Source: a virus. Taken from it: a DNA stretch of 64,000 nt. Each line of letters starts with the position of its first letter. Position 1 is the first letter of the stretch. Below, in pieces: positions 1 to 64,000 of this stretch. Below the pieces are notes generated by a model. The model made no database searches. It had not been told where the DNA came from and saw nothing but the letters and a program-made list of their open reading frames with translations. The DNA lies in IMG/VR virus record IMGVR_UViG_3300042090_002370, positions 99,860 through 163,859 of that record. One strand, written 5' to 3'. The position numbers were made by a program, and so were the translations under genes.

Positions 1-174
1 AACCCGGACTTCACCAAGGACCCCGTGGTGTCGAGCAGCTACGTGCGGAGGATGATGAGCGACCCGATGTCAGCGGGCGGCATTGCCACAGAGGCGCTTG
101 GTCATCGTGACAAGATGCATAACCCGCTCGCCGACAAGGTGCTCAACGCAGCCTTCATCCAAAAGAAGAAGTAG
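1..174 (+). CDS. 3' end of an upstream gene (partial), probably head-associated
   Basis: Open frame from base 1 (NPDFTKDPVVSSSYVRRMM...IQKKK) ending TAG at 172-174, 2 nt before the next start. Confidence 0.7.
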   Translation, partial: NPDFTKDPVVSSSYVRRMMSDPMSAGGIATEALGHRDKMHNPLADKVLNAAFIQKKK

Positions 175-176
175 CC

Positions 177-3002
177 GTGATCAAGGTCGCCTTCTTCCAC
201 GGGGAAGACGAGTACGGACCGAGGGTCATTCCTCTATTCGGCCCGGCGGACCCAGTATTCGAGAAGACCGCAGCTCCTACACTGCTGCCTGAGGTAGCAA
301 AGTACATCGCAGGCCTGCGGCCGCAGAACGACTCGCAGTACGTGCTGCTCAACGCGATGGGTGCAAGTGAGTGGTGGGGTTCGAACATAAACGGCGACGC
401 TTTCACCGAGGCCTCCCTCATTCACAGGCCTGATGAATGGTCAGGCAACCCGCTTGTGGACAAGCCTCGTTCGACCGACTGGCCTTACGGCTTTCCCACG
501 TTCTACTTTGCCCACCCCTACGCCCACCATCGCAACAAGGATGCCGCGCGGGCCTTCGGAGATGTAGAGCTCGCTGCCTGGCATCCGAAGATGAAGCGGG
601 TCGAGCTTGTTACCCGTGTCGACAAGGACAAGTGCCAGGAGTTCGGTGGCACCGGGGTCTGGGACAAGCTCAGAGCCGGCGAGCTCCCCGACGTGTCGAT
701 GGGCTGCTTCAAGGCAGGGGCTCAAGTCACCATGGCGGACGGTACGCGAAAGCCTATCGAGGATGTTGTAGTAGATGACCGCGTACGAACACATACTGGC
801 GGTGTGGGGCGTGTAACCGAGCTGCATCGTAGACGCTACCGCGGTGAGTTCTTTGAGATTCAGCCCGCCAATGAGGATTCTTTCATAGCTACGCAGGAGC
901 ACCCTTTCTGGGCAGCCTTCAACAGCAAGGACCCCTCCAGAGTTTGGCGGAAGGAACATCCGGTTTTTGACTGGGTGGGCGCCAGAGACTTGGACGGCGC
1001 TGTGCTCGCACACCCCAAAATTACTACGGAGGCACCATCAGAAATCACAACTGCGTGGGCCCGCCTCATCGGGTACTACTTGGCCGAAGGCCACGTTGTA
1101 TTCAATAAGAAGGACGAACCGGCCGGCATCGAGCTCACAGTGGGTGCGGAGGATGCCATACACGATGAGATTGAGAGGCTCTGCGCTGAAATCGGCACGC
1201 GCAACATGCCGGTCTGGCGGCCACGAGAGAACAGCTGTAAGGCTTTCGCTATCGGCATCTATGATCCTGAAGTGGCTGAGCGGTGCGCGATGTACGCCGG
1301 CCGTTTCTCGAAAACCAAGAGGTTAGCCGAGGCAGTTCTGTACTGGCCTACGCACCTTCAGCTAAATCTGATTGGCGCCTATCTGAACGGTGACGGGTTC
1401 TCTACAGCCACCGGCCTGCTGTGCGCGAGCACTTCCTCCCAAGACCTTGTGCACCAGCTTCGCGAGCTCCTATTCCGTCTCGGCATCCCGACTTCTTACC
1501 AGCTGCTTCACCACAAGGCCGGTAGCGGCTTCTCACGAACGGATACGGATGAGTGGGTGGTCTCCATCGGCCGACAGTGGGCGCCGCGTTTCGAGGGCTA
1601 TTGCGCCAAAGTACGCGTGATGCAGGTGGGCAAATCCAAGAATGTGCTAGCCGACTTCGGTGACCTTTGGGCTGTGCCTATACGCGCCCTGGATTCCTTC
1701 TACGATGAAGACGACGTTTATAACTTCGAGGTGGAGGGTGACAACTCTTACCTGGTGAACGGCGTCGCTGTGCATAACTGCAAGGTTCCCTTCGATACCT
1801 GCAGCATCTGCCTAGACAAGGAGACTTACCGTCGAGCGCAGCAGATGTTCAACTCCTCGCGTCACAGATCACCTGGGGACGCGGTGCTCGCCTACCACAA
1901 GGAGCTCATAAAGAAGAACGGCAAAGGCATCCGCGGCGTCTCTATCACCAGGAAGGACTACTGCGAGCACGCCGGCAAGATGATGAACCACATCCTGCCC
2001 GATGGCAGGAAGGTCTTCGTCTACAACGACTACCCCAAGTTCTTCGATATCAGCTTCGTGTTCATCGGCGCCGACAAGACGGCCAAGGTGATGATGAAGA
2101 TCGCCGGTGGCGGCAAGGTCTTTTGGTTCCTGAACGGCGCTGAGCTGGCAGAGAAGCTGGGCTACGGGCAGGACGATGACATCCTCATGCCAGAGTTTGC
2201 GCCTGATGGCACTGCTACGCTGAAGGTAGCCAGCGTCAGTGATGAGACGTTGAAGCACGCCTTCTTGGGGAAGCTGGCGAAGAACAAGGATGCGGAGATC
2301 ACAAAGGATGTTGTGCCCAGTCAGTTCGCTGGCAAAGCAGTACCGTTGCTGACACAACACGAGAAGGATCTACCCAAGTCAACGCTCGATGCGCTGGGTA
2401 CTTCTTCGCTCGAAGAGGCATTGTCCACACCAACCGGTCTCGGCATGGTGCTGCGCCCTCACGAGTTTCAGCGGATCATCCTTATTCAGATGGGAAAACA
2501 GCAACTGGCAGATGAGTTGGATAGTAAGGGTGAAGTCTTTCCGAAGAGTGAGGAGAAGCTTGATGTGCCTATGGGACCGCGCTTCTTTTCACAGGTTCTT
2601 GCTCGCTTGCTGTTGCCTATGATGAGTGAGCGTTCTGGTTTGGGGCCAGTAATTGAGAGGCGTGTACTGGTAGCTACTGGAGACCCCAAAGAAAAGCGTG
2701 GGAGGTCTTCTTCCCTTTCCAATCCCGTCCTGCGTAAGATGGGTGCTGCGTACAACGGATACCGAACAGGCATCATGGAACTTGTTGCACATGCTCCCGA
2801 ACTGATATCGTCGATGGCGATGCCGTCGCACAGTCAGTTGACCAAGCTTGCGTCAGCACCGGTCCAGTCTGTTTTCACTCCACTGAGCGCAAGCTACTTC
2901 AAACTCGCGTTCATGGACGAAGTCACACCCGCCTCCGTGGAGAGGGGATTCCCCTCGAGGAACACGTCGGCCATGAGCAAAAAAGCTGCCGGAGGATATT
3001 GA
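177..3002 (+). CDS. Putative prohead maturation protease containing an intein
   Basis: First gene of the head cluster; extein motifs NINGDAF, HHRNKD, DVSMG|CKVPFDTCSIC, FFDISFV resemble His/Ser phage prohead proteases; K-x-A-rich C-terminal part. Confidence 0.65.
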   Translation: MIKVAFFHGEDEYGPRVIPLFGPADPVFEKTAAPTLLPEVAKYIAGLRPQNDSQYVLLNAMGASEWWGSNINGDAFTEASLIHRPDEWSGNPLVDKPRSTDWPYGFPTFYFAHPYAHHRNKDAARAFGDVELAAWHPKMKRVELVTRVDKDKCQEFGGTGVWDKLRAGELPDVSMGCFKAGAQVTMADGTRKPIEDVVVDDRVRTHTGGVGRVTELHRRRYRGEFFEIQPANEDSFIATQEHPFWAAFNSKDPSRVWRKEHPVFDWVGARDLDGAVLAHPKITTEAPSEITTAWARLIGYYLAEGHVVFNKKDEPAGIELTVGAEDAIHDEIERLCAEIGTRNMPVWRPRENSCKAFAIGIYDPEVAERCAMYAGRFSKTKRLAEAVLYWPTHLQLNLIGAYLNGDGFSTATGLLCASTSSQDLVHQLRELLFRLGIPTSYQLLHHKAGSGFSRTDTDEWVVSIGRQWAPRFEGYCAKVRVMQVGKSKNVLADFGDLWAVPIRALDSFYDEDDVYNFEVEGDNSYLVNGVAVHNCKVPFDTCSICLDKETYRRAQQMFNSSRHRSPGDAVLAYHKELIKKNGKGIRGVSITRKDYCEHAGKMMNHILPDGRKVFVYNDYPKFFDISFVFIGADKTAKVMMKIAGGGKVFWFLNGAELAEKLGYGQDDDILMPEFAPDGTATLKVASVSDETLKHAFLGKLAKNKDAEITKDVVPSQFAGKAVPLLTQHEKDLPKSTLDALGTSSLEEALSTPTGLGMVLRPHEFQRIILIQMGKQQLADELDSKGEVFPKSEEKLDVPMGPRFFSQVLARLLLPMMSERSGLGPVIERRVLVATGDPKEKRGRSSSLSNPVLRKMGAAYNGYRTGIMELVAHAPELISSMAMPSHSQLTKLASAPVQSVFTPLSASYFKLAFMDEVTPASVERGFPSRNTSAMSKKAAGGY
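705..1778 (+). mobile_element. Intein with LAGLIDADG homing endonuclease (358 aa)
   Basis: Starts CFKAGAQVTMADGTRKPIEDV; block B ATQEHPFW; LAGLIDADG-like LIGYYLAEG and LIGAYLNGDG; ends VYNFEVEGDNSYLVNGVAVHN followed by +1 Cys. Confidence 0.95.
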
Positions 3003-3003
3003 G

Positions 3004-3903
3004 ATGGTCGACAAGGCACAGCAGATGGACGAGTTCCTCTCTGACTTCTACGGAACGGGCGCTGCGGTAAAGACTGCCGCCGCGAACCAGGAAGACCTCG
3101 AGAAGCAGGCCTCCATTGATCTCTTCATGAAGCTTGCTACCGAGCAGAACATCGACCTCGGTAAGATGGAGCCCAAGCAGGTAGAGGCGCTCTACAGTAA
3201 CTGGGTGAAGGCCGCTTCCGCTCCCGCCGCCGGGGCGGCTGAGGAAGAAGAAGAAAAGGAAAAGCACGAGGAGGCCAAGAAGGAGCACGAGGAGAAGAAG
3301 GCGCAGGCGGAGAAGGTCGCCGAAGCGGACTTCCTCGGGCGCGTCATGGCTCATGCGTACTGCCAGGAGATGCGCAAGATCGCCGAAGCAGCCGCCGACC
3401 CTGCGGTCAAGGAAGCAGGCAAGGTTCGCGACACACAAGCGGGCTATGTAGCAGCCAAGGGCATTGGCCATCGGGCGCATGAGGCCCTGAAGAAGGGGCT
3501 CGATCATGTGAAGGGCCATATGGCCAATACTGGTGCAGCGGCACATCATGCGGCACATAGCTCTGGTCCTGTAACCGAAGGCAAGGCAAAGGCGATTGGC
3601 GCCGGTATCCACGCTGCGGGCGCAGCAGGAGCGGCCGGTGCTGGCGCGGCAGCTGCGCACCACTTCGGCAAGGACAAGGAAGGCTCGGCTATCGACGGGC
3701 TTGCTGCTGAGCAGGCTGTGAAGGTTGCGTTCGAGGGAAACTTCGACCCCGAAGAGGCAGGTCGCAAGATCGCAGCGGTCCTCGAGCTCGGGCTTGCCGC
3801 GCCGAGCGAGAAGATTGCATCCGCTCCCGACTACGCGGCGGCGGTGGGTATCCGCGCTCTCGAACTACTCGAGGTCGCTGGCTACCCAGTTACGTGGTCG
3901 TAG
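3004..3903 (+). CDS. Putative scaffold/internal head protein, K-x-A-rich
   Basis: RBS GGAGG; between protease and capsid genes; helical Ala/Glu/Lys composition with about 10 K-x-A/G motifs. Confidence 0.55.
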   Translation: MVDKAQQMDEFLSDFYGTGAAVKTAAANQEDLEKQASIDLFMKLATEQNIDLGKMEPKQVEALYSNWVKAASAPAAGAAEEEEEKEKHEEAKKEHEEKKAQAEKVAEADFLGRVMAHAYCQEMRKIAEAAADPAVKEAGKVRDTQAGYVAAKGIGHRAHEALKKGLDHVKGHMANTGAAAHHAAHSSGPVTEGKAKAIGAGIHAAGAAGAAGAGAAAAHHFGKDKEGSAIDGLAAEQAVKVAFEGNFDPEEAGRKIAAVLELGLAAPSEKIASAPDYAAAVGIRALELLEVAGYPVTWS

Positions 3904-3939
3904 TAGCAACTCGGAGAATGGCGATGGGAGGCAACGGAC

Positions 3940-5385
3940 ATGTACGGATGGTTGAAACGAGCGGATGCACAACCGCCGTCGGCCACCGGCATGACTGCGG
4001 CCTCGCCCATCCCAACCCCCAGCATCTCCCACACTTACGCACCAGGTCTGCGAGGACCACAAGGTATAGGCCCGCGCACCAATTACTCCAGGGTGAATAC
4101 AGGCACTCCACCACAGGCAGACGCTGGGTCGGAGGCGCAGAAATCCATGCCCCCGAGGGGCGCTGAGATGTTGCCGAAGCGGGCTTCCGCGAACGGAGAG
4201 ACCACGATGGGAAACATGGCTGGACGACCGATGCTGCAAGACCTGGTGAAGGCTGCGATGGTGGACGCCACGCGCCGTACCAGCGTCAATGCGGAGGCGC
4301 ACCTCCAGACCGTGAAGACGGCTGGTGAGAAGAAGTGCGAGAAGTGCGGCAAGGAGAAGTGCTCTTGCATGGGCAAGATGGGCTCCGGCTTCCAGTCCGA
4401 GCTCGGTGAAAAACTTGCCGGCGCTCTCGACCATATGGCCTCCTTGCTCATGAAGAACGCCGATGCTCACATGGGCGGGCCGTACAATCTCACCGAGCAT
4501 CTTGTGGGTAGCCCACCGGGTGTCTCGCAGGCAACTGCCTCACAATCCCTCCCCGACCACAAGGGACAGGCGACCCCGGCGCACATCACACCGATGAGCC
4601 CGCCCACCCAGAAGGACCTGCCCGCCGAACACGGTGCGACGCAGATGAAGGACAATATGCAAGAGGGGCTCGAGCATACAAAGATGCCCCCGAACATCGT
4701 GTCCGGTGGAAAGCACGCCTCGGTAGCTGAGATCATCGCAGCCAAACTCGCTGCCCAGAAGACCGGGTCGGACGCGGAGAAGAAGGAGACTGAGGGTCTT
4801 GAGGCGGCCAAGAAGGGCCTCGAGCACGCCGAGGCAGCGCACAAGAGCGAATCAGAGAACAAGGAAGGCGCCGCGACTGTCCCTACGTCACTTGTTGACT
4901 ATATGGCGTCGCGCGTGAAGCAGGCGGAGGACGCGATCAACCCGGCTAAGATTACGGCCGGCGCTGCGGTCCCCCCACAGACCACTCAGGCCGGTCAGCC
5001 AGGCGGACACCCCGTTGGCGGCGCTCCCAAGGGGCCATCTGGCCTAGTCGGCTCCAACGACGCAGCACGAAACTACACCAAGGCGCAGTCGCACGGGGTG
5101 CGACGTGAAGAGCTCGCCAAGTATCTCAAGGAGCCTGCGCTCTCGATGGAGCACGACAGCGTACTGCGCGATGCATTCAAGCATACGGCGCAGGCGGGGA
5201 CGAAGTTCGCCGAAGCAGCCACCCCGCCCCTCCCCGAGGGCGAGAAGACAGCCGAAGCGGCTCCTCCTGTCGCCCCCGCTACGCCGGTAACGCCCAATCC
5301 CGTGACGACGAGCGTGAAGACAGCTGCCGCCAAGGTTCTGCTGTCACGTCTCGCAGCTGACGCAGTTGCTGCAGGAGCCCAGTAG
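3940..5385 (+). CDS. Putative internal head/scaffold protein, K-x-A-rich
   Basis: 481 aa low-complexity ORF in the head cluster; about 15 K-x-A/G motifs; second possible start at 4207 after GGAGAG. Confidence 0.5.
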   Translation: MYGWLKRADAQPPSATGMTAASPIPTPSISHTYAPGLRGPQGIGPRTNYSRVNTGTPPQADAGSEAQKSMPPRGAEMLPKRASANGETTMGNMAGRPMLQDLVKAAMVDATRRTSVNAEAHLQTVKTAGEKKCEKCGKEKCSCMGKMGSGFQSELGEKLAGALDHMASLLMKNADAHMGGPYNLTEHLVGSPPGVSQATASQSLPDHKGQATPAHITPMSPPTQKDLPAEHGATQMKDNMQEGLEHTKMPPNIVSGGKHASVAEIIAAKLAAQKTGSDAEKKETEGLEAAKKGLEHAEAAHKSESENKEGAATVPTSLVDYMASRVKQAEDAINPAKITAGAAVPPQTTQAGQPGGHPVGGAPKGPSGLVGSNDAARNYTKAQSHGVRREELAKYLKEPALSMEHDSVLRDAFKHTAQAGTKFAEAATPPLPEGEKTAEAAPPVAPATPVTPNPVTTSVKTAAAKVLLSRLAADAVAAGAQ

Positions 5386-5394
5386 GAGACGCAT

Positions 5395-5760
5395 ATGGAC
5401 AAGCTCAGCAATGCTCAGGCCGCAGAGGTCCTCTCTGATGCGGCGGCCTACATCCGGGCGCAAGGCGCACAGATCAACGATCTTACGGAGAAGCTCGCTG
5501 CGAGGGAGCGCCGTGACCGCGTAGAGAAGCTTGCGGGTACGATGCACGCCAAAGGACTTGAGCTCGACATCTCTGCCGATGCTCTTGCTGACCGACTCGA
5601 GAAGACCGCAGCTGCCGGTAAGCTCGATGCGTACGAGCACGCCGTGGACCTCGTCGGTCCCGATATGGGAACGAAGCTCGCGCAGCTCACAAACGACGCG
5701 CCTGGGGATTCCTCCAGCGGGTCTGCTTTCGAATCGTACATCGTCGGGACGGCAGGATAG
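5395..5760 (+). CDS. Small coiled-coil scaffold-like protein
   Basis: RBS AGGAG; EKLAA, EKLAG, EKTAA, TKLAQ motifs; two genes upstream of the capsid gene. Confidence 0.55.
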   Translation: MDKLSNAQAAEVLSDAAAYIRAQGAQINDLTEKLAARERRDRVEKLAGTMHAKGLELDISADALADRLEKTAAAGKLDAYEHAVDLVGPDMGTKLAQLTNDAPGDSSSGSAFESYIVGTAG

Positions 5761-5798
5761 ACCCGCCCATACCAAGGAACTCAAGGAGGAGCTAGATC

Positions 5799-6335
5799 AT
5801 GTCGACCCTGCAGAGAATCAACTTCACGCCCGTCTCGGACATCCTTCCGATTCAGCGCCGTGACTTCGCGCTCAACGACCCGACGCTGTCGAACCCCACT
5901 AACCCGACCTGCATGGTCGACGGCGAGTGGTTTACTTTGAACACGAGCTACCAAGCGGTTCGCGCTGCGCTCATTACCGGCACTGTAGGAACAACCTACG
6001 CGTCAGTCCGTTCCTTTCCGGTCTTCGCCGAGAAGGGCCGCTACGACATTCAGGCGATGTCGCTCACCAAGATCCCGCTCCTGTTCCGTGGGGACTACGA
6101 GTTCGACACGCGCATCTTCGATGCGAGCCTTGTCGTACACGGCGGTGCGGCCATTACTACCATCATGCAGCCCCTCAAGGTCGCGCTCATCAACTTCAGT
6201 GGGCGCAACTTCTCGGGCATCGTCGGGCACGGTACCCCCGGCGGCGGCGACGTCGACCCGATCATCGGGTACTGCACCAGGCTTCCGTCCAGTAACGGCG
6301 GTCAACTCCGGTTCATCTCGGGCTGGGCCTCGTAG
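5799..6335 (+). CDS. Putative capsid decoration/cement protein
   Basis: Strong RBS AAGGAGGAG; beta-rich 178 aa directly before the major capsid gene. Confidence 0.5.
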   Translation: MSTLQRINFTPVSDILPIQRRDFALNDPTLSNPTNPTCMVDGEWFTLNTSYQAVRAALITGTVGTTYASVRSFPVFAEKGRYDIQAMSLTKIPLLFRGDYEFDTRIFDASLVVHGGAAITTIMQPLKVALINFSGRNFSGIVGHGTPGGGDVDPIIGYCTRLPSSNGGQLRFISGWAS

Positions 6336-6370
6336 ACCGGAACCCAGAAGGAAGGAGAAAGGCAACCATC

Positions 6371-7495
6371 ATGAGTGTTCCGGCGCGAGTCCTGAACGAG
6401 CTTTTCACGCAGAAGCTCGGTTCGTCTGAGGGCAAAGAGAAGATGGCGGAGTACGGAGGTTCGTATATCCGCGACCGTCTGCGTGAGGTCTCTTACGCCC
6501 GCAAGGTCGTCCCACCGGAGCAGGTCACGCGCAGTGACTGCCAGCGCTCCGTCAACCACGACACCTTGGTCAAGATCGTGGATGTCGAGCCTCAGTCGAG
6601 GGCGCTCACGATGTCTTTCCGTGGTCAGCCCACGGCAAGATTCATTCGTGGGCCCAAGGCGGAGATCGGTTTCTACACGATCTCGAGCGAGGTCTTCCAG
6701 AAGACTGAGCAGGAGCTTCTGGCCTATGAGATGCCCATCACCAAGATCATCGAGGAGAACTCGGTGAAGGACATCCAGGAGGTCGAGGACCGTGAGTTCA
6801 CGGTCTTCACCGAGGCGGCCGTACAGGCCCTTCAGGTGGTCGCAAACGGCGGTGTCGCAACGCCGCTCAACGCGACGACCATCCAGGCTGGTGGCGTTGT
6901 GGAGTTCTCGGTGCGTAAGGGCGAACTTGCTCGGACGCAGACGAGCAACACATCCACCGTTTTCCCCATCCAGCGACCGGACCTCATCAACCTGTTCAAG
7001 CTCTTGGACGGGAACCGGTTGCGCTCGGAGCGCCTGCTGATGACGGAGGCCGACTGGGACGACATCCTCCAGTGGACGGTCGAGGACTTGGGCGACAGGC
7101 TCCAATCGGAGACCGCCGTCGACGGCTACAAGTACAACACCCTGTTCGGGCGTTCGTACATTCGTACTGTGAAGACGGACATCCTGCGTCCAGGAAACGT
7201 CTACGTCTTTACGAAGCCGGAGTTCTTCGGGAAGTTCTACGTCCTGAACAACACGAAGTTCTACATCGACAAGATCGCCAACGTCATCACCTTCCAGGCC
7301 TGGGAGGATATCGGCATGGCGGTCATCAACATCGCAGCCGTTCGCAAGCTCGAGCTCTACTCGGCAGACGCGGACCCCACGACGAACGCCGACGGTCTCA
7401 TCACGAGCTTCATCCCCGTGGTCGAGGACGCGCTCGGTGCGCCGAATAACCAGGTTGACAATGGCCTGGTTTTCCCTGGGATCACGCAGTACTAG
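6371..7495 (+). CDS. Major capsid protein (HK97-fold expected)
   Basis: 374 aa, strong RBS, C/G-ending codons, follows protease/scaffold genes, followed by a terminator. Confidence 0.8.
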   Translation: MSVPARVLNELFTQKLGSSEGKEKMAEYGGSYIRDRLREVSYARKVVPPEQVTRSDCQRSVNHDTLVKIVDVEPQSRALTMSFRGQPTARFIRGPKAEIGFYTISSEVFQKTEQELLAYEMPITKIIEENSVKDIQEVEDREFTVFTEAAVQALQVVANGGVATPLNATTIQAGGVVEFSVRKGELARTQTSNTSTVFPIQRPDLINLFKLLDGNRLRSERLLMTEADWDDILQWTVEDLGDRLQSETAVDGYKYNTLFGRSYIRTVKTDILRPGNVYVFTKPEFFGKFYVLNNTKFYIDKIANVITFQAWEDIGMAVINIAAVRKLELYSADADPTTNADGLITSFIPVVEDALGAPNNQVDNGLVFPGITQY

Positions 7496-7513
7496 CCGAA
7501 AGGCCGGTTGGCT

Positions 7514-7558
7514 AAGAGGAGGCGGCACTGGCTCACGCCGTGCCGCCTTCTTCGTTTC
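7514..7558 (+). terminator. Intrinsic terminator after the capsid gene
   Basis: Stem GGAGGCGGCAC/GTGCCGCCTTC then T-rich tail. Confidence 0.75.
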
Positions 7559-7573
7559 TACTAGGAGGTTCTA

Positions 7574-8218
7574 ATGCAGGAGTACGTTATTCACAATGTG
7601 GCTCGAGCTCGCCACAACCGTACCGTACGTGCAGCTCTCCCGCAGAATCCGCGGATGAAGCAGTACGTAGGGGACGACAAGCGGCGCCTCATTCGCGGCC
7701 AGCCCATCCTCGTCACTGAGGAGATGGTGAAGAAGAATCTCGAAGAGCTTCGTGCGAAGCACGCGCAGCACATGATCGAAGTGCGGACGCGCGACGGCCG
7801 CCTCGTTGATCTCCAAACACTCGAGGCTGCGCCTATCGGTCCGGTGGAAACCAAGCCGCATCCGCTGCTCGACTCTGTAGCGAATGACAGGAACTTCCCG
7901 CTACCCGACGGCTACCGGTTCGTGCCCGAGCGCGGCGGAGATGACGCAACCATGCCGCAGCTCGTACCAGCAGGCGAGAAGCCGGCACTCCTTCAAGGCG
8001 CCGAGTCGACTGAGCCCAATACTGCGATGGACGCAGTTGCACCAGACGTCGTAGCAGCCGCTGATGCAGACGCACCTGAGCCTGAAGCCGCTGCAGGTAG
8101 CGACCCCGTCGACGCGGCCATTGCACGCGCCCAAGCCGAAGCCACAGATCCTGTTGCTATGGCGACGGAAGACGTATCCTCTGATGGTCAGAGGAAGGTT
8201 AGGAGGAATCGTCGATGA
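7574..8218 (+). CDS. Hypothetical protein (basic N-terminus, acidic Ala/Pro-rich tail)
   Basis: RBS AGGAGG; 214 aa. Confidence 0.7.
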   Translation: MQEYVIHNVARARHNRTVRAALPQNPRMKQYVGDDKRRLIRGQPILVTEEMVKKNLEELRAKHAQHMIEVRTRDGRLVDLQTLEAAPIGPVETKPHPLLDSVANDRNFPLPDGYRFVPERGGDDATMPQLVPAGEKPALLQGAESTEPNTAMDAVAPDVVAAADADAPEPEAAAGSDPVDAAIARAQAEATDPVAMATEDVSSDGQRKVRRNRR

Positions 8219-8526
8219 AGTTCTTTAACCTGACCGACGTTCGTACGAAAGCGCTCAAGCAGCACAAGCTGTTCAAGCAGGCCATCGTCGTTGCAGGCCA
8301 GCTCATCGAACCTGGTGGGTCCTTGGAGCTCAAGGAGGTGACAGCGCACCAGCTCGCGGCCGCGCAGCACCTGGTGAAGGTGCATGCATTGGCGGTGGAC
8401 GAGCTTCCACAGTTCTATCTTGACGCCAAGGGCTCGCCGGCGCTGCCTCCAGCGCCCTCGCCGCCACAGGCCCCCACTGCAACAGACACCACGCCGCCGG
8501 TGAGCAAGCGTAGCAAGGCCCTCTAG
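8215..8526 (+). CDS. Hypothetical protein
   Basis: ATGA overlap with the previous stop; RBS AGGAGG. Confidence 0.65.
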   Translation: MKFFNLTDVRTKALKQHKLFKQAIVVAGQLIEPGGSLELKEVTAHQLAAAQHLVKVHALAVDELPQFYLDAKGSPALPPAPSPPQAPTATDTTPPVSKRSKAL

Positions 8527-8529
8527 CCC

Positions 8530-9108
8530 ATGATGGGGTATGGCGACCAGCACACCGGGCGCCTTCAAGGCATCCCGCACATGACGCCGGAGTTCCGGGC
8601 GTTCATCCAGTCCGTTCGTCTCTACATGCGCGACTTCGCGGAGTTGAATCGCATTGTTTCTGGGGAGGAGACGACCGACCGACAGATTGCCTGGTCGATG
8701 CTCGACGCCTTGGCAGACTTCAACGGCACGCCGCATCTCACCTCGTACTCTTTCGAGGATCTGCTTCAGCAGCAGCAGCACGCGCTGCTACTCCGTATGA
8801 CCGTGATCTCCATCGTTGAGTCGGTCGGCTTGCTGCAGACGCGCAACCATATCAACTATTCCAACGGCGGCATCAACGTCGGCGTGAACGACAAGACGCC
8901 GCTCCTCATGAAGTGGTTGCAGTATTATAAAAGCTATACCGATCAGCTAAAGCAGCGCGTGAAAGTGGCGCTCAATATCGGGGGCATCCTTGGACCTTCA
9001 CATCCTGGCGTTTTTTCGGAACTTTGGGCTGTAAATTCGACCTACGCCGCCTACGTTTTGCCGCTGTTTTTCATGCTCCGTACCATTCATATGTTGCATT
9101 ATCTCTAG
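8530..9108 (+). CDS. Putative head-tail adaptor (neck) protein
   Basis: Helical 192 aa downstream of the capsid gene; INYSNGGINVGVND beta-hairpin-like segment. Confidence 0.5.
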   Translation: MMGYGDQHTGRLQGIPHMTPEFRAFIQSVRLYMRDFAELNRIVSGEETTDRQIAWSMLDALADFNGTPHLTSYSFEDLLQQQQHALLLRMTVISIVESVGLLQTRNHINYSNGGINVGVNDKTPLLMKWLQYYKSYTDQLKQRVKVALNIGGILGPSHPGVFSELWAVNSTYAAYVLPLFFMLRTIHMLHYL

Positions 9109-9228
9109 GCCTCGAATCTACAATTGCGTTTTGGTGCGCATGGCGCAGGCATTGTTCTTCGTTGTCGCTGCTGCGGATCTCAGGATGTGGAGGCAACTCC
9201 CATCGCTTCTCCTACTTCCCACTGACCG

Positions 9229-9271
9229 GGTAGACTGGGGCATGCGCCCCAGCCCGCCTTTTTCTAGCTAC
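9229..9271 (+). terminator. Terminator-like hairpin followed by TAGCTAC
   Basis: CTGGGGC-ATGC-GCCCCAG core stem, TTTTT, TAGCTAC at 9265-9271. Confidence 0.6.
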
Positions 9272-9289
9272 GCATCGAGGAACTGAGCC

Positions 9290-9796
9290 ATGTCCATCAA
9301 CCGACTTCGAAAGTTCCGTACCATCGATGAGGTACAGACGTTCCTCAACGGCGGCGTTTGGAGCGGTAGCAAGGTGTCTCAGGTTGGCCCGCCGAGTAAC
9401 CAAGGTCCAGGCGTGTACGGTCTGGTTGGGTTGACTCTCATCTTCGTCGGACCAGGGCCTACAGGTACGGTTACCTTCGTTGCGAGCTCTACCTCGAACC
9501 CGAATCCGCAGGTGCTGCTCTTCAGCGACATCAAGGCGCAGATTCAAGCGGCCATTGCAACGCTGTCGGTAACGACGTTCGATGGCTACCTGAGCATTCA
9601 GGAAGTGACACCGACCAATGGAGTCACTGTCAGCAGCACCGGTACTGCGAACTCGGTACTCGGCTTCGATACCGCGAACAATACTGTGGGCAAGTATTAC
9701 AAGCCCGCCGCTGCAGCGTCCCCACCAATTGCTCCGTACTGGGTCTGGTCGTATACGGACAACAACAATATGCACAACATCTACACCGTAGAGTAG
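9290..9796 (+). CDS. Virion structural protein with a sheath-like beta repeat
   Basis: Thr/Ser/Gly/Val-rich; GTANSVLGF resembles GTANTNLGL in the sheath repeats. Confidence 0.55.
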   Translation: MSINRLRKFRTIDEVQTFLNGGVWSGSKVSQVGPPSNQGPGVYGLVGLTLIFVGPGPTGTVTFVASSTSNPNPQVLLFSDIKAQIQAAIATLSVTTFDGYLSIQEVTPTNGVTVSSTGTANSVLGFDTANNTVGKYYKPAAAASPPIAPYWVWSYTDNNNMHNIYTVE

Positions 9797-9804
9797 GAGT
9801 CGCC

Positions 9805-11238
9805 ATGGATTTCGAAGAGCAACTCCTGAACGGTATCCCGCACGCTGAAGCTGCAGACTTCTTCTTGCGCATCCGCGGCAAGGACAAGACGGCCATGAGC
9901 GCTGTGGCCTTCGACTCGGCTGTAGCTCTCATGCCAGAGGCCGAACGCGCGGTGCTTATGAAGAGCGCCAGTGCTGTCCTACACAACATTCAGCTCCCCG
10001 GGGTCTTGAAGAAGGCCAATATGATGGGGGCCCCTCCCACTCCACTGCCGCCCGGCGGCCGCGGTCAGAACATGTCGCCGGCGATGCCAGCGCCACTTAC
10101 GCCGACAGCGATGGGGCAGCAGAGCATGGCTCCTCCTGGTGGTATGGCTGGCGGTGGTATGAAGATGGGGGCAGCAGAGAAGAGCCCAGATGAAGTGGGC
10201 AAGGAGCGCGGCCGCGCTTCTGTCGCCGCCGAGTTCGAGAAGGAGAAGTACCATACGCACGAGAGTAATCGTAACCTCATCGGCCATCTTGGTGGCGCGG
10301 CTTTGGGCGCAGCCATCGGCCACAAGATGAATGGCAACGCGACCTCGAAGGTGCTCTCCACGCTCGCGGGCTCTCATCTTGGCGGGCTCGCAGGTAAGCA
10401 CTCGGGCCAGGAAGCAGACCGCAAGGAGTTCGATAAGAGCGCCGCTGCTTTCAAGACCGCGCTCGACGCTACGATGGGGCTCAATGGCCCCAAGCAACCT
10501 CAGCAGATGGCGCAGCAGGAAGAGCCGATGACGCAAGAGCCCGGGGCCCCGCCTGTTCCAGCAGGGCAGGAGGAGGGTGTCGAGCCGCGCATCCCACTCC
10601 CGGTGCAGCAGTTCCTCGAAGCTCAGCGGATGGGCGATCAGGCTGCTGAGCAGAGCCACGCGGACTTCTTGCGTGGGAAGCTCGAGGAGGCACGTGCCGC
10701 GCAGCAGCAAGCCCAGGAGGAGGCCGCTGCTCTACAGGAGCAGCAGGCGCAGCACGAGCAGCAGCAGATGGAGATTCAACAGCAGGTGCAGGACTCCATC
10801 CAGCAGGCGTCTGCAGCGCAGGACCAGGTGCTCCAGGAGCAGCAGGCCGCTGCGGCGATGCGCATGGCCTACCAGCAGCTTCGTGGGCAGGTTCTGCAGA
10901 TCGCTTCTGCCGACCCACCGGCATTGAGCTCAGACGCCGCCGCCCTCTCGGCGGCTAGTACGGCGGCCGCTCCGCAGAGCGGGCCAGGCGCCTCAGGCCC
11001 ACCTGAGCGCGGCCCTGCCGGCCAAGCGCCCAGCCCTGGTACTCCCAATACGCCAGCGCCACTCGGCGACGAGACTGTCACCGACAAGGACGGTATCCAG
11101 CCCAATGAGCCCACGTTCAGCAATGCGTCGCCTACGACTTCGGTGGGTCAGAAGGAACCGCAGGGTGATGCGAAGACCCCACAGAAGGAGGTCTTGTCGC
11201 ACTACCGCCCTTTAGACTTGAGAAAGCTGCTTCTCTGA
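9805..11238 (+). CDS. K-x-A-rich protein with glycine zipper and Gln-rich coiled coil
   Basis: RBS AGGAG; GGAALGAAIG segment; long Q/A/E run; ends over a C CCT TTA slippery site. Confidence 0.7.
   Translation: MDFEEQLLNGIPHAEAADFFLRIRGKDKTAMSAVAFDSAVALMPEAERAVLMKSASAVLHNIQLPGVLKKANMMGAPPTPLPPGGRGQNMSPAMPAPLTPTAMGQQSMAPPGGMAGGGMKMGAAEKSPDEVGKERGRASVAAEFEKEKYHTHESNRNLIGHLGGAALGAAIGHKMNGNATSKVLSTLAGSHLGGLAGKHSGQEADRKEFDKSAAAFKTALDATMGLNGPKQPQQMAQQEEPMTQEPGAPPVPAGQEEGVEPRIPLPVQQFLEAQRMGDQAAEQSHADFLRGKLEEARAAQQQAQEEAAALQEQQAQHEQQQMEIQQQVQDSIQQASAAQDQVLQEQQAAAAMRMAYQQLRGQVLQIASADPPALSSDAAALSAASTAAAPQSGPGASGPPERGPAGQAPSPGTPNTPAPLGDETVTDKDGIQPNEPTFSNASPTTSVGQKEPQGDAKTPQKEVLSHYRPLDLRKLLL
11208..11214 (+). 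other. Candidate -1 ribosomal frameshift heptamer C CCT TTA
   Basis: X XXY YYZ in the frame of 9805 ORF; the -1 frame is open into ORF 11271-11621. Confidence 0.55.
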
Positions 11239-11270
11239 GAAACTACTTCTCTGAGATTGCGAGGAAGACT

Positions 11271-11621
11271 GTGCCGGTTCTTCCTCATGCAGCTATCGGA
11301 GCAGCGATGGGAGCTGGGATGGGGCTCGCTGAGGCAAAGACCAGTAACGAACCATTGCGTCAGAAGATCGAGGCGCTCGAGGCACAACCAGAACGCGGTC
11401 TCAGAGGCACTCTGGACTTAGCGCAGGCACGTGCCAGGCATACGGTAGGTGAGTGGGCAGCAGAGCATCCTGGGGCAATGGTTGGTGCAGGCGCACTAAG
11501 CGGAGCGATGTTCGGTGCAAGGAAGGGGCCTGGTATAGTGAACGAGGCAAACGCGTGGGCCGGGAAGGCCAAGAACCTCGGTAAGAACGTGAGTGAAATC
11601 TTTGGCAAGGGAGCGGCGTGA
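11271..11621 (+). CDS. Glycine-zipper protein, probable frameshift extension of 9805 ORF
   Basis: Two GxxxG hydrophobic segments; frame open back to 11208. Confidence 0.6.
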   Translation: MPVLPHAAIGAAMGAGMGLAEAKTSNEPLRQKIEALEAQPERGLRGTLDLAQARARHTVGEWAAEHPGAMVGAGALSGAMFGARKGPGIVNEANAWAGKAKNLGKNVSEIFGKGAA

Positions 11622-12703
11622 TGCTCGACGAGTTTCTGGATACGGTTTACACGCACCAGGTTCGGAAGCAGGCCGAGTACGAAATGGTCGGCTTGCTCAA
11701 GGACATTCCGACCCTTGAGCTCAAGAAGCTCGCGGCCGGGACACCCGTTGCCGAGCTCTACGAGAAGCAGGCCTTCGGTGACTGCGCCCCAAGCACTGAC
11801 GACGCGCCGAAGACTTTCCTCGACAAGTTCAAGGACACGCCTCTCTTCGATGAGGCGCTAGCCCTTGAGCAGGAGAATCTGGAGGCCGAGGCCGCCAACA
11901 TTCAGGCACGGATGCAGCGTCGAGGGGAGGACCAGTTGTACCAGGTGCAGGACCAGATCCGTCTGAAGAAGCGTCTCCTCGAGCTGAAGCTGGCCAAGCT
12001 ACAGGCGGGTGGTCAGGACCCGGCGGCTGCAGCTGGCGCGCCACCTCCCCCAGGCGAGCCAGCGCAAGGCGCCGGCGCTCCCGGCCCAGTACCAGCAGAG
12101 GGAGTACAAGATAGCTCGCAGGGGTTGGGCGGCGGCGTGGCGAAGTCGGCGAGCGTGAAGAAGACCGCTTCCGAGCTCGTTCAGTTCTCCGATGCCTTTG
12201 CTCGAGCGCTCGCTCGCGCAGACTTTGAGAAGGCAGCGCGTGTAGAGGTACTGCTCAAGACCGGGTCGGTTGCTGGTGAATTGATGGCCAAGAGCGCTGG
12301 TCTAGGTACTATGATCGGACAGTCACTGAACGGCGGTACGCTTGGACGCGCAGCTGGTTGGGCGTTGAAGCACCCTAGCGCAGCGGGTAGTATCGTAGGT
12401 GGAACAGTTGGAGCCGCCGGCGGTGCCCTTGCAGGCGGCCCGGAGCATCGACTCTCTGGAGCCATAGGTGGAGCAGCACTGGGCGCTGGTGTTGGTCATG
12501 CAGCAGGCGGAATCGGGTCTGGGATGCTGGCAGGGCAGGGTCTCGGACAGGCGGCCAAGAGCTACGGTGGGGGCGTTTTGCAGAAGGCCAAGGGCATGAT
12601 GCCAGGCGCAGGTGCGGCGCCATCTGGGCCGGCACCCATTCGCAAGCGCAGGCCAGGCCAAGGCAACGCGCTGAGCATGCCCACCGTTCCAGACATGCGG
12701 TAG
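11618..12703 (+). CDS. K-x-A-rich protein with glycine zipper
   Basis: RKQAE, EKQAF, AKSAS, KKTAS, AKSAG; GGAALGAGVG repeats. Confidence 0.7.
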   Translation: MMLDEFLDTVYTHQVRKQAEYEMVGLLKDIPTLELKKLAAGTPVAELYEKQAFGDCAPSTDDAPKTFLDKFKDTPLFDEALALEQENLEAEAANIQARMQRRGEDQLYQVQDQIRLKKRLLELKLAKLQAGGQDPAAAAGAPPPPGEPAQGAGAPGPVPAEGVQDSSQGLGGGVAKSASVKKTASELVQFSDAFARALARADFEKAARVEVLLKTGSVAGELMAKSAGLGTMIGQSLNGGTLGRAAGWALKHPSAAGSIVGGTVGAAGGALAGGPEHRLSGAIGGAALGAGVGHAAGGIGSGMLAGQGLGQAAKSYGGGVLQKAKGMMPGAGAAPSGPAPIRKRRPGQGNALSMPTVPDMR

Positions 12704-12709
12704 GCCCTC

Positions 12710-13606
12710 ATGGGCGTCCTCATCGACATTGTCGAGTTCCGGTGCCGCTCACTCGACGTCGACAAGAATGAGCTCTCGTGGCAGCTCGGCCCCACGAGCG
12801 AGGACATCCTCGACTACAACTTCCAGGTGCAGCGGAGCGAGTCTCCGAACGGGCCATGGGACATCCTGACGCCGCCGTTTCAGGATGAGTACGTCTACAT
12901 CGATAAGGCCATCTACACGGGCGATCGGTGGAGGAAGTTCTACTACCGCATATTTGTGACGCAGGTGCCGACGGGGGAGACGAAGTCCTTCGGCCCCGTA
13001 TCTCAGGAGCCCGATGCCGACCTTGTAGCGCAGGAGCTGCGGCGTCACATGCAGCTGCTCTTCAAGGAGTTCGCTGGCCGGCGCTGCTGGGTTCTTCCGG
13101 TGCGCACATTCGGCCAGCGTTGTTCTTGTTTCAACCAGAAGCTCAAGATGCGGCAGCGATCAGGCTGCAAGCTTTGCTGGGACACGAGTTGGGTGCGTGG
13201 GTATCTCCACCCTATCGAGAGCTGGATTCAGGTCGACCCCTCGCCGAAGACGAAGCAGTTCACCAATGTTGGAGAGCAGGAGCAGTCGAACAGTACGATG
13301 CGGCTTGTGTGGTACCCGCCGCTCAAGCCGGATGACCTCATCATCGAACCGGAGAACCGACGTTGGAAAGTCGTGCAGGTGAGCCAGACGGAGCAGGGTC
13401 GAGCGGCGGTGCACCAGGAGGTACAGATTCACGAGGTGCCACCGAAAGACATCGAGTACGCGGTTCCTCTGATCCTTGACCGCGCGCTCAAGGACATCTG
13501 GTTCAACCCGAAGAGGAACTACACCAACCCGACGACCCTCGGTGATTTCCTAGACGCGGAGATGCCCGATATTATGAGGCTGTATACACCTTACCGGCCC
13601 GGATGA
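12710..13606 (+). CDS. Putative neck/head-closure protein
   Basis: Fn3-like N-terminus (W..., F.VQRSESPNGPW, YYRI); CSC...CKLC Zn motif; position before tail genes. Confidence 0.55.
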   Translation: MGVLIDIVEFRCRSLDVDKNELSWQLGPTSEDILDYNFQVQRSESPNGPWDILTPPFQDEYVYIDKAIYTGDRWRKFYYRIFVTQVPTGETKSFGPVSQEPDADLVAQELRRHMQLLFKEFAGRRCWVLPVRTFGQRCSCFNQKLKMRQRSGCKLCWDTSWVRGYLHPIESWIQVDPSPKTKQFTNVGEQEQSNSTMRLVWYPPLKPDDLIIEPENRRWKVVQVSQTEQGRAAVHQEVQIHEVPPKDIEYAVPLILDRALKDIWFNPKRNYTNPTTLGDFLDAEMPDIMRLYTPYRPG

Positions 13607-13941
13607 CCCCTACACTGTTTGCCTACCTGCCGAGAGAAGTAGCCGTCGCGCTCTGCAAGCTGGCCGAGGGTGCGCCGGTGCAGCCGCCACCTAGTAAGCC
13701 GTCGAACATCCTCAATGAAGCGCTGGGTATGGGTATTGGAACGCTAGCTGGGCAGGGCGCTGCTAGTTTCGGAGAGGCAGCGTACAAGCACTTCAGCGGT
13801 GGCAAGTCGATACCTTTGAAGCATCTGATGTACGCTGCCCCTGTAGTTGGCGCTGGGCTTGGTCTTGCGTACAACATGGCGAAGGCGCACCAGCTGGAGG
13901 AAACACAACGTGCCGTCGAAGGTGCAAACAACAAGTCCTAG
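13603..13941 (+). CDS. Small protein with KLA leader and two hydrophobic helices
   Basis: ATGA overlap; ALCKLAE then GxxxG segments. Confidence 0.6.
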   Translation: MTPTLFAYLPREVAVALCKLAEGAPVQPPPSKPSNILNEALGMGIGTLAGQGAASFGEAAYKHFSGGKSIPLKHLMYAAPVVGAGLGLAYNMAKAHQLEETQRAVEGANNKS

Positions 13942-14908
13942 TGGCGCCTTTGAGGCCGACAGCTTCAAGTATTCGCCGCTCGAGCATGTAAGAAGCCTCT
14001 TCGCTGGCTTCTATCAGGGCCTCTTTCAGGCGTCACCGCTTGGCGCATATCACTGGGACGAAGATGACCAGCTAACCGAGATCTACATTACGGGTGAGAG
14101 CGTAGCGAAGGCCGAGGTCATCGGGCTTCGCCCGGCGATCACCATCGTGCGTAGCCCCGTGCAGTTTTACACGCTCGGGCTCGACGATATGCTCGGCTAC
14201 GACTTCCGTACAGGGAAGAAGACGAAGAGCGTGCTGGTCCCCGGTACGATGGTCGTCAATTGCTGCTCTCGTGTGCCGCTCGAGTGTGAGCGCATCGCAT
14301 GGATTGCTGCAGAACAGCTCTGGCTTCATCGAGAGATGCTGACGCAACAGGGTTTCTTCGAAGTGGGCCGCCAGCCGGCTATCGGTGCACCGTCTGCGGC
14401 AGGCTCCATCATCATCTGTGATGAGAATGACGAGTGGTTTGTAACCTCAGTTACTTGCCCATACCAATTCTCTAGAACGTCGCAGTACACACCGCTCAAT
14501 GCGCGCGTGGTTCGTGAGATCACAATGCGTATGCGTACTGGAACTACAGCAGTACAAGAGCAATTCGTTACGACTAGCGGGCATGGCGGACCTCCATCCG
14601 CTCCAGGCGGCGGGCTGCCCTATGAGATCGAGACGCGTATGCCACCACCCTTCGCGCCACAAGCAAGCGACGTTTATGGAAACACGCCCAATCCTGGAGC
14701 TGGTCCGCCGCAGCTGCCGCAGGTCCCACACCCCAGGAATCCAGCGCAGTGGGTCACCGTGCGCGCCGCTCGCCCTAATGGGATTGCAGTACGACCTCCG
14801 GGAATGGGAGGTCAGCCTATTCCCTTAGCGGCCTCGCCCGTGGAAGAATCAATCGGGAACCAAAGAGATGCACACGGTCACTACATCCGCACGGTCAAGG
14901 TGCGATAG
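13910..14908 (+). CDS. Putative tail terminator/completion protein with Pro-rich tail
   Basis: GTG start after GGAGG; RPAITIVR motif; last large ORF before the sheath. Confidence 0.5.
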   Translation: MPSKVQTTSPSGAFEADSFKYSPLEHVRSLFAGFYQGLFQASPLGAYHWDEDDQLTEIYITGESVAKAEVIGLRPAITIVRSPVQFYTLGLDDMLGYDFRTGKKTKSVLVPGTMVVNCCSRVPLECERIAWIAAEQLWLHREMLTQQGFFEVGRQPAIGAPSAAGSIIICDENDEWFVTSVTCPYQFSRTSQYTPLNARVVREITMRMRTGTTAVQEQFVTTSGHGGPPSAPGGGLPYEIETRMPPPFAPQASDVYGNTPNPGAGPPQLPQVPHPRNPAQWVTVRAARPNGIAVRPPGMGGQPIPLAASPVEESIGNQRDAHGHYIRTVKVR

Positions 14909-14914
14909 GACGCG

Positions 14915-15064
14915 ATGACGGTCAAGGTCGACAAGCCCTGCATTACCGGCTGCGGTAGCATTCGTGCCGCAGGCAGGTCTCGCTGCGTCGAGTGTCTGGA
15001 AAAGCAGCGCGTCGCCAATCGTCGTTTCTACAATGAGCGCATTCAGCGCGGGCAGTGCCCATGA
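14915..15064 (+). pseudogene. Small Cys-rich Zn-finger ORF, apparently truncated
   Basis: MTVKVDKPCITGCG...RCVECLEKQRVANRRFYNERIQRGQCP*C: the stop falls inside a CxxC. Confidence 0.45.
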
Positions 15065-15139
15065 TGTGCCGCCTCGTGATTCGTGAACAAGACCGTCGTG
15101 CGAAGGCATTCAACGAACTGCCCATGAGGAGCAACTGAA

Positions 15140-18100
15140 ATGGCTGCTGAACTCCCGAGGCCCGGGGTAGAGGTTATCCAGGTGTTCCAAACGGTCACGC
15201 CGACCGTTATTACACCGACGCTCGTTCCGTGCGTTGTTGGTGTTTGCAAGCAAGAAGTCGACGTTCTGACGACTAGCGCGACCGGCGCCTCGGTTCTGAA
15301 TAGCGTGGCACTCACAGAGCTTCAGGCCGTTCTTCTGGCGGCTGCGGCTACGGGTACGCCGCCAGTGTATTCCGGGCTCACTGGCCTCAACCTCGACCTC
15401 TCTCTCAACAACGGCCCGCTCATCAGCGTTGTCTTCTCGGGTACGCCTCTGACCCCGGCACAAGTCGTCGCGCAGGTCCTTCTCGAGTTTAGCGCTGCCG
15501 GTGTCACTGAGTTCTCGGCGCAGACTTTCAGCGCTGCTCAGTGGGAAATCGTCTCGGTCGGTGCAGACCAGTACCAGAGCATCGAAGTTCTTTCGACTAC
15601 CGCACCGGCTGTTCTTGCTGCATTCGGCTTCGCCGCAGGGCGCGTGGAGACGGGGTCGCAGTTCTACGATCAGGACGCCACTAGCATCTACACGTCGAGC
15701 TTTCCTAACCCGAATAACAACCTCGACCAGCTTGTTATCGACCCGACGACGGTGCGCGTCTTCTTGTACCTCGGCGGCTCGAACGGTTCGAGCGCTTTGC
15801 TCGAGGCGTTGCAGACGCAGTCGTTCCTTGAGAACGGCATTGGTCTGCCTGCCATCATTACGGGGACCGTTAGCCTGGCTGGGCTCACGTACGCCACTAC
15901 GGCAACTGTTACTGGCTCGGCAAACATCTCCAGTGGTGGCCTCTATGGTACGGGCGGTTCGCTAAACGGCGAGACGATCATTCTTACTGTGAACGGCGTC
16001 GGGCCTACGACACTCACTCTCTCAGGTACGAGCAGCTCCGCAAACGAAACGAACCTTCTGGCGGCCATCAACACGACGTTCCCTGGGCTCACAGCTACGG
16101 TGAACGGCTCCAACTTCCTCGTTCTCACAGACAACACGCCGGGCTCGACGGGAGTCATCATTGTAGGTGCGGGGACTGCGAATACGAATCTCGGCTTGAC
16201 GGGCGGTACGACGACGGGTGTGAACGCAAGTTTCACCGGGGACACTCTCTCGCTAGCACTAAACGGTAACGCGCCCGTTACTGTGACGCTCGTCAACCCG
16301 ACAAGTGCGGCGAGCTTGCTCGCGCAGATCAATGCCGTCATCGGATCATTGGCGACTGCATCTGAAGCCGTCAGCACGAACTTCCTCGTACTCACCAACA
16401 ACAACATCGGCCCTGCGTACAGCCTTCAGGTTACTGGCGGTACTGGGCTTGCTGTCTTGGGGCTCATCACGAATGCAACACCGGTTGTTGGTACGGCTGG
16501 TGTACAGGCCATTGCAAGCGGCAGTGGCTCGGCGCTCACAAACATCCTGCAGTTCTACGGAGCGAACTTTACAGCTGCGCCAACCAGCGCCCAGGTTGTT
16601 GGCACTACTGCCATCTCTGGTGGGGTGACTGCCGGGCAGACGCTCATTCTCGATGACGGTACGGGTCCGCAGACGCTCACCTTCGTGGCGCCTGTAACGA
16701 CTTCCGCTGAGGTACTCTCTCAGATCAACGGGCTCTTTGGCGCAGCTGCGGGCGGACGCATTCTGGCAACCGTCAACGGTAGCGTACACCTTGTTCTGAC
16801 AAACACCTTCTTGGGTGTGGGGTCTCTGGTCAACATTCTCGGTGGTACGGCACTTACGGCCCTCGGGCTTACTATCGGTATCACGCGCGGCTCGCCGTTC
16901 GCCCCATTGCCGGGCGACACCATCACGGTCGACGGGCTGTCGTATGCGACCGTCACGCAGGTGGCTCCTGGCGGCAACGTCAACCAGCTGCTCATCAGTA
17001 CGCAGGTTCCGGTGTCGAACAACGTCGGAATGTCCTGGTTCATCACCGCGATGAACCTGAACGTGGCGAATGCCAATAGTGGCGTTACGCGGCCGTTCCC
17101 GAATCTCGTCGTTGACGGCTTCGGTGACGCCTTCCTCAAGCAGGATCTCATCAGAGACAACCACGGTAACCCGGTCTATCCATCGCTTGCGCAGATCTAT
17201 GTGCAGTACCAGGCGCTGCGCCTCGATGTGACCGCCATGGCCGAGCACCCGGCCCTACTGAGCTTCAACGATACGACAGATCTGACCAACCAGTTGTCGC
17301 CCATCACGACCGACAACCCACTCGGACTTGGGGTTTACTTCGCGCTGCTGAACGCGCCGGGCATTTCGGTTACAGCCCTCGGTGTCGACGCGTACTCAGG
17401 TGATGAGCCCTTCGGAACAGTGGACGCCTTCACCAGGGCGGCAACCTTCCTCGAGGGCTTTGAGGTTTACGGTATCGCACCTCTGACGCACGATCCCACT
17501 GTCAACCAGGTCTTCCAGACGCACGTCGACCTGATGAGCCAGCCCGAGAACACGGGCGAGCGTATTGTCCTCGTCAATCCCGAGACGCCCACCACGTTCT
17601 TGAACACGTTGGTGGCCTCGGGGACCAATGGAAATACGACTTCCACGTCGAATCAGTTCGACACTGGCGTCCACAACCTCACGGCCCTACTCCTCGCACA
17701 GGGGCTCCCGCCGGCGGGGCCGTACCTCGTTAACGACGGCATCTTCCTCGACATCGGCAATGGAGAGAACTACTCCATCGTCAATGTTGTGGGGTCCGTT
17801 ATTACCATCCAGACCTCTGGATTCCTACCTGGGCAGAATGACGATGGTTTCTACGCCACGACCACGCTTCCCTCTCCGCTCATCTCGGAGACCTTTGCTG
17901 TTTACATCCGCGGTGCGGATCTCGTGCTCACGAATGGGCAGCCTGACCTGACGAACATCGCTCTCACAGTTCAGAAGGTAGGGCAGGGTTTCAACGATCG
18001 GCGCGTCTGGGACATCTTCCCCGACTCTTGCTCGTATACCGGGTCGACCGGCGTGCAACAGATCATCGACGGCTTCTACATGTCGGCTGCCATCGTCGGC

Positions 18101-18589
18101 CTGATTGGAGCGCAGCCGCCGCAGCAGTCCTTCACCAACTTCCCGATGACCGGATTCACCAAGGTCAATGGGTCGAACGATACCTTCAGTACGCCGCTGC
18201 TGAACACCATCGCAGCCGGCGGCGTGTACATCATCGTCCAGGACGCGCCGGCCACGCCGCTCATTAGCCGCATGGCCCTCACAACTGACATGACGTCGGT
18301 CGAGACGCGTACCGACTCGGTCACGAAGATCGTCGACTTCTGCGCGAAGTTCCTGCGTACAGGCCTGAAGAACTTCATCGGGCGGTTCAACATCACCCAG
18401 GGGTTCCTCGATTCTCTTGGCCACGTCATCCAGGGGCTCCTCGGATTCCTCGCGGACTCGGGCGTGCTCATCGGCTCGAACCTCAACAACATCGTTCAGG
18501 ATACGACGGAGCCTGACCAGGTGGATGTGGATGTCACCTTGGACGTTCCGCTACCGTGCAATTACATCAGGCTCACGCTTGTGATATAG
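15140..18589 (+). CDS. Contractile tail sheath protein (1149 aa) with inserted repeat domains
   Basis: N-terminal RPGVEV; C-terminal SVTKIVDF..FIGRFN..VDVTLDVPLPCNYIRLTLVI typical of sheath ends; upstream of the tube gene. Confidence 0.85.
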   Translation: MAAELPRPGVEVIQVFQTVTPTVITPTLVPCVVGVCKQEVDVLTTSATGASVLNSVALTELQAVLLAAAATGTPPVYSGLTGLNLDLSLNNGPLISVVFSGTPLTPAQVVAQVLLEFSAAGVTEFSAQTFSAAQWEIVSVGADQYQSIEVLSTTAPAVLAAFGFAAGRVETGSQFYDQDATSIYTSSFPNPNNNLDQLVIDPTTVRVFLYLGGSNGSSALLEALQTQSFLENGIGLPAIITGTVSLAGLTYATTATVTGSANISSGGLYGTGGSLNGETIILTVNGVGPTTLTLSGTSSSANETNLLAAINTTFPGLTATVNGSNFLVLTDNTPGSTGVIIVGAGTANTNLGLTGGTTTGVNASFTGDTLSLALNGNAPVTVTLVNPTSAASLLAQINAVIGSLATASEAVSTNFLVLTNNNIGPAYSLQVTGGTGLAVLGLITNATPVVGTAGVQAIASGSGSALTNILQFYGANFTAAPTSAQVVGTTAISGGVTAGQTLILDDGTGPQTLTFVAPVTTSAEVLSQINGLFGAAAGGRILATVNGSVHLVLTNTFLGVGSLVNILGGTALTALGLTIGITRGSPFAPLPGDTITVDGLSYATVTQVAPGGNVNQLLISTQVPVSNNVGMSWFITAMNLNVANANSGVTRPFPNLVVDGFGDAFLKQDLIRDNHGNPVYPSLAQIYVQYQALRLDVTAMAEHPALLSFNDTTDLTNQLSPITTDNPLGLGVYFALLNAPGISVTALGVDAYSGDEPFGTVDAFTRAATFLEGFEVYGIAPLTHDPTVNQVFQTHVDLMSQPENTGERIVLVNPETPTTFLNTLVASGTNGNTTSTSNQFDTGVHNLTALLLAQGLPPAGPYLVNDGIFLDIGNGENYSIVNVVGSVITIQTSGFLPGQNDDGFYATTTLPSPLISETFAVYIRGADLVLTNGQPDLTNIALTVQKVGQGFNDRRVWDIFPDSCSYTGSTGVQQIIDGFYMSAAIVGLIGAQPPQQSFTNFPMTGFTKVNGSNDTFSTPLLNTIAAGGVYIIVQDAPATPLISRMALTTDMTSVETRTDSVTKIVDFCAKFLRTGLKNFIGRFNITQGFLDSLGHVIQGLLGFLADSGVLIGSNLNNIVQDTTEPDQVDVDVTLDVPLPCNYIRLTLVI

Positions 18590-18616
18590 CCAGCGTTACC
18601 TTGAATGCGGTATAAG
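18589..18616 (+). promoter_or_regulatory. Phage promoter motif GCCA-N16-GGTATAAG
   Basis: One of 11 copies; upstream of the HNH gene. Confidence 0.65.
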
Positions 18617-18638
18617 ACTCCCGAGAGGAGTCACCGCT

Positions 18639-19454
18639 ATGGAAGAGAAGCGACTCGGACGGAAACCAAGAACCTCATGGCCGCCATGCAAAGCAGAAGG
18701 ATGCGCGAAGACCGCCGAGGGCGGGTCGCATGGCTTCTGCCAAACGCACTACATGGCAGCTCGTCGCGGGCGGCTGGACAAGGCGACTGGTGCAGCGCTG
18801 CGTCCAGCGAAGCGCGTGCGGAGCTACGGCCCGGGTGCCCGCTGCGTGGTTCATGGCTGCGGCCGGCGGCCGAAGGCACGCGCGCTCTGCATCATGCACT
18901 ACAACCAGTTTGTGGACGGGAAGGACTTGGGAGTCGAGCTCGCCGGCGACTCCTTTGTGAAGACCGTATACCCACCTACGGCCTGCTGCATTCTGCCTGG
19001 ATGCGCCAACCGACCGGTCAATCGCTGGATGTGCTCCAAGCACACGCAGCAGAGGGAGGCGGGTATCATCAGCGAGCAGGGGGAGCCATTACGCCCATTG
19101 ATGCCAAACAAGGGGCCGAAGCGGAAGGACGGTTCCATCATCGATGGGGCAGGCTACGCACTGGTCATGCCGCCTTCTGGCTACCAGGGGAAGACCCGGC
19201 AGGGGCGCGTCCTGGAACATCGGCTCGTGATGGAGCAGAAGCTGGGGCGGCTCCTGGAGCGCTGGGAGATTGTCCATCACAAGAACGGTGTGAAGCCGGA
19301 CAATCGTCCAGAGAACCTGGAGCTCATGACACAGCGAGAACATCCGCCTGCACACGAGTACACCCTAGAGCAGGCAGAGCTGGCACTCAACGCGCTTCAG
19401 CAGAACGACCCAGAGGCGTACGTGGCGCTGATGGCGAAGCGGTTTGCTATGTAG
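18639..19454 (+). CDS. HNH endonuclease with N-terminal Cys/His Zn-finger repeats
   Basis: EHRLVMEQKLGRLLERWEIVHHKNGVKPDNRPENLEL; three CxxxGC...CxxH repeats. Confidence 0.9.
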   Translation: MEEKRLGRKPRTSWPPCKAEGCAKTAEGGSHGFCQTHYMAARRGRLDKATGAALRPAKRVRSYGPGARCVVHGCGRRPKARALCIMHYNQFVDGKDLGVELAGDSFVKTVYPPTACCILPGCANRPVNRWMCSKHTQQREAGIISEQGEPLRPLMPNKGPKRKDGSIIDGAGYALVMPPSGYQGKTRQGRVLEHRLVMEQKLGRLLERWEIVHHKNGVKPDNRPENLELMTQREHPPAHEYTLEQAELALNALQQNDPEAYVALMAKRFAM

Positions 19455-19459
19455 CATCT

Positions 19460-19492
19460 AAGAAGGAGCAGCCCTCCTTCTTTTTTAGCTAC
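19460..19492 (+). terminator. Terminator plus TAGCTAC
   Basis: AAGAAGGAG-CAGCC-CTCCTTCTT, T-run, TAGCTAC at 19486-19492. Confidence 0.8.
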
Positions 19493-19512
19493 CCGTCCGG
19501 TACGCTGGAGAT

Positions 19513-19914
19513 GTGATGGAAGCTGACCTGCGCAAGCTAGCAGCTGACATCGTCGGCCGCGGTCATCTCGAGGAGCGCTTTGGCACGCCGAGGCTCAGTG
19601 CCGTGGACATCGTCCTGCTCCACAAGATGGCCTCTGCTGACCAGGAGCTATTGGCCATCGCTGGCTCCCTCTCAAACTATGAGAAGCTCGGCGGCGAATA
19701 CAAGGCTGCGGTGTCTATTCAGGGGGTCCGGCAAGCTGTATCCTCAGCCAAAGCAACGCCGGATCGGCTCGAGAAGTTCATCGACAAGGTGGTCGATACC
19801 GGCCGCAAGGCCTGGGACAAGCCGGTGACGTCGCCGGGTTACTATCCCCGCGAGCTGGTTCGTGAAGAGGCAGTGCGCTCGGCCATCCACCACCCTGCGC
19901 GAAAGGGAACGTAA
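19513..19914 (+). CDS. Hypothetical K-x-A protein
   Basis: RKLAA, HKMAS, EKLGG, YKAAV; TACGCT 6 nt upstream of GTG. Confidence 0.6.
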   Translation: MMEADLRKLAADIVGRGHLEERFGTPRLSAVDIVLLHKMASADQELLAIAGSLSNYEKLGGEYKAAVSIQGVRQAVSSAKATPDRLEKFIDKVVDTGRKAWDKPVTSPGYYPRELVREEAVRSAIHHPARKGT

Positions 19915-19916
19915 TC

Positions 19917-20675
19917 ATGGCAGGGAACTTCAGCGACTGGGCACCATACACCAACTACGTACAGGCCGGTCTCGTCGACGGAACGTACGCCAACGCGGGC
20001 TATACGATGCTCGCAGCGGGGCCGCCCCGTCTGTCGAACATCGGAGGCAATGCCGCCATTGCGGGTGCGGTCTCGGGTAACGGCCAAGCCGCCAACCAGA
20101 TCGTCTTCCCCATCGGCATCGTTCAGAACTTCAACCTCTCCCACACGCGGCAGTTCTCCCGCATCTTCGAGATCGGCTCCGAGCGCAGCTACTTCATCGG
20201 CGGCCGGACCGTGGGGCAGATTGGACTGGGGCGCATCTACTACTGGGGCGCGTCGCTCTTGCGCATCCTATACGCGTACTACCAGAACCTCATCCCCCCG
20301 ACGCTCATCCCGGCGATGTTTCCGAATGCCGGCGCCGCGGCGATGTCGAACCCACACGACGTCATCATCCCACCAGGCTACGACAACATCTTCGTCAACC
20401 TGGCATCCGACCTCTTCACGCAGCCGGTCGGCATCCTGATGTACGTGCGCGACATCAACCTCGACACGCTGGCGGCCGTCTACTTCGAGGCCTGCTACCT
20501 GCCGAACCACAGTTGGGCGACCGACGCACAGGGTGTCCTCATCCAGGAGTCGGTGGCCGTGCAGTTCGAGCGCGCGGTGCCTGTCCAGGTCTCCGAGCTC
20601 ACGCTCGTGACGAACACCACGAGCTCGAACGCCGGCGGCGCCAACGCCACGTTCCCCGGCATCCCTGGGTCCTGA
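19917..20675 (+). CDS. Tail tube protein
   Basis: PIGIVQNFNLS..RIFEIGS..YF motif, IQESVAVQFER end; follows the sheath. Confidence 0.75.
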   Translation: MAGNFSDWAPYTNYVQAGLVDGTYANAGYTMLAAGPPRLSNIGGNAAIAGAVSGNGQAANQIVFPIGIVQNFNLSHTRQFSRIFEIGSERSYFIGGRTVGQIGLGRIYYWGASLLRILYAYYQNLIPPTLIPAMFPNAGAAAMSNPHDVIIPPGYDNIFVNLASDLFTQPVGILMYVRDINLDTLAAVYFEACYLPNHSWATDAQGVLIQESVAVQFERAVPVQVSELTLVTNTTSSNAGGANATFPGIPGS

Positions 20676-20684
20676 TAGGAGCTG

Positions 20685-21074
20685 ATGATGCCGCCTACCT
20701 CGCAGCCGTTCTCCTTCGCTGGAGCTCTGCAGCTGTCGGCAGATCCGTCGCTGCCCGCTGACCCCATTCCGTTCAATTTCTCCAACTCCTTTGTGGCGTT
20801 GGCGAGCGGCGTGCTCAACATTAGCGGTGCAGGCGTGACCACTGTGCCGTTTGACGGCGTGCCATCTGCAGGAGCGAAGGGCATCCTCATTCGCTACGAT
20901 ACACAGACAGGCGCTGCTGCTGTTCAGCTTGCGCTCAATGGCTCCAGTACCCCTATCGAGCTGACACCAGGGTCGATGTTGACGTACTTCGATGCGACGC
21001 CCACTACGGGCATCACCGCAGCAACTATCACGGTGACCGTCGCCTGCCAGATACGGTTTTGGATTCTCGGCTGA
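20685..21074 (+). CDS. Small beta-rich virion protein
   Basis: RBS AGGAG; Lys-poor, Thr/Gly-rich. Confidence 0.55.
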   Translation: MMPPTSQPFSFAGALQLSADPSLPADPIPFNFSNSFVALASGVLNISGAGVTTVPFDGVPSAGAKGILIRYDTQTGAAAVQLALNGSSTPIELTPGSMLTYFDATPTTGITAATITVTVACQIRFWILG

Positions 21075-21080
21075 TGGGAG

Positions 21081-21497
21081 GTGGCGATGGCTCCTTCCAA
21101 GAAGGCCGAGACCGAGATTCGCGATCTGCTGAAGGAGTACGTCGGTGCGGTGCGGAGCGTACCTCCGCCACCTAACACGCCGGACCTCGAGACCAAGCTT
21201 GTAGAGGCGCTCGTCAGCAAGGTCGAGTCCTTTGACCGTACGCGTCATAACCTAGCCAAGCAGCTGGGTTCTTCACTTCGTGACTCAGGAACCTTCGAGC
21301 CACTCGGTCAGGCACAACTCGACGTTGTGATGCTGCGTGTGGAGAACACAAAGCTGAAGGAGGAGAACGCAGAGCTGAAGGAGATCATCAAAACCTGGAC
21401 CCACCGCAAGGACGATTGGTCTGTGCGCATCCTTGTTGGGCTCGTTGCTGGAGCTCTCGTGTTCATCTGGAAGTTCCTCATCGAGGGTAAGAAGTAG
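21081..21497 (+). CDS. Coiled-coil protein with C-terminal membrane anchor (holin/spanin-like role possible)
   Basis: LRVENTKLKEENAELKE; ILVGLVAGALVFIWKFLI. Confidence 0.6.
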   Translation: MAMAPSKKAETEIRDLLKEYVGAVRSVPPPPNTPDLETKLVEALVSKVESFDRTRHNLAKQLGSSLRDSGTFEPLGQAQLDVVMLRVENTKLKEENAELKEIIKTWTHRKDDWSVRILVGLVAGALVFIWKFLIEGKK

Positions 21498-22013
21498 ATG
21501 CGCGGCCCCAATCCCGTGCTCACGTACTACTACGGCAACGAGAAGGTCGCTGGCCTCGGTGCTGCGGCCTACGACATGCTGGTGCAGCAGATGCTGTCGC
21601 ACGACGATGCGAAGCAGGAACAAGAAGCGGCTCGTCTCAATGCTATCGCGCAAGAGATGGAACAGGAGCGCATGCGCCCAGCCGTAGAAGCACTCCGGTA
21701 TACGCCCGTCGATGCGGGCATGATGCGTCTCGCTTCTGTTGCTGCCCTAGCCGGTGTCGACATGGCGAAGAGGGCTGGGATCATAGGCAGCGCTGCAGGC
21801 GCTCTTGTGAAGAGCCCGACGGCAAGGAAGGTAGTAGGATTAGGGGCGCTGGCAGGCGGTGGAGTACTAGCTGCTAAGGCCATCAACGCGATTCCACAAG
21901 AACTAGGGCGTGAGGCTGGTCCTCAGACCTTTGGTTCTGGTAGATTGGGATACAGCCCGCCGATGGGCGTAAACGCGTACGGAGTTCCACAGGCGGGCAC
22001 GCCGCTATTCTAG
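21498..22013 (+). CDS. K-x-A protein with hydrophobic Gly-rich helices
   Basis: EKVAG, AKRAG; VVGLGALAGGGVLA. Confidence 0.65.
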   Translation: MRGPNPVLTYYYGNEKVAGLGAAAYDMLVQQMLSHDDAKQEQEAARLNAIAQEMEQERMRPAVEALRYTPVDAGMMRLASVAALAGVDMAKRAGIIGSAAGALVKSPTARKVVGLGALAGGGVLAAKAINAIPQELGREAGPQTFGSGRLGYSPPMGVNAYGVPQAGTPLF

Positions 22014-22023
22014 GAGATAGAGA

Positions 22024-23157
22024 ATGACACTCGCAGGTTCTGTAGGTTCGGGTCTCTGGAGCACGCAGTCTGCAATCTTCCCGCACCTGCTGCACGGTCA
22101 GGGCGGTATCAGTGGGGAGGTATACGCTGTACGCAAGGATCTCGGCATTGTGCTCACTCCGCTCAAGTGCGTCACCGTGGAGGAGTACGATCTGCCGCTG
22201 CCTGCATCCGGTACGCTCATTCTGACGGGCGGAGTGTCTTCTCTTGCCGCTCAGACGTTTGCGCAGTCAGCTCTGAACGGCAGCCTGGGCGGCGGCGTCA
22301 TCAGCCCGCCGCGTAATACAGAGGTCGTCGTCGCTGGCGCCACCGCAACGCAGATGGCGGCCAGCGTCACCATCAACGGTGTGGATGCATGGGGACGTGC
22401 GCTCTCGGAGACCATTACTGGAACGAGCGGCGGCGCTGGCACGTACACCGGCGTGAAGTGTTTCGCCAAGGTGACCAGCGTGGTGGTGCCCGCGGGTACA
22501 GGTACGGGCGCCACTTTCACGGTGGGAACGGGGGTTGTCATCGGCCTCTCGCAGTACCCGAAGCTGCGTGCGGGTCAGCTGCTGCCGCTCATCACGCGAG
22601 AGATCGTAGATGGGGCTGTAGTCACGACTGGGGTACTAACTTTGCCCGCGACCAACCTGCCCTTCGGTGCATACACGCCGGCTACGGCGCCTACGACCCC
22701 AGGTGCGGCTACGTTCACTGGTTCCGTGAACATGGCAACCGGCGGGCTGTATGGCGGCGGCGGCTCACTCAACGGTGAGGTGCTGCAGTTCACCTCTATC
22801 AACGGGGTGGGCCCGCAGTCGCTGACCTTCGTAGGTACTGGCAACGCAGCCTCTGAGTCGGCTGCCCTTGCTGCCATCGCCGCGGCGTTCCCCAGTCTGA
22901 CCGTAACGACCAACGGCTCCGGCTTCCTCGTTCTTACGGACAAGACCTCTGGCGCTGCTTACTCCATGGTTCTGGCTGCCAACGGTACGAGCACGGCGAA
23001 CGTCACGCTCGGCCTCACCGCCGGCACACAGACGGGCACTGGCCACCAGTACGCCATCGACTACGAATTCGACGGCACCAAGCAGCCGACCTTCCCTGCT
23101 GTCGGGATGGCTGGTTCATCGTACGGACCGCTGCCGGGTACGGTGCCGACGGTCTAG
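22024..23157 (+). CDS. Virion surface protein sharing a domain with the sheath
   Basis: GGLYGGGGSLNGE...FLVLTD..TANVTLGL aligns by eye with sheath GGLYGTGGSLNGE...FLVLTD..TANTNLGL. Confidence 0.7.
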   Translation: MTLAGSVGSGLWSTQSAIFPHLLHGQGGISGEVYAVRKDLGIVLTPLKCVTVEEYDLPLPASGTLILTGGVSSLAAQTFAQSALNGSLGGGVISPPRNTEVVVAGATATQMAASVTINGVDAWGRALSETITGTSGGAGTYTGVKCFAKVTSVVVPAGTGTGATFTVGTGVVIGLSQYPKLRAGQLLPLITREIVDGAVVTTGVLTLPATNLPFGAYTPATAPTTPGAATFTGSVNMATGGLYGGGGSLNGEVLQFTSINGVGPQSLTFVGTGNAASESAALAAIAAAFPSLTVTTNGSGFLVLTDKTSGAAYSMVLAANGTSTANVTLGLTAGTQTGTGHQYAIDYEFDGTKQPTFPAVGMAGSSYGPLPGTVPTV

Positions 23158-23738
23158 GCCTGAGCGCCTCGGTCCCACCAGAACGAAGACATCGTCTGCC
23201 CTGCGTCCTCTACCTGCGGAGCCCGGTCGTCTTGAAGACCGGGCTCGTAGGGGTTGCCTGGTGTCTGCGGTCGAGGCTTGGAGCTGGGTTTCGGCAACAC
23301 CGGCGGCGTCCGCTTAGGCCTCGGACTGGCGTAGTCCAATACAGCGTGATCGAGCCGCGCCTTCTCCTCCGGTGTCAGCGCCTCGACCGCACGGCCTCCT
23401 GCCCCCAGTTCTCCTAGGAAGAGTTGGGTCTCGGGGTCGTAGCGTTCGGGGTGGTCGATGCTGTCCTGTACCAAGAGCGGCAGGTTGCCACCCAGCATCC
23501 CTTTGAAAAGAGAGGTCGGCTCATTCGGCGGCCTGATCTCCGCTGTCTGCAGAATTGGGTGCTGCGCCCCCCCTCTCATGTGCTCCAGCATCTCCGCCAT
23601 CGTGGGGAACCTGGGGAACTTCACAGTCTGCGGCGGGGCGACGGGTGTGACGTCGGCGATAGGGGTTCGGTAGTCCGGAGACGGACTTGCGGCGTCGAAT
23701 ACCGACGACGGCTTCAGCGGCGAGTCGCTCCACTTCAT
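23154..23738 (-). CDS. Hypothetical Pro-rich protein (start uncertain)
   Basis: 194 aa ORF converging on the tail operon. Confidence 0.5.
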   Translation of the reverse strand: MKWSDSPLKPSSVFDAASPSPDYRTPIADVTPVAPPQTVKFPRFPTMAEMLEHMRGGAQHPILQTAEIRPPNEPTSLFKGMLGGNLPLLVQDSIDHPERYDPETQLFLGELGAGGRAVEALTPEEKARLDHAVLDYASPRPKRTPPVLPKPSSKPRPQTPGNPYEPGLQDDRAPQVEDAGQTMSSFWWDRGAQA

Positions 23739-23943
23739 CGGTCATATCCTCCAAGATGTCCTGCTCATGCCTCTGCAGGTACGCTTCTACGATGAGCGCG
23801 CCCAGCTCGCCAGCGCTTACGCTTAGGTGCCGGCCGCTATCTTTGCGCTTCTTTCGTACAAGGGCCAGCGTGATCCTGAAGAGGGCGGCGGTCTTGCCGT
23901 CGAGGATCAAGTCCAGTGGACCGATGCGGTCGTCGAGGGCCAT
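23521..23943 (-). CDS. Hypothetical protein, possibly DNA-binding
   Basis: Starts just after a terminator; overlaps the next ORF by 218 nt. Confidence 0.5.
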   Translation of the reverse strand: MALDDRIGPLDLILDGKTAALFRITLALVRKKRKDSGRHLSVSAGELGALIVEAYLQRHEQDILEDMTDEVERLAAEAVVGIRRRKSVSGLPNPYRRRHTRRPAADCEVPQVPHDGGDAGAHERGGAAPNSADSGDQAAE

Positions 23944-23959
23944 GTAGAGTCAGTACCAC

Positions 23960-23997
23960 AAATAAAAGAGGCCGCCCTACGAATAGAGCGGCCTCTT
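23960..23997 (-). terminator. Terminator after the cysteine protease gene
   Basis: AAGAGGCCGC/GCGGCCTCTT stem with T-rich tail on the minus strand. Confidence 0.7.
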
Positions 23998-24026
23998 GGG
24001 CCCGTGAGCCCGAAGACATGAGTATA

Positions 24027-24848
24027 TCAGAACTCGAGGTCAGGCATTCGCGTCAAAACCCAGAGGTCGTTCAGCTGAACCCATCCAGCCCAGGCGTCGT
24101 CGATGAGGAAGTGGCCGTTGTCGCCGTAGGCGGCACCCCAGGAGTTCCTGATGCGCCACACGCGCGCCCCGTCGATGTAGTGCACACCGGTGAAGCAGGT
24201 GGAGTGACCGCCGATGATGTCGTTGGCGCTGGGGATGGTGAGGATCTGCCCCTCTTGGTAGTTCTGGATGGCCGAGCTCACCGGTGACCCGTAGATAACG
24301 GGGTGGTTAGAGCGAATGGCCGTCTCGAGTTGATCGAGTCGACTGGTGCCACCGCTCGGCGCTAGCGCGTCGATGTTGAACCACGCGGTGAACTTGTTGT
24401 CGCTCGCTTCGGGGTAGGTGTCCGGCGTTGGGGAGTTGTAGAGGTTCGAATCCCCATACGCCCAGACCTTCTCCTCACAGACACCGATGTTGCCGACGCG
24501 GTCTACGGCAAGGTGCGTGTACGTGCCTGAGTCCTGCGTGGTCGTACCCATCTGTAGGCGGCACTGCCAGTAGAGGAAGAGGCGAGACAGCATGTCGACC
24601 GAGCTCCCCTCGACAGCGAGCACGATGTTAGCTGCACCGCAGGTAGAGTTGAGTACGCACGACCCGATGTCGCCCTGGTCGTAGACCGGCGGTTCGTTCG
24701 GGATGTCGTAGTCGTTACCGTCCTGCGCCTTCGGCGACGCCTTCTTCTTGAAGGCCTTCTCGACCGTGGTGAAGGAGACCACTGGGTCGAGCCGCGCCTT
24801 GATCTTCGCAGGCATCGTAGAGTCGGGCAGGTAGCCTTTTGTCGCCAT
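24027..24848 (-). CDS. Papain-like C1A cysteine peptidase
   Basis: DQGDIGSC, LSRLFLY, GGHS, RNSWG..YGDNGHF; TAATG coupling to the upstream lipoprotein. Confidence 0.9.
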   Translation of the reverse strand: MATKGYLPDSTMPAKIKARLDPVVSFTTVEKAFKKKASPKAQDGNDYDIPNEPPVYDQGDIGSCVLNSTCGAANIVLAVEGSSVDMLSRLFLYWQCRLQMGTTTQDSGTYTHLAVDRVGNIGVCEEKVWAYGDSNLYNSPTPDTYPEASDNKFTAWFNIDALAPSGGTSRLDQLETAIRSNHPVIYGSPVSSAIQNYQEGQILTIPSANDIIGGHSTCFTGVHYIDGARVWRIRNSWGAAYGDNGHFLIDDAWAGWVQLNDLWVLTRMPDLEF

Positions 24849-25225
24849 TACTTGCATTTCATCACCGCCTGGCACGAGGAAGCTGCCGCTATGCAGACCG
24901 CGTGGAGATCCACGCCGGCGTCGCCATCGATTCGGCACTGAACGGCCCAGCCTACCCCATGTAGGTCGGGTCCACCGATGAGTCGGCCGCGGCTGTCCGT
25001 GCAACCGAGCGCGAGTAGCTTGGCCTGGCCTGCAGCGCAGGCATCAACAGGACCTGGGGGAGAAGGCGCAGCGTCTGGAGAAGCCGCCTCAGGTGCGGCT
25101 GCCTCTACGACAGGTACTGCGGCGTCAGTACACGGAGACGGTGCGCAGTTGGGGATGGGGACAGGTGGCGTCTGCGGGCATGCCGTCAGCGCTACGAGGG
25201 CCAGTGTATAGATGAGGTTTCTCAT
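24848..25225 (-). CDS. Cys-rich lipoprotein
   Basis: MRNLIYTLALVALTAC lipobox; Pro/Ala linker with DAA motifs; several C-terminal Cys. Confidence 0.75.
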   Translation of the reverse strand: MRNLIYTLALVALTACPQTPPVPIPNCAPSPCTDAAVPVVEAAAPEAASPDAAPSPPGPVDACAAGQAKLLALGCTDSRGRLIGGPDLHGVGWAVQCRIDGDAGVDLHAVCIAAASSCQAVMKCK

Positions 25226-25246
25226 GCGGCAGATTGTACCGGTGGC

Positions 25247-25274
25247 GCAACCAGAAAGCCAGTAAAGGAATAAG
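25247..25274 (+). promoter_or_regulatory. Phage promoter motif GCAA-N16-GGAATAAG
   Basis: Followed by GGAGG and ATG at 25291. Confidence 0.75.
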
Positions 25275-25290
25275 AACCCTGGAGGAAGCT

Positions 25291-25488
25291 ATGTCACGCT
25301 CTTTCGTCAGTGAAAACGATGTGCGTTTGTTGGAAAAAGTAGGCGCGGGTCTGACGATGGCCGCGCCAGTGGTGCTCGTGCTGTGCTTCTGGGTCGACAA
25401 CACCGCTAGTCGTCCTCAGCTTTTTGCTGCGACATTTCTTCTGGTGCTAGTCGGCCAGCTGCTGGCGCGTATTCGTATTGACTTCTAG
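25291..25488 (+). CDS. Small membrane protein (two TM helices)
   Basis: Promoter and RBS; two hydrophobic segments. Confidence 0.6.
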   Translation: MSRSFVSENDVRLLEKVGAGLTMAAPVVLVLCFWVDNTASRPQLFAATFLLVLVGQLLARIRIDF

Positions 25489-25588
25489 TACTGGCGTAGT
25501 ACTTCTACTAGTCCGCAGGGCGCAGCACCTATTTAGGTATACCGCGCTCTGACGTTTCTGGGCTGGTGCCTGGACGCAAGGAGAGACC

Positions 25589-26449
25589 ATGCAATACGCC
25601 AAGCTGAATCTCGCTATGTTCACTGAGCATGTGAAAAACGGGCGATACGAGAGCCGTACCGCAGCCCGCCGTGCCATCGGCAAGGTGACCGAGTGGAGCG
25701 ACAAAGACAAGGATGCCGCCCACGCCCTCATCAATAAGACCTTCGGGGAGAGCGACGACGCAGCGCCGAAGAAGGCCAAGCGCGCTGCTGCACCGAAGAC
25801 GGCCAAGCGCGCAGCTAGCCGAGAAGTAGCTGCTCCCAGGACTGCGAAGGCCGCTACAGCACCAGCAGCAAAGGTCCAGCGTGAGCGTGGCCGTAAGCCG
25901 CGTCAGGCCCCTGTAGGGGCGAGCCATCCTCCCGTCGATGCGGTGGCTACGACCAGTGATCTACTCATGCTACAGCGGTCGCCCGTCGTTACTGGTAAGC
26001 AGGAGCCGGCTTCTGCCTCGCGTTACAACGCGGCCGCTTCTATCATTGCAACGCTCAAGAACGTGAGCCCGATCACTGCCGCGGAGCAGGAGCTGCTCGA
26101 GCTGGCTGAGGCTGAGGCCCGTGTGAATACGACTCCGGAAGCCGAAGCGGACCGCATCAAGTGGGACGCCAAGAACAAGCCTTGTCAGGCCGCCGAGTCC
26201 AAGAAAGTAGCGCCACGCGGCAAGGTCAATGGCGTCACTACAGAAGCCGCTGCTCGTCCGCACATCGCAGTCCCACTGACGGCTCCAACAAGTACAACCC
26301 CCTCTCGACCGCTCCCCACTACAGGCGAGGAGCTCGCCGAGGCCGAGCGCAGCCTGACCCCCGATGAGCGTGAGACGATTGCTCGCGTGCAGGCTCTGGC
26401 ACCCAAACCCGTCAACGTTGGCCCGATTCCACCGCCACTCGTTGGCTAG
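25589..26449 (+). CDS. Protein with Lys/Ala/Arg-rich histone H1-like stretch
   Basis: RBS AAGGAG; PKKAKRAAAPKTAKRAAS... Confidence 0.7.
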   Translation: MQYAKLNLAMFTEHVKNGRYESRTAARRAIGKVTEWSDKDKDAAHALINKTFGESDDAAPKKAKRAAAPKTAKRAASREVAAPRTAKAATAPAAKVQRERGRKPRQAPVGASHPPVDAVATTSDLLMLQRSPVVTGKQEPASASRYNAAASIIATLKNVSPITAAEQELLELAEAEARVNTTPEAEADRIKWDAKNKPCQAAESKKVAPRGKVNGVTTEAAARPHIAVPLTAPTSTTPSRPLPTTGEELAEAERSLTPDERETIARVQALAPKPVNVGPIPPPLVG

Positions 26450-26907
26450 TGCCGGCTGCCTTTTCTCCATAGCAGCCCGACGCATTCTTCATTGTCTCTC
26501 TTCTCAACCTGGCCGGGGACTTGAACGTCTCCGTGCCAGGTGAGTGGGATACGCCAGGAGCGTGAGCCGTGGTGCGTCTCGAGCAAGATGTGGATGGCGT
26601 TCTCGCGCTGCTCTACGACCACAAGACCGTAGGCCTTGGCGCGTTCTACCAGTTGCTGTAGGAGCTTCAAACGCTGTGCTGCATCTAACGTGGAAGAAAT
26701 TGGGCAGAGAATAGACTGCGTGATCTCTTGGCCAGCGTCATCTATTACTGGCTCACGTGGCCACACCGCTGCGTAGGAGTCGATCTTCCGTCGTTTCCTC
26801 CAGGTCTGTAGCGCATCTGTCATCAGGAGCTCCGCTCTACGAGCAAGCTCGTCGTGGATGAATTGCTCAGACTGGAAGTAACGATCTAGAGGCATGGAGG
26901 TCAGCAT
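26446..26907 (-). CDS. Hypothetical protein
   Basis: Globular-looking ORF, likely start ATG at 26895. Confidence 0.6.
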   Translation of the reverse strand: MLTSMPLDRYFQSEQFIHDELARRAELLMTDALQTWRKRRKIDSYAAVWPREPVIDDAGQEITQSILCPISSTLDAAQRLKLLQQLVERAKAYGLVVVEQRENAIHILLETHHGSRSWRIPLTWHGDVQVPGQVEKRDNEECVGLLWRKGSRH

Positions 26908-27214
26908 GGACCGCGGGGCAGTACTACTTCAAGGGCTCCGTGACAAGCTTTTTTCGGGTTGGGCGCGGTCAATACAGCGCTCTACGGGTGCGCACAACGT
27001 GGAGTTCGTTACGCGTGAGAACGGCGAGTTCGCTGTGCGCGTCAGTTGGAAGAAGGGAGAGGTCGATAAGGTCTTCGAGAAGGAGTTCACCAGGGCGCAC
27101 GTTCTGGGTCCGAGCCTTCATCGACCAATGATGGAGTGGCACATGCAGAAGAGGACGTGCGACTACGCACGCGAGATCATGTGCGAGGTGCTCGCGCAAC
27201 GAGGTGTTCTATGA
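26894..27214 (+). CDS. Hypothetical protein
   Basis: First of an ATGA-coupled chain; GGAGG precedes the second Met. Confidence 0.6.
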   Translation: MEVSMDRGAVLLQGLRDKLFSGWARSIQRSTGAHNVEFVTRENGEFAVRVSWKKGEVDKVFEKEFTRAHVLGPSLHRPMMEWHMQKRTCDYAREIMCEVLAQRGVL

Positions 27215-27516
27215 AAGGTAGTGGAGATTTCTCCATAGGCAGCCAGGTGTGGCCTGGCGCGTCCAAGGTCATCGAGGAGATGGGCGAGCTCCAACAAGTG
27301 CTGGGCAAGCTCATCGCAACCGCTGGGGATACGAAGCACTGGGAGGGCAAGGATCTGAAGGACCGTCTCAAGGAGGAGATCGCAGACGTGAAGGCCGCGC
27401 TCTTCTTCTTTATGGCCGTGAACTTCGACGTCAACGACCGCGCCGATGTCGTGATGCGCTCGGACGAGAAGTACCAACTCTTCCTCAAGTGGCATGCAAA
27501 CCCGGAGGCACCATGA
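27211..27516 (+). CDS. MazG-like NTP pyrophosphohydrolase
   Basis: KVIEEMGELQQVLGK...LKEEIADV acidic motif pair. Confidence 0.7.
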   Translation: MKGSGDFSIGSQVWPGASKVIEEMGELQQVLGKLIATAGDTKHWEGKDLKDRLKEEIADVKAALFFFMAVNFDVNDRADVVMRSDEKYQLFLKWHANPEAP

Positions 27517-27980
27517 AAGAAAACAGGCCGTCCTTCCAGGACATTTACATGCGTCTCGCCCTGATGATGGCCGAGCGCTCCACCTGCGCCCGCCTGAACG
27601 TGGGGTGCATTATCACCAGCCCCGACTTTCGATACGTTTACGGTACCGGCTACAACGGCAGTACCTCGGGCGGGCCGAACGACTGCGACCTGCATGGTGA
27701 GGCTGCCGTAGGCGCATGTGGATGTTTGCACGCGGAGGTCAACGCAGTCATCAATTGCTGCACGCCACGCAGCAGTCCAAAGATCGTATTCTGCTCGCAT
27801 CTTCCGTGCAAGATGTGCGCGAAGGCGCTTGTGAACCTCGGCGGCGTGCAGAAGGTGTTCTACAACATGGATTACCGTAATCGTGAGGGCCTGTTGTGGC
27901 TCACGCAGGCAGGTATCCACAACGAGCAGCACATTGTTGCCATAACAGGCGCCGGTTCCCTGGAGGCATTGGCACGATGA
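27513..27980 (+). CDS. dCMP deaminase
   Basis: RSTC..VGCII, GYNG, HAEVNA, PCKMC. Confidence 0.9.
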   Translation: MKENRPSFQDIYMRLALMMAERSTCARLNVGCIITSPDFRYVYGTGYNGSTSGGPNDCDLHGEAAVGACGCLHAEVNAVINCCTPRSSPKIVFCSHLPCKMCAKALVNLGGVQKVFYNMDYRNREGLLWLTQAGIHNEQHIVAITGAGSLEALAR

Positions 27981-28249
27981 TTCCGTACAGGCACTACAAA
28001 GGCGGTCGCTATGCCTGGCTCTGCCAGGCAGCGACGCACAATCACAACGGCGACCTCGACGTCGTCTACATTTCACTGACGCATGGCACGGCCGTCACGC
28101 GCCCGCTGGAACGCGACTCGCGTAATGAGGCTTCCTGGAATGACCCTATCGAGTGGCCTGACGGCGTAAAGCGCTGTCGTTTCATGCCAGAGGCAGGTCT
28201 TAGGCCAGCAGAGCTGGAGGCTTGCGGATTCATGGAGAAGAAGACATGA
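27977..28249 (+). CDS. DUF1653-like protein
   Basis: YRHYKGGRY...VVY...RP...RF pattern. Confidence 0.65.
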   Translation: MIPYRHYKGGRYAWLCQAATHNHNGDLDVVYISLTHGTAVTRPLERDSRNEASWNDPIEWPDGVKRCRFMPEAGLRPAELEACGFMEKKT

Positions 28250-28956
28250 ACATCACCACGATGCAGATGAGCCCGACCGTCGCTCGGGCGCTTTACAAGG
28301 ACTATCGTAAGAAGGTGCGCGAGCACCGCGCCGAGCGCCTCAAGAAGGCCAACGAGAACGTCGTCGAGGGCGGCAAGATCTTCCGTGCTGGGCGTATCGC
28401 GAAGAGCCTCATCGAAAAGGAAGACGAGACGCTCATGGAGTCATACCATGCGATGGCGCAGGGTATGCGTCTCATCAACGTTTCATCAGTGCTGCATGAA
28501 GCCGGTCTGGATAAGGTAAAGCAGCTGCCAGTCCTCGCTCTTGCTGGTGCGCACTGGAAGCACTGTCATCTTACTTGGTACGCGTACTACAATACATTCC
28601 AGTTCTCTCCTGAGAGTTGGGGTGCGACCACCAGACACCGCGATCGTGAGCTAACTGACGGGTGCTCGGAGTATCCGCTGCGCATATTCACAGCAAACCT
28701 TCAGAATCAAGAGTGGCGCAAGTCGCATGATCTTCCACAACTACCAGTAAAAGCCGTCGTGCCCAGCATCCCAGCGCATCTACGTCCTGCAGGTGACCTT
28801 TATGGGTATCACATTCTCTTCGAGGCGGTTTGGGAACACGCGCCGCCGGTCGACCCCATTCTTCTGAAGCATGTGCACGGGCACATGTACGCCGTGCTCG
28901 CGCAGTGGAATCTCACGGATGTAGAGCGGTCGGTACTGGAAGGGAGGATTAGCTGA
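28246..28956 (+). CDS. Hypothetical phage protein
   Basis: ATGA-coupled; VPSIPAHLRP..YHILFE..W..DPILLK..QWNLT. Confidence 0.7.
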   Translation: MNITTMQMSPTVARALYKDYRKKVREHRAERLKKANENVVEGGKIFRAGRIAKSLIEKEDETLMESYHAMAQGMRLINVSSVLHEAGLDKVKQLPVLALAGAHWKHCHLTWYAYYNTFQFSPESWGATTRHRDRELTDGCSEYPLRIFTANLQNQEWRKSHDLPQLPVKAVVPSIPAHLRPAGDLYGYHILFEAVWEHAPPVDPILLKHVHGHMYAVLAQWNLTDVERSVLEGRIS

Positions 28957-29339
28957 TGTTTGACAAGGTCAGAGATGACGGCGGCGAGAAGAAGGCGTCC
29001 ATAACTGGCGGCCTGCGCGAGGTGTCCGTAAGCAAGGGGCGCTTCGACCTTGTTCCTTCATACCCAATCCAGCGCCTTGCGAAGCATTACGAGAACGGTG
29101 CGGTGAAGTACGGCGACCGCAACTGGGAGAAAGGATTGGAGCTCGGTCGCTTCATCGATTCCGCCGAGCGGCACATGAACCAGTTCAAGGACGGCGACCG
29201 CACCGAGGACCACCTCGCGGCCATCCTCTGGAACATCTGCGGAGTCATTTGGACAGAAAGAGAGATTGCACTAGGCCGTCTGCCCAAAGAGCTGTACAAC
29301 GTACCTTGGCCGCCGTCGACTGCCGTGCCAAGCAAGTAG
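28956..29339 (+). CDS. dATP/dGTP diphosphohydrolase-like (DUF5664-type) protein
   Basis: KGRFDLVP..GAVKYGDRNWEKG..SAERH..EDHLAA. Confidence 0.75.
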   Translation: MFDKVRDDGGEKKASITGGLREVSVSKGRFDLVPSYPIQRLAKHYENGAVKYGDRNWEKGLELGRFIDSAERHMNQFKDGDRTEDHLAAILWNICGVIWTEREIALGRLPKELYNVPWPPSTAVPSK

Positions 29340-29351
29340 TACAATCACGAC

Positions 29352-29765
29352 ATGGCCACCTTCACGCTGACTACCGAAGAGTACGAAGCCCTCATCGCAT
29401 TGGCACGTAGAGGTACGTGCAGCCGTAACCCAGTAGTACAGCAGCAGCAGGCTGTGCAGCTCGACTCCTTCCTACGTCAGATCGAGAGGGAGAACGGCAT
29501 CACGCGTTACGGCCTAAATATACAATGGCAAGACCCTACGGCACCGCTGCCGCCAGGCACGAACTTCCCCGAGACCTGGCCGCCCAACCTCCGTTACTAC
29601 CTCGAGTTCATCTCGAGGCCCATCACGCAGGCTGACGTGATGGCGGTGGTCAATGCGCGTACGCCCAACGCCCAGAACATCCTCGTAACACGCGACCCAG
29701 CAGCCCTTCTCGGCTGGACTCCCATCTTGCAATTCTTCGTCGGTCCGGATACAGGAAACGCATGA
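29352..29765 (+). CDS. Hypothetical Lys-free protein, possibly virion-associated
   Basis: No Lys in 137 aa; TACAAT 6 nt before ATG. Confidence 0.65.
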   Translation: MATFTLTTEEYEALIALARRGTCSRNPVVQQQQAVQLDSFLRQIERENGITRYGLNIQWQDPTAPLPPGTNFPETWPPNLRYYLEFISRPITQADVMAVVNARTPNAQNILVTRDPAALLGWTPILQFFVGPDTGNA

Positions 29766-29989
29766 CTCTCACTGCAGGTAGGTTGCTCGAGATCTACAAG
29801 AAGCTCGAGTGGGCTCTCGAGGATCTGCCTGCAGAAGAAGAGTACCTGCGCGAGGCCATCGAGGAGGAGCGACGTAACATGGAGCTCCTCATCGACAAGG
29901 TTGCAGTAGAAGAGGCCTTGATTCGTGACCGCGATGTACTACTCTCAGACCCTTCGATGGGTCTTGGAGAGCATCTGGATGGTTCTTGA
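29762..29989 (+). CDS. Small acidic helical protein
   Basis: ATGA-coupled. Confidence 0.55.
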   Translation: MTLTAGRLLEIYKKLEWALEDLPAEEEYLREAIEEERRNMELLIDKVAVEEALIRDRDVLLSDPSMGLGEHLDGS

Positions 29990-30212
29990 AGGCAACACGA
30001 CGGTCACGGTGAAGACGAAACAGGGAAGCGAATACAGCTTCCCTGACGTCCCTCGTGCCACCCTCCAGACTATGATCAACCAGAGCGGCTGGAACGTGGC
30101 GGGTTCTGTGCTTATCGTGAACGTGAGCGGCGCGGTGCTCTCCATGCCTGCCCGCATTGTCGACACGCTCAGCTACGACGGCGAAGTAAAATGGACGGGC
30201 TCCCCTGCCTGA
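29979..30212 (+). CDS. Hypothetical protein
   Basis: ATG after GGAGAG. Confidence 0.55.
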   Translation: MVLEGNTTVTVKTKQGSEYSFPDVPRATLQTMINQSGWNVAGSVLIVNVSGAVLSMPARIVDTLSYDGEVKWTGSPA

Positions 30213-30523
30213 ACTGCCAGAAGCAGGTCGAGGCGACTGCCGCGAAGATCTTCGCCGGCTGTTACGTCTGCCCGACCTGCTTCGAGATTGCTGCCAGGAT
30301 AGAGGCGCGTCTCGAAGGTGAGCTCAAGCGCATGCTTGTCATGCTGCGCGAATCGATTCGGATTTCTATTGTCGAGCGCCGTTTGGTACTGGGACCAAAC
30401 GATGCGGCATCACCGGACTTGTCCAAGAAGGAGGTACTCGAAGCAATCATTCAACTGCAGAACGCACGTGGGAATGCCGCCCCGCCAGCACAACCTGACA
30501 GACCGAAAGAGGAAACATCATGA
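30191..30523 (+). CDS. Zn-finger hypothetical protein
   Basis: CLNC...CPTC. Confidence 0.6.
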   Translation: MDGLPCLNCQKQVEATAAKIFAGCYVCPTCFEIAARIEARLEGELKRMLVMLRESIRISIVERRLVLGPNDAASPDLSKKEVLEAIIQLQNARGNAAPPAQPDRPKEETS

Positions 30524-31107
30524 ACGTTCAAGCACTCGCAGCGTACTTCCTTGCAGCAATGCTTTCTTGGTACCCGCTCAAGAATCATGACTTCGTGAAG
30601 CCTCATCAGCCTGCTGCGCTGACCGAGGCACAGACACTCGAGCGCTACCAGTCCATCGCGACGGACCTTGCTACGGTCGTTATGGCCGATGCGCCGCTTC
30701 CACTCGACCCACAGAACAAGCATCCCGAGTTCGGATCCCGTCCGCAGACGGGAATGATTGTTCTATCCTTCGCTGGCTTTGAGAGCGGCGGCTTTGCTGA
30801 GGATGTCGACAATATGACAAAGCTCGGTGATGGGGGTCAGGCTATCTGCCTGATGCAAGTCCACTCGCCCTTCAAGGAGCACGTCAAGGATCGCGTATCA
30901 TGCTTTCGTGAGGGCCTTAGCGTGATGCGCTCATCGTGGAATATGTGCACGCGAGCTGACTCCGTAGCCGACCATCTCACGGGCTATACCGTGGGGCACT
31001 GCATGCACAAGGAGCACGGAGCGGAGTTGCGCGTAGGCCGTGGCGTGAAATACTGGAACGCTACGCCTTTCATTGCAATCCCTGAGAGCGCCGTTACAGT
31101 AGACTGA
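30520..31107 (+). CDS. Signal-peptide-bearing lysozyme/lytic transglycosylase-like protein
   Basis: Hydrophobic N-terminus; FAGFESGGF (candidate catalytic Glu) and GDGGQAICLMQV. Confidence 0.55.
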   Translation: MNVQALAAYFLAAMLSWYPLKNHDFVKPHQPAALTEAQTLERYQSIATDLATVVMADAPLPLDPQNKHPEFGSRPQTGMIVLSFAGFESGGFAEDVDNMTKLGDGGQAICLMQVHSPFKEHVKDRVSCFREGLSVMRSSWNMCTRADSVADHLTGYTVGHCMHKEHGAELRVGRGVKYWNATPFIAIPESAVTVD

Positions 31108-31111
31108 CCGC

Positions 31112-31366
31112 ATGCCGAAGCTGGTCAATAATCTCTTCTTCAAGTACCAGCTGGCCTGCACATTCCCTGGATGTGGCGGGGTCCTTCATATCGAGCAGGC
31201 GCCAAGCGCCGGTTGGAAGAGGGGCTCCGCCATCCCGCACGACCCTGGTTATCCAGACGTAGGGAGGTGTCCTCGATGCAAGCGCTATCAGATGAAGGTC
31301 ATGAACGAGCCGACGCCCCCACCCCCTGTGGAGCCGATCGGTTGGTCGAAGATACCTACAAAGTAG
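31112..31366 (+). CDS. Zn-ribbon protein
   Basis: CTFPGC...CPRC. Confidence 0.6.
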   Translation: MPKLVNNLFFKYQLACTFPGCGGVLHIEQAPSAGWKRGSAIPHDPGYPDVGRCPRCKRYQMKVMNEPTPPPPVEPIGWSKIPTK

Positions 31367-31758
31367 AGCTCTACGGTGGAGGATGGTCGGGGGTTATCGG
31401 GTACGCGCGCGCGTTCGAGTTCAGGACACAGCGCTTTGTACGAAAGGAGTTGGACGTCATCTGCTGGGAAAGCGTGGAGATTCCCGAGTTCTTCATCGGC
31501 CACGCCCAAGCTATCCTCGTGGCGCAGGGTATGCCGCTGAAGGAACTCTTTCCGTTCAACAGCTTCCTGAAGGTCCACGCGAAAGAGGGGGACCTGACCT
31601 TTTCGCACGGCCCGTACATCTTCCTTAAGGGTAGGCTAGCTAAGCCCAACGACCCGCCGCCGCGACTGAAGGATGTGCTAATTGCGCACGTCATCTCGGC
31701 GCCTGATGGGATGTCGATGGAACGGCTGCAAGCGTTACTTCTCGAGCAAGTACTTTGA
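31342..31758 (+). CDS. Hypothetical protein (start uncertain)
   Basis: TTG after GGAG; ends before a terminator. Confidence 0.5.
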   Translation: MVEDTYKVELYGGGWSGVIGYARAFEFRTQRFVRKELDVICWESVEIPEFFIGHAQAILVAQGMPLKELFPFNSFLKVHAKEGDLTFSHGPYIFLKGRLAKPNDPPPRLKDVLIAHVISAPDGMSMERLQALLLEQVL

Positions 31759-31763
31759 CCTGA

Positions 31764-31803
31764 GGCGCCGGTTACTATTGACCCGGCGCTTTTTTCTAGC
31801 TAC
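31764..31803 (+). terminator. Terminator plus TAGCTAC
   Basis: GGCGCCGG/CCGGCGCT stem, T6, TAGCTAC at 31797-31803. Confidence 0.75.
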
Positions 31804-31841
31804 GCATTGATGTGTACATTGTCAGTACGCAGAAGGAGTCC

Positions 31842-33143
31842 ATGAAGCGCAACCCTGAAATGCAGGCTACTGGTCCGGTATTTCCGGCCATGCCGACGGA
31901 GCCTGTCCATAAGGACATCAACGCGCCAACCAGCTTTGGCGCTCCTCGGCAAAGTATGACAGGGCCCATCGTGGCGCCTGGCATTACTGACCCTCGGGCT
32001 TTGGCCTATGCTGCGGCAGCCGGTAAGCGGCAGCCTACAGGTCGCTACGCTACCCCGGTTGCTGGCGGACCGCCTCCCTCTATCCCTAGGCTCGATCAGC
32101 CTGCGGTCAAGGGGATGAGTATGGCCGACCAGGCGGCGATGCAGCGCGCAGATGAGATGCCGCAGCAGGCCCCTCAGCCCAAAGGTGGGCTCTTCCAAGG
32201 ACCGCCCATGCCACGGGTAATGCCCACTCCTCAACAGCAGCGTCCACCGACGAATCCTATCTTGCCGGCGGACGTACTACCCGATGAGGCTATCAAGGAC
32301 CCGGCCTTCAAGGATGGGATGGGAGCTCGGTACGCGTCCTCGAACCCAGCCCTCGCTATGAAGTACGGCGTCATCCGCGGGGGCAAGCGAATACCTCCGC
32401 AACAGCTGGGCGCACGCCCCGGTGGGCTGAAGCCCGAGACCATCACCGATCTTGAGACCATAGCGGCCGCGCAGCAAGTGAGGGAACAGGCCGAGTCCAA
32501 AGATGGCTCCACGGAGAAGGCAGCTGCAGAGAGTGCAGCAGGCGCAGCAGGTCGGCTAGGTAACACTCCATCTGACGGGCCACAGACCAGGCCCACGTTG
32601 ACGGAGGAGGAGCGCACAGAAGCCGTCAAGCGGCTCAAGAGGCTGGACGACTTCGACTACAACACCCTCCGCGAGATGATGATGAAGGACATCATCAACA
32701 ACGAGGACCAGCAGAAGATCATCGAAGCACGCTGCAAACCGCTCGACCTCACGGACATCATCGTGAAGGGCTTCGTCACGCAGCGCGTTCCTATCATACC
32801 GGATAGATTCGAGCCGGAGTATCAGTCGATGCGTGGCGATGAGGACCTCGCCATCAAACGGATGATCATGCTCGAGAGCAGGGGTATCGAGGTGACGGAA
32901 CGTTACCTGCTCGATAAGTTCTCTCTCATGGGACTCACCATTGGTCTGCGTAGCATCAATGGGCAGGTGTTCCCAACGCACCTCGACAACGATGACAACT
33001 TCGACGAGGAGCTCTTCCTGAAGAAGTTCGAGCGTGTGATTCGGCTCCCCTTTCACATGCTCGCCAGCATCGGTGTGAACTACTACTGGTTCGACATCCG
33101 CGTTCGTAAACTCTTCGTGGCAGACACACTGGGAAATGGCTAG
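31842..33143 (+). CDS. Putative tail assembly chaperone (gpG-like) with long Pro/Gln/Ala-rich N-terminus
   Basis: ATG after AAGGAG; ends CTG GGA AAT GGC TAG over a G GGA AAT slippery site. Confidence 0.6.
   Translation: MKRNPEMQATGPVFPAMPTEPVHKDINAPTSFGAPRQSMTGPIVAPGITDPRALAYAAAAGKRQPTGRYATPVAGGPPPSIPRLDQPAVKGMSMADQAAMQRADEMPQQAPQPKGGLFQGPPMPRVMPTPQQQRPPTNPILPADVLPDEAIKDPAFKDGMGARYASSNPALAMKYGVIRGGKRIPPQQLGARPGGLKPETITDLETIAAAQQVREQAESKDGSTEKAAAESAAGAAGRLGNTPSDGPQTRPTLTEEERTEAVKRLKRLDDFDYNTLREMMMKDIINNEDQQKIIEARCKPLDLTDIIVKGFVTQRVPIIPDRFEPEYQSMRGDEDLAIKRMIMLESRGIEVTERYLLDKFSLMGLTIGLRSINGQVFPTHLDNDDNFDEELFLKKFERVIRLPFHMLASIGVNYYWFDIRVRKLFVADTLGNG
33131..33137 (+). other. -1 frameshift heptamer G GGA AAT
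   Basis: X XXY YYZ just before the stop; the -1 frame reads GKWLETPEGWARASLLF into 33173-33592. Confidence 0.75.
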
Positions 33144-33172
33144 AGACCCCCGAGGGCTGGGCGCGAGCTTCT

Positions 33173-33592
33173 TTGCTGTTCGCGTCGCTGCGAGAGCCAC
33201 CCGCAAGAGGGTCGCCTCGGGAGTCTATCCTCATGCTCTACGTGCTCAAGAAGGAACAGATCGAGCACGCCAGGCTTCGAGCGCTCGCGCAGGCAATCAT
33301 CGCAAAGGAAAAGGGCAAGGAAGTCTTCGACGACTACATGAAGGTCGCCTTCCCCTGGCACGAGACGCAGAAGAAACGAAACGACAGCACACACATCCAG
33401 ATCCTCAGAGACGAGGTGCGGAAGGGCACGCTGTCCATCAAGCCTATGTGGGAGGCCAAGGACAAGATGCGTAGTCGACTCAAGACCAAAGTTGTGGAGC
33501 GCGCTATGGGAGAGCGGCCTGAAGGCAAGACCAAATCCCCTGCGGAGTTGGAGAAGATCTACAGCAAGCTCGGAAAGGTGGTGCCTGTCTAG
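33173..33592 (+). CDS. Frameshift extension (gpT-like) of the chaperone
   Basis: No RBS before TTG; frame open back to the slippery site. Confidence 0.65.
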   Translation: MLFASLREPPARGSPRESILMLYVLKKEQIEHARLRALAQAIIAKEKGKEVFDDYMKVAFPWHETQKKRNDSTHIQILRDEVRKGTLSIKPMWEAKDKMRSRLKTKVVERAMGERPEGKTKSPAELEKIYSKLGKVVPV

Positions 33593-34018
33593 ATGGAACC
33601 AGCTAACGGGAACGCACTTGGTTACTTTTGTCCCACCTGCGGGGCTGCCGACGTTACGGCGTCGACCCTCGCTGGTGGGGCTGCGAAGTGCAATATCTGC
33701 ACATGGACCGGGCAGGTGGAGGAGCTCGCCACCTTCCGGTTCACGCACGACATGGGCTCGCCCGAGGAGGTCTTCAAGGCGTTCTTCCTGGATATGAGGA
33801 AGGTACTAACGCGTGACTTCGCTCAGGCAGTAGGTCAGCTGCTCATAAAGTGGGGCTTCATGGAGGTACCGACCAAGAAGAACCACGCCGAGATCGTGCG
33901 TACGCTTTCGCGGTACATGGGTTCGGTCTCACAGGCCGTCTGTAAGGCCATCGTCGCCGAGCGGCAGAAGATCGAAAGGGAGAAGCATGGCGAACCACCA
34001 ACAGACCACGCCGCCTAA
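33593..34018 (+). CDS. Zn-ribbon hypothetical protein
   Basis: CPTC...CNIC. Confidence 0.65.
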   Translation: MEPANGNALGYFCPTCGAADVTASTLAGGAAKCNICTWTGQVEELATFRFTHDMGSPEEVFKAFFLDMRKVLTRDFAQAVGQLLIKWGFMEVPTKKNHAEIVRTLSRYMGSVSQAVCKAIVAERQKIEREKHGEPPTDHAA

Positions 34019-34268
34019 CGCATTGAACTGCTTCCAGGATCGGGCACGTGTGTGCGGACCGGACTGTATGGCATTCATCACGCCGCCTCCGACAGAGGAC
34101 TATCGAGGGCAGCAGTGGGCGCAGTGCCTGCTGCTTGTGAATTCACATCGAACAGGCAAGCACCTCGTTGTGTTAGCCGACTCTGTCGGCCGTCATTTAC
34201 AGAAAACCAGTCAGGCCCTGGCGGATCAGGCGCGTGCGCATCAACCTACGCCACCGGTAGTTAGGTAA
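33987..34268 (+). CDS. Small Cys-containing protein
   Basis: C..RVCGPDCMAF..C. Confidence 0.6.
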   Translation: MANHQQTTPPNALNCFQDRARVCGPDCMAFITPPPTEDYRGQQWAQCLLLVNSHRTGKHLVVLADSVGRHLQKTSQALADQARAHQPTPPVVR

Positions 34269-34270
34269 CG

Positions 34271-34837
34271 ATGGAACTCGCTTGCAGCATTACGGGTGTA
34301 AGCCAAGACATGATTTTCGAGGAGAACGTCACAGTAACGTTCCTCCTCATACGTCTGCCCGACGGCAAGCAGATCAGGGCTGCCATCGACGATGCTGCGG
34401 CCGCGGCCGTGGTGGGCCTGTCCGTCGTCCAAAACGGTCAGCCGCGTTCCGCTGTGCGTCCGTCGTCTGCGGAGTCCGTGCCCGAGTACCGCCCGGCGGC
34501 AGAGCCTGAACCGGCGGGGTTCGTCGAGCCACCACTACGGAATGTAAAAGCGCAGCCACTACCGACGGCAGAGGACGAGCCCGCCCCACGTATCTTTGGC
34601 GGCCAAGATGGTGGTGACGACGCCGATCCGGGATACGTCAGTGACGACGAGCCGGTGCCGGCGCAGCCCGCAGCACGTTCGAATATGCAGCGGACCAGGG
34701 GCGGCAAGATTGTAGTCCCATCACGCACAGTGCCGATGTCGAACTTTGGCTATCCCGTCGTTCAGTCGAACGGCGTCGCACCGGAGAGCATCACCTCGAA
34801 TAGCAACACGAATGACGATGGCGTGGGGTCCATATGA
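34271..34837 (+). CDS. Hypothetical protein
   Basis: Ends DDGVGSI; coupled to the next gene. Confidence 0.65.
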   Translation: MELACSITGVSQDMIFEENVTVTFLLIRLPDGKQIRAAIDDAAAAAVVGLSVVQNGQPRSAVRPSSAESVPEYRPAAEPEPAGFVEPPLRNVKAQPLPTAEDEPAPRIFGGQDGGDDADPGYVSDDEPVPAQPAARSNMQRTRGGKIVVPSRTVPMSNFGYPVVQSNGVAPESITSNSNTNDDGVGSI

Positions 34838-35331
34838 TCATCGTTGCTTGCATGCCTTGCGGTCTAGCCATTCGTGTTCTGCCGGTGCGCGTGGACTCGA
34901 GATCCGTCCAGGAAACCAATCAAATGGTAGGCAAGGACAGTGACTTCTGGCCGGATCGATTTCCTTGTCCGCGATGCGACAAGATGATGACCGGGATGCC
35001 CGAAACTAGAGCTGACCCTAAAGCGTTAGGGCTTATGGAGCTACGTGACCTCACCCCCCATGAGGCCTTCGCGGCCTTCAACGGTTTTGGCCTGCCCGAG
35101 GAACAGGACTGTGCTCTGGAGTCCGTGCAGAAACTACTTGCTGAACAGCCCGTGCGCAAGGTTGTGGGAACAAGCATTACTGGGATGCGGCGCACCATTA
35201 TCGATAGTCTCGAGCTCTGGGATGGGACGCGGGTGTACTTCGGCGCCGGCGCGGAGGGCGCGTGTATCTACCGCATCGTGCGCCCCACAATGTACGCCGA
35301 GAAGGTTATAGCAGAAGGGACAAATCGATGA
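34834..35331 (+). CDS. Zn-ribbon hypothetical protein
   Basis: CMPC...CPRC. Confidence 0.65.
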   Translation: MIIVACMPCGLAIRVLPVRVDSRSVQETNQMVGKDSDFWPDRFPCPRCDKMMTGMPETRADPKALGLMELRDLTPHEAFAAFNGFGLPEEQDCALESVQKLLAEQPVRKVVGTSITGMRRTIIDSLELWDGTRVYFGAGAEGACIYRIVRPTMYAEKVIAEGTNR

Positions 35332-36077
35332 GCGTAGAAGTCGCGCTGGAGTACAAGCGGGCGTCGTCGGCTGTTGGTGTCACCACATCGACTGGACACA
35401 TCCTCAGTGCCGACGGCGGGCTCATCACTGAGGAGGGTGAGTTCGAGTTCCTCTCCTTCAAGGAAATGATCGCCAAGCTGCATGACACCCTCAAGAACTG
35501 GCCAGATGAGGAGCCCATCGATGTCATCATCAGGCGCACCGACCGCGATGGGTTACAGCCGCATAGGCTAGACCCCGCGACGGTGAATCTCATCCGAACC
35601 AATCCGCTCGCTGCTGTGCAGGCGATGTCGGTACCAGACAGGAGCCCATCGGGGGAGGTGCGTAAGGTGCACGAGGCCACTGTACCTATCGTCATGCCAC
35701 CTCTGAGGGTGGGTGATGATGTCTTGGCTGACGCATTCGGTGACCAGCTCTACTTCAGGGTACGTGGATACGAGCTCGAGTGCCCATGCTGTGGCTTCTG
35801 GGGTGCGTTCACCACGCCTGGTTTGCTAAACGACCCTGATCGTGCGGGCGCTTCCTTCAAGTCTGTCTTTCGGTGCGGCAAACGCTGCCTGTGTCGTATA
35901 CAGGTTACGTGCAATACAGTGTGGGGGTACGTCTCGACAGAGCACCTGCTCAAAGAGACGTTGACCAGTACGTTCTTCTTCCCGCGTGCCTGGAACGGAG
36001 GCAGGCCGTGGGTTACACGTGACGCCCTCCGGCAGATGTACGAAAAGTACAAGAGAGAAAAGGAGCAAGCACTATGA
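35328..36077 (+). CDS. Zn-binding hypothetical protein
   Basis: ATGA-coupled; CPCC...CGKRC. Confidence 0.65.
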   Translation: MSVEVALEYKRASSAVGVTTSTGHILSADGGLITEEGEFEFLSFKEMIAKLHDTLKNWPDEEPIDVIIRRTDRDGLQPHRLDPATVNLIRTNPLAAVQAMSVPDRSPSGEVRKVHEATVPIVMPPLRVGDDVLADAFGDQLYFRVRGYELECPCCGFWGAFTTPGLLNDPDRAGASFKSVFRCGKRCLCRIQVTCNTVWGYVSTEHLLKETLTSTFFFPRAWNGGRPWVTRDALRQMYEKYKREKEQAL

Positions 36078-36442
36078 TGGGAAACCCGATGAACAACCGT
36101 CCGACTGGAGTCATGGTCCCGCAGGACCAGCTCTCCACCGGCAGCGGTTCACCCAGAACCGTCACTCGTTTCTGTACGGTGGATGTACTGGCCGTTAGTT
36201 GGGTAGACGACGGCGGCAAGGAGCACACCGAGATTGTCCACCGGATCGGTGGCGTCTGGCATCGTGCCCCCAATGGGGAGAACTACGCCGCTACGCTGAA
36301 GTCGCTCGCGCAAGGTAGCTGGCTGTCTGAGCTCTTCGAGCGGCGCTTCCGTGAGGAGCAGTCGCGGCGCCTCTCCGCGCCGACCACGCCTTCTGTCTCA
36401 GACAAGGACGCGGTCGATCCGATGGACGGAGGTGATGCATGA
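36074..36442 (+). CDS. Hypothetical protein
   Basis: RBS AAGGAG; ATGA-coupled. Confidence 0.65.
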   Translation: MMGNPMNNRPTGVMVPQDQLSTGSGSPRTVTRFCTVDVLAVSWVDDGGKEHTEIVHRIGGVWHRAPNGENYAATLKSLAQGSWLSELFERRFREEQSRRLSAPTTPSVSDKDAVDPMDGGDA

Positions 36443-36765
36443 CCGTCCGCCCCCTCCACGACTGGCTCATCATCGAGCTCGACAAAGTGCCCGAGCAGTC
36501 CAATACGGGCATTATCTTGGTCGCCGCCAGCGAACAGGAGCGGTTGCGCTCAGGCATCATCAAGCGGGCAGGCCCAGGATGCTGGATGCCGGTGGAGGAT
36601 GGGCCGGACATCCGGGTGCCTAACGACTGCGTCGCAGGCGACCACGTTTACTTCTTCCGCGAGAACTTCGAGACCCAGCAGGGTAAGCAAGTTTCGAGGA
36701 TCGTCTCCGAAGTCGAGCCGGGGATGGTCATGGTACGAGCGCGCGACCTCTTGTGGGTCGACTAG
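36439..36765 (+). CDS. groES: Co-chaperonin GroES-like
   Basis: VRPLHDWLII..TGIILV..G.I..AGPG..VAGDHVYF..VRARDLL. Confidence 0.85.
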   Translation: MTVRPLHDWLIIELDKVPEQSNTGIILVAASEQERLRSGIIKRAGPGCWMPVEDGPDIRVPNDCVAGDHVYFFRENFETQQGKQVSRIVSEVEPGMVMVRARDLLWVD

Positions 36766-36774
36766 GAGTACGTC

Positions 36775-37266
36775 ATGGACGAGAAGACACAGAAGGAATT
36801 AGAAATGATGCTCGCGGAAGAGCGCGAGAAGCTGGTGAAGCAACAGAGTCTGGTCTCGTGGCTGCGCGTCTGGTTCTGGTTGGTTCTCGTGGAGAAGAAG
36901 CGGGCAGTTGCTGAAACCGCTCACCGCGGCTACAACATGAAGCGGACGTGGAGAGCACGTCTGTATGCATGGCTCTCCCGTCCGTTCCGTGCCTGGGCGG
37001 TCTACAAGTACGCCACGTTAGACAGGCGGGCGAAGGAGAAGGCTGAGGATGCCTGGCTCGCCAAGACCGTCGACATCCTACAGGGAGGCCCAGTCTACCG
37101 TAGACATGGTGGCAGGGCTGTGGTCATGAGCAAGGCGGTATGTGGCAGGGCTGCGGTCATGAGCAAGGCGGTATTTGGTAGGGGGCGCATGCCACCTGGC
37201 TCGGCAGAGGTAGACGACGAAACCGCCAACCACCCCTTCGTGAAGTTCATTCTGGGGCAGCGATGA
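36775..37266 (+). CDS. Hypothetical protein with an 11-aa tandem duplication
   Basis: RBS AGGAG. Confidence 0.6.
   Translation: MDEKTQKELEMMLAEEREKLVKQQSLVSWLRVWFWLVLVEKKRAVAETAHRGYNMKRTWRARLYAWLSRPFRAWAVYKYATLDRRAKEKAEDAWLAKTVDILQGGPVYRRHGGRAVVMSKAVCGRAAVMSKAVFGRGRMPPGSAEVDDETANHPFVKFILGQR
37111..37176 (+). repeat. 33-bp tandem duplication
   Basis: GGCAGGGCTGYGGTCATGAGCAAGGCGGTATKT x2, 2 mismatches. Confidence 0.9.
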
Positions 37267-37532
37267 GACTCATCGTAAGAGAGGGTCCGGGTAAGGTGGG
37301 GCTGAATTTCATGTGGCTCCCCGCCTTCTGCGCGATGGACAACAACCTCAAGAAGCAGGTCGAGGAGGCGGTGGGACCGAAGCTCAAAGGCAAGCCGATG
37401 AACGACGAGACTCTCAACTTCGCGCACAACGAGGCCCTCGACTTCATCTGCAACTACCACAAGGCGATACCAGGGTTGAGGGACTACCTCGACGCGATCA
37501 AGTTCGTGGACGATACAGGCAAGAGCGCATGA
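37263..37532 (+). CDS. Hypothetical protein
   Basis: ATGA-coupled. Confidence 0.65.
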   Translation: MRLIVREGPGKVGLNFMWLPAFCAMDNNLKKQVEEAVGPKLKGKPMNDETLNFAHNEALDFICNYHKAIPGLRDYLDAIKFVDDTGKSA

Positions 37533-37702
37533 AAGACAGCCGTGTCCAGATGCGCATTGACGCACGTCTGAAGAAGAGTGCTGAACGCGTCGCTGCACGC
37601 CGGCAGCTTTCGTTGACCGGGCTCATCGTGCAGCTGCTGACGCAGGCGGTGGAAGCAGATCAGCTTGAGCGGCATGGAAGTCAACAGGCGGAGCAGATCT
37701 AA
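37529..37702 (+). CDS. Ribbon-helix-helix DNA-binding protein
   Basis: RVQMRIDARLKKSAERVAARRQLSLTGLIVQLL. Confidence 0.7.
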   Translation: MKDSRVQMRIDARLKKSAERVAARRQLSLTGLIVQLLTQAVEADQLERHGSQQAEQI

Positions 37703-38244
37703 TGAGTGAGTACAAGGAGATCAACGACAGCATCGAGGTACCGCGCAATACCGGCATCGAGGGCTTCTTGCGTGTGGTGCGTGACATCCTCAAGCGGCCG
37801 CGTGTGCAGGGCATTGAGATCGATGCTCGCGGTAAGGTGTCCTACCGCTACTTCGCCCGACAGGGTGAGGAGAAGCTGCCGCTTTCTACCGACTTCGAGA
37901 CCCTGCGTCCGTATATGGTGGTGCGGAACGGTAAGGCGGTCGAGCTCGTTGACCCCAGCCCGCACGCTCCTACTGCGCTAGGCCAGCTCTTTGACATGGC
38001 GGCCGTCGATCACCTCTTCCCTGTTGCCTGGGTCGCCGGCGTACAGTCACGGTTCTGGGATTGGTACGCGTCGTCGACGAAGCTCAGCCTATCTTCACGT
38101 GAGGAGCTCTTTGGGTTGCCCTTCCTGACCGACCGAGAGATCCCTGATGAGAGCTTGCTCTTGTGCACAGCATTCGCTAGGGCGGCTTCGCTCATTGACG
38201 TCCAAAAGAGCTACAAGATCGTCATTCCGCAGGTGAAACTATGA
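37702..38244 (+). CDS. Hypothetical protein
   Basis: TAATG-coupled, 180 aa. Confidence 0.7.
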   Translation: MSEYKEINDSIEVPRNTGIEGFLRVVRDILKRPRVQGIEIDARGKVSYRYFARQGEEKLPLSTDFETLRPYMVVRNGKAVELVDPSPHAPTALGQLFDMAAVDHLFPVAWVAGVQSRFWDWYASSTKLSLSSREELFGLPFLTDREIPDESLLLCTAFARAASLIDVQKSYKIVIPQVKL

Positions 38245-38729
38245 CACCCATGACCCAGGCTGTGCTCAAGGCAGGGCTTATCACGCCCAACATGCTGCGC
38301 GAGATTAAGCGCTTCAGCGTTACCATCGACCGCGATGCCGAGGTGGAAGAGCCAAAGGAGCTCGAGCTTGCAGCCAAGATCGTTGCCGACGCTCTCGAAA
38401 GTCAGGAGTATACGGTTGTTCGTGAGACTGACCTTGACGTTCTTCATGAGTACCTCGAGTCTCACGTAGACGGCGTGCTGCATCTGGAGGCTGTCGAGAG
38501 CGTCAAACCTGTAGAGTTCGAGGTCAGCTACTGTGTGTCGAAGATGGGGGAGTACGTCGTTGCTTGGACTGGGGAGCGCCTTTTCGATGTTCTCACCAAC
38601 GGTACGACGTTCCTCAGAACGGCTATAGGCGACGTCTTCTTCAAGGACGTGCACGAGCTTTGGTACGGGGGGAGAAAGGCCTTCATGGTCTGTACTCCAA
38701 GAGAGGTGGTCAATGGCCACGGAGGCTGA
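38241..38729 (+). CDS. Hypothetical acidic protein
   Basis: ATGA-coupled. Confidence 0.65.
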   Translation: MTPMTQAVLKAGLITPNMLREIKRFSVTIDRDAEVEEPKELELAAKIVADALESQEYTVVRETDLDVLHEYLESHVDGVLHLEAVESVKPVEFEVSYCVSKMGEYVVAWTGERLFDVLTNGTTFLRTAIGDVFFKDVHELWYGGRKAFMVCTPREVVNGHGG

Positions 38730-39177
38730 CCTATTCAAAGTCCTACACAGAAAGTCTGGGTTAGAGGTGTTGAGCCATACCTGGACGGTCCCTGGCAAGA
38801 AGTTGCGTGTCGTTGGCCGCGTTCCAAAGCAGGGCATGAATGTGGGCAACTATCTTATCCTCGTCCACAATACGCTCGCTGCTGTACAGCGCGGGCGCCC
38901 ATGGTCGGCCGACATCTCGGACGTCTACATGCTCAAGAACGACAAGGTTGTATTTGCCAGACGCTGGCTGCTTCAAGCAGATGAGCTCGAGAAGCACTTC
39001 GACGAGATCATCCATGTGCTGAAGAGCGCCCCTGTTGCACAACGCCCAGAGCCAGAAGAGGTACGGCTCTACGGTCGCAGCTCGAATGATACGGCGGGTG
39101 GCAGGCGTGGCGCTGGACCTGTCGGTTCAGTGGCAGTTGGGCCGTTGGCTGTGATGAGGAAGGGTATGGGTGGTTAG
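38713..39177 (+). CDS. Hypothetical protein
   Basis: RBS GAGG. Confidence 0.65.
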   Translation: MATEADLFKVLHRKSGLEVLSHTWTVPGKKLRVVGRVPKQGMNVGNYLILVHNTLAAVQRGRPWSADISDVYMLKNDKVVFARRWLLQADELEKHFDEIIHVLKSAPVAQRPEPEEVRLYGRSSNDTAGGRRGAGPVGSVAVGPLAVMRKGMGG

Positions 39178-39852
39178 ATGCCGCACGTCTCCGAGGCCAT
39201 CAAGTATGGAGAGGACTTGGATATCGGGAAGGCGCCAACGCTGTCTGCGGAGGAGTTGCATATCCTGAAGCAGAGGCAGGCTGCTCTCGACAAGCTGCTT
39301 TCTGAGAAGAAGCGGGCGAAGTACAAGTTGGAGATGATGTTCGGCTCTACATACAGAAGCGGTCAGGCTTACCCTGGTGCGATCAGTCTGTGGTTGAGCG
39401 GAACGAAGTTGCATGGCGGCGGCGACGAAAAATGCTTCTGCTGCCCGCGCTGCATGAAGGAGTTCAAAGGGCAGATCCTGCCGCTCAAGGCACTGATTCC
39501 ACCGTCTGCGCAGGGATATGGGCACGGCGTCTGCGGCCAATGCGGCACGACTTGGGAGGGCGATAACATGGTGGGTGAGATTTTTGCACGGCTTACGACA
39601 GCCGGTTGGACAGAGCTCATCTACCGTTGGATGCGCACGCTGGAATTCAATGCCGACCTTTATATGAAGAGGCCCAGGCTTGATCTACGTGTCGCTGCTA
39701 GTCTCGAACATGCGCGGCAGCATGGCGGTGAGAAGCTACAAGCTGTGCGTAAGAAGCTTGAAGTTGTAATCTATCCGTTAGCGCACCTTCTGCAAGATGT
39801 GTCCGGCGGCGCAACAATGCCGACACGAATCAGGGCCTTCCTGCAGGCATGA
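39178..39852 (+). CDS. Zn-ribbon hypothetical protein
   Basis: CPRC...CGQC. Confidence 0.65.
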   Translation: MPHVSEAIKYGEDLDIGKAPTLSAEELHILKQRQAALDKLLSEKKRAKYKLEMMFGSTYRSGQAYPGAISLWLSGTKLHGGGDEKCFCCPRCMKEFKGQILPLKALIPPSAQGYGHGVCGQCGTTWEGDNMVGEIFARLTTAGWTELIYRWMRTLEFNADLYMKRPRLDLRVAASLEHARQHGGEKLQAVRKKLEVVIYPLAHLLQDVSGGATMPTRIRAFLQA

Positions 39853-39884
39853 TGCTGGTTGTATGCTAGGAACTGGACAAAGCC

Positions 39885-40277
39885 GTGGCAGACTATCGAC
39901 ATCACGCCATCTTTCGGACGATCACCATGGAGCTCCACCGGATGGTTCTCGACAAGTTCGTCGACAACGAAACACCGGCTACGGAGAAGGTCATTAGCGG
40001 CTCGCTGCCCTCCAATACGAACGAGGTAACTCAGGCTGAGTTCTTGGAGTACTGCAGTACAGTTCTAGCCACCGTGGAAAGTTTCCACTACGGTCAGATG
40101 AACAGGTACGGTTGGCGACCGGGGGATGTGGTTGAAGAAAATGGCCTCGGCGGTATTCTGGTACCTGACGAGCTCCCACCAAAACCCAAGGACAAGAAGG
40201 ATGACGCAGCGAGACCGAAGCGCAAAGGCAAGAAGAGGAAGCCAGAGCCGCCCGAAGGCACCCCGGCCGCAACCTAA
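39885..40277 (+). CDS. Hypothetical protein with basic tail
   Basis: GTG start; TATGCT upstream. Confidence 0.55.
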   Translation: MADYRHHAIFRTITMELHRMVLDKFVDNETPATEKVISGSLPSNTNEVTQAEFLEYCSTVLATVESFHYGQMNRYGWRPGDVVEENGLGGILVPDELPPKPKDKKDDAARPKRKGKKRKPEPPEGTPAAT

Positions 40278-40623
40278 GGTTGCCGTCGCGTTCAGCATGC
40301 TCGAGGAGCGGCTGAAGCAACTCGAGGATGCCTTCAACACGAATACGAGCGCGTTCAGCGACGGCTTCAAAATGGTTGAGGCACAACTCGAAGTGCTACG
40401 ACGCGTAGTTGAGCACGTGCGCACATCGTCGCCTTTCCTTAAGCTCGTCGATGTGAACTCAGGCGGGTTCTTGAAGCAGGTCTCCTGGAATGCTTACCTC
40501 AAAGAGTACATCGAGGAGCTGGTGGCCAAGGAAACTACGCAGGAAGAGCACGGTCCCGGACCAATTCTGCTAGACTCAGACGCGGGCCAGGAACAACCTA
40601 CTATTTTCGGAGGCGGTCAGTGA
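40201..40623 (+). CDS. Coiled-coil hypothetical protein
   Basis: LEERLKQLEDAF; start uncertain. Confidence 0.55.
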   Translation: MTQRDRSAKARRGSQSRPKAPRPQPKVAVAFSMLEERLKQLEDAFNTNTSAFSDGFKMVEAQLEVLRRVVEHVRTSSPFLKLVDVNSGGFLKQVSWNAYLKEYIEELVAKETTQEEHGPGPILLDSDAGQEQPTIFGGGQ

Positions 40624-40919
40624 GAATCATCCGATCTGTTCGTGACAATCGTGGCAACGTCATCGCGAAGACGCCTGCCGGTGGGGTGGGCCGCCTGAAG
40701 TGCCCCAAGTGCTCGGGCAACTGCACGGCGCAGCACATGCCGAATGGAAAGCGTGTGATGAAGTGTGGGAACTGCAGCGCGTCCTACGTAGTGGGCGCTA
40801 TGTCGTCTCCGAAGGTGGCGCAGCCGGGGGCGATTCAACCGCACACCCTGCACACGCATCACCATCCAACACGCCCTGCTGCGCGTCCCGTCGTAGCACC
40901 CACGCCGCGTGGTCGTTGA
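40620..40919 (+). CDS. Zn-ribbon protein
   Basis: CPKC...CGNC; GTGA-coupled. Confidence 0.6.
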   Translation: MRIIRSVRDNRGNVIAKTPAGGVGRLKCPKCSGNCTAQHMPNGKRVMKCGNCSASYVVGAMSSPKVAQPGAIQPHTLHTHHHPTRPAARPVVAPTPRGR

Positions 40920-41280
40920 GGGACCCCACGATCTCGAAGCCGTGATGACGGTAGAGACGTAGGGCCCTCTTATTGTCCTTCTTAACGGTCAAGATGACCG
41001 TCTTGCCCTGTACGATGACGGCCAGTAGCAGCTTCGCGCCGATGCCGAGCCCCTGCGCCTCTGGGGCGACGCCGAGGCGGGTGAGGTCGAGCTGGTCGCC
41101 TGCCTTGCGCACCAAGGCGTATCCGTAGACGCCACCACCCGGCGTGGTCCAGACAAGCCCAGTTCCCACCTCGAGCTCACGTACGAGCATGGTCTCGTTC
41201 ATGGAGTTCTCGAAAAGTCTGCCCTCCAGTTCCAGTAGGAAGGGCACGTCGTCGTGAGTTACAACGCGAATTCGGTTCAT
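40798..41280 (-). CDS. GNAT acetyltransferase (RimI-like)
   Basis: LGVAPEAQGLGIGAKLL; N..ALRLY..HGF. Confidence 0.9.
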   Translation of the reverse strand: MNRIRVVTHDDVPFLLELEGRLFENSMNETMLVRELEVGTGLVWTTPGGGVYGYALVRKAGDQLDLTRLGVAPEAQGLGIGAKLLLAVIVQGKTVILTVKKDNKRALRLYRHHGFEIVGSLNDHAAWVLRRDAQQGVLDGDACAGCAVESPPAAPPSETT

Positions 41281-41282
41281 GA

Positions 41283-41320
41283 GTAGCTAGAAAAGAATAA
41301 CGCCCTGCCGAAGCAGGGCG
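41283..41320 (-). terminator. Terminator (TTCG loop) plus TAGCTAC
   Basis: CGCCCTGC-TTCG-GCAGGGCG, TTATTCTTTT, TAGCTAC on minus strand. Confidence 0.8.
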
Positions 41321-41331
41321 CCAGTCCTTTT

Positions 41332-41646
41332 TTACCTCCGGCCCGCTAAGCGTTCTTCAATCCAGGGCGGGACTTCCTGCGGCTCGGCGCCGACTAGCTC
41401 TAAAGTCAGTTCGCGAATGCTATCCCCGAGGTCGCAGAGTGCGCTGATGGTCTGAGCATCCAGACGGAGTCGCCGTTCTTCTATGGCTGTGAGAACGTAG
41501 CTGATTTTCCTATATAGCACGCAGGCGAGTAGTAGCGCCTCGTAGTATTTGCGCTCGTTAGCGTAAGCCCGGATGTGCTGTAGCATCATGCCAACTTCGT
41601 TCTTGCCTAGTACTGCCTTGTCGGTGATGATGAGATTGTTGTTCAT
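41332..41646 (-). CDS. Hypothetical helical protein in a promoter-terminator cassette
   Basis: RBS GAGGAG; own promoter. Confidence 0.65.
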   Translation of the reverse strand: MNNNLIITDKAVLGKNEVGMMLQHIRAYANERKYYEALLLACVLYRKISYVLTAIEERRLRLDAQTISALCDLGDSIRELTLELVGAEPQEVPPWIEERLAGRR

Positions 41647-41665
41647 GGTGGGTCTCCTCACCATC

Positions 41666-41693
41666 CTTATTCCGCGTTGCGGATAGGAGTTGC
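41666..41693 (-). promoter_or_regulatory. Phage promoter GCAA-N16-GGAATAAG
   Basis: Motif copy. Confidence 0.75.
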
Positions 41694-41694
41694 C

Positions 41695-41931
41695 ATGACG
41701 GAGTTGGAGCAGCAGGTAGAGAGGCTCATTGAGGACTTCGAGCAGTGGTTCACTCGGCCAGTGGCGGAGGTGCGTAACGAACCTATCGTCAGGTCCGAGA
41801 AAGCTATCCTCAAGACCTTCTTATGGTGGGTCATCAATCTGCGTGACGGGGTATCCCTTCCTGGTGTAGTGATACCCACAAAGGAGAAGGCGAATGGCGA
41901 GAGTTCTGAAGTACGAAACGAAGTGCTCTAG
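41695..41931 (+). CDS. Hypothetical protein
   Basis: RBS AGGAG. Confidence 0.6.
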   Translation: MTELEQQVERLIEDFEQWFTRPVAEVRNEPIVRSEKAILKTFLWWVINLRDGVSLPGVVIPTKEKANGESSEVRNEVL

Positions 41932-42280
41932 GTGTGAGCGTGTGGAGTTGCAGGAGGCGGCGCCTGACGAGCTGGCTAAGCCCGAGGCGGGCGACGAGGC
42001 CGTTGCGTTCTACGCTGCCCTCGGTGAGCCGTCCGTCGAGGTGTCGTTCGAGGACCTCTGCACACCATGCAGGCGGACCATACGCGCGGTGCTCGACCAG
42101 ATCGGTAAGAGGGTCAAAGGCCTGTCTCCCGACCGCAAGGCAGAGAAGAAGCCGAAAGCGCCATCGGTAGCTAAGGAAAAGCCGGCCGCGCAACATGCGC
42201 AACCGGCTGAATCCGTACACGCTACGCCTGGTCAGTTGTTCGCAAAGGCCAGCGCCCCTACCGCTGCTCGCGCGGGCTGA
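41894..42280 (+). CDS. Zn-finger protein with basic tail
   Basis: CSRC...DLCTPC. Confidence 0.65.
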   Translation: MARVLKYETKCSRCERVELQEAAPDELAKPEAGDEAVAFYAALGEPSVEVSFEDLCTPCRRTIRAVLDQIGKRVKGLSPDRKAEKKPKAPSVAKEKPAAQHAQPAESVHATPGQLFAKASAPTAARAG

Positions 42281-42855
42281 CGTCTACGCTCAATCTCCTC
42301 GTTCTGCCCGTCTATTGATAGCCATGCCCCATTCCAACGAACGGGCAGAACAGGCTGAGCCCCTTCAAGGTTTCCTGTTCGCCGGATGCAGAAGTTCGCC
42401 CCCGGGTTCATGAGCAGCATCACGTCTAAGATATCCACACCCTCTCGAATGCGCGCCAGTTCCTCATCCGTGCAAAACGGCTGCACGCCTATAGGAGGAA
42501 AGCTCCTAGGCCTTCTCCTGACCCAGCCTCTATCCATCTGCTCTTCGAGTACGTTTGCTGTAAGGTAAGCCTTGCCGCCCACCCCACCAGCTGTTATCAC
42601 GTGAACGAGCACCTGCCGGTCTCTGTGACCGTGCGCTGGTGATTTGAGCAGCAGCAGGTTATGTGGTGCGAAGTCCGGCGAGGCCCGTTCGAGACGTAGC
42701 TCTACGGCTGGGTCCGTATCCTCGATGACCGCAATGAGTTTCGGGTGAAGCCGTATATCTTGCGGACATCCAACAGGTCGTTGCAGGCGCGGTTCTCCGT
42801 CGCGCACGATAGGAATTCCGTACTTCACGCGTTCTGCGATCTCATACAAATGCAT
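42232..42855 (-). CDS. Hypothetical protein
   Basis: ATG after GGAGG; own promoter. Confidence 0.6.
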   Translation of the reverse strand: MHLYEIAERVKYGIPIVRDGEPRLQRPVGCPQDIRLHPKLIAVIEDTDPAVELRLERASPDFAPHNLLLLKSPAHGHRDRQVLVHVITAGGVGGKAYLTANVLEEQMDRGWVRRRPRSFPPIGVQPFCTDEELARIREGVDILDVMLLMNPGANFCIRRTGNLEGAQPVLPVRWNGAWLSIDGQNEEIERRRQPARAAVGALAFANN

Positions 42856-42894
42856 GACACCTCCCACGCAGCGGGTTGTTCCGCCGTCATGTTT

Positions 42895-42921
42895 CTTATC
42901 CCTTTTATGGGAGGTATTTGC
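42895..42921 (-). promoter_or_regulatory. Phage promoter GCAA-N15-GGGATAAG
   Basis: Motif copy. Confidence 0.75.
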
Positions 42922-42934
42922 AGTACTGTTTGAG

Positions 42935-43210
42935 TCAGCCAGCAGCGAGAAAAACTGGCGTTTCTAGCGCACGGTCGAGCGCGTTCATGGCAAGTGTGCC
43001 CAGGTGCCGAACGGCGATGCCGCGAATGTGTCGATTCGCAGCAAGTAGACGTGAGCGGGCCGTGAGGCTGGTCCTCTGGTCGCAAATGGGGTCGAGCCCC
43101 TCAAAGTAGCTTGCTACGTCGGCCTGTCCGTTCTCTTCCAGTGAAACCTTCAGGAAGAGGAGCGCCTCGTAGGCCGACTCGTACAAGCTGGTTTCGAAGT
43201 CAGTGTACAT
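42935..43210 (-). CDS. Hypothetical protein
   Basis: RBS AAGGAGG. Confidence 0.7.
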   Translation of the reverse strand: MYTDFETSLYESAYEALLFLKVSLEENGQADVASYFEGLDPICDQRTSLTARSRLLAANRHIRGIAVRHLGTLAMNALDRALETPVFLAAG

Positions 43211-43275
43211 GGTGTCCTCCTTTCACTGGTAACCATAACTGTGGTCAGGCTTGACAGCAACTACTTCTATGCACC

Positions 43276-43394
43276 GTAGCTAAAAACATGCACACCCACC
43301 CGTGGGGTGGATGAGGGGGTGTGCATGCTGAAGACTGTTCCACTCTACGCTGGGAGACCCAGTACAGCGCGGGTGGGAGGTGGCCTTCAAATCT
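43276..43394 (-). ncRNA. Candidate small RNA (about 110 nt)
   Basis: Lies between promoter 43395-43422 and a CATGCACACCC/GGGTGTGCATG terminator with TAGCTAC; no RBS-led ORF. Confidence 0.45.
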
Positions 43395-43422
43395 CTTATG
43401 CCGTTATTGTGGTAGTAATTGC
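43395..43422 (-). promoter_or_regulatory. Phage promoter GCAA-N16-GGCATAAG
   Basis: Motif copy. Confidence 0.7.
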
Positions 43423-43430
43423 GCATACAC

Positions 43431-43475
43431 GTAGCTAGTGAAGAGCGCGTCCCCCTATGCGGGGGAGCACTCTTC
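43431..43475 (-). terminator. Hairpin plus TAGCTAC
   Basis: GAAGAG..TCCCCC/GGGGGA..CTCTTC stem; TAGCTAC at 43437-43431. Confidence 0.65.
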
Positions 43476-43486
43476 GTGGGCGCCGG

Positions 43487-43849
43487 CTACTTCTTGATGC
43501 CAGGAACCGGTACCTGGGGGAGCGCCTCGGGGGTCGGGGACGGAGCAGCGCGGTTCAACAGCAACCCCACCGCAGCAGCCCCTGCAGCCGCGCCGGCGGC
43601 AGCAAGACCGAAGGTGAGCGCTCCGCTCGTGACTTTTGCCCGCATCGTGCTCTGCCTAGCGTGCACACCCCAGAGCTCATGGCAGATGCGGTTGGTCTCC
43701 TGGTTGAGCACCTGCTGCTTGTGCACGGCGGCGTTGGTGTCGGCGATGGTCGCGCCGAGGATGCCTTCGCTTGATGCCGCACTGACCTGCGGTTCGCGGC
43801 TGACGTCGTTCTGAGTATGGGGCTTCTCGGTCTGCGTATTGGTGTTCAT
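43487..43849 (-). CDS. Small protein with C-terminal TM helix
   Basis: ATG after GAGAG downstream of promoter 43901-43928. Confidence 0.6.
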   Translation of the reverse strand: MNTNTQTEKPHTQNDVSREPQVSAASSEGILGATIADTNAAVHKQQVLNQETNRICHELWGVHARQSTMRAKVTSGALTFGLAAAGAAAGAAAVGLLLNRAAPSPTPEALPQVPVPGIKK

Positions 43850-43900
43850 GGTGGTCTCTCTTGTGTGTGGGTTGTGTGGACGTACTGTCCGGTCAAGGCT

Positions 43901-43928
43901 CTTATCCCGCTGTTGCGGAAAGTTTTGC
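43901..43928 (-). promoter_or_regulatory. Phage promoter GCAA-N16-GGGATAAG
   Basis: Motif copy. Confidence 0.75.
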
Positions 43929-43967
43929 GCTCCGTCGATGCCTATCCCGTGTGCCGCCAGCCGCTTC

Positions 43968-44339
43968 CTATGCCGCTGGCTGACATTGGGCTTGCTCATT
44001 AACTTCCTCCTCTTGTGGTTGTGTTGACTGTGTGGGTACGGGTGGCTCCTGCACTGTTCCGCAGGTGGGACACCTACAGAGTGGCCCTGTCGGATTGTTG
44101 AGTAGTGCGTTCAAGGCTCGCAGCCCGCGCTCGAACGCGGGGTGCTGAGCAATTCCCAAGAACTCCTCTTTGGTGATGTAGAGCTGAAGCGTAACCAGCC
44201 GACGACGGACTTCGCCTGTCTCTACACGATGCTTCGTCTCGACCATGCAGTCGGTTACAGCGAGGGCCCCGTTCAGGAGCCCCGTAACCATGCGCGCTGC
44301 TCCGCCTATGGCGCTGAACCACAGAGTGGTTGCGATCAT
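43968..44339 (-). CDS. Hypothetical protein
   Basis: RBS GGAGG; two tandem promoters upstream. Confidence 0.6.
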   Translation of the reverse strand: MIATTLWFSAIGGAARMVTGLLNGALAVTDCMVETKHRVETGEVRRRLVTLQLYITKEEFLGIAQHPAFERGLRALNALLNNPTGPLCRCPTCGTVQEPPVPTQSTQPQEEEVNEQAQCQPAA

Positions 44340-44364
44340 TCGATTCCTCCCTTTCCTCGTTAGA

Positions 44365-44392
44365 CTTATCCCCCAGACGCGTGATTTGTTGC
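44365..44392 (-). promoter_or_regulatory. Phage promoter GCAA-N16-GGGATAAG
   Basis: Motif copy. Confidence 0.75.
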
Positions 44393-44428
44393 GGCCGCCC
44401 CGTTCTGAGTAGGGCTCTTCTCACCATC

Positions 44429-44456
44429 CTTATCCCCTAAACCACTAGGTTTTTGC
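44429..44456 (-). promoter_or_regulatory. Phage promoter GCAA-N16-GGGATAAG
   Basis: Motif copy; shares ATAAGGATGGTGAG with the 41666 copy. Confidence 0.75.
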
Positions 44457-44521
44457 CTGGTTTAGGGTTCTTAGCTGTTGGCATGGGAGTTGTTCAAACT
44501 TGCTTGAAGGAGGTGTTTCTA

Positions 44522-44553
44522 GGGCTTGACAAGCCCCTCTGAGTAGGTATCTT
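44522..44553 (+). promoter_or_regulatory. Sigma70-like promoter TTGACA-N16-TATCTT inside palindrome GGGCTTG-A-CAAGCCC
   Basis: Perfect -35 at 44526-44531; -10-like at 44548-44553. Confidence 0.5.
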
Positions 44554-44554
44554 T

Positions 44555-44877
44555 CCCCTACTTCTGAGGGATCGGAGTTTCTCGTTTGACTCGGACGTTC
44601 CGAGGCAAAATCAGCGGGGAGCGTTGAGGACCTCTCAGCGGTGATGAGTTGCTTGGCTAGCGATCCTCAGAGAAGGGGCGGAGTTACCAGGGATCTCAGT
44701 TGTACCCGAGCTTGAACCGTCAAGCCGGATCCTTACTGTGAAGGGACCTTCTGAAGGCGTTCGCATAGGATCAAACCCAGTGCTCTCCTCAAGTTTGAGT
44801 AGGTTCTAGGATACGGTCTTTCAGGTAGGACGCGCAGCTAGGAAAGAAAGGTGACAGGTCGGCCTGTCACCTTTCTT
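44555..44877 (+). ncRNA. Candidate structured RNA (about 320 nt)
   Basis: ORF-free; long-range stem 44555-44574/44661-44678 enclosing hairpins; ends at a strong hairpin. Confidence 0.4.
44834..44877. terminator. Bidirectional terminator (TAGCTGC on minus side)
   Basis: AAGAAAGGTGACAGG-TCGG-CCTGTCACCTTTCTT 15-bp stem. Confidence 0.8.
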
Positions 44878-44920
44878 ACGGCCTACCTTGGGCCGACTTG
44901 CTTCTAGGCACTTGACCAGG

Positions 44921-45190
44921 TTAGCTGAAGAGGAACCGTACTTTCCCGATCAGCCCCATAGCCTTCACGCTCTTCACGCCTGCGCCGACGCCGCAGGCGT
45001 AGATGACCACGCCGGTGAGGAAGACGCCGCAGATGCTGAGCGGTACGGCATCCTTTATCTGCGTCAAGGTCCTCTGTGCAGCCAGCTCTTCTCGCCGCTC
45101 ACGCTCTACGGCCTGTGCGACGTACGCGCTTTCAGGTACGCGTCGTGTCTGGTCTGCTTGATTTTTGGTACTGTTGTCAGATGCGTTCAT
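44921..45190 (-). CDS. Small protein with a TM helix
   Basis: ATG after AAGGAG downstream of promoter 45236-45263. Confidence 0.6.
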   Translation of the reverse strand: MNASDNSTKNQADQTRRVPESAYVAQAVERERREELAAQRTLTQIKDAVPLSICGVFLTGVVIYACGVGAGVKSVKAMGLIGKVRFLFS

Positions 45191-45235
45191 TGTGGTCTCC
45201 TTATCGTTCATGATGTGTGGGTCTACTTCAACCTC

Positions 45236-45263
45236 CTTATTCCGTGGATTCGACATGAATTGC
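45236..45263 (-). promoter_or_regulatory. Phage promoter GCAA-N16-GGAATAAG
   Basis: Motif copy. Confidence 0.75.
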
Positions 45264-45296
45264 CAGCCGTGGGCGTGCTAGGCTGGGCTAGCCCCC

Positions 45297-48200
45297 ATGC
45301 CTCTATCGTCGCAAGAGATCGCGGCCATGAACGGCGCCTGGCAGCAGCAGGCCATGAGCCAGGCCGCGTACGCCCAGCAGATGGGCCAAGGGCCGGGCAT
45401 CTACGGTGGTGGTGTAGCTGAACACAGTGACCGAATGGCGGCTGGTATGATGAGCCGCGGTGCTGCTGTAGGAGCCCCGCTAATGATGGGGGCTGCGGGT
45501 TTGATGGGGATGGACCCGCTCTCCCTGGGGCTCAAGGGGGGCATAGCCGGATACGGCGTGGGTGGGCTAGGTGGGGCGGCCATGCTGGGCGGCGGGGCCA
45601 TGCTGGGCGGGATGGCGGCCTTCGGTGCCGCTAAGTACATAGGCGATCAGATGATGCAGGGCGCAGGTCAGCAGATGGACTTGAACGCCACGCTCCGCAG
45701 CTCCTACAACTTCAGGAACCAGCAGGGTGGGTCCGGCTTCCAGCGCAACGAGATGTCTCAGATCGGAACGATGGTACGGGACATGAGTGGGCAGTTCGGG
45801 CCCGGTGGTGAGATCGTCGGATTCCGAGAGCTCACCCAGCTTGCAGGTAAGATGAACACGATGGGCCTCGCCCAGGGTGTGAAGGACGTCAAGGACTTCG
45901 CTGAGCGCTTCAAGCATATGGTCACCAGCCTGAAGACCATGGCGACAGATCTCGGCACCACGCTAGAAGGGGCGATGGAGTTCGCTGCCGCGGCTAAGAG
46001 CTCGGGCGTTTTTGGGATGAAGAACGCAGCGTCTTTTGCACACGCTGTACGGCAGACGGCGGTTTCTGGTGGGCTTGCGGTGAGCGATGTCATGGGGGCA
46101 GCGAGTATAGGCTCCCAGATCACTCGCGCGATGGGAGGTCTTGGCAGGCAGGGCGCAAATGCTGGGATGAAGACCGTAGGCCAGATCGGCACCGCCGTGC
46201 AGATGGGTGTCCTAAACGAGGAGGACATCTACAACGTGACCGGGCTGACTGGGGCAGAGGGGCGTCAGGCCTACGCCACAAGTCAGATGCAGAAGACCGC
46301 GAGCTTCCTACAGAGCGGCCGCGGCCGGCGTGTGATTGCCTCCATGGCTGGCAAGGATGGCACCCTTGACGAGAACTCGGTCCAGGAGTTCCTCGCGGGG
46401 GGGATGAGTATCCAGGAGACAATGCGTCTGGACAACAAGATGAAGTCGACCGTCGGCCGAGCGAACTTCATCCGCAACGAGGGGCGCCTGCGCGGCGCGG
46501 TGATGGAGCGACTGGGCGCCTTCCTACCTGGCATTCAGATGCAGCAGTGGGCCGCATCCAAGGGTATCGATATCAACGATATGGATGATCGCTCGATGCT
46601 CTTCGCGCAGCGTCAGCTCGGTATGGGGCGTGATGAGGTTGACCAGGCCATCAAGATGGCCAACGCGATGCCTCGTATCATGGAGGAGCAACGTCGTGGG
46701 GGTGAGCGCGACAAGGTCGAGATGCAGAACGCCCAGATGATGAAGGGCAAGGGACTAGAGGGTGTAAAGCAGCGTTACGAGCAGGCCAAGCACGAGATCA
46801 ACAGTAAAATGCAGAAGGGTGGACAGGATCTCATCAACGCTCACTCTGAATGGGTCGAGGGCTTCATGAACCGCCTCATCGACAACTACACCCAGACCGC
46901 CAACGCCGACATCGACAACGCCTTCCAGGACATGATGGGTGGCGGGGCCATCGGCAAGGGCGCCGCTGCCAAGGTCTTCGGCATCGGCGGGCCGAAGGGC
47001 TTCACGCGTGGGGCCATGGCCGGGCTGGGCGGCTTCCAGGGCCGCAGTCTACAAGAGCGGATGACTAAGGGCACCGAGGGTGGGGCGATGGAGAGCTTGA
47101 AGAACACTCTCTTTGGGTCGCCCGAAGAGCTCATGCAGAAGGGCGGAATCGGGGAGTTCATCATGCACGGTCAGTCTGGGGTGGGGAAGATGGCCGAGGC
47201 TGGCTTCAACATGCGCGGCATGTCCTCCGAGCAGATGTCGGCCAAGCTCGCCGACATCGGCAAGCTCCAGGGCATCGCCAGCCAGGCCGCAGCGAAAGGA
47301 CAGAACTTGGGCTCGGACTCGGACAGCGACTGGATTCGCTTCTCCTACGCGATGCACAAGATGCCCAAGGGCGGCGATGACCGCGTCGAGGCCTTCGGCA
47401 AGTCCCTTGCGACCAACAATCCCGAGGAGGCCAAGAAGTGGAGCGCGATGTCGCAAGCCGACAAGGTTGCGTACATGGCGACGAAGGAGGCCCGTGCAGG
47501 CATTACCGGTGGCGGCGCGCTGGCCGGTCGCTACGGTGTGCCGGAAGGTATGGAGGCCACTATCCGAGACCTCCACGGCAAGGGCTTCGCGACTGGAGCT
47601 GAGGAGAACGTCGCTTATGCGAAGGCCTTCGGTTACGAGAGCGGTACTGGGTATGAGAACCAGGCCAACTTGTTTGGTCTCGACAAGGCCTACGCCAACA
47701 TCGTCCACGACAACGCGGCCACTCGCTTCGAAGAGAAGGGCGCATACCTCAAGAGCAAGGACTTCCGCGATCTCGCGCAGAAGATCTTCTCCGACGACAC
47801 CAGCGTAGCCGAGAAGGCCCAGGGCGAGCTCGCGGAGCGCCTTGGTAGCATCGACGACAAGGATCTCACCAGCGTACAGAAGGACACGCTGGCTGCCTCC
47901 AGGTATGACAGGCTCAAGCGAACAGGCGCGAGCCAGTCTGACCTGGACAAGGTAGTCAAAGAGAGCGGCATGTCTATCGAGGAACTCGAGAAGATGTCCT
48001 CTGGCGCGCGCGCTATCGTAGGCGACACCTGGGCCAAGAACGTATCGGCTATTGCTACGCGTGAAGGTGTTGCCGGACGGGCTGAGCTGAAGACCCGTGG
48101 GCGTATGGGCATCTTTGACGGAGGCACGTTGACCTCGGCGACCCATGACGAACTAATGAAGGGTGGAGGCGCGTCAGGCGTCGGCATGGCGATGAGCGGC

Positions 48201-48896
48201 GAGCGGATGGCCCAGCTCCAGGCCAGCTTGCAGGGCGGCACTTCGAATGCAGAAGCCGACGCGGCCACCATGCAGAAGATGATGCAGGAGTCCGAGACGC
48301 AGAAGGCACTGATGCACAACATGACCGTGCCTCAGATGCGGGCAGCTGCGGCCGCACTCGCGGGCACGCCTGAGGGGAGCGTCTTGAGCAGAGAGGCGGG
48401 GATGGAGGGCAAGGTCGCCGCCGGTTTCAAGCGAGGGCCGAAGGGGGCGCAGAGGACATTGTCCGGCATTCTAGGAGTTGATGTGAAGGGGGACCTCAGC
48501 ACGCGCGAGGCCTCAGACAAGTGGGCGGAGCAGGCCATTCAGCAGCTGGGGGTCAAGGACGACGGCACCATTCAGATGATCCATCAGGCCGCGAGCGCCG
48601 CACGGCGCGGCGATGTCAAATGGGCTGCTGAGAGTCTCCGCGGTGTCACCGAGAGCTCCGGGTTTGCTGACGCCAAGAAGGCAAAGAGTATGGAGGATGC
48701 AGAGAACAGGGACCCTCTGCAGGCAGCCATCAAGAAGAACACCGAGGACATGGCAATGCACCTCGGCAACCTGGTCAACGGACAGAAGCGACTCAATGTC
48801 TACGTCGAGAACGCCAAGGACATTGGACCGCAGCCGGATCCAGAAGGCGGCAAGCCAGGCAGCACGGACAATAACGCCAACAAGTCGGGGAAGTAG
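45297..48896 (+). CDS. Tape measure protein
   Basis: 1199 aa helical Ala/Gly/Met/Gln-rich, Gly-rich hydrophobic stretch, precedes baseplate-like genes. Confidence 0.7.
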   Translation: MPLSSQEIAAMNGAWQQQAMSQAAYAQQMGQGPGIYGGGVAEHSDRMAAGMMSRGAAVGAPLMMGAAGLMGMDPLSLGLKGGIAGYGVGGLGGAAMLGGGAMLGGMAAFGAAKYIGDQMMQGAGQQMDLNATLRSSYNFRNQQGGSGFQRNEMSQIGTMVRDMSGQFGPGGEIVGFRELTQLAGKMNTMGLAQGVKDVKDFAERFKHMVTSLKTMATDLGTTLEGAMEFAAAAKSSGVFGMKNAASFAHAVRQTAVSGGLAVSDVMGAASIGSQITRAMGGLGRQGANAGMKTVGQIGTAVQMGVLNEEDIYNVTGLTGAEGRQAYATSQMQKTASFLQSGRGRRVIASMAGKDGTLDENSVQEFLAGGMSIQETMRLDNKMKSTVGRANFIRNEGRLRGAVMERLGAFLPGIQMQQWAASKGIDINDMDDRSMLFAQRQLGMGRDEVDQAIKMANAMPRIMEEQRRGGERDKVEMQNAQMMKGKGLEGVKQRYEQAKHEINSKMQKGGQDLINAHSEWVEGFMNRLIDNYTQTANADIDNAFQDMMGGGAIGKGAAAKVFGIGGPKGFTRGAMAGLGGFQGRSLQERMTKGTEGGAMESLKNTLFGSPEELMQKGGIGEFIMHGQSGVGKMAEAGFNMRGMSSEQMSAKLADIGKLQGIASQAAAKGQNLGSDSDSDWIRFSYAMHKMPKGGDDRVEAFGKSLATNNPEEAKKWSAMSQADKVAYMATKEARAGITGGGALAGRYGVPEGMEATIRDLHGKGFATGAEENVAYAKAFGYESGTGYENQANLFGLDKAYANIVHDNAATRFEEKGAYLKSKDFRDLAQKIFSDDTSVAEKAQGELAERLGSIDDKDLTSVQKDTLAASRYDRLKRTGASQSDLDKVVKESGMSIEELEKMSSGARAIVGDTWAKNVSAIATREGVAGRAELKTRGRMGIFDGGTLTSATHDELMKGGGASGVGMAMSGERMAQLQASLQGGTSNAEADAATMQKMMQESETQKALMHNMTVPQMRAAAAALAGTPEGSVLSREAGMEGKVAAGFKRGPKGAQRTLSGILGVDVKGDLSTREASDKWAEQAIQQLGVKDDGTIQMIHQAASAARRGDVKWAAESLRGVTESSGFADAKKAKSMEDAENRDPLQAAIKKNTEDMAMHLGNLVNGQKRLNVYVENAKDIGPQPDPEGGKPGSTDNNANKSGK

Positions 48897-48899
48897 GCC

Positions 48900-49166
48900 A
48901 TGCCCAAGTCGCTACTGTTCACTGACGCCGTGCCATTCGGGGTTCCGCCTGGCTGTGGCCCGTGTCGACAAGAGGTCGCGGTCACCATCCGCAAGAACGG
49001 TAGGCTCTACACTCTGAAGATGCGCGACAAGATCGTCATCGAGGACCCCTATCTGGTTCTCGTGAAGGCGGAGGCTTTTGCCCTAGGACAGGGAGAGCCC
49101 TACGCTGGTATCGTTCCGCCGCGCTCCCTTCGCGACTTCCTCATCAAGAACAACCTGGGCACATAG
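48900..49166 (+). CDS. Small tail-associated hypothetical protein
   Basis: CGPC motif; between tape measure and baseplate genes. Confidence 0.6.
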   Translation: MPKSLLFTDAVPFGVPPGCGPCRQEVAVTIRKNGRLYTLKMRDKIVIEDPYLVLVKAEAFALGQGEPYAGIVPPRSLRDFLIKNNLGT

Positions 49167-49174
49167 AGGTACTT

Positions 49175-50977
49175 GTGGCCGTCTACATCGAGCTCACTAC
49201 CGACGCCTTCGCCAACGTCTTCACGCGGCAGCAAGGCCAGGTCACGCCGCAGGGTCGGGCGGGTATCAGCAATGCCCGTCGTCCGCTGCGAGGGCTCGAG
49301 ATCAAGGACGACACCTACGCCATATTCAAGGTGGTGACTTCCAACGGTAATGAGCTCAACCTCATTGACAGCGGCGCTGTTGGCGGACTCAAAACCCAGA
49401 ACTCGAACTTCATCCTGCAGTCTGTTACTGAAGCGCGGATGGAGAAGCACCAGATCGTCGAGACTTTCGGCGAGTCCTATATCTTCTTCTTTGGAGAGAG
49501 CCCGCGCTTTTTGGACGTGACCGCCATCCTTGTCGATTCCTTCGACTTCAACTGGTATGCGGAATTCTGGCAGAACTACGACTTGTACTTGCGCGGTTCG
49601 AAGAGCGTAGAGAGGGGCGCTCGGACCTACCTCTTCTACGACGACAACATCGTCGAGGGATACATGCTGATGGCGCAGGCCACCAAGATGAGCGAGGCGC
49701 CGCTGCAGGCGAAGCTTACCTTCCGCCTCTTCCTCACGAACTACTCAAACATTAGCTTCATCGGGAGTGACACCTACCCAGTGCGCGCCAGTGTCACTAT
49801 CCCACCCGACGTAACGTCGACCGCAGCGGACGCATACGACTCTCCTTACGGTCAAGGTATCGGATCCGGTCTTGGTCTAGGTATCGGCATCGGCCCTGGT
49901 GGTGTACTGGGCTCGAGTCTGCAGTCTGGGCTACAGATCCAGGCTGGCATCGGCGCCTCCCTCCAGGACGGCTTCGGTGGAACCTCCCTCCTCACCGCGG
50001 CGCTTACTGCCGGCGTCCAGCCTACGGGGAACGTGGCTCTCTACGAGGCTGAGCAAAGCGCGTCGTTTAGGAACACCGGCACAGCGTTTGTGATACCACC
50101 AGAGCTCCTCGGCCTATCGCAAGAACAGGCCTTCGACGCCATTGCCGCCGGCGTACAGGAGAGCCTTGAGCCGACGACCTCACCGTTGCCGGCTGTCCCT
50201 AGAACACTACCTATACGCAGCCTCATTTCAGATAACACTGATGAGTTCACAGGGATGACGCCGCCGGCACCTGGGGCGGATGACCCTTCGACATCGGAGG
50301 CGCCGGACCTCTCGACGACGGCTATCCAACAGGTGGGCCTGTACGGTGGTAGCATCAATGACCCATCTACCTTCGGGGCACTGGGGATGGGCGCGAACTT
50401 CGGGGTTGGCGTGGGGGTTGGCATAGGCATCGGCACGGGCGGTGGAGCGTATGTGGGGGCGAGTTTCGGTGTCGCAGCCGGCGTTGGTCTGAGCAACACT
50501 TACGGCGGGATCAACGGAGGCCTGGGGTTCATAGGAGGCTCTGGTATTGGCGCATCGGCGAGCCTCAGCATCCAGCCGAATCCGCTTATCAACACTCAGT
50601 TTGCAGCGGTGGGCACTACCATCGGTACACCAGCCTACGGCAACGGGGTGCAGATTTCTGGTGGTGTCATCGCCGGCACAGGGGTTGGCGGCGGCATACC
50701 GGGTGGCATCACCACAGGTGACGGCCCACTCACCCCCGGTACCTTGCTTCAGTTCACAGGAGCCACCACCTTTCAGCCGCAGCAAGCCACAGCCCAGGGC
50801 TACGGTGCCAACATCTCGGGTCAGGGCGCATCCATCAACGTGGGTGGTACACCCAGCGCCTTCGCCATGGTGGTAAGCGTCGGAACATTGGCGACCGAGC
50901 CTGATGACGAGATCAACCTCTTCACCGGACTCGAGGGTTCCTCCAGCGACACGAACGTCACGGGGCTCAACATCTAA
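49175..50977 (+). CDS. Putative tail tube initiator/baseplate protein with Gly-rich extension
   Basis: FILQSVTEARMEKHQIVETFGESYIFFFGESP tube-like N-domain, then about 400 aa Gly/Thr/Ser low complexity. Confidence 0.55.
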   Translation: MAVYIELTTDAFANVFTRQQGQVTPQGRAGISNARRPLRGLEIKDDTYAIFKVVTSNGNELNLIDSGAVGGLKTQNSNFILQSVTEARMEKHQIVETFGESYIFFFGESPRFLDVTAILVDSFDFNWYAEFWQNYDLYLRGSKSVERGARTYLFYDDNIVEGYMLMAQATKMSEAPLQAKLTFRLFLTNYSNISFIGSDTYPVRASVTIPPDVTSTAADAYDSPYGQGIGSGLGLGIGIGPGGVLGSSLQSGLQIQAGIGASLQDGFGGTSLLTAALTAGVQPTGNVALYEAEQSASFRNTGTAFVIPPELLGLSQEQAFDAIAAGVQESLEPTTSPLPAVPRTLPIRSLISDNTDEFTGMTPPAPGADDPSTSEAPDLSTTAIQQVGLYGGSINDPSTFGALGMGANFGVGVGVGIGIGTGGGAYVGASFGVAAGVGLSNTYGGINGGLGFIGGSGIGASASLSIQPNPLINTQFAAVGTTIGTPAYGNGVQISGGVIAGTGVGGGIPGGITTGDGPLTPGTLLQFTGATTFQPQQATAQGYGANISGQGASINVGGTPSAFAMVVSVGTLATEPDDEINLFTGLEGSSSDTNVTGLNI

Positions 50978-53900
50978 TGTCTGCTGTCGGTCAGCGCATG
51001 AAACTGCGCCTATTCCTCGAAGGCGTAGAAGTACCAGTAATCTCAGCCACTGTGCAGGTCGTGCCGAACGCGCCGGCGGCATGCAGCATCCAGATTCCAC
51101 CGCTGGCCGAGGCGACGAGCTTCTTTTCGCGTACGCTAGTTCACCTCTTCTTCTTGGACCCCAATGAGGTCTCGTCACCCTTCGCCAGCCCTTCCCCGAT
51201 GGGCACAGCCATCACGAACACCAGTCAGAGCCCGAACCAGTACGAGATTGACCAGTTCAACAACGTCAGTCAGACCTCGCAGCAGGACATCACGAATAGC
51301 AGCTACAAGATGTTCTTCGGTGGGGAGGTGGTGGGGTTTCAATGGACGAAGAATCAGGCGCAGCGGTCACTTGTTCTACAGTGTCTCGACTGGTCCAACT
51401 ATTGGGACTACGCCTACCAGTGGAACAACACCGACCTCTTCGGCCCTGGTCTCAAGGCTATGTTTGCTGGTGGCTCGACCAATCTCTTCACAGACTTTCT
51501 CGAGGACGAGGGCTCGGCCATCATCCGTATCATTCAGACGCCAAGCATCTCGTATCCCAATCTCAAGGGGTTGCTCGGCGGCATCGTACACCTGCTCGAG
51601 GCGGTGGGCGGGAGCTACTACTACAAGACGCAAGTCGCTGGGGAGAATATCTTCTTCACCATCGCCGAGCTCCGTCTGCACATCACGCAGATGATCACGG
51701 CGTACCAGAACGACCCGACCGCCAGCCAGCTACTTGCCGCCGGCTACGACTCGCTATTCGGGCGCATGTTAGGCGGGCTAGGGCAACAGGTCTCCATCAG
51801 GCAAGCGATCAATGCGCTCATGAGCGCCATCTTCCACGAGACCTACGCCATCACTAGTCCGATGTACGTACCGGGCTCGGGCAACACGCCGAGCGGGCAG
51901 TCCACCACAAGCGTGCGGCAGGACCCGGCCAACGCCTTCATCGCAACCACGGCCGACAATCTCCTGCAGGGTATCCAGGCCGTGCAGGGGCAGCTCACAG
52001 CGTCGCCGACTGGAGTGGCAGGCTCGAGCGCCTCGGCTGCGGCCTCTCTGATTGCCTCCATCCAGCAGATGGTGGCGACCTGCAACCAGACGGCAAACGC
52101 CATTACGGCGCCGGCGGTGCTGGGCGCAAAGGCGTACTACGCCAGTGCCGCGGTGTCCCTGCAGCAGGCACAGTCGGCCGCGCAGCAGTGGGTGCCAGGC
52201 TCGAACTCCAGTATCATCAGCAAGATCAACACGTCCCTCACAACGGCAATGACATCATTGCAGAGCGCTGCGAACTTCAACGAGACGACGCCTACCAATC
52301 AGCCGGTGGCCGCTAGACTGAACAGCCAGATCTTCCGGCCCGATGTCTGGTTCAGCGCCCCTCCATGCTGCAATGTCATCTTCCCAGAGCACTACCACGC
52401 ACTCAATTACACCCGTAAGTTCCTCGAGGAGCCAACGCGGCTCTTGCTAAAGACCAATGATGAGTTCTTCGGCGAGGACGAGCTCTTCGACAGCTTCTAC
52501 TTTGCCCCCAAGGGCATCACGGTGAAGACGGGCGGCAAGGACCTCGCAGCCATCCTCTCGAACGATCTGCTAGACCACGAACTCTTCTCCGGCATCCTGC
52601 CCGTCTTCGAGAAGATGGGGGAGCTCAACATCTTCGCGGCCGAGTCTGGCACGGTACAGGGCCCGCTGGCCAAGGTGGGGCCCGCGCAGCGCTCGACGAA
52701 CTTCCTCTACTTCAAGTATCGCTTCGCGGCGCGACAGCTGCAAATCAACGGCAAGTTCAACCCATGGCTGGCACCCGGCTTCCCTGCCTTCATCATCGAC
52801 AAGTACGTCGATGCCAATACCATCGCCCTTCGACAGCAGCTCATTCAACAGAACAGCGGCGTCATCACGAACGACATCAACAATCTGCTCGGTGCGCACT
52901 TCCTCGCTAACCTCACCGAGGTCGAGCACACGCTCAGTCAGTCATCCGGGCAGACAAACCTCAACTGCTCTTATGCACGGCAGCCGTGGGAGAGCGTAGA
53001 GTTCCTGGGAACTGCTCGGGCCACACAGCCTGTTATGGTGCCGACTGGCACTGCTGGCCGTACAACAGTGGTCGCGGCAATTGGCCCTCCTCAGCCCAAT
53101 GCGCTTGGCCCTAATGGCGGCATCATCACGGCGGTACAGGATGTGACGCAGGCATACACCGGGGCCTACAACGGGACCAACTTCTCAGGGACCGCCCTGC
53201 CCTGGTACCAAGCAGCATCTCCTGGAACTGCGGGGCCCAGCGTGGTCACAGGCGTGACGGCGCCGGCGAGTGCTTATCCTGCAGCCATACTCACACCACT
53301 CGGCGTCACCACGACGCAGGCTGCGGGCACGCTAGTCATGTTCCGTGCTTACAGTGTGACTGAGACTGTGACAAGCTATACCACTACGCCGGCGGACATG
53401 CCGATGGAGGAGTACATTCGGCCGGGCTGGTACGGTTCAGTCTGGCAGTCTGGCAATATCGGACAGGCCTACCAGCAATTCTTCGGCACCGGCGCGATCA
53501 CCGACCAGTCGACCATCAACGCGGGGAACACAAGCGCGACCAACCCCAATACCATGGGGCAGCTGAAGGCCTCGCAGACCGTCAGCACGGCCACCGATGC
53601 CGACGACCCGGCTGGACAGGCGCTTGGGGTACTGCAGCTACAACAAGGCTCGAGTGTTGAGCAAGCATGCGCATTTCTAGTGCAGCTCTACTCCACTGCG
53701 CGGCAGGCCAACGTTGATATCGAAGCGTTGATTTCATCGTACACGAATCGGCCAATCGCTAGCCTTGTGGACCTTTTTGGGTCGTCCAACTTGACATTGT
53801 CGACAGATGGAACAAGCGTTGTACAAGGGGTCGAGGGTTTCCACTCACGCGCCTTTGGGAACTTTTCCGATCTATTCGGATTAGCGACACCAGCTATCTC

Positions 53901-54024
53901 ATCGATTGTTGGTATACAAAGGGGATCTGCTGCGGCGCAGAGAGCGGATACACGTGGAAGGAAGCAGGCAGCGGTGCAGGCCTACGTTCAAGCTCTACAA
54001 TTTTCTAGGGCCGTGCTTGGGTAA
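50977..54024 (+). CDS. Putative baseplate hub protein
   Basis: LRLFLEGVEVPV..LQCLDWS..FNP.LAPGFP; 1015 aa; TAATG-coupled. Confidence 0.55.
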   Translation: MSAVGQRMKLRLFLEGVEVPVISATVQVVPNAPAACSIQIPPLAEATSFFSRTLVHLFFLDPNEVSSPFASPSPMGTAITNTSQSPNQYEIDQFNNVSQTSQQDITNSSYKMFFGGEVVGFQWTKNQAQRSLVLQCLDWSNYWDYAYQWNNTDLFGPGLKAMFAGGSTNLFTDFLEDEGSAIIRIIQTPSISYPNLKGLLGGIVHLLEAVGGSYYYKTQVAGENIFFTIAELRLHITQMITAYQNDPTASQLLAAGYDSLFGRMLGGLGQQVSIRQAINALMSAIFHETYAITSPMYVPGSGNTPSGQSTTSVRQDPANAFIATTADNLLQGIQAVQGQLTASPTGVAGSSASAAASLIASIQQMVATCNQTANAITAPAVLGAKAYYASAAVSLQQAQSAAQQWVPGSNSSIISKINTSLTTAMTSLQSAANFNETTPTNQPVAARLNSQIFRPDVWFSAPPCCNVIFPEHYHALNYTRKFLEEPTRLLLKTNDEFFGEDELFDSFYFAPKGITVKTGGKDLAAILSNDLLDHELFSGILPVFEKMGELNIFAAESGTVQGPLAKVGPAQRSTNFLYFKYRFAARQLQINGKFNPWLAPGFPAFIIDKYVDANTIALRQQLIQQNSGVITNDINNLLGAHFLANLTEVEHTLSQSSGQTNLNCSYARQPWESVEFLGTARATQPVMVPTGTAGRTTVVAAIGPPQPNALGPNGGIITAVQDVTQAYTGAYNGTNFSGTALPWYQAASPGTAGPSVVTGVTAPASAYPAAILTPLGVTTTQAAGTLVMFRAYSVTETVTSYTTTPADMPMEEYIRPGWYGSVWQSGNIGQAYQQFFGTGAITDQSTINAGNTSATNPNTMGQLKASQTVSTATDADDPAGQALGVLQLQQGSSVEQACAFLVQLYSTARQANVDIEALISSYTNRPIASLVDLFGSSNLTLSTDGTSVVQGVEGFHSRAFGNFSDLFGLATPAISSIVGIQRGSAAAQRADTRGRKQAAVQAYVQALQFSRAVLG

Positions 54025-54092
54025 GATTATTTCTCTTTATGCGTTCCGAGCTAGCCTCCCCTTCTTCCACCTTGGGCTGATAACCTGTAGGC

Positions 54093-54725
54093 GTGGACCT
54101 CAAACCAGTCACGCTTGCTGCGTTCGCTGATGAGCTCGGCAAGATAGCCGCGGCGCATGGCCTCAATGTCATCAGCAAGAGTCGTAAGGGCAGCCGGCCG
54201 ATTAGCGTCTCCAAGCTGCTTCAGAAGGATCGAGAGGGGACTCTACGGAAAAGGAAGCACGCCGATGCACAGGGCAACGCTCAGGACGTTCGCGGCGATG
54301 CGTGTGACGACCCGGGTGCTGCGCAGATCCCGCACCGCAAGGGCGAGGTTCCAACAAAGGGCTCGGACGACATTTCGGTAGGGCAGAAGACGGGGATGGT
54401 TCCAGGCGCTAATACGCAGACCTCTGCTGTCACTTCCGGTGAGGACACACGCATGACGCCGAGTGTGCGACCTTCTCCTGGTGATGTACCAACCCAGGCG
54501 AACATGGCCGTCGACCAGCCGAACAACCGTATAGGGCCTCCTACTCGTGGCATCACCTTCGATCAGGCGGCCAAGAAGGTTCGAAGTGGCGATGTTCCGA
54601 CGCGCACCGAGGACATGAACAAGGTGGACCGCGGGGATATGCGGGACAATACAACAACGGTGTCTGGCCTGGGACAGAGCTCAACTGGCATCGGCGCTTT
54701 TAACAGCCCGAGCGAACACACGTAA
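54093..54725 (+). CDS. FxDELxKIA-tagged protein with G[DE]VPT repeats
   Basis: LAAFADELGKIAA; GEVPT, GDVPT, GDVPT. Confidence 0.65.
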   Translation: MDLKPVTLAAFADELGKIAAAHGLNVISKSRKGSRPISVSKLLQKDREGTLRKRKHADAQGNAQDVRGDACDDPGAAQIPHRKGEVPTKGSDDISVGQKTGMVPGANTQTSAVTSGEDTRMTPSVRPSPGDVPTQANMAVDQPNNRIGPPTRGITFDQAAKKVRSGDVPTRTEDMNKVDRGDMRDNTTTVSGLGQSSTGIGAFNSPSEHT

Positions 54726-54750
54726 ATTACTGCGCGCCTCCGGGTATAAG
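54723..54750 (+). promoter_or_regulatory. Phage promoter TAAA-N16-GGTATAAG
   Basis: Motif variant before GGAGG and ATG 54767. Confidence 0.65.
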
Positions 54751-54766
54751 AACCTCGGAGGTTATC

Positions 54767-55174
54767 ATGTCTACAATTGATCTCAATTCATTGACGTTGG
54801 GGCAGCTGAAGGAAATCAAGGCACTGCTTGGCGTGCGGTCTTGTAAGGTCAAGGCTAAGCCAGCAAGCGGGTTCTGGACGGAGTCTTTCGAGGAGGAGGG
54901 CCCGGTCATCGTACGGAGTTACGGTGCCGGCGTTTTCTTCGGGTACCTATCCAAGAAGCGCGACAACGAAGTTCTACTTCTTCGGTGCAGGCGAATCTGG
55001 GTGTGGAAAGGCGCGAACACTTTGAGCGAGCTGGCGCGTCATGGCCTATTGCCGGAGGGGTCGAGAGTCTCAGAGCGCACTGCTAAGCATCGTGTGTTGG
55101 ACGTAATTGAGATTATCGACGTCACGCATGAAGCCATGAGGGTTTTGGAGTCCGCCGTGTGGAGCACAAAATGA
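54767..55174 (+). CDS. DUF6948-like small beta protein
   Basis: LTLGQLKEI; VIVRSYGAGVFFG..V.L..RRIW.W.GA.TLSELA..G. Confidence 0.7.
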   Translation: MSTIDLNSLTLGQLKEIKALLGVRSCKVKAKPASGFWTESFEEEGPVIVRSYGAGVFFGYLSKKRDNEVLLLRCRRIWVWKGANTLSELARHGLLPEGSRVSERTAKHRVLDVIEIIDVTHEAMRVLESAVWSTK

Positions 55175-55428
55175 AACGCGGTCGCCGTGTTTTCGGATAC
55201 GGATACGGATACGGAGACGGAGGCGGATACGGAAGCGGAGACGGAAGCGGATACGGATACGGAAGCGGAAGCGGAAGCGGATACGGAGACGGAGGCGGAA
55301 GCGGAGGCGGAAGCGGAGGCGGAGACGGAGGCGGAGACGGAGGCGGAGGCGGATACGGATACGGAAGCGGAAGCGGAAGCGGATACGGAGACGGAAGCGG
55401 AGGCGGAAGCGGAGGCGGAAGCGCGTAA
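55171..55428 (+). CDS. Gly-X dipeptide repeat protein (X = Y/D/S/G)
   Basis: ATGA overlap with the upstream stop; MKRGRRVF then (GX)38. Confidence 0.6.
   Translation: MKRGRRVFGYGYGYGDGGGYGSGDGSGYGYGSGSGSGYGDGGGSGGGSGGGDGGGDGGGGGYGYGSGSGSGYGDGSGGGSGGGSA
55195..55422 (+). repeat. 38 tandem GGANNC hexamers
   Basis: Only GGATAC, GGAGAC, GGAAGC, GGAGGC units. Confidence 0.95.
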
Positions 55429-55430
55429 CT

Positions 55431-55467
55431 AAAAAAGGAGGGCCGCGGCCCTCCTTTTTTTAGCCGC
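55431..55467. terminator. Bidirectional terminator plus TAGCCGC
   Basis: AAAAAAGGAGGGCC/GGCCCTCCTTTTTT. Confidence 0.85.
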
Positions 55468-55521
55468 GCAGCATCTGTAGCGCGCTTCCGAGGGCAAGCA
55501 CCCAGATGGTACGCTGCGTAT

Positions 55522-55956
55522 ATGGGCTTCATCGCTGCCACGCTCAACGGGCTTGTTTATGAGCTGGCCAAGATCGCGGCCTTCGCCAACGCAATGCAGC
55601 CGCCAGCGAGTCCGCAGGCGACGCAGATGGGCCCTATGCCTGGGCCGCAGCGCGTTCCGAGTATCAACGAGGCCGCCGTCGGCAGCGCGAACTACAAGAT
55701 GTACCTGCCGACGGTGGTGGCGGACATGCAGGCCCGTGCAGCAACTCCTACTATTCGCCCCGGCATGGCCGTAACGCCCAAAACCATTCCGGCGGCCGCG
55801 GGGGCACTTCCCCGTGCTGTAAGCGGTACGGTGCCTAAGCCCACCAGTATCCTGGGTGCAGCCGCTCGCGCTACTGTACGAGAGCCCTCTTCGTTCCCAG
55901 TTTCTATCGCTAAGACCATCTCGGCCCCGGCTGCCCGCATGGCAGCGCATCTGTAG
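55522..55956 (+). CDS. Tagged Pro/Ala-rich protein
   Basis: GLVYELAKIAA; TACGCT 6 nt before ATG. Confidence 0.6.
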   Translation: MGFIAATLNGLVYELAKIAAFANAMQPPASPQATQMGPMPGPQRVPSINEAAVGSANYKMYLPTVVADMQARAATPTIRPGMAVTPKTIPAAAGALPRAVSGTVPKPTSILGAAARATVREPSSFPVSIAKTISAPAARMAAHL

Positions 55957-55964
55957 GAGCACAC

Positions 55965-56651
55965 ATGAATCTGGAAGTCGCGCAGGCTGCATTCAAGGAC
56001 GAGCTAGAGAAGATTTCCTTCGCCATTACGGAGAAGGGGCACAAGTTCGACGCGGAGAAGCACCGCATCTTGGCGGAGCAGAGCGCGGCTTTGGATGCAC
56101 TGTACCAGCAGTACGGCGGACTAAGCGCGCCCGGCGACCCTGCAACGTTTGGCGGCGTTCTCCGATTCGGCCCCGATCAGGAGGAGGGGGCACACCGTCA
56201 TCATGAGTACGTGCAGAAAATGCACGAGATGGGCGCCAATGCATGGAACCCATTAGGTGGCATTCTGACACCCAGTTCATATGAAGAAGGCGGAACAAGC
56301 GGGCTGTTTTCTCAGCTTGGTAGGGTCTCCCCTAAACCAGTGCAGAAGATCGCTGCTGTCCTCACCGCACAAACGCTCTCCTCCTTCTCCACAGAGATGC
56401 AGAAGATCGGTGGCTGCACGAAGCTTGCTGAAGAGCTCACATCAGAAGCCAGGTCGAAGCTCCCAGGCAAGGACTTCGCGGTCAAGGCCAAGAAGTCGAA
56501 CACGGGCCAAGAGGCTTACCCCATACCGGACCGCCAACATGCTCGATCAGCGCTGGGCTTCGCCAAGATGCACGGTGACTCCGCTGATCTCTCAGCAGTG
56601 CGGGCGAAGATCAAGTCGAAGTTCCCGGACATGCTCGCCGGCGAGAAGTAG
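55965..56651 (+). CDS. Tagged protein with C-terminal DUF6582-like domain
   Basis: AAFKDELEKIS; SSFSTEMQKIG; LTSEARSKLPGKDFA..YPIPDRQHARSAL. Confidence 0.7.
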   Translation: MNLEVAQAAFKDELEKISFAITEKGHKFDAEKHRILAEQSAALDALYQQYGGLSAPGDPATFGGVLRFGPDQEEGAHRHHEYVQKMHEMGANAWNPLGGILTPSSYEEGGTSGLFSQLGRVSPKPVQKIAAVLTAQTLSSFSTEMQKIGGCTKLAEELTSEARSKLPGKDFAVKAKKSNTGQEAYPIPDRQHARSALGFAKMHGDSADLSAVRAKIKSKFPDMLAGEK

Positions 56652-56656
56652 CAGTC

Positions 56657-57304
56657 ATGGGTCTTCTTCAACGTTTTGGACAAGGGGCGCTAGAGCATAA
56701 GACCGAACTTGCCGGTCTCGGCATTCTTGCGGCGCCTAGTGTCGATGAGGCGCAGGCGCACATCCGTGCTGGACTTGCTGGTGACTACAACCATGAAGGC
56801 GTGAAGAAGAGAACGCTGCTACCGAGCGCAGTGAAACCGGCTACTGAGATCGGTGGTCTCGGTGTTCTAGCGTTACCTTCAGCTGCACATCTGCTCTCCA
56901 AACACGCTGTGGCTGGCCTATTCGACGAGCTTGTAAAGCTCTCGGCGATTACCGACGACGAGGCTCGCCGCTCTCTTGATCGTTATGACCAGCTGCAGAA
57001 GTCTGCGCCTACTGCTGGTCAGGCGCTACGTTATGGCGCTCTGGGTGTTGGCGCAGGGTCATTGGGCAGCGCAGTAAAGAGCACCATCGAACATGGACGG
57101 CTGCCATCGGCACGTGGAGCACTGGGCAGTGCAGCGTCGAACGCTATTGTAGCTGGAGCACTGCCGTTCATTCGCAGCACACTAGACCGTTCTGCGGAGA
57201 AGAGGACGCTCAAAGGCTACCTAGCTCAGGAGCACGTTGGTAACTACGCGCCAAATCAAGGCGCCTCGACGGACGTCGGCACGCCAACGGGATTGAGTCG
57301 GTAG
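56657..57304 (+). CDS. Two-module glycine-zipper protein with internal tag
   Basis: GLFDELVKLSA between two hydrophobic modules. Confidence 0.65.
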   Translation: MGLLQRFGQGALEHKTELAGLGILAAPSVDEAQAHIRAGLAGDYNHEGVKKRTLLPSAVKPATEIGGLGVLALPSAAHLLSKHAVAGLFDELVKLSAITDDEARRSLDRYDQLQKSAPTAGQALRYGALGVGAGSLGSAVKSTIEHGRLPSARGALGSAASNAIVAGALPFIRSTLDRSAEKRTLKGYLAQEHVGNYAPNQGASTDVGTPTGLSR

Positions 57305-57387
57305 AACGACAATGCCTAAGTGGGTACATGACAGGTCGGCTAGGATTCGCGCCGCCAACCCTGACATGCCAGAAGGAGAAGGCGAAG

Positions 57388-58113
57388 ATGAGATACAAAA
57401 CACCTGGAGATGACCAGAAGACTGCAGAGGCCGAGCTCGAGTTCTTCTTTCTCAAGATTGCCGAGACCAACGTAGGACAGTGGTGGGAGAACGTTGGTGG
57501 TCCGCATCTAGCGAAAGGAGGGAGCCACGACGACTTCAAGAAGATGATGGACAAGGAGAAGCTACCTGAGCACATCAAAAAGAAGTTCATGGATGTCGCA
57601 AAGAAGAAGTATCCGCCTGGCCACAACATGGGGGAAGGAGCGAAGTGGGATGCTGCTCGGCAGAGGGGTGGTGTGGGAACGCGGCCATCTTGGGCGCACG
57701 CAGGACCACCTCGTTCCGGATTCATGGGGCATCTCGAGCGGCATCCGCATCTAGCTGGTGTTGGCGTCGCTGCCGGTCTAGTCGGTGCCGGCTACTTGGC
57801 AGATAAGTACAACATGCACAAAGCGGAAAAGAAAAAGAGCGAAGCGGCTAAGCAAACGCAGAAGGCGGCTGCATCAGTTGATGACGTAACATTACTGTCT
57901 TTTCTTGATGAGCTCGAGAACATCAAGGCAGCAGGACTGCTCGACTCAGTCAAAAAGGTTCTCACTACGCCCATCCCAGGAACGCCGGAGATTATGCCTG
58001 GTGTGACACATGCCGCTGAGAAGTTGAAGGGCCTCTCAGGCAACGTCAGCAAGCAGGGGCCTAGTAAGGCCTACGAGAAGTTCGTGGCACAGCGCGCTGC
58101 TGCAGGGCGCTGA
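57388..58113 (+). CDS. Tagged multi-module protein (start uncertain)
   Basis: QKTAE, FFLKIAE, SFLDELENIKAA; TM-like AGVGVAAGLVGAGYL. Confidence 0.6.
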   Translation: MRYKTPGDDQKTAEAELEFFFLKIAETNVGQWWENVGGPHLAKGGSHDDFKKMMDKEKLPEHIKKKFMDVAKKKYPPGHNMGEGAKWDAARQRGGVGTRPSWAHAGPPRSGFMGHLERHPHLAGVGVAAGLVGAGYLADKYNMHKAEKKKSEAAKQTQKAAASVDDVTLLSFLDELENIKAAGLLDSVKKVLTTPIPGTPEIMPGVTHAAEKLKGLSGNVSKQGPSKAYEKFVAQRAAAGR

Positions 58114-60275
58114 TGCGCACGTGGTGTACAACGGCCTTTGTCGATGAGCTCGAAAAGATCGCGCTCGTGTCGACGCCTCTACTGCCTCACCAGCAGCGTG
58201 TGGTGGACCGTCTGCAGCAGAAGGACCAGCCTGGCCTGGTCGCCATTCACGGTCTGGGTTCTGGCAAGACACTCACCTCCATTGCAGCGCAGGAGGCTCT
58301 TGGTATGCCCTCTCAGGTGGTGGCGCCAGCGTCACTCCTCGGCAACTACCGGAAGGAGCGAGCGAAGCATCTCGAGGGCGAGTCGCAGAAGGCCTCGCTC
58401 ACTTCAATGCAGAACATGGCGACCAAGGGCAAGTCGCCGGATGCCCCAATGCTCATCGTCGACGAAGCGCATCGAGCACGAGACCCATCGACAGCTACCT
58501 TTCAGACCCTCAAGGGCAACACGTCACAGAAGCGTTTACTCCTTAGTGGCAGCCCATTCTACAACCACCCGTCAGACATCGCGCCACTCATCGATCTCGC
58601 CGCCGACGCGAAGGTCCTGCCCTACGATAAGGACGAGTTCACCCGCCGGTACATCACAGAGAAGGTGGTGAAGCCTGAGATGTGGCAGCGCGTGGCGAAC
58701 ATCTTCAGAAGTCCAGAGAACAAAGTGCAGCCCGGCGTGGTGCCGATGCTCTATCAGAAGAAGGCCCCAGAACTGCGTGATGCCTTCGCCAAGTGGGTGG
58801 ACTACCACCCTGGTAGTACGGAGAACTTCCCTGAAGTCACGCACGAGAACGTAGAAGTTCCGATGTCTAAGGAGCAGCTCAAGGTCTACGACACCTTGAT
58901 GGACAAGGCTCCGGCATGGGTCGCCGCCAAAGTGAAACGCGGCCTACCTCCCAACAAGCGCGAGGCGCAGCAGCTCAACTCCTTCCTCACAGCTTCTCGA
59001 CAGGCCGCCAACAGCACCTCCCCGTTCATCGAGGAAGGGCGCACTCCGGAGGAGCCGAAGATCCAGGCGGCGTTCGAACGCATGCAGAAGACGCTGGGTG
59101 AGAACCCGCGGTCCAAGGGTGTCGTCTACTCGAACTACCTCAGCGCGGGCATCGATCCCTACAAGCGGCGTCTCCAGGAGGCAGGCATCCCCTTCGGCGA
59201 ATTCACCGGAGAGCTCCCCGCCAAGAAGCGCGACCAGCTGGTCAAGGATTATAACGAGAACAGAATTCGCGCGCTGCTGCTCTCCTCCGCCGGCGGTGAG
59301 GGCCTAGACCTCAAGGGTACGCGACTCATGCAGGTGCTCGACCCGCACTGGAACCAGGAGAAGCTGAAGCAGGTAGAGGGTCGCGGTGCGCGGTACATGA
59401 GCCACGCCGATCTGCCGCCCGAGGAACGCAACGTGCGCGTGGAGAACTATCTGTCGACGCGGCCTCAGGGTCTCCTCAGCAGGGGCATGAATGCACTCAC
59501 CGGTAGGAAGCCGGATCAGTCCGTCGACCAGTACCTTTCGCAGATGTCTAAGGGCAAAGAGGACCTCATCAACCAGTTCCGCGAGCTCCTGCCGCAGGAG
59601 CAGCCGCCTGCCAAGACCGCCGCGACCAGGCTTCCGACGACAGAGGAGTCCCGTGCGCTCGCGAGTTCATGGAAGCCTCGACTGGCTGCGGAGGCTGCCT
59701 TCACGTTGCCGATGGCGACGAACACTGCGGCCCTGGGCTCGCTCATCGGTCCGAAGTGGGCGCTCATCGGCGCTGGTCTAGGCGGCCTATTGGGGCATAC
59801 CGTCTCGAACATTGAGCTGTCTAACATGGTCTCACACGGTAAGCGAATGGCGCGGGAAGCGGCGAGGAAGCCTACCAAGGAGAACGCGTTGCGGGAGTCG
59901 GCGGACGGGCTGGATTGGGGCGAGGTCGCACGGTCGTCGGTGGGGCACGCGTTACCTATCGCGCTACCGGCGATGTTCCATGGAGGACAAACCCACTACG
60001 CGCTCACGGACAACCTGATGGGCGCCTCTATCGCGACCGGCGCGCTCGGAGCCATCGGTTCTGGCTACCTCGACAAGTACCGACGGCAGATTGCTATCAA
60101 CGAGCTCGAGAATGCACGTCAGGAAGTGGGGACAGCGGATGCCGCTAGGCTTCAACGCCTTCGTAGGCAGGTTGCCAACTTAGAGGACCAGGTCGAAGGG
60201 GGTTGGAACAAGACCGCACCTGAAGACAGGACGACGCAAACTAAGCAGAAGGACAAGAGCGGAAAGGACTGGTAG
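58113..60275 (+). CDS. SNF2-like SF2 helicase with N-terminal tag and C-terminal glycine-zipper module
   Basis: HGLGSGKT, VDEAH, LSGSP, AGGEGLDL, HWN, QVEGRGAR; begins TAFVDELEKIA. Confidence 0.9.
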   Translation: MRTWCTTAFVDELEKIALVSTPLLPHQQRVVDRLQQKDQPGLVAIHGLGSGKTLTSIAAQEALGMPSQVVAPASLLGNYRKERAKHLEGESQKASLTSMQNMATKGKSPDAPMLIVDEAHRARDPSTATFQTLKGNTSQKRLLLSGSPFYNHPSDIAPLIDLAADAKVLPYDKDEFTRRYITEKVVKPEMWQRVANIFRSPENKVQPGVVPMLYQKKAPELRDAFAKWVDYHPGSTENFPEVTHENVEVPMSKEQLKVYDTLMDKAPAWVAAKVKRGLPPNKREAQQLNSFLTASRQAANSTSPFIEEGRTPEEPKIQAAFERMQKTLGENPRSKGVVYSNYLSAGIDPYKRRLQEAGIPFGEFTGELPAKKRDQLVKDYNENRIRALLLSSAGGEGLDLKGTRLMQVLDPHWNQEKLKQVEGRGARYMSHADLPPEERNVRVENYLSTRPQGLLSRGMNALTGRKPDQSVDQYLSQMSKGKEDLINQFRELLPQEQPPAKTAATRLPTTEESRALASSWKPRLAAEAAFTLPMATNTAALGSLIGPKWALIGAGLGGLLGHTVSNIELSNMVSHGKRMAREAARKPTKENALRESADGLDWGEVARSSVGHALPIALPAMFHGGQTHYALTDNLMGASIATGALGAIGSGYLDKYRRQIAINELENARQEVGTADAARLQRLRRQVANLEDQVEGGWNKTAPEDRTTQTKQKDKSGKDW

Positions 60276-60281
60276 AACATT

Positions 60282-60542
60282 ATGAGATTGCTACTCGCGC
60301 TCAGCGCGGTGTTGTTCTTGGGCTGCGGTGCAGGGCTCAGCATCACGGATGTAGAGGCGGAGCAGGCGACGCAGACGTTGTCAGGTGGTGGTTACAAGGA
60401 GCACTTCGATGACGACAGCGGCCTCGACAAGATTCGCTACCAAGCGATTTACTGCGGCAGTACCGGTATTCTTCTGCGGTCTGGCCATCCGACTAGCAGT
60501 ACGTCTGACGCCGGCCCGCAATGCCCGACGGTGGCTCCATGA
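60282..60542 (+). CDS. Lipoprotein
   Basis: MRLLLALSAVLFLGC lipobox. Confidence 0.65.
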   Translation: MRLLLALSAVLFLGCGAGLSITDVEAEQATQTLSGGGYKEHFDDDSGLDKIRYQAIYCGSTGILLRSGHPTSSTSDAGPQCPTVAP

Positions 60543-60832
60543 CCTTCGATGAGCTGAAGGCGCAGCTAGCCACTGACTGCCCGTTTTGGGGGGAGTCGGA
60601 ATGGAACGCTTTTCTCACAGCTGATCCAGCTACGCAGCAGGCCTTGGCTACAGCCATGCACCTGTCTACAGAGGGCCTTGGTGTAAACGGGTGGCAAACC
60701 GCGCTGACCATCCTGCAGGAGGCCGCCCCTGCCTTCAGCCTCATCCCTGCAGTAGGCCCGTTCATCACCAGTGGCATCGAAGCCATCGACATGCTTGTAA
60801 ACTACCTCCGCCTGAAGGCGGAGGCTTTGTAG
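60539..60832 (+). CDS. Hypothetical protein with amphipathic C-terminus
   Basis: ATGA-coupled to the lipoprotein. Confidence 0.6.
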   Translation: MTFDELKAQLATDCPFWGESEWNAFLTADPATQQALATAMHLSTEGLGVNGWQTALTILQEAAPAFSLIPAVGPFITSGIEAIDMLVNYLRLKAEAL

Positions 60833-60867
60833 CTCACGCCACAAACTTTTGTGAAACTGTTCACACC

Positions 60868-62156
60868 GTAAACAACCCCGCCCTAAAGGGCGGAGCTTTG
60901 TGATTGAGCTTTTGAGACTCGAACCACTTTCCTGCTTCGACGAGGTGCCCTAAGGCGGCAAGAACTCTCCACAGGCTGAACCGATGGTTTCCAACGGCTT
61001 TTCAAAATCTTCGAGGCATTAATGTCGGCATGTTCCCGGTAACCGCAATGGACGCAGCAAAATACCTCTCCCTTGCGGGAAGCGGCGTCGATGCACCCAC
61101 AAGCCGAGCATGTTTGAGACGAGTAGGCGGGGTGGACTTCCGCCAACTGACCGCCCTCCCGCGTGAGCTTGTACTTGAGGAACTTGGCGAGCATTCCCCA
61201 ACCTTGGTCGAGGATACCTCGCGCAAGCCCCCGATTAGCCTTCACCATGTTGCCGATCTGGAGATTCTCGATCACGACGGTGCCGTGGCTCTTGGCGTAG
61301 TCGTGACTGAGCTGGTGACAGAAATGCTCCCGTTGCCTACGGACCTTCCGGTGAAGGTTGGCGCAGCGGAGCTTCGCTTTCTCTCGGTTTTGGGATCCTT
61401 TCTTCCTCCTAGAGACAGTACGTTGAGCACGCGCAAGCCTCTTGAGAGCCTTGCTGTAGAAGCGGGGGGATGGGACAAGCTTGCCGTCCGAGTCCGCGAT
61501 CACGTTCGTAACGCCTCGGTCGATAGCGACGATGGGCCCGACCTTTGGAGTCGGGTCGGCAACTTCAACCTCGCAGACAATCGAGGCGAACCACTGATCG
61601 CCGTCTCGCTTGAGGGTGCAAGTCTTGGGTCTGCCTTCGATGGGTCTGTGGATAACGGCTCTGAGGTTGCCGAGTTTGGGGAACCTCAAGAGGTTGCCGT
61701 CCAACCGCCAAGCTTTGGGATGTGGCTCGGTCAAGCCAAGGAAGTCTCGTCCTCGCTTCTTCCACCTAGGAGCCCGAGCCACCCGCTTGAAACAGCGTTG
61801 CCAAGCCTTGTCCAACTCGACGAGGAGCTGGGCACACACGTTTCGAGGAACATCGGCGAGCCAAGGAAGCTCTCTGCGAAGTTCGGTCAGTTCGTTGATC
61901 TGATCGAATGCGGACTGGAAGATTCTCTCGTCCCTAGGACGTGCAAGTCCCATCTGCCGCTGTTCAAGAGCAAGGTTCCAGAGGCACCGGAGAGCACTCT
62001 CCCACTGCCCGAACCGATCGACTTGAGCTTCGGTCGGGTAGACGCGATAGCGGAACGCCTTGCTCGTGACCACGGTACTACCATAGTACATCCCACAACC
62101 ATCTGGAGAGCGGTTCCTCCTCGGCCTGAAGGCCGAGGTTTCCCCGCTGAGATCCG
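60868..62156 (-). mobile_element. tnpB-only IS200/IS605-family element (IS1341-like)
   Basis: Subterminal hairpins CCTCGGCC-TTCA-GGCCGAGG (left) and CTCCGCCC-TTTA-GGGCGGGG..TTAC (right); no tnpA; exact ends inferred. Confidence 0.75.
60883..62091 (-). CDS. tnpB: RNA-guided endonuclease TnpB
   Basis: AFRYRVYPT HTH; RuvC AIDRGV, VIENL, HADINAS; CSACG..CVHCG Zn ribbon. Confidence 0.95.
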   Translation of the reverse strand: MYYGSTVVTSKAFRYRVYPTEAQVDRFGQWESALRCLWNLALEQRQMGLARPRDERIFQSAFDQINELTELRRELPWLADVPRNVCAQLLVELDKAWQRCFKRVARAPRWKKRGRDFLGLTEPHPKAWRLDGNLLRFPKLGNLRAVIHRPIEGRPKTCTLKRDGDQWFASIVCEVEVADPTPKVGPIVAIDRGVTNVIADSDGKLVPSPRFYSKALKRLARAQRTVSRRKKGSQNREKAKLRCANLHRKVRRQREHFCHQLSHDYAKSHGTVVIENLQIGNMVKANRGLARGILDQGWGMLAKFLKYKLTREGGQLAEVHPAYSSQTCSACGCIDAASRKGEVFCCVHCGYREHADINASKILKSRWKPSVQPVESSCRLRAPRRSRKVVRVSKAQSQSSAL

Positions 62157-63446
62157 ATGAACAAGGAATCCATCTTCCCGGAGCTGGCCCGACTAGGCTC
62201 GCATATCATGGGGCGTGCTCCTGAAGCCACTGCGGCCACAGAGGGGGCCGTGCGTGGTGCGATGGGGCAGCTACAGAACGGTGCGAAGAGGGTATTGAAC
62301 ACACCCATTCCGGGCACGCCTGAAGTCATACCTGCGGGCATCCGCTGGCACCTTCGCAAAGGGGTCGACAAGGTTATCGAGAACCCGGCGTTGGCGCTCG
62401 GTACAGTGACCCCTGTACCGTTTGGTGGGCCTCTTCTCATGGGGGCGCAGCGGGCTGTCGAGAGCGGTATCAACCGACTCGTACCGCCCAAGCTGGCCTT
62501 CGCCGTCTCGCAGTACTCGGGGGCGCTCAACCCCGTCATCGAGAGCGGCGCGAGCTATTTGCCGCAGCGAAAAGTTCCACGGCTTGATGTCGCGGTGGAC
62601 AAGGGCAATCTGCTCAAGGAGAAGGACAGCGACGCGCTCCCAGAAGGCATCGCGATGCAGCCTTGGGACAGTTTCAAGCGCTCGAAGTACGCCTTCATGG
62701 ATGAGTCGAATCCGTATCTGCGTAAGGCGGTGATAGGAGCTCTCGGTGGGGCGTTGGTCGGCGGTCTTGGTGGTGTTGGTCATGAGGCCATCTGGAAGAC
62801 GCCGATGAAGCCTATGTCGATTCACACGGAGGCGCAGGACAATGCCGGTGTTGATACAAGGTATGAGGGTGCTGACGTGGGCTCGTTGAAGCCTATACCT
62901 GAGGGCAGCTCGCCGATAGGCAGCAAACACTACACGTCACCGCGGGAGCTGGCGGTTGGTCGACTGGCCTCAACGCAAAACGCCGGTAAGAAAGTAAAGC
63001 CCCCGCCTGGTGTTAGGGAGATTGTCGAATCGGGTAGGCATCGGACAGTCACTGTAGACCGCCCAGAACTCGATGTCGCTGGGCGCATTTCGCCGCTCAG
63101 CTTCCACCATGACAGGCGCGCCATGTCGAGGGAACAAGCCATCGAATTCGCGCAGCGCGAAGCGCGCACACCAGGCAAGTACGCCATGCCGACGGAGAAG
63201 ATGGCCGAGTTCGTGGAGGGCCTGTTGAAGGAGGCCATCCCCGGCCTCACTCCTCAGAGCCGGTTGGAGCAGAGCGCAAGGATAGGGGCGCCCAAAGCTA
63301 CACCGCCACCAGGCCCATCGATTGCGGATATTGCGAAGCCCAAGGGAAGCGCGTTCGGTACGGCTATCGCCGGTGCGAACAAGGGTACGATTGGCGGTAC
63401 CAGTGTTGGTGGTATCGGCAATATGAAAAGCCTGCCGTCGTTGTAG
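62157..63446 (+). CDS. K-x-A multi-module protein with glycine zipper
   Basis: PKLAF, SKYAF, EKMAEFVEGLLKEA; GALGGALVGGLGG. Confidence 0.7.
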   Translation: MNKESIFPELARLGSHIMGRAPEATAATEGAVRGAMGQLQNGAKRVLNTPIPGTPEVIPAGIRWHLRKGVDKVIENPALALGTVTPVPFGGPLLMGAQRAVESGINRLVPPKLAFAVSQYSGALNPVIESGASYLPQRKVPRLDVAVDKGNLLKEKDSDALPEGIAMQPWDSFKRSKYAFMDESNPYLRKAVIGALGGALVGGLGGVGHEAIWKTPMKPMSIHTEAQDNAGVDTRYEGADVGSLKPIPEGSSPIGSKHYTSPRELAVGRLASTQNAGKKVKPPPGVREIVESGRHRTVTVDRPELDVAGRISPLSFHHDRRAMSREQAIEFAQREARTPGKYAMPTEKMAEFVEGLLKEAIPGLTPQSRLEQSARIGAPKATPPPGPSIADIAKPKGSAFGTAIAGANKGTIGGTSVGGIGNMKSLPSL

Positions 63447-63448
63447 TC

Positions 63449-63475
63449 ACAAGAACCTGTAAAAAGGGGGATAAG
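63449..63475 (+). promoter_or_regulatory. Phage promoter ACAA-N15-GGGATAAG
   Basis: Motif variant. Confidence 0.65.
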
Positions 63476-63515
63476 AACCTTGAGGAGTCACATCATCCTC
63501 AGAGGAGAATCGCCT

Positions 63516-63875
63516 ATGGAATTCAACATCGAAGACCTCACCATCAAGCAGATATGGGAGATCTCGCGCCTGGCCGGCTGCCGCGTGCGATCCAAGAAGA
63601 AGCCTCTCGTCGAGCTGCCCTTCAAGGCAGGCGACGCCATCATCGTCCGCACCGTGACGCTCATCGATCTCGGTAGGGTCGTGGCCATCGGCAGCGACTT
63701 CATCACCCTCACCGACGGGGGCTGGGTGGCCAGCACGGGGCGCTTTGGCGAAATGTTGAAGACGGGCAAGATCAACGAGTTCGAGAGGATCGATCTCCCT
63801 TGGTTCCTCGTTGGTCGCGGAGCGATCTGCGACCTGGCGCCGTGGCCTTTCGACATCCCCAAGGTCACGCTGTGA
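63516..63875 (+). CDS. Small beta protein related to 54767 (DUF6948-like)
   Basis: ATG after AGGAG; IEDLTIKQIWEI matches LNSLTLGQLKEI; IIVRTVT..GRV. Confidence 0.7.
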   Translation: MEFNIEDLTIKQIWEISRLAGCRVRSKKKPLVELPFKAGDAIIVRTVTLIDLGRVVAIGSDFITLTDGGWVASTGRFGEMLKTGKINEFERIDLPWFLVGRGAICDLAPWPFDIPKVTL

Positions 63876-64000
63876 ACGCCGCGATGTTGGGCGCGGCCGC
63901 ATGGGGCGGTGGGTCGTGGTCGGGGTCGTGGTCGCGGTCGGGGTCGCGGTCGTGGTCGCGGTCGGGGTCGCGGTCGTGGTCGCGGTCGGGGTCGCGGTCG
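63872..64000 (+). CDS. X-Ser dipeptide repeat protein (X = G/W/R), runs off the window
   Basis: GTGA overlap; MNAAMLGAAAWGGGSWSGSWSRSGSRSWSRS... Confidence 0.55.
   Translation, partial: MNAAMLGAAAWGGGSWSGSWSRSGSRSWSRSGSRSWSRSGSRS
63911..64000 (+). repeat. At least 15 tandem NGGTCG hexamers
   Basis: GGGTCG, TGGTCG, CGGTCG units to the window end. Confidence 0.95.

Follow-up and report, generated by a model that had tools for sequence, protein, structure and literature searches.

The window analysed here is a stretch of 64,000 nucleotides from the IMG/VR virus record IMGVR_UViG_3300042090_002370 (positions 99,860 to 163,859). Between 54.1 and 63.3 kb it carries seven to nine copies of a peptide of the form [FL]xDELxKI[AS], in plus-strand ORFs that we name by their first nucleotide (Table 1). 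The full consensus of this tag, M-x7-[AS]-F-x-D-E-L-x-K-I-A, is 17 residues long and heads many unrelated small proteins as well as a helicase. The distance from start codon to motif is 8-10 residues in ORFs 54093, 55522, 55965 and 58113, and four copies are internal, i.e., the second in ORF 55965 and those of ORFs 56657, 57328 and 62157. All eight peptides listed in an earlier note on this DNA were found where it had placed them, and a weak copy absent from that list, IFPELARLG, begins 5 residues past the start codon of ORF 62157. The weakest listed peptide, EFVEGLLKEA, is genuine because the orthologue in a relative (L004), where the two tag positions read LLERLVRLGA and VFVEELRKQA, retains it in the latter form. 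A DNA pattern for F-x-D-E-L-x-K-I matched three times in the window, compared to 0.00 expected from 100 dinucleotide shuffles; over the 164-kb record the motif is clustered in one 4-kb stretch, with three further copies outside the window. Conservation at the DNA or RNA level was rejected, since synonymous codons differ among the three strict-pattern copies. The earlier note had described the motif as an amphipathic helix: its hydrophobic spacing (-3, 0, +4 and +7/+8) makes such a helix plausible, but the hydrophobic moment is just moderate (0.20-0.38).

Table 1. Tagged ORFs, tag copies and head-module features of the window.
Feature	Position	Strand	Remarks
Capsid maturation (prohead) protease, predicted fold	177..3002	+	Intein inserted after SMG serine; Hint/LAGLIDADG matches
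Conserved F-E-K-T-A-A	258-275	+	ORF 177, residues 28-33
Scaffold-like acidic helical protein	3004..3903	+	Three conserved E-K-x-A sites
QEMRKIA	3358-3384	+	One of the three E-K-x-A sites of ORF 3004
Small helical head-module protein	5395..5760	+	RVEKLA and RLEKTAA (5596-5613)
Major capsid protein	6371..7495	+	phrog_2522; conserved N-terminal arm N-E-L-F-x-x-K-L, then K-E-K-[IM]-A-E
Tagged basic low-complexity protein, 210 aa, pI 9.3	54093..54725	+	Tag = residues 1-19, 54093-54149
FADELGKIA	54123-54149	+	ORF 54093; best match of the genome to the tag model
Tagged Ala-rich basic protein, 144 aa, pI 10.7	55522..55956	+	Variant tag LVYELAKIA, 55552-55578
Two-module protein, 228 aa	55965..56651	+	N-terminal tag FKDELEKIS, 55992-56018
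Second tag-like FSTEMQKIG	56385-56411	+	ORF 55965; followed by C-terminal domain matching phrog_16160
Protein with two ELAGLGILA hydrophobic repeats	56657..57304	+	Then internal tag LFDELVKLS, 56918-56944, and Gly-rich module
Basic protein with Gly-rich hydrophobic segment	57328..58113	+	Internal tag FLDELENIK, 57901-57927
Short TPIPGTPE module	57967-57990	+	ORF 57328, after internal tag
Tagged SNF2-family helicase, 720 aa	58113..60275	+	Tag = residues 1-17, 58113-58163
FVDELEKIA	58137-58163	+	N-terminal tag of ORF 58113
Gly-zipper protein, 429 aa	62157..63446	+	Weak N-terminal tag IFPELARLG, 62172-62198
TPIPGTPE module	62301-62324	+	ORF 62157
Internal diverged tag FVEGLLKEA	63210-63236	+	ORF 62157

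ORFs 55965, 56657 and 57328 have two modules each, and comparison with L004 reveals how such modules are joined and separated. There, neighbouring genes are fused, the counterpart of ORF 55965 running on into the first half of the following gene, and the part of ORF 56657 from its internal tag onward is an ORF of its own (L004:9406-9768, start MDVRACLDELQKLGA). In other genomes, proteins with 3-5 tags occur, and their internal tags retain a Met-Asn start. Both observations support the tag as a mark of module starts. Orthologues keep the tag, as in the L004 counterpart of ORF 54093 and in an orthologue of ORF 58113 (65% identity), which has FTDELGKIA. ORF 58113 matches Pfam SNF2-rel_dom and Helicase_C and phrog_62, with C-terminal Gly-zipper-like segments after the helicase core, and further tagged SNF2 proteins (P0013 and P0033) were found in databases. 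The remaining tagged ORFs had no match in Pfam or PHROGs, nor had ORFs 45297, 49175 and 50977 or ten more late ORFs.

In metagenomes, unnamed phage proteins that open with the tag number in the hundreds, and the motif usually lies 8 residues past the start Met. When IMG/VR was searched with the DNA pattern alone, a start codon lay at most 14 codons upstream of the motif in 105 of 124 distinct proteins (mode 8). A profile searched exhaustively against 1.84 billion proteins gave 86 at E<=0.001, 75 of them matching from within the first 9 residues, and among the best 120 matches from 5.8 billion proteins the tag is N-terminal in 110, with cargo parts that form 93 unrelated groups. The idea of a portable tag on unrelated proteins is thus supported by at least 93 unrelated cargo sequences. 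The carriers are phages of 100-210 kb from one uncultured lineage, with 4-10 tagged genes each. Frequent occurrence in non-virion proteins had been named as a point against the proposed role of the motif; the bare string is indeed frequent in ClpX/HslU ATPases, but always inside the protein, as a Walker-B segment, and in no case as an N-terminal tag, and in bacterial genomes it is almost always this stretch. Mimicry of the ClpX/HslU string was set aside as coincidence, because the structural context differs and is internal. No Pfam or PHROG family covers the tag among 113 tagged proteins and a literature search with motif strings found no paper, in line with the earlier remark that a characterised description was lacking. 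Capsid and terminase searches of GenBank phages returned only distant Arash and Vibrio D69-type phages and Bacillus siphophages. The nearest cultured phages are Salmonella phage Arash and Vibrio phage D69 (capsid 27-30% identical); the DNA pattern of the tag had no match in the whole Arash record, and the head regions of Arash and D69 contained no convincing match to the tag model.

Tagged proteins are basic, Gly/Lys-rich and Cys-poor; their cargos are mostly small, basic, Cys-free and Gly/Ala-rich, with glycine-zipper segments. GxxxGxxxG occurs in 21 of 93 tagged cargos vs 5 of 140 control ORFs, which bears out the earlier statement that many are glycine-zipper segments. The tagged enzymes are an InPase (PF18823), whose tag is located at the C-terminus, the SNF2 helicase, Peptidase_C92 and a zinc peptidase (Zn_peptidase_2), domain types also described from polyvalent proteins, for which packaging and injection are predicted (PMC5512222). 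Late-gene homologues of this genome are present at 79 of 111 pattern-selected loci, and tagged genes recur in the same slots: beside the portal gene, after the β-β′ RNA polymerase that the lineage itself encodes, before the terminase, between the protease and capsid genes (where a scaffold gene usually lies), between ORFs 12710 and 13847, and, as in this window, after ORF 50977.

ORF 177, flanked by the terminase gene on one side and the scaffold-like and capsid genes on the other, had been called a protease from the letters of its sequence, and fold comparison supported this assignment. An AF2 model of the N-domain of its family (35-row alignment, pLDDT 81.5), compared by VIA-align, matched T4 gp21 (5jbl) with Z 8.6 and an rmsd of 2.9 Å over 131 residues, and herpesvirus proteases with Z 8.2; the top 29 rows were all assemblin/gp21-type proteases. 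Language-model neighbours of ORF 177 are Peptidase_S77/S80/S78. Foldseek alone gave weak E-values, the ORF 177 profile had no match among PDB sequences, and a model of a full-length homologue (10-row alignment, pLDDT 51) was too poor for use. On the N-domain model, ORF 177 has the assemblin/T4 gp21 protease fold, and its family numbers 797 database relatives. Among the intein-free members H116, H117, S173, K29 and A31 are invariant; K29 and A31, the sole invariant residues of positions 4-53, lie in a segment (residues 1-32) that is disordered in the model.

The same E-K-x-A motif, which resembles the end of the tag, is conserved at the protease N-terminus and in the families of ORFs 3004 and 5395. 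In the ORF 3004 family, K34 and A36 are invariant in 12 sequences at about 30% identity and two more EKxA sites are conserved; in ORF 5395, DRLEKTAA aligns with DELQKVA of the orthologue in L104. At the capsid N-terminus K-x-A is a majority feature of the family alignment, not an invariant one. Proteins encoded beside the portal, terminase and protease genes contain K-x-A 3-4 times more often than expected (z 3.3-6.1). When the tag was modelled in complex with the capsid and scaffold-like families, the score was 0.05 (mark 0.32), which says nothing on binding either way.

These results suggest that the tag is, on balance probably, a portable head-addressing propeptide of one uncultured large-phage lineage. 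It heads a module, or in some cases closes the preceding one, and would probably dock the module into the assembling prohead core. Its K-I-A end would probably serve as a site for the assemblin-type head protease ORF 177; this enzyme may likewise cut related E-K-x-A sites in its own chain, in the scaffold-like proteins and in the capsid protein. From then on the cargos would remain in the head together with the DNA, and exit with it at infection. Packaging, cleavage and injection of the tagged proteins are suggested by where the genes lie, by the recurring motifs, by the make-up of the cargos and by parallels in T4, P1 and polyvalent proteins. Several points count against this reading, among them the results for Arash and D69 and the variable K-x-A at the capsid N-terminus. 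The conserved stretch of the tag, at least 9 residues, is longer than a protease site requires and so does not distinguish docking from cleavage. The residues right after K-I-A are not restricted to small ones. If cut after K-I-A, the C-terminal tag of the InPase and the internal tags would remain on the upstream module. In the window itself, moreover, the tagged cluster sits past large late genes and away from the head genes; the earlier note regarded those large late genes as tail genes.

In T4, the capsid-targeting sequence (CTS) is MKTYQEFIAE, cut after Glu. It is carried by the internal proteins IPI-III and Alt and removed by the gp21 prohead protease (PMC3012670). Like the CTS, the tag described here is a short N-terminal peptide on otherwise unrelated, fast-varying, basic proteins of one phage, with a gp21-fold protease encoded in the head module, and its end motif recurs in the scaffold-like, capsid and protease proteins, where cleavage is putative. 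Unlike the CTS, it is unrelated in sequence, has about 17 residues ending in K-I-A instead of 10 ending in Glu, implies a putative specificity of K-x-A instead of L/I-x-E, and also occurs at internal and C-terminal positions, giving polyprotein-like chains. Nor is the lineage T4-like, in that its capsid matches only phrog_2522 and Arash-type phages. In phage P1, the 30 N-terminal residues of the helicase-methylase DarB hold a signal, under 30 residues long, that suffices to load it into the capsid (PMC9024508). ORF 58113 is likewise a large SNF2-type helicase with a putative N-terminal signal and matches the DarB-type profile phrog_62, but the match covers only the helicase (positions 694-1099 of 1881 of the profile) and ORF 58113 has no methylase domain; the DarB signal, in turn, is not a motif common to many cargos, and homologues of DarA, Hdf, DdrA/B and Ulx were not seen here.

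Polyvalent proteins combine 2-15 domains per chain, shuffle them as modules and are predicted to be delivered with the DNA (Iyer et al., 2017; PMC5512222). The tagged proteins share with them the modular, shuffling architecture and the domain repertoire, i.e., InPase, SWI2/SNF2 ATPase, papain-like and zincin peptidases and many small unknown domains, but here the modules are mostly separate genes with the same tag on each, and most tagged genes have one module. MuF, MPTase-PolyVal and Hint processing domains were not found by Pfam in the tagged ORFs of the window, and, unlike in polyvalent proteins, the cargo would be processed by the head protease. The inner-body and ejection proteins of phiKZ-like phages carry propeptides that are cut by an assemblin-fold protease (SPN3US gp245/phiKZ gp175; PMC7411985, PMC10052503). 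These phages are also large, with their own multisubunit RNA polymerase and an assemblin-fold protease, and many of their head-internal proteins are cut at a short consensus, as is putative here; their consensus ends in Glu, unlike K-x-A, and their propeptides are long and paralogue-specific, compared to the one short universal tag. Encapsulin cargo-loading peptides, too, are short and portable and direct diverse cargo inside an HK97-fold shell, as the tag putatively does, but they are usually C-terminal, uncleaved and bound directly to the shell protein.

The motif could instead be only a maturation-protease site or scaffold-type assembly element, its carriers being expendable core or scaffold proteins that are degraded at head maturation and never delivered. 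Such a role would fit the conservation of E-K-x-A at the capsid N-terminus as well as in protease and scaffold-like proteins. It would also fit the tagged genes that occupy the scaffold slot, with the protease gene on one side and the capsid gene on the other, and the many small, low-complexity proteins that resemble scaffold pieces. However, the SNF2 helicase, InPase, C92 peptidase and zinc peptidase are ill-suited as scaffolding and have the domain types of injected polyvalent proteins, and a strictly N-terminal placement together with a conserved F-x-D-E-L before K-I-A is more than a cleavage site requires, so that we consider this explanation unlikely. Equally improbable, in our view, is a docking or oligomerisation helix that builds glycine-zipper proteins into a tail-lumen, baseplate or trans-envelope ejection complex, with the capsid interior not involved. 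The heptad-like hydrophobic spacing of the tag fits helix bundling, the cargos are rich in GxxxGxxxG and long uncharged segments, and the tagged cluster directly follows the ORF 50977 family here and at 9 other loci; but ORF 50977 is without a Pfam or PHROG match, which makes the tail context putative, most recurrent slots adjoin portal, terminase, protease and capsid genes, and the motif is common to the protease and scaffold-like proteins. An address elsewhere in the infected cell (a phage compartment, a chaperone or, as a timed degron, a host protease) would suit a lineage that, like nucleus-forming jumbo phages, has its own β-β′ RNA polymerase, and N-terminal peptides often act as degrons, but it is very unlikely given tagged genes in late structural operons, a motif common to head-assembly proteins and cargos that are basic and Cys-free like internal head proteins; for phage nuclei, we know of no linear import signal.

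Returning to the head-addressing propeptide, a more specific version, which we put forward tentatively and as somewhat short of probable, is a two-part code: a 17-residue docking helix and a K-x-A protease site, at either end of a module, would load 4-10 or more freely shuffled effectors into the capsid and release them for injection; many of these would be membrane-active glycine-zipper proteins, besides the helicase, the pyrophosphatase and peptidases. In such a 'split polyvalent protein' system the common tag would take the place of a covalent link, and genes could fuse or split at tags with neutral effect. Should the tag prove to be a head-loading signal, the proteins that a common uncultured lineage injects could be read directly from sequence, and the effector repertoire of polyvalent proteins would be linked to delivery by a tag and not by fusion. 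It would be a second capsid-targeting code beside that of T4, sequence-distinct and very sharply defined, with a putative K-x-A specificity nearer the herpesvirus x-A|S rule than the T4 x-x-E. Being short and portable and having its release site built in, such a tag would also be a practical tool for loading foreign proteins into phage heads.

All of the peptides that the earlier note had listed as copies of a tag shared by unrelated proteins at 54093-63446 are present in the window, and an additional weak N-terminal copy is found in ORF 62157. We refer to the N-terminal peptide M-x7-[AS]-F-x-D-E-L-x-K-I-A as the tag and to the remainder of a tagged protein as its cargo. The window has three copies of the strict pattern F-x-D-E-L-x-K-I, where 100 shuffles gave 0.00, and because these copies differ among themselves at synonymous sites, selection acts on the tag peptide. 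In the full 164-kb record, the motif clusters at 54.1-58.2 kb of the window; further copies are C-terminal in an InPase-domain protein, N-terminal in the product of the gene preceding the portal and, once, internal. In a relative (locus L004) with a 65%-identical helicase, the motif was retained in five syntenic genes while the rest of those sequences had diverged.

The back-translated tag pattern matched at least 119 stretches of IMG/VR. Among the matches listed, a start codon lies 14 codons or fewer upstream of the motif in 105 of 124 distinct proteins, the commonest distance being exactly 8, and the logo shows M at –8, N/D at –7, hydrophobic residues at –5 and –3, and [AS][ASG] preceding the Phe, without conservation past the final Ala. 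A tag profile, applied to the 8000 best word-sharing candidates from a 5.8-billion-protein collection, recovered 761 proteins, none of them named and hardly any with a Pfam domain. In the best 120 of these 761, the tag is N-terminal in 110, and the cargo falls into 93 unrelated groups. When 1.84 billion representative proteins were searched exhaustively with a 30-position profile, 86 matched at E<=0.001, and 75 of these matches start within the first nine residues. The tag of the earlier note thus extends to a wide spread of metagenomic phage proteins, and the tag model, run on five related genomes as had been proposed there, gave 4-10 significant tags per genome. Neither the literature nor curated family databases yielded a paper or family describing the motif, in line with the statement that no characterised description was known.

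As a control, the same DNA pattern was run over 596 Gb of bacterial and archaeal genomes, with at least 120 matches. Among those listed, 113 of 120 lie deep within long proteins, most being the ClpX/HslU Walker-B stretch 'GIVFIDELDKIA' and some DXS/transketolase, and only one locus carries any homologue of this phage. Because the cellular matches are mostly internal, the N-terminal form of the tag is phage-specific, whereas the bare string is not; the concern that the motif might be common in non-virion proteins therefore holds for the string in cellular genomes and not for the N-terminal form. A motif-only census of cellular genomes would be dominated by ClpX/HslU, whose Walker-B region reads F-[IL]-D-E-L-D-K-I-A in many phyla (bacterial loci L129-L247).

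The virus record is 163,859 bases long (completeness estimate 88%), and the window is its final 64 kb. Downstream of the head module in the window the late genes are long and without assignment; immediately upstream of the window lie the large terminase, a fused RNA polymerase and a probable portal that contains a second intein. The closest cultured phages, Salmonella phage Arash and Vibrio phage D69, are very remote (capsid identity 27-30%). Among the matches listed, 79 of 111 pattern-selected viral loci have homologues of the late genes of this genome, so that the tag characterises a single uncultured lineage of phages with genomes of 100-210 kb. The slots in which tagged genes recur are included in the table. 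The RNA polymerase ORF is flanked by tagged genes in relatives, and it is possibly a virion RNA polymerase.

Features of the head module, the tagged clusters and the recurrent slots of tagged genes (window coordinates unless prefixed G000, the whole record, or L, a locus)
Feature	Position	Remark
Head protease ORF with intein	177-3002	
P-x-V-x-F-E-K-T-A-A in protease	258-275	
Scaffold-like ORF	start 3004	
Major capsid protein	6371-7495	phrog_2522
Untagged DUF6948 + Gly-repeat cassette	54767-55428	place similar to L004:7382-8227
K-[KR]-V-L-[TN]-T-P-I-P-G-T-P-E-[IV]	57967-57990; 62301-62324	second shared peptide
Untagged small ORF	60282-60542	lipoprotein-type signal (LFLGC)
InPase-domain protein	G000 40422-40907 (L248:4423-4908)	PF18823, E 1e-41
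Probable portal with intein	G000 75487-78852	
Fused beta + beta' RNA polymerase subunits, single 2159-aa ORF	G000 83436-89915 (L126:3436-9915)	late region, portal-terminase interval
Gene g92127	G000 92127-94151	
Untagged poly-gamma-glutamate hydrolase-like gene	L004:7382-8227	PF05908
Sigma-70-like gene	L004:15862-16659	Sigma70_r3, E 3e-13
Recurrent tagged-gene slot		either side of portal
Recurrent tagged-gene slot		downstream of RNA polymerase
Recurrent tagged-gene slot		g94194 family-terminase interval
Recurrent tagged-gene slot		ORF 177 family-capsid gene interval = scaffold position (e.g. L104)
Recurrent tagged-gene slot		ORF 12710 family-ORF 13847 family interval
Recurrent tagged-gene slot		immediately downstream of ORF 50977 family, window arrangement

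Database relatives of the intein-free ORF 177 family number 797, none of them named, and the invariant residues of the family include His116/His117 and Ser173. The modelled N-domain (pLDDT 81.5) aligned best with T4 gp21 (Z 8.6, rmsd 2.9 Å, 131 residues), followed by herpesvirus assemblins (Z 8.2-5.8); proteases of this kind fill all of the first 29 rows, and language-model neighbours concur. The fold, the invariant His/Ser and these neighbours support the proposal of a protease at 177. In this genome the intein is inserted right behind Ser-Met-Gly; LAGLIDADG-type inteins are found in both the protease and the probable portal, and many protease relatives are intein-free (526-620 aa) while others carry inserts (700-1170 aa).

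Between positions 4 and 53 of the protease family the sole invariant residues are K29 and A31 (F-E-K-T-A-A), both within a stretch that is disordered in the model. In the scaffold-like ORF 3004 family K34 and A36 are invariant at ~30% identity, with two more conserved E-K-x-A sites, and the capsid N-terminus reads K-E-K-I-A-E in the majority. Of two sites in the small helical ORF 5395 family, the first is R-V-E-K-[IL]-A; the other, which is DRLEKTAA in this genome and DELQKVA in an orthologue, connects the E-K-T-A-A and D-E-L-x-K-I-A forms. K-x-A is over-represented 3-4 times in proteins encoded beside portal, terminase and protease (z 3.3-6.1). T4 has an L/I-x-E site that is repeated across its capsid, scaffold and internal proteins as well as in its protease; by this likeness, K-x-A is likely the protease consensus. 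Herpesvirus proteases follow an x-A|S rule, similar in the Ala at the presumed P1 of K-x-A. By the same T4 analogy, the tag would be a propeptide terminating in a K-x-A protease site. A signal for both capsid targeting and cleavage is the best-supported reading, on evidence that is indirect throughout, and we favour it somewhat over all others together; these are that the tag is purely a cleavage or scaffold element, that it is a docking helix for the tail or ejection complex, or that it is some other cellular address. Unrelated g92127 shares P-x-V-x-F-E-K-T-A-A with the protease, at its N-terminus, ~25-30 residues into both.

The window encodes basic tagged proteins, with pI values of 9.3-10.7 (7.1 in one case) and no more than a single Cys per protein; over the tagged family as a whole, Gly, Lys and GxxxGxxxG are over-represented and Cys is under-represented. 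The tag is also borne by enzymes, among them an SNF2 helicase, an InPase (PF18823), a zinc peptidase and a Peptidase_C92. Polyvalent proteins, which are predicted to be packaged and injected (Iyer et al., PMC5512222), have InPase and SWI2/SNF2 among their signature domains, and in P1 the first 30 residues of the helicase-methylase DarB serve to load it (PMC9024508).

What is an internal tag in ORF 56657 stands, in the relative at L004, at the start of an ORF of its own; there, an ORF 55965-like protein is fused with the first half of ORF 56657, and the helicase has a 76-residue extension ahead of its tag. Database proteins with 3-5 tags were found, in which the internal tags often retain a Met-Asn start. 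By these fusions, fissions and multi-tag proteins, tags mark boundaries of modules at which genes join and separate, as would be expected if the chain were cut at tags anyway. Metagenomic P0121, P0122 and P0128 consist of 3-5 tandem units of tag plus short module, those of P0121 (~55 aa) clearly repeated. The InPase-domain protein of this record ends in AFFDELTKIEGAT, a C-terminal tag, whereas that of its L095 homologue is N-terminal.

In both ORF 57328, where it belongs to the C-terminal module, and ORF 62157, where it is in the N-terminal part, the second shared peptide comes after the tag, and the two modules look paralogous. The small lipoprotein-type ORF is flanked by the helicase and a TnpB element. 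The hydrolase-like gene lies within the tagged cluster of the relative, where the window has the DUF6948 cassette instead, and the sigma-70-like gene is just downstream of that cluster.

Follow-up and report, generated by a model that had tools for sequence, protein, structure and literature searches.

A candidate two-gene phage module pairing a predicted Sm-like protein with a serine dipeptide-repeat protein

Two repeat cassettes at the end of a phage contig

The window that we analysed is a stretch of 64,000 nucleotides that makes up the final 64 kb of a 163,859-bp IMG/VR record, with base 64000 as the end of the contig. It carries two cassettes, each made of a gene for a small protein (A1 or A2) and an overlapping gene built of hexanucleotide repeats (B1 or B2). 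Cassette 2, at the contig end, comprises the following features:

63469..63480, + strand: candidate promoter or operator 12-mer GGATAAGAACCT, common to both cassettes
63501..63506, + strand: Shine-Dalgarno-like GAGGAG, visible in the sequence 9 nt 5' of the A2 start
63516..63875, + strand: gene A2, 119 aa, unnamed family; N-terminal helix (LTxKQxxEI), linker and predicted Sm/LSm-like beta-barrel
63872..63910, + strand: GTG start of gene B2 and its 13-codon leader, in GTGA overlap with the A2 stop
63911..64000, + strand: body of gene B2, fifteen NGG-TCG hexamers for (Gly/Trp/Arg)-Ser, cut off where the contig stops

Cassette 1 lies upstream:

54744..54755, + strand: second copy of the 12-mer pattern, GTATAAGAACCT
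54767..55174, + strand: gene A1, 135-aa DUF6948 protein (Pfam PF22253, E 1.9e-24)
55171..55428, + strand: gene B1, 85-aa (Gly-X)n with X = Tyr, Ser, Asp or Gly, built of GGA-NNC hexamers, in ATGA overlap with A1
55437..55462, + strand: terminator-like GC-rich hairpin and T run, visible in the sequence, which closes cassette 1

The stop codon of A2 (TGA, 63873-63875) overlaps the start of B2 (GTG, 63872-63874) within the 4-nt sequence GTGA, and the two genes of cassette 1 share ATGA at 55171-55174 in the same way. The original prediction had described this 4-nt overlap in both cassettes, a short leader followed by hexamers in which a fixed TCG codon alternates with codons for Gly, Trp or Arg, and a repeat cut off at the window edge. 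All of these features hold up: the hexamer pattern is found in 15 of the 15 hexamers of B2, and B2 is incomplete because the contig stops at window base 64000. We placed the A2 start at ATG 63516 on the basis of the alignment of homologues and of the GAGGAG at 63501-63506. The TTG at 63480, given as the start by the ORF finder, was rejected because both favour ATG 63516.

No extension of B2 past the contig end was obtained, the opposite start of the contig bears a different repeat, and no RNA run that covers the locus was found. One contig of the source sample, from a wetland, ends at 63952, and hundreds of unrelated short contigs pile onto the B2 repeat. A counterpart of the terminator-like hairpin of cassette 1 would fall past the contig end. 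In the whole genome, period-6 arrays are limited to the two cassettes, and the same is true of A-like genes. The pattern G[GT]ATAAGAACCT precedes both cassettes (54744 and 63469) and is absent elsewhere on that strand of the window; when up to one mismatch was allowed, three matches were found against 0.12 expected by chance. A sigma-70 scan of positions 63300-64000 found no consensus match. The suggestion that the two cassettes have the same type of promoter has the common upstream 12-mer, as a candidate element, in its favour.

Relatives of the pair were gathered as 26 close loci (3 from IMG/VR and 23 from metagenomes), one GenBank record with a few assembly contigs, and 80 of 409 distant IMG/VR loci, the 409 being matches to one 8-residue pattern. 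A downstream leader and X-Ser reading frame were found in 91 of the 106 loci with an A2-family gene, and most of the remaining 15 reach the end of their contig before the array. The start of B usually overlaps the stop of A (an offset of -1 in most relatives), spacings of +2 to +14 also occur, and in two loci (L025 and L028) a 62-nt spacer between A and B has its own GAGGAGG ribosome-binding site. In three others (L004, L005 and L013) the stop of B overlaps the GTG of a P-loop kinase gene. Both reading frames of the pair are annotated in GenBank MW202573, as hypothetical proteins. We consider it rather likely that cassette 2 represents the 5' portion, cut short by the contig end, of a phage module of two genes that is widespread but has no name, and in which B2 is translated as X-Ser.

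We did not find a third conserved gene beside the A-B pair in the sample of neighbours that was scanned. The genes downstream vary and include a P-loop nucleotide kinase, a Dam-type methylase, RecT, a GH108 lysozyme and a clamp-loader-like ATPase, and in annotated phages the pair has Erf, SSB, RecE/Bet, helicase and repressor genes as neighbours. The setting of the module differs by phage: in small phages it is an early, recombination or methylase region, and in the present genome a putative head-cargo cluster of small genes that includes both cassettes.

The repeat array and its reading frame

Tandem Repeats Finder (TRF) reports a period-6 array at 63912-64000 with 14.8 copies and a score of 122, and a score of 150 for period 12. 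Read from GTG 63872, the array holds six GGTCGC, four GGTCGT and four GGTCGG units, and its Ser codon is always TCG. Complete relatives of B are 22-135 aa long (median 71.5). In their bodies, the longest of about 120 residues, Ser accounts for 45%, Arg for 18%, Gly for 14% and Trp for 13.5%; the X-Ser proteins have a median net charge of +10, or about +0.15 per residue. The leaders are 11-13 residues long with the consensus M-N-[AQ]-[AT]-[IV]-[LM]-R-x-G-[FYHLW]-[DE]-x-S. The leader of B2 has the first six consensus residues, followed by G-A-A-A-W in place of R-x-G-[FY]-D, a sub-type also present in L010, one of the nearest relatives. Tandem copies of B are found in five loci (L025, L028, L073, L103 and L105), and tandem cassettes also occur. 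The arrays of B lengthen and shorten by units of 6 nt and change fast. The original suggestion that both repeat products could be beta-sheet or phase-separating polymers agrees with this composition.

All three forward frames of the array are open, so that openness is uninformative about which of them is translated. The leader is a better guide. For 37 distinct leaders free of gaps, the three codon positions have entropies of 0.78, 0.50 and 1.71 bits, and Gly9 never varies although its third base is saturated, a pattern characteristic of a translated frame. The Ser codon of each array was TCG in 67 loci, AGC in 12, TCT in nine and TCA in three (n = 91). Changes of this codon on the tree of A proteins are many, up to 21, on a tree that is poorly resolved. 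The retention of Ser across swaps from TCN to AGC indicates selection at the protein level. Judged by these sequence patterns, X-Ser is the translated frame of B; the frame chosen in the original prediction agrees with leader entropy, with Ser retention and with the placement of start and stop codons. An antisense frame encoding Arg-Pro or Ala-Pro was rejected because TGA stops appear in it in TCA-type arrays.

A different product, (Gly-Arg)n, could arise from a start codon of its own or by read-through of the A2 TGA, which would add a Gly-Arg tail like that of SmD1. SmD1 bears a (GR)n tail, and past the TGA of A2 the GGT-CGN frame of the window continues in phase with that gene, the variable base N then being synonymous. 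This phase is lost, however, where A and B are spaced by +4, +7 or +9 (L024, L018, L003 and L009), and the other Ser codons turn the frame into Gly-Ala, Gly-Leu or Gly-His/Gln. Besides T and G, most arrays have only C or only A at the variable base and not both, which agrees with the X-Ser reading, in which both give Arg. A search for longer homologues, in which the best 8,000 candidates were scored, found no fused A-plus-tail protein, which is weak evidence. Since neither the phase nor the residues of this frame are conserved, we rule out a Gly-Arg product and a read-through Sm-Gly-Arg fusion, and consider (Gly-Arg)n as the true product extremely improbable.

The X codons of the arrays follow a simple rule: 90.8% of them have the form NGG (n = 1,987 in 91 arrays). 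Glycine is encoded by GGG in 515 of 527 cases and arginine by CGG or AGG in 723 of 739 (about 98% NGG), whereas in the A genes next to the arrays the same Gly and Arg codons account for only 22.7% and 24.3%. The rule persists in phages of 34-42% G+C, whose Ser codon has shifted to TCT or TCA. Among variants of X, 141 are at the second position, where they always change the residue, versus 33 at the third position, where they are mostly silent. The NGG bias and the excess of second-position over third-position variants suggest an extra constraint on nucleic acid or decoding that a pure protein model leaves unexplained. It is possible that the arrays were repeatedly rebuilt from Trp units by first-base changes while selection held the mixture of Trp, Arg and Gly. 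Alternatively, a second constraint might act on RNA, DNA or decoding, through a GG in every six bases or through rare tRNAs with CCN anticodons. We did not detect a conserved RNA fold in the arrays (median z of +0.9, -1.5, -1.4 and +2.9 by codon class), nor phage tRNAs for the array codons, the genome encoding no tRNA.

Family, fold and kinship of the A proteins

We found 32 close homologues of A2, and a profile of the A2 family built from 30 close homologues matched 1,490 clusters (defined at 50% identity) at E <= 1e-3 in a search of 1.84 billion representatives. The protein belongs to a family with the signature LIRTVT...W[VI]ADTGRF...GRGAI[VC]D. Pfam, PHROG, NCBIfam and PADLOC gave zero matches to A2, relatives were absent from the PDB by sequence, and the Pfam LSM and Hfq models did not match it at E <= 1. 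A2 and 64 sampled A2-family proteins also all fell below the Pfam model of DUF6948 (PF22253), on which A1 scores 86 bits. Full-text searches of the literature on DUF6948, on phage Sm-like proteins with dipeptide repeats and on peptide words returned nothing relevant. The A-B pair is common in uncultured phages, with no family name or published description found for it and no cultured phage found to carry the X-Ser type; at about 1,500 clusters and 409 IMG/VR loci, it ranks among the commoner unexplained gene pairs of environmental phages.

The AlphaFold model of A2 (pLDDT 86.5) comprises a helix at residues 10-19, a 20-residue linker of low confidence, three strands, a helix at residues 77-83 that sits between strands 3 and 4, and two further strands. 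Over residues 29-113 the model matches Lsm and SmF chains with VIA Z scores of 8.7-8.0 and an rmsd of 1.9-2.6 A over 64-73 residues; the best row has a Z of 8.7 and an rmsd of 2.6 A over 73 residues, and by the tool's own guidance a Z near 8 is no more than moderate. Almost all of the top 50 rows of Foldseek and VIA are Sm, LSm or Hfq proteins, and Foldseek assigns Sm/LSm chains a probability of 1.0, yet an E value of about 1e-2. A2 is thus modelled as a helix, a linker and an Sm/LSm-like barrel of five antiparallel, strongly bent strands. The motifs G59-x-D61 and G100-R101-G102 are invariant across the 30 close homologues, while D61 and R101 vary in the wider family. In the model these motifs appear to occupy the loops between strands 2 and 3 and between strands 4 and 5, the positions of the Sm1 and Sm2 motifs, a placement read from the model and not from a superposition. 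Two-domain, tandem-duplicated A proteins occur among the relatives, which is suggestive, such an arrangement being expected of a ring-former. The A proteins of the X-Ser type have a median net charge of -3 and a pI of 5.3; A2 of the window is near neutral at +1.

By BLASTP, A1 and A2 align at their N-termini only (E 0.008). When the profile of 65 A2-family sequences was set against that of 15 DUF6948 relatives, hhalign gave a probability of 97.9% and an E value of 4e-13 over 65 columns, a span that covers the LTxGQxKEI helix and the first strands. The AlphaFold model of A1 (pLDDT 77.7) has the element order of A2 plus a C-terminal helix, its top VIA rows are Sm/LSm proteins (Z up to 7.5), and in BFVD the A2 model finds a DUF6948 protein as its top match (E 2e-3). 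These alignments and models support the view that A2 and A1 are distant homologues with the same fold. The original prediction had staked itself on the relatedness of these two small proteins, and on this point it is upheld by the hhalign result and by two Sm-like models with a shared order of elements.

We then considered whether repeat type follows the partner protein, using the phylogeny that the original prediction had proposed. On a maximum-likelihood phylogeny of 114 A proteins, all 16 whose partner is Gly-X group on one branch (SH-aLRT 100), and the X-Ser/Gly-X label needs a single change. Repeat type therefore tracks the partner clade as predicted, and the sequences support the conclusion that each A clade retains its own repeat type. 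The broader claim, that two diverged cassettes with partner-specific repeats reflect a real system, is likewise strengthened by this single change and by the recurrence of the pair in 91 of the 106 loci.

A DUF6948 gene followed by a Gly-X gene was also found in Ralstonia phage NK-7, Pectobacterium phage Ymer and Iodobacter phage phiPLPE, as well as in the majority of 14 IMG/VR loci; for four of the 14 (L127, L128, L129 and L138) a start codon was not found and the Tyr/Ala-Gly reading was made by inspection only. The Gly-X gene of NK-7 is annotated as 'fibroin heavy chain-like', and its phiPLPE counterpart is unannotated. Gly-X relatives use the codons GGC-TCC/TAC/GAC or GGC-TCT/TAT/GAT, versus GGA-AGC/TAC/GAC in the window. 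For the Gly-X type, the median charge of A is +1, and in the window A1 carries +5 and B1 -2. DUF6948 was absent from the A2-type genomes that we searched (three IMG/VR records and one GenBank record), and the A2 type was absent from NK-7, Ymer and phiPLPE. The two types occur together only in the present genome and in the AT-rich contig L037, where they flank RecT, and are usually found in different phages. The profile used for this co-occurrence of A types included one DUF6948 row, so that its matches to DUF6948 genes are not independent evidence.

Possible roles of the pair and comparison with known systems

We tentatively propose that A and B form a split version of an Sm core plus a basic low-complexity tail, which would act together in binding RNA. 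This proposal draws on the predicted fold, the linkage and coupling of the two genes and their opposite charge. A would assemble into an Sm-like ring, and the leader of B would dock on it, a contact to which linkage, coupling and charge (median of -3 for A versus +10 for B) point. During infection, the Arg/Trp-rich tail of B might then bind RNA or single-stranded DNA, or condense it, the transcripts of the phage itself possibly among its targets, and the usual 4-nt overlap of A and B would keep the two products in step. Several observations count against it: A2 itself has a charge of +1, its model has a helix between strands 3 and 4 unlike canonical Sm proteins, the Pfam Sm/LSm models miss it, and the genomic context differs between phages.

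Other roles for the repeat were considered on the same evidence. The array might act mainly as nucleic acid, with the GG of every six bases in B mRNA or DNA as the ligand of the Sm-like A protein. By analogy with TRAP and CsrA, such repeat binding could serve autoregulation or the nucleation of a ribonucleoprotein, with the peptide secondary. The near-absolute NGG rule, which sets the arrays apart from the A genes even at low G+C, and the scarcity of third-position relative to second-position variants would both fit this reading; Gly-X arrays likewise have a GG per 6 nt, and the predicted fold of A is an RNA-binding one. A constraint on GG alone, however, does not require Ser to survive swaps from TCN to AGC and leaves the clade-specific repeat type unaccounted for. 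In addition, the leader evolves like a protein, start and stop codons are positioned for translation, and RNA folding is unconserved, and we regard a mainly nucleic-acid role as unlikely. Still less probable is that B is a leader-plus-core peptide of the kind that gives ribosomally made natural products or antimicrobials: a cationic Trp/Arg peptide would target membranes or cells, and A would serve it as chaperone, recognition element or immunity protein. A conserved short leader does precede a variable core, tandem copies of B occur in the five loci given above, and the Arg/Trp-rich composition resembles that of known antimicrobial peptides. Yet the sampled neighbours include no conserved modifying enzyme, leader peptidase or exporter and the downstream genes vary, the leader has merely 11-13 residues before bodies of up to about 120, and the paralogous Gly-X partner is acidic, not cationic.

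The position of both cassettes within a putative head-cargo cluster of small genes, and the charge of B of about +0.15 per residue, would be in keeping with B as a polycation packaged inside the head to neutralise DNA, for which A would be the loading chaperone. Smaller phages, however, place the module beside RecT, Erf, SSB, helicase, repressor or methylase genes and not head genes, B2 does not have the N-terminal tag of the neighbouring genes, and the Gly-X paralogue is not basic; we therefore hold this role to be quite improbable. We give equally little credence to a combined reading in which the array is read twice, as an X-Ser polymer and as a GG-periodic RNA bound by the Sm-like ring. 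A, B and the B transcript would then assemble as a self-nucleating ribonucleoprotein or condensate, the NGG rule would be the footprint of a double constraint, and the DUF6948/Gly-X cassette would be another form of this device with opposite charge, a joint scenario that we advance as a long shot.

Whatever its role, the pair has practical consequences. In 15 of the 26 close loci, and in the present contig, the sequence breaks off no more than about 250 nt from the A gene: the repeat breaks metagenome assemblies, and gene callers pick wrong frames in it, so that knowledge of the true frame and of the pairing should aid annotation and assembly. The combination of a predicted RNA-binding fold with an extreme dipeptide-repeat polymer (Arg/Trp with Ser/Gly, of the sticker-and-spacer kind) would make a compact case from bacterial viruses for the study of polymer function. 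Two paralogous cassettes in one genome and clade-specific repeat alphabets offer a ready setting for the study of specificity, and the NGG rule offers a way to separate protein-level from RNA-level function. The homology of the two cassette types, the rule linking clade to alphabet, the codon-position test of the leader and the NGG rule are what this window contributes.

Among phages, those with DUF6948 and Gly-X genes are closest to cassette 2. They are alike in the LTxGQxKEI helix, in the predicted Sm-like barrel and in a coupled gene for a dipeptide repeat built of hexamers; their partner is an acidic Gly-Tyr/Ser/Asp protein, whereas that of cassette 2 is a basic X-Ser protein. Cassette 2 is itself distinctive in that it is truncated, lies beside a Gly-X paralogue in a phage of roughly 164 kb, and has a leader without R-x-G-[FY]-D. 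Silk fibroin-type Gly-X repeats and eukaryotic Ser/Arg repeats resemble the module in their strict period of two residues, one of them fixed and the other variable, in their very low complexity and in their length variation through unit slippage, but their residue sets differ and there is no sequence or evolutionary link. The LSm domains of Edc3 and LSm14, which are among the structural matches of the A2 model, dock short helical motifs of disordered partners, and by analogy the leader of B could be a similar docking motif. Finally, the eukaryotic proteins SmD1, SmD3, SmB and LSm4, with their Arg-rich tails, share with the module the association of an Sm-like barrel with a basic, Gly/Arg-containing low-complexity polymer. 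In comparison, the module is borne by phages, its A protein has no sequence-level Sm match and is modelled with an extra helix between strands 3 and 4. Moreover, the RG tail of SmD1-type proteins is Arg-Gly and belongs to the same polypeptide, whereas that of the module is encoded by a separate gene and consists of X-Ser with Trp.

Both cassette types in one genome

Among the genomes examined, only one besides the source genome was found to carry both cassette types. It is an AT-rich phage contig, its source being a crustacean metagenome, and RecT is flanked by the two cassettes (L037:1501-3360). The first consists of a gene similar to A2, the Sm-like protein gene of cassette 2, and of an X-Ser repeat gene whose serine codon is TCA; the second consists of a DUF6948 gene, as in cassette 1, and of a Gly-X repeat gene made of GGA-TAT/TCT/GAT. 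At two further loci, a Gly-Asp/Gly-Cys/Gly-Tyr repeat ORF lies directly 3' of an X-Ser gene (L067:876-1103 and L070:2212-2439). This Gly-X-like ORF has no DUF6948 gene of its own, and the arrangement may represent a mixed cassette.

Tandem copies of the cassette genes

A second B gene, the leader-plus-repeat gene downstream of A, is present at five related loci (L025, L028, L073, L103, and L105), where the second leader-plus-X-Ser gene begins on or near the stop codon of the first. The second copy in L025 presents an in-frame stop. At another locus, it is the A gene that is found a second time, after the first cassette (L079:2207-2539). Some relatives contain two A-type barrels within a single polypeptide (P0053, P0076, P0133, and P0134; 211-267 aa), an arrangement that would be consistent with a normally oligomeric protein.

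Neighbouring genes in the window

A TnpB-like ORF is located between an SNF2-type helicase gene and a 429-aa gene upstream of cassette 2, and several neighbouring proteins share a similar F-x-D-E-L-x-K-I motif, either near the N-terminus or internally:

60883-62091, minus strand: TnpB-like ORF of 402 aa, of IS200/IS605 OrfB type by its motifs
Starts at 54093, 55965, 56657, 57328, 58113, and 62157, plus strand: ORFs of the proteins with the F-x-D-E-L-x-K-I motif

This motif of the neighbouring proteins was found in neither A2 nor B2.

Repeat arrays in assemblies and at contig ends

The cassette 2 array (63912-64000) was aligned with 178 and 836 short contigs (likeness of at least 90%) from one wetland and one lake metagenome, respectively (runs X1 and X2). 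Gene callers have extended some A genes (P0034 and P0036) upstream through a hexamer array in the Val-Ala/Val-Gly frame, and public protein sets therefore hold wrong-frame translations of these arrays. The source contig also starts inside a repeat (L002:1-42, identical to G000:C1:1-42), with approximately 3.5 copies of GAGAGTGCGGCG, which differs from the NGGTCG array at the contig end; in one frame, it encodes a Cys-Gly-Gly-Glu repeat ORF that terminates at base 57. Finally, an NGGTCG array may sometimes be headed by a cassette-1-type leader, because one loose end ahead of such an array in runs X1/X2, starting with ATGAAACGTGGACGCAGG, encodes M-K-R-G-R-R, which resembles the leader of the cassette 1 B gene.
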